Source: Candidatus Krumholzibacteriia bacterium
GTDB taxonomy: Bacteria > Krumholzibacteriota > Krumholzibacteriia > WVZY01
Assembly (NCBI GenBank): GCA_029863805.1
Contig: JAOTUR010000097.1
Location: 1-11,467, forward strand
DNA length: 11,467 bases
Direction of reading: 5' to 3'
In this document: one piece after another, positions 1-11,467 of the stretch
Position numbering within the stretch: the first letter of the stretch is position 1
How the letters are laid out: the number at the start of each line of letters is the position of its first letter
The notes under the pieces: generated by a model
Told to the model about the DNA's origin: nothing
What the model saw: the letters and a program-made list of their open reading frames with translations, nothing else
The model's database searches: none
Program-made: the position numbers and the translations under genes

Positions 1-1
1 T

Positions 2-277
2 GGAATCCGCGTCATACTGAAAGACCACGAAGGGGTTTATCAAGATTTCTATCTCGTCTACTTTACCGATTTTGGGCAGAGCTCTCTCGATATCTTTGTC
101 TACTATTTCACAAAGACGACGAACTGGGCCGAGTACTTGCGCGTGCGTCAAGACATCAATTTGCGGATCATGGGGCTGCTGGAAAGCCTGGACATGGAGG
201 TCGCCTTCCCGTCACGTACCGTGTACCTCAGATCAGAGGGGGACGACGGCGTACCCTCTCAACCACCGCAACGATGA
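2..277 (+). CDS. Mechanosensitive ion channel MscS family, C-terminal fragment (5' end lies outside the window)
   Basis: Read in frame from nt 2 the translation is GIRVILKDHEGVYQDFYLVYFTDFGQSSLDIFVYYFTKTTNWAEYLRVRQDINLRIMGLLESLDMEVAFPSRTVYLRSEGDDGVPSQPPQR*, with a TGA stop at 275-277. The FTKTTNWAEYLRVRQDINLRIM...EVAFP segment matches the conserved C-terminal beta/alpha domain of MscS-family channels. The ORF is open to the window edge, so it is partial. Confidence 0.7.
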   Translation, partial: GIRVILKDHEGVYQDFYLVYFTDFGQSSLDIFVYYFTKTTNWAEYLRVRQDINLRIMGLLESLDMEVAFPSRTVYLRSEGDDGVPSQPPQR

Positions 278-286
278 CCACGCCGG

Positions 287-721
287 CTATCTCCCTTTGA
301 TGTAGTTTTCCAGCTGCTCGATCATGAACTCCTGCTCTGAAATAGTGGCCTTGATCACGTCACCCGACGAAAAGACGCCCAAAAGCCGCCCCTCCTCGAG
401 AACCGGCAGATGACGGATACGCTTTTCAGTCATGATCGCCATACACTCCTCGAGCGAATGCGTGGGTGTGACGTATAGAACCTTCGTAGTCATGATGTCC
501 CTTACCGGTGTTTGCTTGGACGAACGTCCCTTGAGGATCACCTTTCTCGCGTAATCCCGCTCGGAAACGATTCCCACCAATTCGCTCCCTTCCATGACTA
601 GCAGCGCCCCCACGCTCTTGTCCGCCATCAGCGCGATGGCATCATACACGGAGGTTTCGGGAGCGACTGACCACACGTCGTTCCTCTTCTTTTCCAGGAG
701 CTGCCGGACGGTTGTCATCAT
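287..721 (-). CDS. Stand-alone CBS-pair (tandem CBS domain) protein, about 144 aa
   Basis: The ORF 287..766 (-) translates to two CBS-like repeats (VYDAIALMADKSVGALLVM...LVGIVSERD and LEECMAIMTEKRIRHLPVLEEGRLLGVFSSGDV). I prefer the internal start MMTTVRQ at 721 because AAAGGAG lies 6 nt upstream (reverse complement of 722-735 reads gaaaggagtccaATGATG). The TAG stop is at 289-287, only 9 bp from the convergent mscS stop. Confidence 0.8.
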   Translation of the reverse strand: MMTTVRQLLEKKRNDVWSVAPETSVYDAIALMADKSVGALLVMEGSELVGIVSERDYARKVILKGRSSKQTPVRDIMTTKVLYVTPTHSLEECMAIMTEKRIRHLPVLEEGRLLGVFSSGDVIKATISEQEFMIEQLENYIKGR

Positions 722-750
722 TGGACTCCTTTCTTGACACGGGTTTTTGC

Positions 751-802
751 GACCGGCCTGAATCACCGGCCGGGCCGGTCAATTATAGGTCAAACTCTGA
801 CC
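751..802 (-). promoter_or_regulatory. 5' leader/promoter region of the CBS gene with two palindromes (GACCGGCC-14 nt-GGCCGGTC at 751-780; GGTCA-AACTC-TGACC at 788-802) and a minus-strand TATAAT (787-782)
   Basis: The inverted repeats are read directly from the sequence. The reverse complement of 782-787 is TATAAT, which would put the GC-rich hairpin inside the 5' UTR of the CBS-protein mRNA, upstream of its AAGGAG RBS. Confidence 0.3.
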
Positions 803-971
803 GGTTGCATCAGTTAGATGGTTCTTTTGGGGCCGGCGAGGTCGCCGGAAAACCTGGCGGGCGATTCGTTTTCGTGTTATTTTAGGCTCCTCGATCTTAA
901 ACAAGTCGTGAGTGACGATCGAAGACTGCTCGATCACGCCATCACCCGCCTTGAACCGATAGGGTCCGGCA

Positions 972-3917
972 ATGAGCCGATACAAAATCGACCGTGTTTT
1001 CTTATTTGGTGTCGTCATCTTGATGCACACCACCGCACTTCCCCTTCGTGCGCAGGAGGAGTATTTTCAACAGTTTGTACACTATACGATTCGCGCGCGA
1101 CTTGACAGCAAGAACCACAGACTCACTGGCAAAGAGACGATCGTCTACAGGAACAACTCGTCCGACACCCTCAAGACGTTTTATCTACATCTCTATCCCA
1201 ATGCGTACAAATCAAAGAATACCGCGTTGATCAAGGATATCCGGCGCTCGTTCAATTATTCGTGGATCGATCTCCCCAAAAAGCACAGGAGCTATCTGAA
1301 CATCTCGGGCGTAACGGTAAACGGCCGGGATGTGAATGCAAAGATCGACGACACCATCGCCATGTTCGATCTGGCCGCGCCGCTCTTGCCGGGCGACAGT
1401 CTGGAGGTATTCCTCGAGTTCGACCAAAAGATCCGGCGGCACATTGGTCGCGCGGGGTACAGGGGAGAGCAATACGATTTTGCGCAGTGGTATCCCAAGG
1501 TCGTGGTCTACGATGAGGACGGGTTTCACCCCGACAAGTTTCGCCGGGGTGAGTTCTACGGCGAATTTGGCACGTTCGATGTGCACCTCGAAGTCCCGGA
1601 GCACTACGTGGTGGCTGCGACTGGGGTGCTGAAGGACGGTGATCCCGGCTGGACCCTCAACGCCGTGGACAAGAAGAGTGCAGCGAGGAAGAAGGGCGAA
1701 ACCGCTTACAAGACCGTGCACTTCCACGCCGAAGATGTACATGACTTTGCGTGGAACGCCAATCCGGCGTTTGTCGTCCAGGATACAACGTGGAACGACA
1801 TTCACATCAAGAGCTTTTTCCGCAAGCATAATCGGGCTTGGAAAGACACGACGTTGGTTCACGCCGTGCGGGCGATACAGTGGCTGTCTGAACGTGTCGG
1901 ACCCTATCCCTACCCACAGGTGAGCGTGGTCGAAGCGTTGCTTAGGGGTGGTATGGAGTACCCCATGCTGGTGATGGACGGCCGGGTTAGCGAGGGCCTG
2001 GTGTTGCACGAGATCGCCCACATTTACCACTACGGCATTCTCGCAAACGACGAGCGAGAGGAGGCCTGGCTGGACGAGGGCTTTGCCACATTTCAGTCCG
2101 CCTGGTATCAACTGGAACGTTACGGTGAGCATGGAATAACCCGCGACTGGAATTGGTACCAGAAGATCACTCCCCAGTACACGGTGCTGGGAAACGCGCG
2201 GCGATGGCTTTTCAGAGTCGTGCGCCCGGGCTACGGCGAACGCATCTCCACACGGGCCGAGGATTTCAAAAACAGTTATGGAGAGATGGTGTACCGCAAG
2301 GCGGCGCTGGTGCTTTTCAGCCTGCGCTATGTCGTGGGCGAGGAGAACTTCGATCGCATTCTCAAACAATACTACGACAAGTGGAAGTTAAAACACGTAA
2401 ACGAGAGACGTTTTCAGACGGCTTGCGAAGAAGTAAGCGGCATGGATCTATCGTGGTTTTTTGAGGAGTGGCTGCATACAAAAAAGATTTGCGATTATCG
2501 CCTGGCCGAGGCAAAGACTGCACCGAGCGAATCAGGCGACGCGTATGCTGTAGACATCAAGATCGAGCGTCTGGGCGAGATCATCATGCCTCTGAAACTA
2601 GAATTCACTTTCGCCGGCGGCGGCAAAGAGACGGCACGGTTGGACGGCCGCCCGCGAACCATAAAGCAATCGTATGCATTCCCCGAGAAACCCAAGGCGG
2701 TTGCGCTGAATCCGGGAAATGAGATTATCGACATCAATATGTCCAACAACTTTCTACCTCGCAGGCGGGCGCTGCAAATCGACTGGCCCAATAACGAGTA
2801 TTATCCCGAGGACGCTTATCAAATCCGTTATAGCCCGTTTGTTTGGTACAACGACGTCGATCATTTGAGGCTGGGGCTGCACTTGAAGGGCAGCTACTTC
2901 GACTGGCATCGCCGTGTGAGGCTTGGTGTCTATTACGGCACCAACAGTGAGCGTTTGGACTTTCTGGCGTCGTATACCAAACCGGTCAGGATTTTTGGTA
3001 ACAATGGGACTTTGAAGACTTCGGGTTACAAGCTGGAAGGCAGACAGGATTTTGCGTTAACCCTCGATCTCAAGAAGAGAAACGAGCTGATCCGCCCCCC
3101 CACGCAGCGGCTGAGCATCGGAGTCAACTATCACGAACTGACCGATCGCCGCTATGTGGCCAACGCGACAGAAACCTATCAAACCGGTGCTGTGGTTATT
3201 CCCCTACAACTCGGATACAGCATCGATCCACAGCTCGACATCCTCCAGACAGAACTCCGCCTGGGACTTCGCTTCGGCAGACGGTGGTTTGGGGGCGATT
3301 ACAAATACAGCAGCTTCACCAGTTCGGCTGCCGTCAGGACCCGGCCACAGCTGGTGCCCTTTGATGCCGGTCTTCGGCTCTTTCTGGGAATCGTCGGTGG
3401 CAGCATGCCGCTGCAGGAGAAATTCAGTCTGGCGGGTGCGGGACCGCTAGGGCAAGAGAAGTTGTTTTTCTTGAGGAGCGATGGGGCAATCTGGCCCGAT
3501 GTGAATTATCACATGCCGGGGGACGGCAACCTGCGGGGATACGCGGACGGGGCTTTTGGTGTGAACCGGCTGCTGGCAGTGAATCTTGAACTCGGCAAAG
3601 CCATCCCCTGGCTCTCCAAAGCGCCGGACCGCTGGCTGGGAACCGCAAAGCTCGTGGCTTTTGCCGACGCGGGAACTGTCTTCGATCGCGATAACCCCGT
3701 AACGAGCAGTACTCGCATCCAGCAGCTGGTCGACGAAGGGATTTTGGACAAGGGTCTTTTTGACGCTGGGGTCGGGTTGCGGTTAAAGCGGCACCTTGGG
3801 GTCTACAACGTGGATCTTCGTTTCGATGTTCCCTTCTACGTAAACCACCCAGAGATCAACGGCGAGAAAGACGAAACCAAGTATCGCTACTTGCTGAGCC
3901 TCACATCGTTTTTCTGA
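972..3917 (+). CDS. Secreted gluzincin (M1-like) zinc metallopeptidase domain fused to a C-terminal Omp85/bacterial-surface-antigen-type outer-membrane beta-barrel (981 aa)
   Basis: N-terminal signal-peptide-like segment MSRYKIDRVFLFGVVILMHTTALPLRAQ. GGMEYP (GAMEN-like) sits at about aa 325. HEIAH is at aa 346-350 (nt 2007-2021), with E in WLDEGFATF exactly 18 residues after the second His, the HEXXH-X18-E gluzincin signature of family M1. An all-beta-looking linker spans aa ~508-590 (AVALNPGNEIIDINMSNN). From about aa 592 (nt ~2746) an amphipathic beta-strand-rich ~390-aa region carries the FSLAGAGPLG...GDGNLRGYADGAFG (Omp85 loop-6 [VIL]RG[FY]-like) and AFADAGTVFD motifs. The protein ends in ...KYRYLLSLTSFF (C-terminal Phe, the OMP signature). 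The ORF is a single intact frame. Confidence 0.85.
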   Translation: MSRYKIDRVFLFGVVILMHTTALPLRAQEEYFQQFVHYTIRARLDSKNHRLTGKETIVYRNNSSDTLKTFYLHLYPNAYKSKNTALIKDIRRSFNYSWIDLPKKHRSYLNISGVTVNGRDVNAKIDDTIAMFDLAAPLLPGDSLEVFLEFDQKIRRHIGRAGYRGEQYDFAQWYPKVVVYDEDGFHPDKFRRGEFYGEFGTFDVHLEVPEHYVVAATGVLKDGDPGWTLNAVDKKSAARKKGETAYKTVHFHAEDVHDFAWNANPAFVVQDTTWNDIHIKSFFRKHNRAWKDTTLVHAVRAIQWLSERVGPYPYPQVSVVEALLRGGMEYPMLVMDGRVSEGLVLHEIAHIYHYGILANDEREEAWLDEGFATFQSAWYQLERYGEHGITRDWNWYQKITPQYTVLGNARRWLFRVVRPGYGERISTRAEDFKNSYGEMVYRKAALVLFSLRYVVGEENFDRILKQYYDKWKLKHVNERRFQTACEEVSGMDLSWFFEEWLHTKKICDYRLAEAKTAPSESGDAYAVDIKIERLGEIIMPLKLEFTFAGGGKETARLDGRPRTIKQSYAFPEKPKAVALNPGNEIIDINMSNNFLPRRRALQIDWPNNEYYPEDAYQIRYSPFVWYNDVDHLRLGLHLKGSYFDWHRRVRLGVYYGTNSERLDFLASYTKPVRIFGNNGTLKTSGYKLEGRQDFALTLDLKKRNELIRPPTQRLSIGVNYHELTDRRYVANATETYQTGAVVIPLQLGYSIDPQLDILQTELRLGLRFGRRWFGGDYKYSSFTSSAAVRTRPQLVPFDAGLRLFLGIVGGSMPLQEKFSLAGAGPLGQEKLFFLRSDGAIWPDVNYHMPGDGNLRGYADGAFGVNRLLAVNLELGKAIPWLSKAPDRWLGTAKLVAFADAGTVFDRDNPVTSSTRIQQLVDEGILDKGLFDAGVGLRLKRHLGVYNVDLRFDVPFYVNHPEINGEKDETKYRYLLSLTSFF

Positions 3918-3938
3918 TAACAAGATCCGCGCTATGCA

Positions 3939-5474
3939 TCAGTGGTCGGCACGGATGTCCACGCCCGTCATCTCCGGCGGTGGGTCGATGCCCAGATAGT
4001 TGCAGATGGTCGGAGCGATTTCCTTGAGAGCCCCATCCCGAATCAACTTTCCTCGGTAGTGTTGATCGACCAGGACGCAAGGCACCGGCAAGGTGGTGTG
4101 CGCCGTATGCGGCCCACCGGTTGCCGGGTCGACCATCATCTCGGCGTTGCCGTGATCGGCGCTGACGATGGCGGCATCCGTCTCGAGATCCATCGCATCG
4201 AGTACACGACCGACGCAGGTGTCCACGGTCTCGACGGCCCTGATTGCCGCCTCCAGCACACCGGTGTGGCCCACCATATCCGGGTTGGCATAATTGCAGA
4301 TAATGTAATCATGTCGTCTTTCGCCCAGGGTCTTAACCAGAGTGTCGGTCAGCTCATAGGCGCTCATCTCGGGCTTCATATCGTATGTGGCCACTTTGGG
4401 AGAAGGGATCAGGATGCGATCCTCTCCCCGGAAGCTCGCCTCCTCGCCGCCATTAAAAAAGTAGGTCACATGGGCATACTTTTCCGTTTCCGCAATACGC
4501 AGGCTCGTGCACCCGGCATTAGCCGTAACCTCGGCGAGGATGTTCTTGATGTGAATTGGCGGAAAGGCAACGGGCAGTGCAAAACGACGGTCGTACTCGG
4601 TCATGCACACGAACTTGACCTTTGGACACCGATCGCGCACAAATCCCTCGAAATCTCGATCGTTGAAGGCGCTGGTAATCTGCCGGGCCCGATCGGCCCG
4701 AAAATTGAAAAACACAATCGCATCGCCATCGATGACGTTGCCAACCGGCTCACCTCGGTCGTCTACTACAACAATAGGCTCGATGAATTCGTCGGTGACC
4801 CCTTCATCGTATGAACCTTGCAGCGCGACGCGACAATCCCTGGTTTGGTTTCCCTTTCCCACCGTGTAGGCATCGTAGGCCTTCTTTACGCGATCCCACC
4901 GTTTGTCCCGATCCATACAAAAATAGCGGCCGACCACCGTGGCGACGCTTCCGATCGCTTTGTCTGTAAAGATCTGCTCGAGCTCGGTGAGAAATCTTTT
5001 GCCACCGGTGGGGGAGGTATCGCGTCCATCCATGATGGGATGGACAAAAACTGTCCCCACTTTGTTGCGCTTGGCCATTTCCAGAAGCGCGTGGAGATGA
5101 TCCAGAGAACTGTGCACACCACCCGACGAGAGCAGCCCCATCAGATGAAGCCTGCCTTTGGGCTGCACCGCGCGAACCGCGCTCAGCAGCGCCTCGTTCT
5201 CGAAGAAATCGCCGGCTTGGATAGACTTTGAGATCCTCGCTATGTCCTGATAAACCACGCGTCCAGCACCCAGGTTGAGGTGGCCGACCTCGCTGTTTCC
5301 CATCTGTCCATCGGGCAGCCCCACGTGAGCGCCGGATGTGTTGAGCGTCGTATACGGGTAGTCCTTACAGATTCTGTCGACCACCGGCGTCCTGGCCATC
5401 TTTACCGCGTTTGCACGAGCGTCTTCGCGCAGACCCCAGCCGTCCATGACAATAAAGACAACGCGTCTTTTCAA
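3939..5474 (-). CDS. gpmI: 2,3-bisphosphoglycerate-independent phosphoglycerate mutase (iPGM)
   Basis: 511-aa translation with hallmark iPGM motifs: VVFIVMDGWG, GNSEVGHLNLGAGR, HLMGLLSSGGVHS, ADHGNAE, and the expected length. The start codon at 5474 appears to be TTG (reverse complement reads TTG AAA AGA CGC GTT = M K R R V), preceded by a G-rich stretch. The stop TGA is at 3941-3939, 21 bp from the convergent upstream gene. Confidence 0.9.
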   Translation of the reverse strand: MKRRVVFIVMDGWGLREDARANAVKMARTPVVDRICKDYPYTTLNTSGAHVGLPDGQMGNSEVGHLNLGAGRVVYQDIARISKSIQAGDFFENEALLSAVRAVQPKGRLHLMGLLSSGGVHSSLDHLHALLEMAKRNKVGTVFVHPIMDGRDTSPTGGKRFLTELEQIFTDKAIGSVATVVGRYFCMDRDKRWDRVKKAYDAYTVGKGNQTRDCRVALQGSYDEGVTDEFIEPIVVVDDRGEPVGNVIDGDAIVFFNFRADRARQITSAFNDRDFEGFVRDRCPKVKFVCMTEYDRRFALPVAFPPIHIKNILAEVTANAGCTSLRIAETEKYAHVTYFFNGGEEASFRGEDRILIPSPKVATYDMKPEMSAYELTDTLVKTLGERRHDYIICNYANPDMVGHTGVLEAAIRAVETVDTCVGRVLDAMDLETDAAIVSADHGNAEMMVDPATGGPHTAHTTLPVPCVLVDQHYRGKLIRDGALKEIAPTICNYLGIDPPPEMTGVDIRADH

Positions 5475-5499
5475 CGTCCGCCCCCAGCAACAAAATCTC

Positions 5500-7758
5500 T
5501 CAGTTTGCTTTCAGTTGAGACCGAACTTTGTCCAGGTTCACCTGCGCGCTACGATTCGCCGGATCGATCACAAGCGCCTTCTCGAACTCTGTCTCGGCAA
5601 GGTCCAACAACCCCATCGTAGCATAAATAGATCCCAGCGTGAGATGACCGTTGGCATATTTGGGTTCGATCGCCACCGATTCTTCGCTGTAGCGGCGAGC
5701 CCGATCGAGCTGTTTGAGTGACATGAACATCACCGCCAGATTGTTCATGGCGTAAACATCTTCGGGGTTTAGCTGGATGGCCTTTTTTAGCGATGCCTCC
5801 GCCTTGTCGTACTGCTTCAGCTTGCCATAACAAACCCCGAGATTATTGAGCGCACCGGGAAAATTCGGATTGATCGCCAATGCCTTTTCGAACTCGGCTA
5901 TCGCCTCACTGTACCTGCCTTGTTCCTGGTATCGTTGTCCCAGGTTGTTGTAGGCGTCCGGATTGTCGGGAGTGATATAGCCGAGGGCCTCGAGCTTTTT
6001 TAGCGCCTCATCGGTGGCCGCTCCACCGCTGGTGAGCGCCAGGTCGTCAACCTCGCGCTCCCGATCGAGCGAGGACACCACGCTCCGGTTCACACGCGAT
6101 GCGAGAACATCTGCAAAAGCGCTCTCGAGAATCTTGCCCGGCATATCCTGCGGCTTTGGTAATCCCTGCAAGGCGAGGAAGGTTGGGGCAATATCCAGGA
6201 TAGAGGCGCCCTCGATCGCGAACCCTGTGCGAATGCCGTTGCCATAGAGACAGATGATCCCATCGAGGCGATGCCAAAAGGCCGCTTTGCCCGCCCAAAT
6301 CTCGGGACGCTGCTGGGGTCGCGACTCACCGCTTTTGAAGCCATGGTCTGAGGCTACGATGAGAACCGTGTTGTCATCGCACTTGTCGATGAACTCACCG
6401 ATGATGCTATCCTGCATAACGTAGGCGGCGGTGACCGCATCCTTGTTTATCTCGTATCCCGATTCATCGACGTGAGGTCGACGGGGTGGCGCATAGTGCA
6501 TGAAGAGGTGCTTTGTCGCATCCACCAACTCAAAATAAGTCGCCAAGAAATCGGGCTGATCACCGGCAAAAAGGTGATTGGTAATGCGGCGATAGGTTTT
6601 GGCGGAGGCATACAGCATGAGCATGCTGCTGATCGGATTCTTGGGATCGAACGCGCTCGATCGGTTCTGTATGAACGCCGCCCGATCCAGATGTACGAAC
6701 GGATAAAACTCCTCGTAACTCACTGAGGTGCTCGGCGTCACCAGACCCCTTAGCTCGTCCATTCGCTCGACGGGCGAGACAGTGCCTGCCGTCGCCTCCC
6801 CGGCATCCGCGTAGGCCAGATAGCCAAAACGATCCGTCACCATAACGCCACTTATCGGTTCCGCCGGAAACGTCGCCAGCCATCCGATCACGTCGACCGA
6901 CCGGTGGTAGTCGCTGAGGATATTCCAGAATGCATCCACCTTGCGATACAGCCGGCTTATCGGTAATTTCTTTCCCGTCTCGGGATCCGCCACGGTGAAA
7001 TTCAGGATGCCGTGCTCTTCGGGCAGTCTTCCGGTCGCCATCGTTGTCCAAATCAGCGGTGAGAGCAAAGGCTCGATCGAGGTGAGCGGGCCGCTGGCGC
7101 CCTCGCGAACCAATTTCTTGAAGTTGGGCAAGCGATTCTGGGCAATGAGTTCGTCGATGATGTGCCAGTCTGCACCGTCGACGCCGACGAAAACGACTTT
7201 GCGAAGCGGCCGGGGATCTACAGAAAGGGGCAAAACATCACCGCTGACCTGCCACTCGTCCACTCGGCATGACATGACAGAGAAGCCGGCGTTTGTTACC
7301 TCTCCCGCTATACCGGTGACGATGGCTTCCGCAAAGCCATCGGGCATCGCTCCCGTACTCGTCACAGAAAAGTTCGCCGTCTCGATCTCGACGGTCTCTT
7401 TTACAATTCGCTCCGAGCCGCTGTAAAAATCTTCACCCAGCGTGCTGTAGATGGTTTGCGCCGTTCCCGGCGGCACCTCCAGGCGCAGGCTGACAGCGAC
7501 CGAGACATCCACTCCGTCGCCCGACAGAACCGGATAGGCTCCCTGGTCAGGATACCGGTACTCCACCTCTCCGACCGGGTAGATGATAAACGGTCCCGCA
7601 AAAGGACGTACAAAATGCGTGCCGGCACCATAGCCCGCAGACATCCCCTTCTTGCCGATAAGGATTGCCTGGTGACCGTTGGGGACGCGCTTAATAGTGC
7701 TCCCCAGCACCACGGCGATGACTGCTACACCCAGCGCGGGTAGGAGGTATTTTTTCAT
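5500..7758 (-). CDS. Membrane-anchored multidomain protein: N-terminal TM/signal anchor, SPFH(band-7)-like region, type I phosphodiesterase/nucleotide pyrophosphatase (alkaline phosphatase superfamily) domain, C-terminal TPR repeats (752 aa)
   Basis: Start chosen at MKKYLLPALGVAVIAVVLG (ATG at 7758-7756). GAGGA lies 9 nt upstream (reverse complement gaggataactgccATG). The track ORF extends 41 codons further upstream, but without an RBS there. VPNGHQAILIGKKG...GTHFVRPFAGPF resembles the start of SPFH/band-7 domains. VVFVGVDGADW...SPLIWTTMATGRLPEEHGI...ASDHGF match the nucleophile and metal-ligand motifs of PF01663-type NPP/AP-superfamily enzymes. The C-terminus has about 4-5 TPR units (AYNNLGQRYQEQGRYSEAIAEFEKALAINP; GALNNLGVCYGKLKQYDKAEASLKKAIQLNP; AMNNLAVMFMSLKQLDRARRYSEESVAIEP; GHLTLGSIYATMGLLDLAETEFEKALVIDP). 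The stop is 25 bp upstream of the gpmI start on the same strand. Confidence 0.8.
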   Translation of the reverse strand: MKKYLLPALGVAVIAVVLGSTIKRVPNGHQAILIGKKGMSAGYGAGTHFVRPFAGPFIIYPVGEVEYRYPDQGAYPVLSGDGVDVSVAVSLRLEVPPGTAQTIYSTLGEDFYSGSERIVKETVEIETANFSVTSTGAMPDGFAEAIVTGIAGEVTNAGFSVMSCRVDEWQVSGDVLPLSVDPRPLRKVVFVGVDGADWHIIDELIAQNRLPNFKKLVREGASGPLTSIEPLLSPLIWTTMATGRLPEEHGILNFTVADPETGKKLPISRLYRKVDAFWNILSDYHRSVDVIGWLATFPAEPISGVMVTDRFGYLAYADAGEATAGTVSPVERMDELRGLVTPSTSVSYEEFYPFVHLDRAAFIQNRSSAFDPKNPISSMLMLYASAKTYRRITNHLFAGDQPDFLATYFELVDATKHLFMHYAPPRRPHVDESGYEINKDAVTAAYVMQDSIIGEFIDKCDDNTVLIVASDHGFKSGESRPQQRPEIWAGKAAFWHRLDGIICLYGNGIRTGFAIEGASILDIAPTFLALQGLPKPQDMPGKILESAFADVLASRVNRSVVSSLDREREVDDLALTSGGAATDEALKKLEALGYITPDNPDAYNNLGQRYQEQGRYSEAIAEFEKALAINPNFPGALNNLGVCYGKLKQYDKAEASLKKAIQLNPEDVYAMNNLAVMFMSLKQLDRARRYSEESVAIEPKYANGHLTLGSIYATMGLLDLAETEFEKALVIDPANRSAQVNLDKVRSQLKAN

Positions 7759-7926
7759 GGCAGTTATCCTCGGTGACGGCTGCGCAGATCGAAGTCGGTG
7801 AGCCTGAAAAGACGGGATCTTCGAGTCGCCGCAGCGTAATGCGTCGATTTCCAAAGTAGCCACTTTGCGAGTCGGGGTCAAGCGGGTTGCAGCCCGGTGC
7901 CTGGGCGAAACCGTTTGTTTTTACGC

Positions 7927-7956
7927 TAGTCATGCCGCCGGGACCTAAGATATAAT
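7927..7956 (+). promoter_or_regulatory. Putative sigma70-type promoter for the GT2/rmlD-like operon (-35 TAGTCA 7927-7932, 18-bp spacer, -10 TATAAT 7951-7956)
   Basis: A perfect TATAAT hexamer is seen directly in the sequence. A 4/6 match to TTGACA sits at the correct spacing. It lies in the 195-bp divergent intergenic region. Predicted only; it would place the transcription start near 7963. Confidence 0.3.
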
Positions 7957-7993
7957 GTGGCCTTATCGATCGCCCGGCGTCCGGTGCCCCACC

Positions 7994-8923
7994 ATGATAG
8001 CCTCGAGCCAAACAACGTCTTCCACCGCTGATCCTGCCCATACGCTACGAGTGGCTATTATCGTGCTGACGTGGAACGGCAAGGCGCTGACGCTCGACTG
8101 TCTCGAATCGCTTGTCGCCCTCGACCATATGAACACGGACATCATCGTCGTCGACAACGCCTCCGCAGACGGCACCCCGCAGGCGATCGAACAGCGTTAC
8201 GGCGATCGCATCACAGTGATCGTCAACGAACAAAACCTGGGGTACTCGCAAGGCAACAACGTCGGCATTACTCACGCGCTCGATACCGGCGCAGGATACA
8301 TATTGCTACTCAATAACGACACCATCGTGGACCGTGCGCTCGTAGACAATCTGCTATACGCTTTCGCAACCCATGCACGGACGGGCATAGCTGGGCCGAA
8401 GATTTACTTCGCTTCGCCACCCGATCAGATTTGGTTTGCGGGGGGAGAGGTTTCGCTTGCCAAAGGCACGGCTCGGCATATCGGCATCCGCCATCGGGAC
8501 GTCGGACAATTCGACTCGATGCGTGAAGTGGACTACGTCAGTGGTTGCGCGCTGATCGCAAAACGCGAGGTTTTCCAGACGATCGGTCTTCTTGATCCAT
8601 CGTACCGGGCTTACTTCGAGGACACGGACTTTTGCATGCGAGCGAGAAGGCACGGTTTCGAGATCCGCTATGTACCCGCCGCGAAAGTCTGGCACAGAGT
8701 GTCATCCAGCGTCGGCGGCCAGTTGAGCTGGCGCAAAATGTCCCAAAAATTTAAGAGCACGCTTCGATTTTTCGCACGTTACTCTTCACTACATCACTGG
8801 CTCACCATACCTCTGTTCTTTGCTTTTGACGTGGTGAGAATTGTTGCTCTGGTTCTACGTGGCAGAATAAGAAACGTGACGGATGTCGAGAATGCATCCG
8901 GGTCGGGCGGAGACCAACCATGA
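7994..8923 (+). CDS. Family 2 glycosyltransferase (GT-A fold), with C-terminal membrane anchor
   Basis: LRVAIIVLTWNG...DIIVVDNASADGT (DxD-type motif)...GYILLLNNDT...YFEDTDFCMRARRHGFEIRYVP are typical GT2 signatures. The C-terminal HWLTIPLFFAFDVVRIVALVL is a hydrophobic hairpin. The track ORF begins at 7955, but that ATG overlaps a perfect TATAAT (7951-7956), so the downstream ATG at 7994 (MIASSQ...) is preferred. Neither start has a clear Shine-Dalgarno sequence, so the start is uncertain (7955 is the alternative). The stop TGA 8921-8923 overlaps the next gene's ATG. Confidence 0.75.
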   Translation: MIASSQTTSSTADPAHTLRVAIIVLTWNGKALTLDCLESLVALDHMNTDIIVVDNASADGTPQAIEQRYGDRITVIVNEQNLGYSQGNNVGITHALDTGAGYILLLNNDTIVDRALVDNLLYAFATHARTGIAGPKIYFASPPDQIWFAGGEVSLAKGTARHIGIRHRDVGQFDSMREVDYVSGCALIAKREVFQTIGLLDPSYRAYFEDTDFCMRARRHGFEIRYVPAAKVWHRVSSSVGGQLSWRKMSQKFKSTLRFFARYSSLHHWLTIPLFFAFDVVRIVALVLRGRIRNVTDVENASGSGGDQP

Positions 8924-9780
8924 CAATCGCCATCATCGGCGCCGATGGTCAGCTGGGCAAAGATGTGCAGCTGGCGCTAAAGGCGCACGACACGAGGCCC
9001 ATCGCCCACGGCGAGGTCGACATCACCGATGCCGCGAAGGTCGTCGCGGCCATCGCAGCCATTCACCCCGACTGGGTGATCAACACCGCCGCCATGACTC
9101 ACGTCGATGACTGCGAGGGGCAGCATATGAGGGCGTTCGAGATCAACGCCTTGGGTGCCCGTCACGTGGCTGAGGCGAGCCGGCAAGTCGGTGCCGCCTT
9201 GATCCATATAAGCACCGATTACGTGTTTGATGGTGAGAAGAAGACGCCCTACATGGAAGGGGATGCCACACATCCGTTAAATGTCTACGGAATCTCCAAG
9301 CTCGCAGGTGAATTCTATGTCCGCAACACCTGCCCCGTTTACTATATCATTCGCACCAGCGGTCTCTACGGTACCCACAAATGCAGGGGCAAGGGCCAGA
9401 ATTTTGTAGAGACCATGCTGAAGCTCGCCAAGGAAAAGGAGAGCCTGCGTATCGTGAGCGACGAAGTGTTGACACCCACGTTTACCGAGGACCTGGCGCG
9501 GCAGATCGATGTGCTGGTCGAGTCTAAACCACCCCACGGCATCTATCACGCAACTAACGACGGCGCATGTTCGTGGTTCGATTTTGCCAAAGAGATCTTC
9601 CGCATTGCGGCGATTGAGGTCGCCGTCGAAGAAACGACGGCCTCGCAGTGGAATGCCCCGGCCAGGCGTCCGGCATACTCGGTGCTCGAAAATAAGGCGC
9701 TAAAACGAGCCGGCATCGACGCGATGTCGCACTGGAAGGACGCACTGGGGCGTTATCTGTCCAAGAAGATCGGGCGCTAG
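8920..9780 (+). CDS. rmlD: dTDP-4-dehydrorhamnose reductase family (RmlD-like) NAD(P)H-dependent sugar-nucleotide reductase
   Basis: 286 aa. N-terminal Rossmann motif IAIIGADGQLG. YGISK (the YxxxK catalytic pair of SDR/RmlD). The RmlD-typical layout (INTAAMTHVDDCE...ISTDYVFDG...P...NVYGISKLAGE) and length. GGAG lies 7 nt upstream of the ATG at 8920. The start overlaps the GT2 stop (ATGA), indicating translational coupling. Confidence 0.75.
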   Translation: MTIAIIGADGQLGKDVQLALKAHDTRPIAHGEVDITDAAKVVAAIAAIHPDWVINTAAMTHVDDCEGQHMRAFEINALGARHVAEASRQVGAALIHISTDYVFDGEKKTPYMEGDATHPLNVYGISKLAGEFYVRNTCPVYYIIRTSGLYGTHKCRGKGQNFVETMLKLAKEKESLRIVSDEVLTPTFTEDLARQIDVLVESKPPHGIYHATNDGACSWFDFAKEIFRIAAIEVAVEETTASQWNAPARRPAYSVLENKALKRAGIDAMSHWKDALGRYLSKKIGR

Positions 9781-10046
9781 AAGATCGTCTTTAGCAGGCC
9801 GATGACGCCCAAAACAACAAAGGCGACCGGCACGACGAGAATCGTAAAGACAAACGGCAGGACAACCGATGCCAGCCCCAACATGAGCGCGACCACGGGG
9901 ATCAGGAATATCAATCCCAATACACCTTTTACCAGGCACAGCGCCAGTTTGAAGGGCAACAACACACACCAGAACAATATCTTGAGCAACGCGACGAAGA
10001 AAATACCCAGTAAGGCAATCACCGCTAAAGCGACGAGCAGCTCCAT
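9777..10046 (-). CDS. Hypothetical small integral membrane protein (90 aa, about 3 TM helices)
   Basis: ORF 9777..10124 (-). Start chosen at MELLVALAVIALLGIFFVALL (ATG 10046-10044) with GAGGTG about 12 nt upstream. Almost entirely hydrophobic (L/V/I/F/A), with a few Lys and essentially no acidic residues after the N-terminus. It fills the otherwise gene-free 376-bp gap between the rmlD-like gene and the pepN-like gene. Its TAG stop (9779-9777) overlaps the rmlD-like TAG (9778-9780). No homolog recognised; it could be an antisense artefact of a T-rich strand. Confidence 0.45.
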   Translation of the reverse strand: MELLVALAVIALLGIFFVALLKILFWCVLLPFKLALCLVKGVLGLIFLIPVVALMLGLASVVLPFVFTILVVPVAFVVLGVIGLLKTIF

Positions 10047-10156
10047 GTCACGATCACCCACCTCATCGTTGGGGACGATATGAATTACGATGGAATTCCA
10101 AGAGAAGTTACACATCACCCACACAGTTTATTCGACGAGGAGGTCCCCCGTTGCAA

Positions 10157-11467
10157 ATGCGTAAAGTGAGATTAACTGTTCTAGCAACAATGGCTTGTGT
10201 CATTGCAATGCCTGCTGGCTCTCACGCGAGTCGGGTTGACCGACCGTATCAGCCCGACCCCCTGTCCTACGTCGCCCCCAGCCGCAACTTCCACACCATT
10301 CACACGCGGTTGGATCTCGACCTCGATTTGAAGCAACAATCCATCTCCGGTTCGGTCACCCACACCATGCGTGCGCTGCGGCCGCAAGTCACGTCCATCC
10401 GGTTGAACTGTGTCGGGCTAACCATCGAGGACGTCCACGTCAATGGCCAGCGGGCGGATTTCGAGTATCCGGTCGCCGGCGAGTTGGCCACGTCGTGGAT
10501 CGAGGTGGCCGACACCAAGGAAGCCGGTGACCAACTGGTCATCCATAGCGGCTCGCCTTTGCCCGAAGACCGTGATTTCGAGGTGACGATTCGCTACCGG
10601 GGGTCGCCTTCCGAGGGGCTGTATTTTGTGGCGCCGGAGAAAGGGATAAGCGACAAGCGGTACGAAGTGTGGGCACAGGGGGAGGGGGAGGACAATCGGT
10701 ACTGGATACCCTGCTACGACTACCCAAACGACAAGTCCACCTTTGAGGGGATCTTTAGGGTCGACAAAGGCTACTACGTGTTGTCAAACGGGGTGTTGGT
10801 CGACAAGAGGGATCTAGGTAACCAGACGCAGTATCACTGGAAGCTCGATACCCCCCAGGTGTCTTACTTGATCACGGTTGCCGCGGCCAATTACGAGGTA
10901 GTCGAGGACAAGTGGCGCGATGTACCTCTCCTGTACGTCGTTCCACCGGGGACCGACCGAGCCACCGTGCTGCGCGGTTTTGGTCTCACACCCAAGATGA
11001 TGGAGTTCTTTTCGGAGTACATAGGGATCGACTACCCGTTCAAAAAATACGGTCAAGTTGTTGTTCAGAACTTTATTTACGGCGGCATGGAGAACACCAC
11101 CGCCACCGTTATGAATGCGCGGACGCTCTACGACGAGCACATGGCGGTGACGCAGACTCAGCAGGGTCTGGTCGCCCATGAACTGGCTCATCAATGGTGG
11201 GGCGACATGGTCACGTGCAACGAGTGGTCACACATCTGGCTCAACGAAGGATTCGCGACTTACTTCCAATCGCTTTTCCGGGAGCACCACGATGGTGACG
11301 ACGCTTTTCGTTATCAGATCGACCAGCGCCATAAAGCCGTCATCACCAATGATGAACGCGACGCCCGTCCCGTCGTGGTCGACTTTTACAACCGTAAGGA
11401 CAGCCGGAACAGCGCCAACGTGTACACAAAAGGGGCCAGCGTGCTTCACATGCTGCGTTTTCTAATT
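10157..11467 (+). CDS. pepN: M1 family aminopeptidase N-like zinc metallopeptidase, secreted (N-terminal 437 codons; 3' end lies outside the window)
   Basis: ATG at 10157 preceded by GAGGAGG about 13 nt upstream. Signal-peptide-like N-terminus MRKVRLTVLATMACVIAMPAGSHAS. Canonical M1 motifs: GGMENTT (GAMEN exopeptidase motif), HELAHQWWGDMVT (HEXXH at aa 341-345), WLNEGFATY with Glu 18 residues after the second His. The frame runs open to the window end (exactly 437 codons). Confidence 0.85.
   Translation, partial: MRKVRLTVLATMACVIAMPAGSHASRVDRPYQPDPLSYVAPSRNFHTIHTRLDLDLDLKQQSISGSVTHTMRALRPQVTSIRLNCVGLTIEDVHVNGQRADFEYPVAGELATSWIEVADTKEAGDQLVIHSGSPLPEDRDFEVTIRYRGSPSEGLYFVAPEKGISDKRYEVWAQGEGEDNRYWIPCYDYPNDKSTFEGIFRVDKGYYVLSNGVLVDKRDLGNQTQYHWKLDTPQVSYLITVAAANYEVVEDKWRDVPLLYVVPPGTDRATVLRGFGLTPKMMEFFSEYIGIDYPFKKYGQVVVQNFIYGGMENTTATVMNARTLYDEHMAVTQTQQGLVAHELAHQWWGDMVTCNEWSHIWLNEGFATYFQSLFREHHDGDDAFRYQIDQRHKAVITNDERDARPVVVDFYNRKDSRNSANVYTKGASVLHMLRFLI

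Follow-up and report, generated by a model that had tools for sequence, protein, structure and literature searches.

The gene at positions 972..3917 (+ strand, stop codon included) of the window, i.e., the whole 11,467-nucleotide stretch of DNA analyzed here, encodes a 981-amino acid protein in which a Sec signal peptide, an M1 gluzincin peptidase, a small β-sandwich, and a 16-strand Omp85 barrel follow one another in this order. The single ORF starts with ATG, its frame is unbroken over the 981 residues, and full-length homologs were found. Both halves gave Pfam matches above the curated cut-offs [Peptidase_M1 (PF01433), 60.2 bits against a cut-off of 27.7, aa 341–500; Omp85 (PF01103), 31.0 bits against a cut-off of 24, aa 837–944], and the AF2 model of the full-length protein had a pLDDT of 91.7 and a pTM of 0.89. 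An earlier note on this DNA had proposed that an M1 peptidase and an Omp85 barrel are joined in a single polypeptide; the ORF, the Pfam matches, and the model confirm this proposal. We think it probable (roughly 0.6 for the reading as a whole) that the protein is a barrel-anchored periplasmic M1 peptidase of envelope proteostasis or peptide turnover, in which the enzyme, judged by its sequence, would be catalytically competent and would be welded to the barrel as one of two modules of a single outer-membrane protein.

The gene is preceded by a 205-bp intergenic region (767..971, assigned to neither strand), presumed to be the promoter region, and a divergent CBS-domain gene (287–766, −) lies 5′ of this spacer. 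A scan for sigma-70-like sites, which does not cover FCB-type promoters, found none in 767..971. All features of the protein given below are on the + strand. The sequence itself, the model, and the homologs bear out the signal peptide that had been claimed: aa 1–27 (972..1052; MSRYKIDRVFLFGVVILMHTTALPLRA, then QEEYFQQ) are of the Sec type, lack a lipobox Cys, and form a region of low pLDDT with a helix at residues 8–20 in the AF2 model. All sampled homologs began with a comparable N-terminus, after which came the conserved mature start YFQQ. Cleavage probably occurs after aa 27.

In the enzyme half, the N-terminal β domain (M1 domain I, aa ~31–290, 1062..1841) was delimited by DSSP and Foldseek, residues 35–284 being all-β by DSSP on the AF2 model, and the thermolysin-like catalytic domain (domain II, aa ~291–505, 1842..2486) by Pfam and residue-level alignments to solved M1 enzymes. 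Foldseek aligned the enzyme half from its N-terminus with ERAP1, IRAP, ERAP2, and APN over ~600 columns (E 1e-22). Residue invariance in the fusion family was scored across 63 homologs. The zinc-binding and catalytic motif HEIAH (aa 346–350, 2007..2021), whose H346, E347, and H350 were each conserved in 63/63 homologs, was aligned with HEMAH of the alanine aminopeptidase 7v9n. The third zinc ligand, E369 (2076..2078; conserved in 62/63), lies in WLDEGFATF (aa 366–374) exactly 18 residues past H350 (HEXXH-X18-E), as the earlier note had counted, and WLDEGFAT was aligned with WLNESFAT of solved M1 enzymes. Y441 (2292..2294), a putative transition-state-stabilizing Tyr, was found in all 63 homologs, and VYRKAA was aligned with TYAKGA of 7v9n and 8t41. 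On the other hand, GGMEYP (aa 326–331, 1947..1964) is a variant of the exopeptidase motif GXMEN, from which it differs by Tyr in place of Asn, with Gly, Met, and Glu retained; G327, E329, and P331 were each conserved in 63 of the 63 homologs, and M328 and Y330 in 62 each. In the M1 signature claimed earlier, HEIAH-X18-E is thus intact, as is Tyr441, and GGMEYP is a variant motif. Because GGMEY stands in place of GXMEN, the aminopeptidase specificity of the fusion is not assured.

The segment between enzyme and barrel had been described as a β-rich linker of ~85 aa, with aa 508–590 to be checked for POTRA-like structure. It is indeed all-β, but it is a folded M1 domain III-like module rather than a free linker. 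By DSSP on the AF2 model, aa ~506–582 (2487..2717) contain six strands and no helix; the Foldseek alignment to four-domain M1 enzymes is long enough to run through this segment, and profile alignments with PepN-type and F3 enzymes reach their domain III. No Pfam match whatever was obtained for aa 506–615 at E ≤ 1, and no POTRA match was obtained at E ≤ 1 in the whole fusion or in aa 506–615, nor in 54 relatives. POTRA identity was therefore rejected for aa 506–582, which are best read as M1 domain III, and it follows that the barrel stands where the helical domain IV of M1 enzymes would. In the AF2 models, the C-terminal helical domain IV is absent and the barrel comes after domain III instead; domain IV occurs in most long M1 enzymes, although not in every member. 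The fusion thus shares the fold of domains I–III, HEXXH-X18-E, and the catalytic Tyr with four-domain M1 enzymes (ERAP1, IRAP, APN, PepN, and tricorn factor F3). In contrast to the fusion, these carry GXMEN and a helical domain IV that caps the active site, and they do not share its location in the cell envelope or its membrane barrel. Domain III is joined to barrel strand 1 by a conserved connector (aa 583–615, 2718..2816) with a short helix at 590–593 and a short strand at 599–603 (DSSP on the AF2 model), in which N583, I585, D587, N593, and P606 were invariant in homologs.

The Omp85-type transmembrane β-barrel occupies aa 616–981 (366 residues, 2817..3914). Both AF2 models, full-length and barrel-only, placed 16 long strands over aa 616–979 with pLDDT >90 (92.2 for the barrel-only model), and the closest folds were BamA, TamA, Sam50, and FhaC, not other outer-membrane barrels. 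PF01103 was also matched by 7 of 54 divergent relatives (best E 3.9e-15). The lid-lock of Omp85 proteins is defined by (L/M/V/I)RG(Y/F/W) at the tip of loop 6 together with FxDxG (PMC11358297). In the fusion, the 55-residue extracellular loop 6 between strands 11 and 12 (aa 811–865, 3402..3566; DSSP and conservation) carries NLRGY, with LRGY at aa 854–857 (nt 3531–3542); R855 and G856 were found in 63/63 homologs, and N853, L854, and Y857 were almost invariant. The lid-lock partner in strand 13, FADAG (aa 897–901, 3660..3674), is part of AFADAGTVFD (aa 896–905) and falls within the strand 891–903 of the AF2 model, F897 and D899 being conserved in all 63 homologs and G901 in 62. The chain ends in strand 16 with the β-signal-like RYLLSLTSFF (3885..3914; R972, 63/63; terminal Phe, 60/63), and this strand is short in the AF2 model (974–979, 6 residues vs 11–14 in the other strands). 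The 16 strands, the lid-lock motifs, the PF01103 match, and the C-terminal β-signal uphold the Omp85/D15 barrel of the earlier note, and GGMEYP, HEIAH, WLDEGFATF, LRGY, AFADAGTVFD, and the terminal LSLTSFF were all located where it had placed them. A 16-strand barrel with an invariant lid-lock is a costly anchor, which suggests a role beyond tethering the enzyme.

We propose the following arrangement. After Sec export and removal of the signal peptide, the C-terminal 366 residues would fold as a BamA-like 16-strand outer-membrane barrel with loop 6 locked within its lumen, and the N-terminal 550 residues would form an M1 zinc peptidase of domains I–III, the barrel taking the sequence position of domain IV. 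In the established topology of Omp85 proteins, strand 1 of the barrel begins at the periplasmic face. As loop 6 connects strands 11 and 12, strand 1 would have its N-terminus on the face away from this loop, i.e., on the periplasmic side. With strand 1 starting there and the lid-lock closing the pore, the enzyme would not be exported but held rigidly beneath the barrel's periplasmic mouth. The model, this topology, and the precedent of PlpD point to a periplasmic orientation of the enzyme, and its rigid docking on the periplasmic rim is suggested by the pTM of 0.89 and strand parity. There, on the inner side of the outer membrane, the enzyme would trim oligopeptides, its likely substrates being products of envelope proteolysis by HtrA/DegP and M16 peptidases or incoming peptides, and the fusion would thereby serve envelope proteostasis or peptide turnover.

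The gene neighborhoods of homologs bear on this role. Across 26 loci of the Marinimicrobia type (M1-Omp85 proteins with 30–87% identity, median 45%), the same-strand gene order PPIase–patatin–DsbD–TlpA-like redoxin–M1-Omp85 was conserved, and HtrA/DegP was encoded within 165 bp after M1-Omp85 in 7 of them. A cluster with DsbD, TlpA-like redoxin, PPIase, and HtrA/DegP points to a role in envelope proteostasis or peptide turnover. The patatin in the conserved cluster appears cytoplasmic, so the cluster is not purely an envelope operon, and the proteostasis-type neighborhood was confined to this one large clade. In 8 Krumholzibacteria-type loci, M16 peptidases are encoded upstream and divergently. 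In its own lineage, the fusion gene stands alone, with the divergent CBS gene on one side and a convergent iPGM gene on the other. The window also contains the second M1 gene that had been suggested as a partner, and this gene is real and canonical: it starts at nt 10157 (+), continues past the end of the window, carries GGMEN, HELAH, and WLNEGFATY, and matches Peptidase_M1_N and Peptidase_M1 of Pfam. However, the partnership is unsupported, as genes on both strands intervene between the two and a second M1 gene is absent within 8 kb of the fusion homolog in a Latescibacterota chromosome (locus L001). Por_Secre_tail and CHU_C domains were observed on proteins neighboring fusion homologs, and some loci also encode T9SS substrates and M14 and M16 peptidases close by.

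The same neighborhood would also suit a quality-control device, in which strand 1 or the lateral seam of the BamA-like barrel binds C-terminal β-signals or unfolded strands, and the M1 module degrades the unassembled outer-membrane proteins caught in this way, starting at their free N-terminus. Such a device would resemble a fused analogue of BepA on BAM, or the ERAP1 "molecular ruler" with its domain IV, which holds the C-terminus of the substrate. The position of the barrel in place of domain IV and the short strand 16, as in weak-seam barrels, are in line with it. Residues of the lid-lock and elsewhere in the barrel show the same invariance as those of the catalytic site, indicating that the barrel is under Omp85-specific constraint, although the lid-lock may be merely structural. 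As a rule, M1 enzymes are exopeptidases for short peptides and not unfoldases, POTRA domains to receive substrates are absent, and the neighborhood speaks for one clade only. BepA, an M48 zinc protease, acts on BAM-bound, stalled substrates (PMC13067283); it is comparable as a functional analogue only, being a zinc metalloprotease that works at an Omp85 barrel from the periplasmic side of the outer membrane. Unlike the M1 module, it is a soluble protein in its own right, belongs to another peptidase family, has a TPR domain, and binds BamA non-covalently. On balance, we regard a quality-control device as unlikely. The further proposal that the barrel is a functional substitute for domain IV and not a passive anchor, capturing C-terminal β-signals of unassembled outer-membrane proteins or of their fragments at strand 1 and the seam while the docked M1 site digests from the N-terminus, is distinctly unlikely. 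If it were true, the fusion would represent single-chain, energy-independent quality control of outer-membrane proteins or "molecular ruler" trimming, and several FCB phyla would use it instead of BepA-type factors.

The earlier note had favored type V (Vd-like) self-export, in which the M1 module would reach the cell surface through translocation by the barrel and, either displayed or released, digest external proteins. TpsB-type Omp85 proteins do translocate polypeptides, and the host lineages are regarded as degraders of external polymers. The order of an N-terminal enzyme and a C-terminal Omp85 barrel is also that of PlpD/FplA as first described (PMC4104836). However, PlpD is the only studied enzyme-Omp85 fusion, and Hanson et al. 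2024 (PMC11116518) showed that its patatin domain remains in the periplasm, disputed the type Vd model, and argued on energetic grounds that a folded enzyme is not plausibly exported through a closed Omp85 barrel. Because the fusion has no POTRA domain, its pore-closing lid-lock is invariant, and the PlpD passenger is periplasmic, the type Vd reading is poorly supported. Furthermore, the passenger is a ~62-kDa globular zinc enzyme and not a vectorially folding β-helix, the high pTM suggests that enzyme and barrel form a compact, fixed assembly, the former attached to strand 1 at its periplasmic end, and the hosts possess T9SS signals to mark surface enzymes (Por_Secre_tail and CHU_C on the neighboring proteins). 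We therefore consider self-export quite improbable, and prefer the barrel-anchored periplasmic peptidase.

The fusion and PlpD/FplA ("type Vd") are alike in combining an N-terminal hydrolase and a C-terminal 16-strand Omp85-type barrel in one chain with a Sec signal peptide, and in a probable location of the enzyme in the periplasm close to the barrel (PMC11116518). The passenger of PlpD/FplA is a patatin lipase and a POTRA domain lies between enzyme and barrel, whereas the fusion has an M1 zinc peptidase and the domain III β-sandwich; dimerization and a strand-swapping lid are not known for the fusion. Pfam gave no Patatin match in the fusion, whose N-terminal module is M1. Membership in the patatin-type Vd proteins was rejected with respect to the patatin passenger and POTRA, while the 16-strand Omp85-type barrel is shared.

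In a coupled uptake channel, the barrel would conduct oligopeptides inward for nutrition to the peptidase docked beneath it. Marinimicrobia, Gemmatimonadota, and Latescibacterota are consumers of peptides and proteins, M14/M16 peptidases and T9SS substrates occur near some loci, and the pTM of 0.89 suggests docking of the enzyme at the periplasmic mouth of the barrel. On the other hand, loops 4, 6, and 7 close the barrel in proteins of the BamA/TamA type, and the fusion family has an invariant lid-lock. Peptide uptake in FCB bacteria is normally ascribed to TonB-dependent transporters of the SusC/RagA type, and no Omp85 protein is known to serve as a nutrient diffusion channel. An uptake channel is thus very unlikely.

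The M1-Omp85 fusion has a wide, vertical distribution. The best 120 database matches (806–1051 aa, 43–65% identity) were colinear with the fusion in 120/120 cases, as were 80 genomic loci with identity down to 29%. At least 595 species-level genomes, from Latescibacterota, Krumholzibacteriota, KSB1, Marinimicrobia, and Gemmatimonadota, encode a colinear homolog; relatives span thousands of protein clusters, and the homologs are annotated only as "M1 family metallopeptidase." Homologs from separate assemblies and phyla cover residues ~10–981. That frameshift or chimeric assembly merged two separate genes is a negligible prospect and was rejected, since no supporting evidence was found, the frame is unbroken, hundreds of independent homologs from different assemblies and phyla are colinear, conserved residues span the junction of the halves, and the whole-chain AF2 model is confident.

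The architecture had been called unfamiliar, but it has some precedent. Table S3 of Heinz & Lithgow 2014 (PMC4104836) lists a "WD40-like" Omp85 subfamily that combines a TolB-like propeller with an M1/gluzincin-like region and a BamA-like barrel; its N-terminal part had Phyre2 matches to M1 aminopeptidases (1z5h, 4kxd, 3qnf) or collagenase G, and its barrel matched BamA/TamA. By the description in Table S3, this subfamily resembles the fusion in its non-POTRA arrangement of a gluzincin/M1-like region followed by a BamA-like barrel, and it occurs in overlapping phyla (Gemmatimonadota, Bacteroidota/Rhodothermota, and Calditrichota). It differs in the propeller, as no PD40/WD40 match was found in the fusion, the 54 divergent relatives, or the 9 longest relatives. 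The M1 domain of the fusion is, moreover, Pfam-detectable with an intact active site, and PF01433 is not in the domain tables of Heinz & Lithgow 2014 (PMC4104836). The "Metallo" subfamily (PF00149 metallophosphoesterase and barrel) likewise has an enzyme in place of POTRA domains before the barrel, but with an unrelated calcineurin-like phosphoesterase fold and an extra CtkA-like module (PMC4104836). The "noNterm" Omp85 proteins share a lid-lock barrel without POTRA domains (PMC11358297), preceded by a periplasmic stub of 20–40 residues in contrast to the 550-residue enzyme of the fusion.

The fusion gene (window 972..3917, + strand) is a single unbroken ORF with an ATG start that encodes 981 aa. 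In its translation, GGMEYP, HEIAH, and WLDEGFATF were located at aa 326–331, aa 346–350 (nt 2007–2021), and aa 366–374, respectively, with Glu-369 lying 18 residues past His-350; LRGY and AFADAGTVFD were located at aa 854–857 and aa 896–905, and the protein ends in LSLTSFF. Each of these motifs was where the earlier note, made from the sequence alone, had placed it. A Pfam search, proposed there as a check, matched both halves of the protein, Peptidase_M1 on aa 341–500 (60.2 bits; cut-off, 27.7) and Omp85 (PF01103) on aa 837–944 (31.0 bits; cut-off, 24), and no other Pfam model exceeded its cut-off. NCBIfam gave weak partial matches only, to the aminopeptidase N and LTA4 hydrolase equivalogs. 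The architecture that had been proposed, an M1 peptidase and an Omp85 barrel in one polypeptide, was right.

The full-length protein was modeled with AlphaFold2 from a 63-sequence alignment (pLDDT, 91.7; pTM, 0.89). According to DSSP, the model consists of an N-terminal helix of low confidence (the signal peptide), an all-beta domain (residues 35–284), a helical domain (residues 293–502), a six-strand all-beta module without helices (residues 509–579), a short connector, and a barrel of sixteen long strands (616 to 979), the strand number that had been anticipated. A 55-residue loop containing LRGY is placed between strands 11 and 12. When the whole model was compared with the PDB using Foldseek, IRAP, ERAP1, ERAP2, and APN dominated the matches (E of about 1e-22; about 600 columns). 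These are four-domain enzymes, and alignments of this length span M1 domains I–III; with PepN-type enzymes and tricorn factor F3, profile alignments of the fusion protein likewise extend into domain III. Therefore, the predicted module at residues 509–579, previously described as a beta-rich linker, is best read as a folded M1 domain III, and the barrel is best read as sitting where the helical domain IV stands in M1 enzymes. The expectation of a POTRA domain found no support; no POTRA match was obtained, and the all-beta module preceding the barrel fits M1 domain III. In a search of the PDB with the profile of alignment A2, no Omp85 chain was found at E ≤ 0.01, the list being filled by M1 matches, so that the membership of the barrel rests on Pfam, the motifs, and two fold searches.

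His-346, Glu-347, His-350, Tyr-441, and Glu-329 were invariant in 63 homologs, and Glu-369 was conserved in 62 of them. The exopeptidase motif was consistently GGMEY(P), with Tyr in place of the Asn of GXMEN. Residue-level alignments to solved alanine aminopeptidase and aminopeptidase N paired HEIAH with HEMAH, WLDEGFAT with WLNESFAT, and VYRKAA with TYAKGA. Judging from these intact residues and alignments, the M1 module looks active, with an exo- or endo-specificity that is not readable from the motifs. On the barrel side, Arg-855 and Gly-856 (LRGY, loop 6) and Phe-897 and Asp-899 (FADAG, strand 13) were invariant in the same homologs; together, LRGY-type and FADAG-type motifs make up the Omp85 'lid-lock' (PMC11358297). 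In every homolog sampled, the N-terminus is a Sec-type signal peptide lacking a lipobox, recognized from sequence, and the mature protein then starts with a conserved YFQQ. At the other end, a beta-signal-like strand closes the homologs, with a terminal Phe in 60 of the 63. Cys-485 and Cys-507 are common in the family (C/C, 38; C/V, 10; A/C, 4; others mixed). A disulfide between them was considered as a compartment marker and dropped, because the two cysteines do not co-vary and are replaced by hydrophobic residues in distant relatives; they therefore give no disulfide evidence for the compartment.

The 120 best database matches of the fusion protein, from Krumholzibacteria and Latescibacteria MAGs, were 806–1051 aa long (mostly 970–985) and colinear across 78–100% of the query with 43–65% identity; where named, they were called 'M1 family aminopeptidase/metallopeptidase'. 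The earlier note had allowed for separate genes joined by a sequencing frameshift; the unbroken ORF and the colinear full-length homologs in many genomes rule out such an artefact. A search of 1.84 billion representatives with the C-terminal 474 residues yielded 311 clusters at 50% identity, and nearly all complete clusters were 900–1070 aa with the matched region at the C-terminus. Among 54 divergent representatives scanned against Pfam, Peptidase_M1 was found in 48, the Omp85 model was reached by seven (best E, 3.9e-15), and POTRA and PD40 were absent from all; the nine longest relatives were likewise M1-only. The remaining six of the 54 lacked an M1 match. Several barrel-type representatives (P0133 [485 aa], P0157, P0215, and P0223) are only about 440–530 aa long, with a barrel match beginning near residue 24–75, and may represent either gene fragments or noNterm-like relatives that have the barrel alone. 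A genome scan with alignment A1 found relatives in at least 595 species-representative genomes. The best 80 of these matches were colinear over residues about 10–981, with identity down to 29%, and came from Latescibacterota, Krumholzibacteriota, KSB1, Marinimicrobia/Neomarinimicrobiota, Gemmatimonadota, and Bacteroidota-like MAGs. The Gemmatimonadales branch alone comprised >3,000 clusters at 90% identity, named as M1 peptidases only and without a Pfam Omp85 flag. The top matches of the genome scan and of two protein searches were all MAGs or metagenomes, with no cultured host among them. Plasmids searched with the barrel by tblastn yielded no match. The M1-Omp85 family has a very wide distribution in uncultured FCB phyla, and its annotation is systematically incomplete.

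Ten subfamilies of the Omp85/TpsB superfamily were distinguished by Heinz and Lithgow (2014); those without POTRA include 'Patatin-like', 'Metallo' (PF00149), 'WD40-like', and 'noNterm' (PMC4104836). For about 95 'WD40-like' proteins, their Table S3 lists Phyre2 matches to TolB, to the BamA/TamA barrel, and to M1 aminopeptidases (1z5h, 4kxd, 3qnf, and 4fgm) or collagenase G. PF01433 is absent from the domain tables and aminopeptidases are not mentioned in the main text of that study (PMC4104836), and the subfamily was later summarized as having 'divergent WD40 and peptidase domains' (PMC11358297). As far as these descriptions set the groups apart, M1-Omp85 differs in having no propeller, in carrying a Pfam-detectable M1 peptidase with catalytically intact residues and domains I–III, and in having the barrel directly in place of domain IV. 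Beyond this supplementary table, the literature searched contained no described or characterized M1-Omp85 protein. Its enzyme is unrelated to that of PlpD, the patatin-like prototype of type Vd secretion, and it has no POTRA. M1-Omp85 belongs with the known 'enzyme-Omp85' proteins and is uncharacterized.

To our knowledge, all solved Omp85 proteins have loop 6 between strands 11 and 12. The same placement in the fusion protein gives it the canonical strand parity. From the AlphaFold2/DSSP layout and established Omp85 topology, strand 1 of the barrel would begin on the periplasmic side, which is where the M1 module would be attached. The pTM of 0.89 for the two-module chain suggests that, in the model, the enzyme is docked on the barrel in a fixed arrangement. 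The best reading, to which we give a probability of about 0.6, is an Omp85 barrel embedded in the outer membrane, with an active M1 peptidase kept on its periplasmic side. A quality-control device that captures beta-signals seems unlikely. Export of the M1 module to the surface by the barrel, the PlpD-like type V self-export of the earlier note, is not supported and is somewhat less likely again; strand parity speaks against it, the 33-residue connector would need to be threaded through a lumen already filled by the locked loop 6, and a zinc enzyme of roughly 62 kDa would have to cross unfolded without an energy source. Hanson et al. (2024) found the patatin domain of the precedent, PlpD, to be exclusively periplasmic and raised the same energetic arguments against its export (PMC11116518). 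That the barrel serves as a coupled uptake channel is improbable.

For a long time, the roles of Omp85 proteins were held to be limited to assembling outer-membrane proteins or translocating polypeptides. When PlpD was re-evaluated in 2024, the results suggested that the Omp85 scaffold had been put to other enzymatic uses on the inner side of the outer membrane (PMC11116518); M1-Omp85 would be a second and much more widespread natural example, carried by at least 595 species, among them abundant Gemmatimonadales of soil and Marinimicrobia of the sea. A membrane barrel replacing M1 domain IV would be a concrete, testable case of a soluble peptidase re-engineered into an envelope machine, and the more significant if the barrel is a functional substitute for that domain. 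Annotation practically hides the family, whose members are named "M1 family metallopeptidase" with the barrel usually unflagged, so metabolic reconstructions of these uncultured phyla assign them a wrong cellular location.

In the window and its lineage, the fusion gene stands alone. In the window, it has a divergent CBS-domain gene 205 bp upstream and a convergent phosphoglycerate mutase (iPGM) gene across a 21-bp gap. Sigma-70 promoters and intrinsic terminators, scanned for over positions 600–4100 of the window, did not exceed the level in shuffled sequence, and none lay in the intergenic region upstream of the fusion gene. A second M1 aminopeptidase gene, canonical and secreted (10157–11467, + strand, running off the 3' end), encodes a signal peptide (MRKVRLTVLATMACVIAMPAGSHA), Peptidase_M1_N and Peptidase_M1 matches, and GGMEN, HELAH, and WLNEGFATY motifs. 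Its ortholog in a homologous locus (L002) has 881 aa with C-terminal HEAT repeats. It had been put forward as a partner of the fusion protein; this was rejected, because genes on both strands intervene, leaving no co-oriented operon, and it is absent within 8 kb of the fusion gene in L001, a Latescibacterota chromosome. The iPGM, Phosphodiest-TPR, GT2, RmlD, and second-M1 neighbourhood is common to the window and its close relatives L002 and L003 and not found in L001, and the second M1 is treated as lineage synteny. Within this neighbourhood, a 793-aa protein (5500–7881, − strand) shows an unusual combination of SPFH/Band 7 (aa 65–175), type I phosphodiesterase/nucleotide pyrophosphatase (aa 229–518), and a TPR array (aa 624–731); phosphodiesterase and TPR domains are also seen in its orthologs at the syntenic position of L002 (756 aa) and L003 (764 aa). 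The GT2 glycosyltransferase and RmlD (dTDP-4-dehydrorhamnose reductase) genes (7955–9780, + strand) overlap by 4 bp and form a cell-envelope sugar module kept in L003.

For the relatives, ORFs of 84 loci and the window were extracted and clustered, and representatives were scanned against Pfam. In 26 Marinimicrobia-type loci (within L037–L082, e.g. L049:1-8400, L068, and L047; M1-Omp85 identity 30–87%, median 45%), the same-strand order cyclophilin PPIase–patatin–DsbD–TlpA/Redoxin-like lipoprotein–M1-Omp85 was kept, with the nearest upstream gene 0–120 bp away in most. The patatin-like protein of this cluster has no signal peptide. In seven of the 26, the next gene on this strand, within 165 bp, encodes an HtrA/DegP protease (Trypsin_2 and two PDZ domains), and M14 carboxypeptidase or T9SS-type proteins were encoded downstream in others. 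In eight Krumholzibacteria-type loci from MAGs (L016, L018, L020, L021, L024, L036, L063, and L077), one or more M16 (insulinase/pitrilysin-type) peptidase genes lay divergently (− strand) 121–281 bp upstream. These neighbourhoods therefore point to a context of envelope redox, folding, and proteolysis in one large clade, which fits a periplasm-facing peptidase in envelope protein or peptide turnover and is no proof of that role. A further trio, not in the window, recurs upstream of the fusion gene on the − strand (L001:1-6562, L002:3-5267, and L003:1-2025) in three relatives; it encodes a short product (about 165 aa), one of 900 aa with faint CLIPPER_2 matches, and a very large OmpA-domain protein.

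Follow-up and report, generated by a model that had tools for sequence, protein, structure and literature searches.

SPFH proteins are understood as coiled-coil cages assembled around separate client proteins, as in HflK/C with FtsH, QmcA with YbbJ, and prohibitin; to our knowledge, the coiled-coil region builds all solved SPFH cages. In prohibitin, HflK/C and FliL, the SPFH domain faces the non-cytoplasmic side of the membrane. Within the alkaline-phosphatase superfamily, the NPPs carry an Asn after an HG-I-x-x motif (Asn111 of Xac NPP) that contacts the phosphoryl group. Characterised scavenging phosphatases have a Thr nucleophile, and Ser can fill this role in other members of the superfamily (alkaline phosphatase, iPGM). 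We found no study of a family combining SPFH, phosphodiesterase and TPR modules in literature on this architecture, on COG3379 or on Krumholzibacteriota phosphatases.

The locus that we analysed lies in a window of 11,467 nucleotides from the genome of an uncultured Krumholzibacteria bacterium (contig JAOTUR010000097.1). An open reading frame extends over 7881..5500 on the minus strand, and its preferred start is the ATG at 7758, which has an AGGA 8 nt upstream. The resulting coding sequence (5500..7758, minus strand; ATG at 7758-7756, TGA at 5502-5500) encodes 752 residues plus a stop, and the product is 100% identical to P0001, named 'MAG: alkaline phosphatase family protein [Candidatus Krumholzibacteria bacterium]' at NCBI. 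The gene is real, and it is conserved: 305 homologues were found at E<=1e-5, and the best 120 of these 305 are 47-69% identical to the target, most over the full length. A sequence-only reading had described the product as an unusual protein of four modules (a TM anchor, an SPFH domain, an NPP-type phosphodiesterase and TPR repeats). Pfam, hydropathy and AlphaFold analyses bear out this architecture; Pfam assigned Band_7, Phosphodiest and TPR alike, and every motif quoted in that reading is present (GAGTHFVRPF at aa 44-53, VGVDGADW at 191-198, SPLIWTTMATGRLPEEHGI at 233-251 and ASDHGF at 469-474). The word 'unusual' is apt in comparison with characterised proteins, but the same four-module layout is common to more than 100 clusters and constitutes a conserved family that already bears a generic annotation. 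The AlphaFold model has a pLDDT of 86.5 over the full length and of 92.7 over aa 1-186.

The catalytic domain (aa 187-560; 6079..7200, minus strand) is of the NPP type and carries a helical insertion at approximately aa 300-400. Pfam assigned Phosphodiest (PF01663) to aa 188-477 with 108.3 bits (E 8e-31; cut-off 23), leaving the C-terminal third of the profile unmatched owing to divergence and the insertion. The model predicts an alkaline-phosphatase-superfamily alpha/beta core whose closest relatives are NPPs, and its top structural neighbours include ENPP7 and ENPP6, which are lipid and choline phosphodiesterases. Seven residues (D194, S233, D413, H417, D471, H472 and H496) are invariant among 46 homologues of 46-66% identity, demonstrating that the catalytic residues are intact. 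Six of them make up a bimetal ligand set of D194, D413/H417, D471/H472 and H496; D194 falls in the column of the metal-binding DG Asp of Xac NPP, and the remaining ligands were assigned by motif and invariance.

The predicted nucleophile, from alignment and invariance, is Ser233 (codon 7060..7062, minus strand). Its column is that of Thr90 in Xac NPP and Thr64 in PhnA, a position marked by the T-to-A mutant entries 7mw8 and 3t02. The proposed NPP core thus stands as to family and motifs but not as to nucleophile: where NPPs have Thr in a T-x-P…TG loop, this family has an invariant Ser within LLSPL. As Ser serves as nucleophile elsewhere in the superfamily, we regard Ser233 as a variant and not as a loss. 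Asn253 is conserved in at least 90% of homologues and lies one residue before the Asn of NPP (Asn111 of Xac NPP), ENPP6 and PhnA in ungapped alignments; we count this one-residue offset of a near-invariant Asn against the functional explanation given below. The domain is neither a sulfatase nor a PglZ, as judged from Pfam scores, the lack of a C/S-x-P-x-R motif and the position of Ser233 in the NPP nucleophile column. The sulfatase family (PF00884) stayed at 14.5 bits, below its cut-off of 25, with a match confined to the C-terminal part, and the nucleophile sequence S-P-L-I-W contains no x-P-x-R; PglZ was not among the 25 best Pfam families for the protein (E up to 0.033).

The SPFH/Band_7 domain occupies aa 23-172 (7243..7692, minus strand). 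Although the sequence-only reading had rated this assignment its weakest, it holds. Band_7 (PF01145) matches aa 24-134 with 29.8 bits against a cut-off of 23.6, covering profile positions 2-110 of 176. A family profile searched against the PDB matched only prohibitin, QmcA, erlin and HflC (prohibitin-1, E 7e-5), and an exhaustive HMMER search with an N-terminal profile lacking the TM helix retrieved classical Band_7 proteins. When the TM helix was kept in the N-terminal profile, a word-indexed search for homologues gave no matches, probably because hydrophobic words swamped its candidate list. The model predicts the SPFH alpha/beta fold. The membrane anchor directly precedes the domain, and the alignment to prohibitin covers the TM helix of prohibitin as well; this family-profile alignment ends at PHB residue 170. 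The coiled-coil region of SPFH proteins is absent: in the AlphaFold model, the domain ends at aa 172 and the alkaline-phosphatase domain begins at 187, with no long helix between them. The intervening residues (aa 173-186, …SGDVLPLSVDPRPLR; 7201..7242, minus strand) form a flexible linker with a pLDDT of 62-71 and no predicted secondary structure.

Between the catalytic domain and the TPR module (aa 600-752; 5503..5961, minus strand) comes a second linker of low confidence (aa 561-599; 5962..6078, minus strand; pLDDT 52-69), which contains two short helices. Four to five TPR units had been claimed at the C-terminus; Pfam TPR_1/TPR_2 hits (TPR_1, E 2e-29) and predicted helix pairs (600-629, 634-663, 668-697 and 702-731) agree on four, followed by a capping helix at 736-751. 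Consensus TPR proteins match this region at E 1e-57.

Hydropathy and AlphaFold place a signal-anchor TM helix at aa 4-22 (YLLPALGVAVIAVVLGSTI, preceded by MKK; 7693..7749, minus strand). This is the single N-terminal hydrophobic helix expected, with a KD value of 2.17, and no other 19-residue window exceeds 1.6. In the model, the helix (5-19/21) is continuous with the first SPFH strand, which begins at aa 22. We also considered a cleavable signal peptide: the uncharged run of about 20 residues directly meets the K-R-V-P start of the SPFH strand and lacks a polar c-region, as in prohibitin and HflC. These features favour a predicted uncleaved anchor over a cleaved one. In 46 homologues, the uncharged run has a median length of 20 aa and the net charge averages +2.0 for the N flank and +1.0 for the C flank, and the more positive N flank favours an N-in orientation across the family; the target's own flanks (+2 and +4) do not favour it by themselves. 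Orthologues that lack SPFH, 57-69% identical over the catalytic and TPR modules, have lipoboxes or plain signal anchors at their N-termini (lipoboxes: LCVAGC in P0103, LTAAGC in P0108, FVISC in P0120), and the genes of two SPFH-less orthologues (P0020 and P0030) lie at the locus syntenic with that of the target. The lipoprotein signals on syntenic SPFH-less orthologues suggest a periplasmic location for the catalytic and TPR modules, which indirectly supports the earlier proposal of an extracytoplasmic catalytic domain. From these orthologues, we infer a probable type-II (N-in, C-out) topology with the soluble part in the periplasm. The SPFH proteins nearest to the target in sequence and fold (prohibitin, HflK/C and FliL), whose SPFH domains face away from the cytoplasm, are in keeping with this topology. 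Every form of the family has a membrane tether, be it TM plus SPFH, TM alone or a lipid anchor, and this points to action close to the membrane.

The core formed by the catalytic and TPR modules is present in at least 578 species genomes from Acidobacteriota, Myxococcota, Planctomycetota, Krumholzibacteriota and other phyla. Neighbour-joining and average-linkage trees of this core, which are simple distance methods that give no support values, place SPFH-less forms interleaved within the main clade and SPFH-bearing forms in several distant lineages. A history of a single gain of SPFH with no loss was rejected on this pattern. The SPFH domain has been lost repeatedly and is evolutionarily dispensable.

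Downstream of the target gene by 25-52 nt, on the same strand, lies gpmI (3939..5474, minus strand), encoding a 2,3-BPG-independent phosphoglycerate mutase (TIGR01307, 685 bits against a cut-off of 331), and we found no terminator-like site between the two genes. The same gene order occurs in L001-L006, L008, L010, L011, L013, L015, L017, L018, L090 and L091. Upstream, a 196-bp divergent intergenic region (7759..7954) is shared with a GT2 glycosyltransferase gene (7955-8923, plus strand; Pfam Glycos_transf_2), and a sigma-70-like site for the plus-strand gene, by consensus match only, lies at 7927-7956. The GT2 gene overlaps by 4 nt with rmlD (8920-9780, plus strand; TIGR01214, 312 bits, cut-off 224). 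Both syntenies, with gpmI and with GT2/RmlD, are conserved within the target's clade and specific to it, and we therefore rejected them as strong functional evidence. Across 80 GTDB loci, analysed by ORF calls, all-against-all BLAST clusters and Pfam searches of flanking genes, no candidate for a universal operon partner occurred in more than 9 loci; ORFs were called by greedy longest ORF, and some high-GC loci, such as L012, were mis-called. This lack of a family-wide operon partner, with weak and clade-specific context, counts against the functional explanation below. Other neighbourhoods include PMT_2 with DegT near the orthologue in L003, L008 and L091, and TMEM260-like or PMT_2 GT-C transferases beside the gene in 9 of the 80 loci, in other phyla. 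In L007, L012 and L014, which hold SPFH-bearing orthologues of 49-52% identity, the gene comes first in a run of co-directional genes for ATP sulfurylase, a PF01663 paralogue, APS kinase and then three further PF01663 paralogues. The orthologue in L009 is short and adjoins sulfurylase/APS-kinase genes, a sulfotransferase and two paralogues. Two of the neighbouring PF01663 paralogues appear cytoplasmic, with the domain beginning at residue 5-14. We also count this sulfate-activation context against the explanation that follows, which leaves it unexplained.

Taken as a whole, the data are best explained by a periplasmic, membrane-anchored NPP-type enzyme acting on an envelope-associated phosphodiester, a proposal in which we have moderate confidence and for which we count the envelope-glycan neighbours (GT2, RmlD, PMT_2/DegT and GT-C) and the structural likeness to ENPP7 and ENPP6. 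Our best reading is of a membrane-proximal phosphodiesterase or phosphotransferase whose TPRs recruit a partner or substrate. The TM helix would lead into an SPFH domain lying against the inner membrane on its outer face, an arrangement shared with prohibitin, HflK/C and FliL, and the short flexible linker would join it to a two-metal, probably Zn, phosphoryl-transfer domain of the NPP type. Attack of Ser233 on the phosphodiester would yield a covalent phospho-enzyme intermediate, to be resolved either by water (as a hydrolase) or by an acceptor hydroxyl (as a transferase). The four C-terminal TPRs may serve as a docking site for a protein partner or polymeric substrate, and the SPFH domain would be an accessory module that holds the enzyme near the membrane, possibly with self-association, and not the functional core. 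The likeliest substrates would be of this envelope-associated class, such as lipid head groups or the phospho-substituents of glycans.

A possible but less favoured explanation is phosphate scavenging, in which a membrane-tethered ecto-phosphodiesterase or phosphatase, in the manner of PafA, PhoK and bacterial NPPs, draws on organic phosphorus in the environment to free phosphate or nucleosides, and the TPR and SPFH modules are only tethering or stabilising appendages. Against it, the neighbourhood is stable and housekeeping in character (ATP synthase, gpmI, rhamnose/GT2), and no pst, pho or transporter gene lies within ~10 kb at any locus examined. Moreover, the invariant TPR module is not seen in the named scavenging phosphatases, and these use Thr where the present family has Ser.

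The SPFH domain had also been proposed to act as a microdomain scaffold, which our results weaken and do not establish. In its classical form, this would mean a closed cage or ring like that of HflK/C or prohibitin, corralling the catalytic domains and a client protein. We consider this unlikely, because the segments that form the coiled-coil wall and cap are absent, with a 14-residue disordered linker following aa 172, and because the domain has been lost repeatedly, syntenic orthologues having a plain TM helix or lipobox in its place. The N-terminal domain also evolves much faster than the rest of the protein (26-44% identity, against 46-66% for the whole). A speculative variant, which we think rather improbable, is that the coil-less SPFH domain may form a FliL-like periplasmic ring or arc on the inner membrane, generating a self-scaffolding phosphodiesterase/TPR array around a client machine such as a GT-C glycosyltransferase or glycan exporter; if true, it would be the first SPFH assembly with scaffold and catalytic client in one polypeptide.

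The sulfurylase/APS-kinase arrays and the sulfotransferase context described above raise a sulfation-linked role, in which the enzyme would work on an envelope molecule that is sulfated or derived from PAPS, for instance a sulfated glycan, a sulfated lipid or a phosphosulfate compound. We find this very unlikely: no such genes lie within ~10 kb on the target's own contig, the gpmI/GT2 context is the one found around most orthologues, the active site shows a phosphoryl-transfer bimetal layout with no formylglycine motif, and two neighbouring paralogues appear cytoplasmic where the target is predicted to be exported. Least probable is an inverted topology, in which the N-terminus would be outside and all three soluble modules (SPFH, catalytic and TPR) cytoplasmic, as in QmcA/YqiK-type proteins. 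The target's more positive C flank and the presence of QmcA among the SPFH sequence and fold matches speak for it, and the family-wide charge bias and the lipoprotein signals of same-locus orthologues speak against it.

The present result is well supported as a refinement of annotation, not as a surprising mechanism. Within the alkaline-phosphatase superfamily, the catalytic and TPR core makes up a large, uncharacterised branch, and identification of its substrate could bring to light a new envelope modification or a new way in which soil and sediment bacteria turn over organic phosphorus. A coil-less SPFH domain fused to a periplasmic enzyme would test what SPFH itself contributes, be it membrane apposition, lipid contact or lateral association, and the syntenic orthologues provide natural controls because they have a plain TM helix or lipid anchor instead.

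Among known systems, the NPPs (Xanthomonas NPP, ENPP4, ENPP6 and ENPP7) are only 17-21% identical to the target, which differs from them in its Ser nucleophile, the one-residue shift of the near-invariant Asn, the ~100-residue helical insertion at aa 300-400, and flanking SPFH and TPR modules that are found in no characterised NPP. The phosphonoacetate hydrolase PhnA, which acts on phosphonates, and the NPP-like alkaline phosphatases PafA and PhoK, which are monoesterases, are soluble and lack TPR, SPFH and membrane anchor. The periplasmic phospho-group transferases of the superfamily (EptA/MCR-1, LtaS/LtaP and BcsG-type enzymes) belong to the sulfatase-type Pfam family, have multi-pass membrane domains and are weaker structural matches than the NPPs; their likeness to the target concerns a possible working mode, not family membership. 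FliL, which associates with the flagellar stator, has no catalytic or TPR domain and no detectable sequence similarity to the target, which in turn lacks a flagellar context. Compared with prohibitin, HflK-HflC, erlin and stomatin, the target lacks the CC1/CC2 coiled coil and C-terminal cap segments, and SPFH is dispensable in its family. Whereas known SPFH scaffolds enclose a client that is a protein of its own (FtsH or an NfeD protein, for example), the SPFH domain described here is covalently fused to its enzyme.

The gene lies in an open frame on the minus strand of the window, running from 7881 to 5500. Its first ATG, at 7758, follows an upstream AGGA, and its product has 752 residues (MKKYLLP…QLKAN). 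This product is 100% identical to a protein listed by NCBI, which already has a generic name in the database and precomputed Pfam matches, and the window is part of a 47-kb ENA metagenome contig. As every motif quoted in a sequence-only reading lies where that reading placed it, its observation of a membrane anchor joined to SPFH, NPP-type and TPR modules stands.

We found a 108-bit match to PF01663 (Phosphodiest) at aa 188-477. Residues D194, S233, D413, H417, D471, H472 and H496 do not vary across 46 aligned full-length homologues (46-66% identity). Aligned to the Xanthomonas nucleotide pyrophosphatase/phosphodiesterase (Xac NPP) and to phosphonoacetate hydrolase, Ser233 occupies the nucleophile column, marked by mutant entries T90A (7mw8) and T64A (3t02), and D194 the DG metal-ligand column. 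Fold comparisons of the catalytic domain were led by NPPs (ENPP7, 25.1; Xac NPP, 24.4; ENPP6, 24.0; ENPP4, 23.7), followed by an S1 sulfatase (23.5), phosphonate monoester hydrolase (23.3), PhoK (23.2) and PafA (22.9), and Foldseek agreed. Together, the profile match, invariant residues and fold neighbours identify the domain as a predicted NPP-type member of the alkaline-phosphatase (AP) superfamily with a complete putative two-metal site, as proposed from the sequence. A sulfatase reading was rejected, as the sulfatase profile reached just 14.5 bits, in the C-terminal part, and the C/S-x-P-x-R formylglycine motif was absent from the catalytic domain. Phosphoryl transfer on a phosphodiester would proceed in the two-metal domain by double displacement, with Ser233 as nucleophile. 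We tentatively suggest an envelope lipid or glycan phosphodiester as substrate, not a soluble scavenged compound; the alternative that the protein scavenges phosphate is somewhat unlikely. At the C-terminus, Pfam and comparison with consensus TPR proteins gave four TPR units, and the predicted model has four helix pairs at aa 600-731 plus a capping helix, in agreement with an earlier estimate of 4-5 units. These repeats may recruit a protein or polymer.

The SPFH assignment, initially the least trusted, proved solid. Pfam Band_7 matches aa 24-134 at 29.8 bits, above its curated cut-off of 23.6. Against the PDB, the single sequence gave a marginal match to prohibitin-1 (E 0.002), and a profile of 27 homologous N-termini retrieved SPFH proteins only (prohibitin-1, E 7e-5, then prohibitin-2, QmcA, erlin-1 and HflC), its alignment covering prohibitin residues 13-170, the TM and entire SPFH domain, up to the coiled-coil start. 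When 1.84 billion representatives were searched exhaustively by HMMER with a TM-less N-domain profile, 188 proteins reached E<=1e-3. Members of the same fusion family or fragments of them took the first 18 places (E<=1e-10), ahead of ordinary Band_7 proteins of 250-320 aa. Fold comparisons ranked prohibitin-1 (14.1) ahead of erlin-2 (12.8), HflK and P. horikoshii stomatin (both 11.9), flotillin-1 (11.2), HflC (10.9), QmcA (9.7) and FliL (9.6). In the predicted model the SPFH domain stops at aa 172, and a 14-residue low-confidence linker leads to the catalytic domain from aa 187, with no coiled-coil region after the SPFH domain. In assemblies whose structures are solved (HflK/C, QmcA, prohibitin, flotillin, stomatin and erlin), the cage wall and cap are built from that region. 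Thus, the SPFH domain of the scaffold first envisaged is present but its coiled-coil region is missing, which makes a true SPFH cage or ring quite improbable; a self-scaffolding enzyme ring is highly doubtful.

A word-indexed search found 305 homologues; most of the best 120 have 725-800 aa and the same four modules, and where a source is named it is a MAG of Krumholzibacteria/-ota, Latescibacterota or Eisenbacteria. Scanning a single genome for each GTDB species by pattern, we counted at least 578 relatives. Among the matches listed, the AP+TPR core (query residues ~187-745; 29-38% identity) is common in Acidobacteriota, Myxococcota, Planctomycetota, Binatia, Nitrospirota, Desulfobacterota and Bacteroidia. 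The members in these groups have just ~30-130 residues between the ORF start and the catalytic DG motif and thus no SPFH domain. By hmmsearch of the 80 best loci, the N-domain occurs in the Krumholzibacteria/Latescibacterota group and in one Myxococcota, one Eisenbacteria and two Acidobacteriota MAGs. Clustering of 187 AP+TPR cores gave a main clade of 129 sequences, in which the SPFH domain is present in 114 and missing from 15. Those lacking it are interleaved with the rest, P0020, P0017 and P0030 ranking in the ten sequences closest to the window protein, and the N-domain evolves faster (26-44% identity vs 46-66% for the whole protein). From the interleaving and faster evolution, we conclude that the SPFH domain is an old but dispensable accessory; some membrane tether is kept in every variant. 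One Latescibacteria chromosome (L018) has a tandem duplicate of the complete gene (7647-9929 and 9926-12154; 760 and 742 aa; N-domain E 1e-42 in both), then gpmI. Three GTDB records (L014, L049, L072) are labelled with organisms ('Patescibacteria group bacterium', 'Nitrosopumilus sp.') in which a diderm-type lipoprotein enzyme is implausible; mis-binning or mislabelling of these MAG contigs is the probable cause.

In the window, a bona fide gpmI lies 25-52 nt downstream of the gene, with no terminator-like site seen between them, and a GT2 glycosyltransferase and rmlD are transcribed divergently. Every Krumholzibacteria or Latescibacterota locus that we examined has this order beside the ATP synthase operon, some with a PMT_2 GT-C transferase and a DegT aminotransferase next, and the gpmI/GT2/rmlD synteny is confined to that clade. 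No neighbour family occurred in more than 9 of 80 loci. SPFH-less members adjoin a TMEM260-like (PF11028) or PMT_2 GT-C glycosyltransferase, ~650 aa with its own C-terminal TPRs, in 9/80 loci (L031, L035, L040, L041, L045, L052, L066, L072 and L077; Acidobacteriota and Myxococcales MAGs), the sole partner recurring outside the clade. Together with the PAPS-synthesis clusters below, these recurrent contexts hint at envelope-glycan chemistry and define no pathway.

Orthologues also head four co-directional PAPS-synthesis clusters. In L007 (2459-10383), L014 (12278-21215) and L012 (14115-20938), the SPFH-bearing orthologue precedes ATP sulfurylase, a PF01663 paralogue, APS kinase and three more PF01663 paralogues; L009 (6988-13837) has a variant array with a sulfotransferase. 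PAPS synthesis is linked there to AP-superfamily enzymes, 2-4 paralogues being interleaved per cluster besides the orthologue; two of these, lacking an N-terminal extension, are probably cytoplasmic. The arrays favour a sulfation-linked role, which we nevertheless consider very improbable for this protein.

Elsewhere in the window, a plus-strand gene (972-3917) encodes a 981-aa protein with an M1 metallopeptidase domain (aa 341-500) and a C-terminal Omp85-like beta-barrel (PF01103, aa 837-944, 31 bits; also a weak TonB-receptor barrel match), an unusual peptidase and outer-membrane-barrel fusion found at the same position in syntenic L001, L003, L005, L008 and L090. A second plus-strand M1 aminopeptidase (Peptidase_M1_N and Peptidase_M1) begins at 10151 and runs past the window end at 11467; on the source contig its 892 aa include C-terminal HEAT repeats, and the ATP synthase operon comes next. 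Between rmlD/GT2 and this peptidase, a very hydrophobic minus-strand protein (9777-10124; ~89-115 aa, roughly three TM helices) has no Pfam or NCBIfam match and is kept in all syntenic loci (called 89-112 aa). The tandem CBS-domain protein (287-766, minus strand; 159 aa by ORF listing, 143 aa called on the source contig) is an ordinary neighbour.

Residues 4-22 are the sole hydrophobic segment (Kyte-Doolittle mean 2.17; <=1.6 elsewhere). Natural variants give the strongest evidence on topology: in twelve homologues of 606-617 aa the SPFH domain is missing and the AP+TPR part has 56-69% identity; two of them, P0020 and P0030, occupy exactly the syntenic locus of the window gene and are therefore orthologues. 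The N-termini of the twelve are lipoprotein signals (e.g. …LCVAGC, …LTAAGC, …FVISC) or a plain signal anchor, which places the predicted catalytic and TPR modules outside the cytoplasm, as first suggested for the enzyme. By extension, the SPFH domain would also lie in the periplasm, like those of HflK/C, prohibitin and FliL. Flank charges across the family (N side +2.0, C side +1.0) agree with this and, like the signals, argue against an inverted topology, to which we leave a very small probability because in the window protein itself the C flank is the more positive one (+4).

We propose a type-II inner-membrane protein whose periplasmic SPFH domain would lie on the membrane surface. It is very probable that the architecture, the catalytic competence and the location in the periplasm are as predicted; for the model as a whole, our confidence is evenly balanced. 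Our literature search found no study of an SPFH-AP-TPR family or architecture. As a generic name and Pfam matches already exist, what is new is the module combination and its implications for SPFH biology. The catalytic domain would act as NPPs do, passes most tests of NPP membership and is a variant with an insertion: its nucleophile is Ser where NPPs have Thr, its near-invariant N253 precedes the position of the canonical NPP Asn by one residue, and it departs from NPPs in a helical insertion of ~100 residues. The N-domain belongs to the SPFH fold family but, unlike HflK/C, QmcA, prohibitin, flotillin, stomatin and erlin, has no coiled-coil region. Its architecture is closest to that of FliL, a ring-forming single-TM protein with a periplasmic SPFH-like domain (PMC8794807, PMC6426602).
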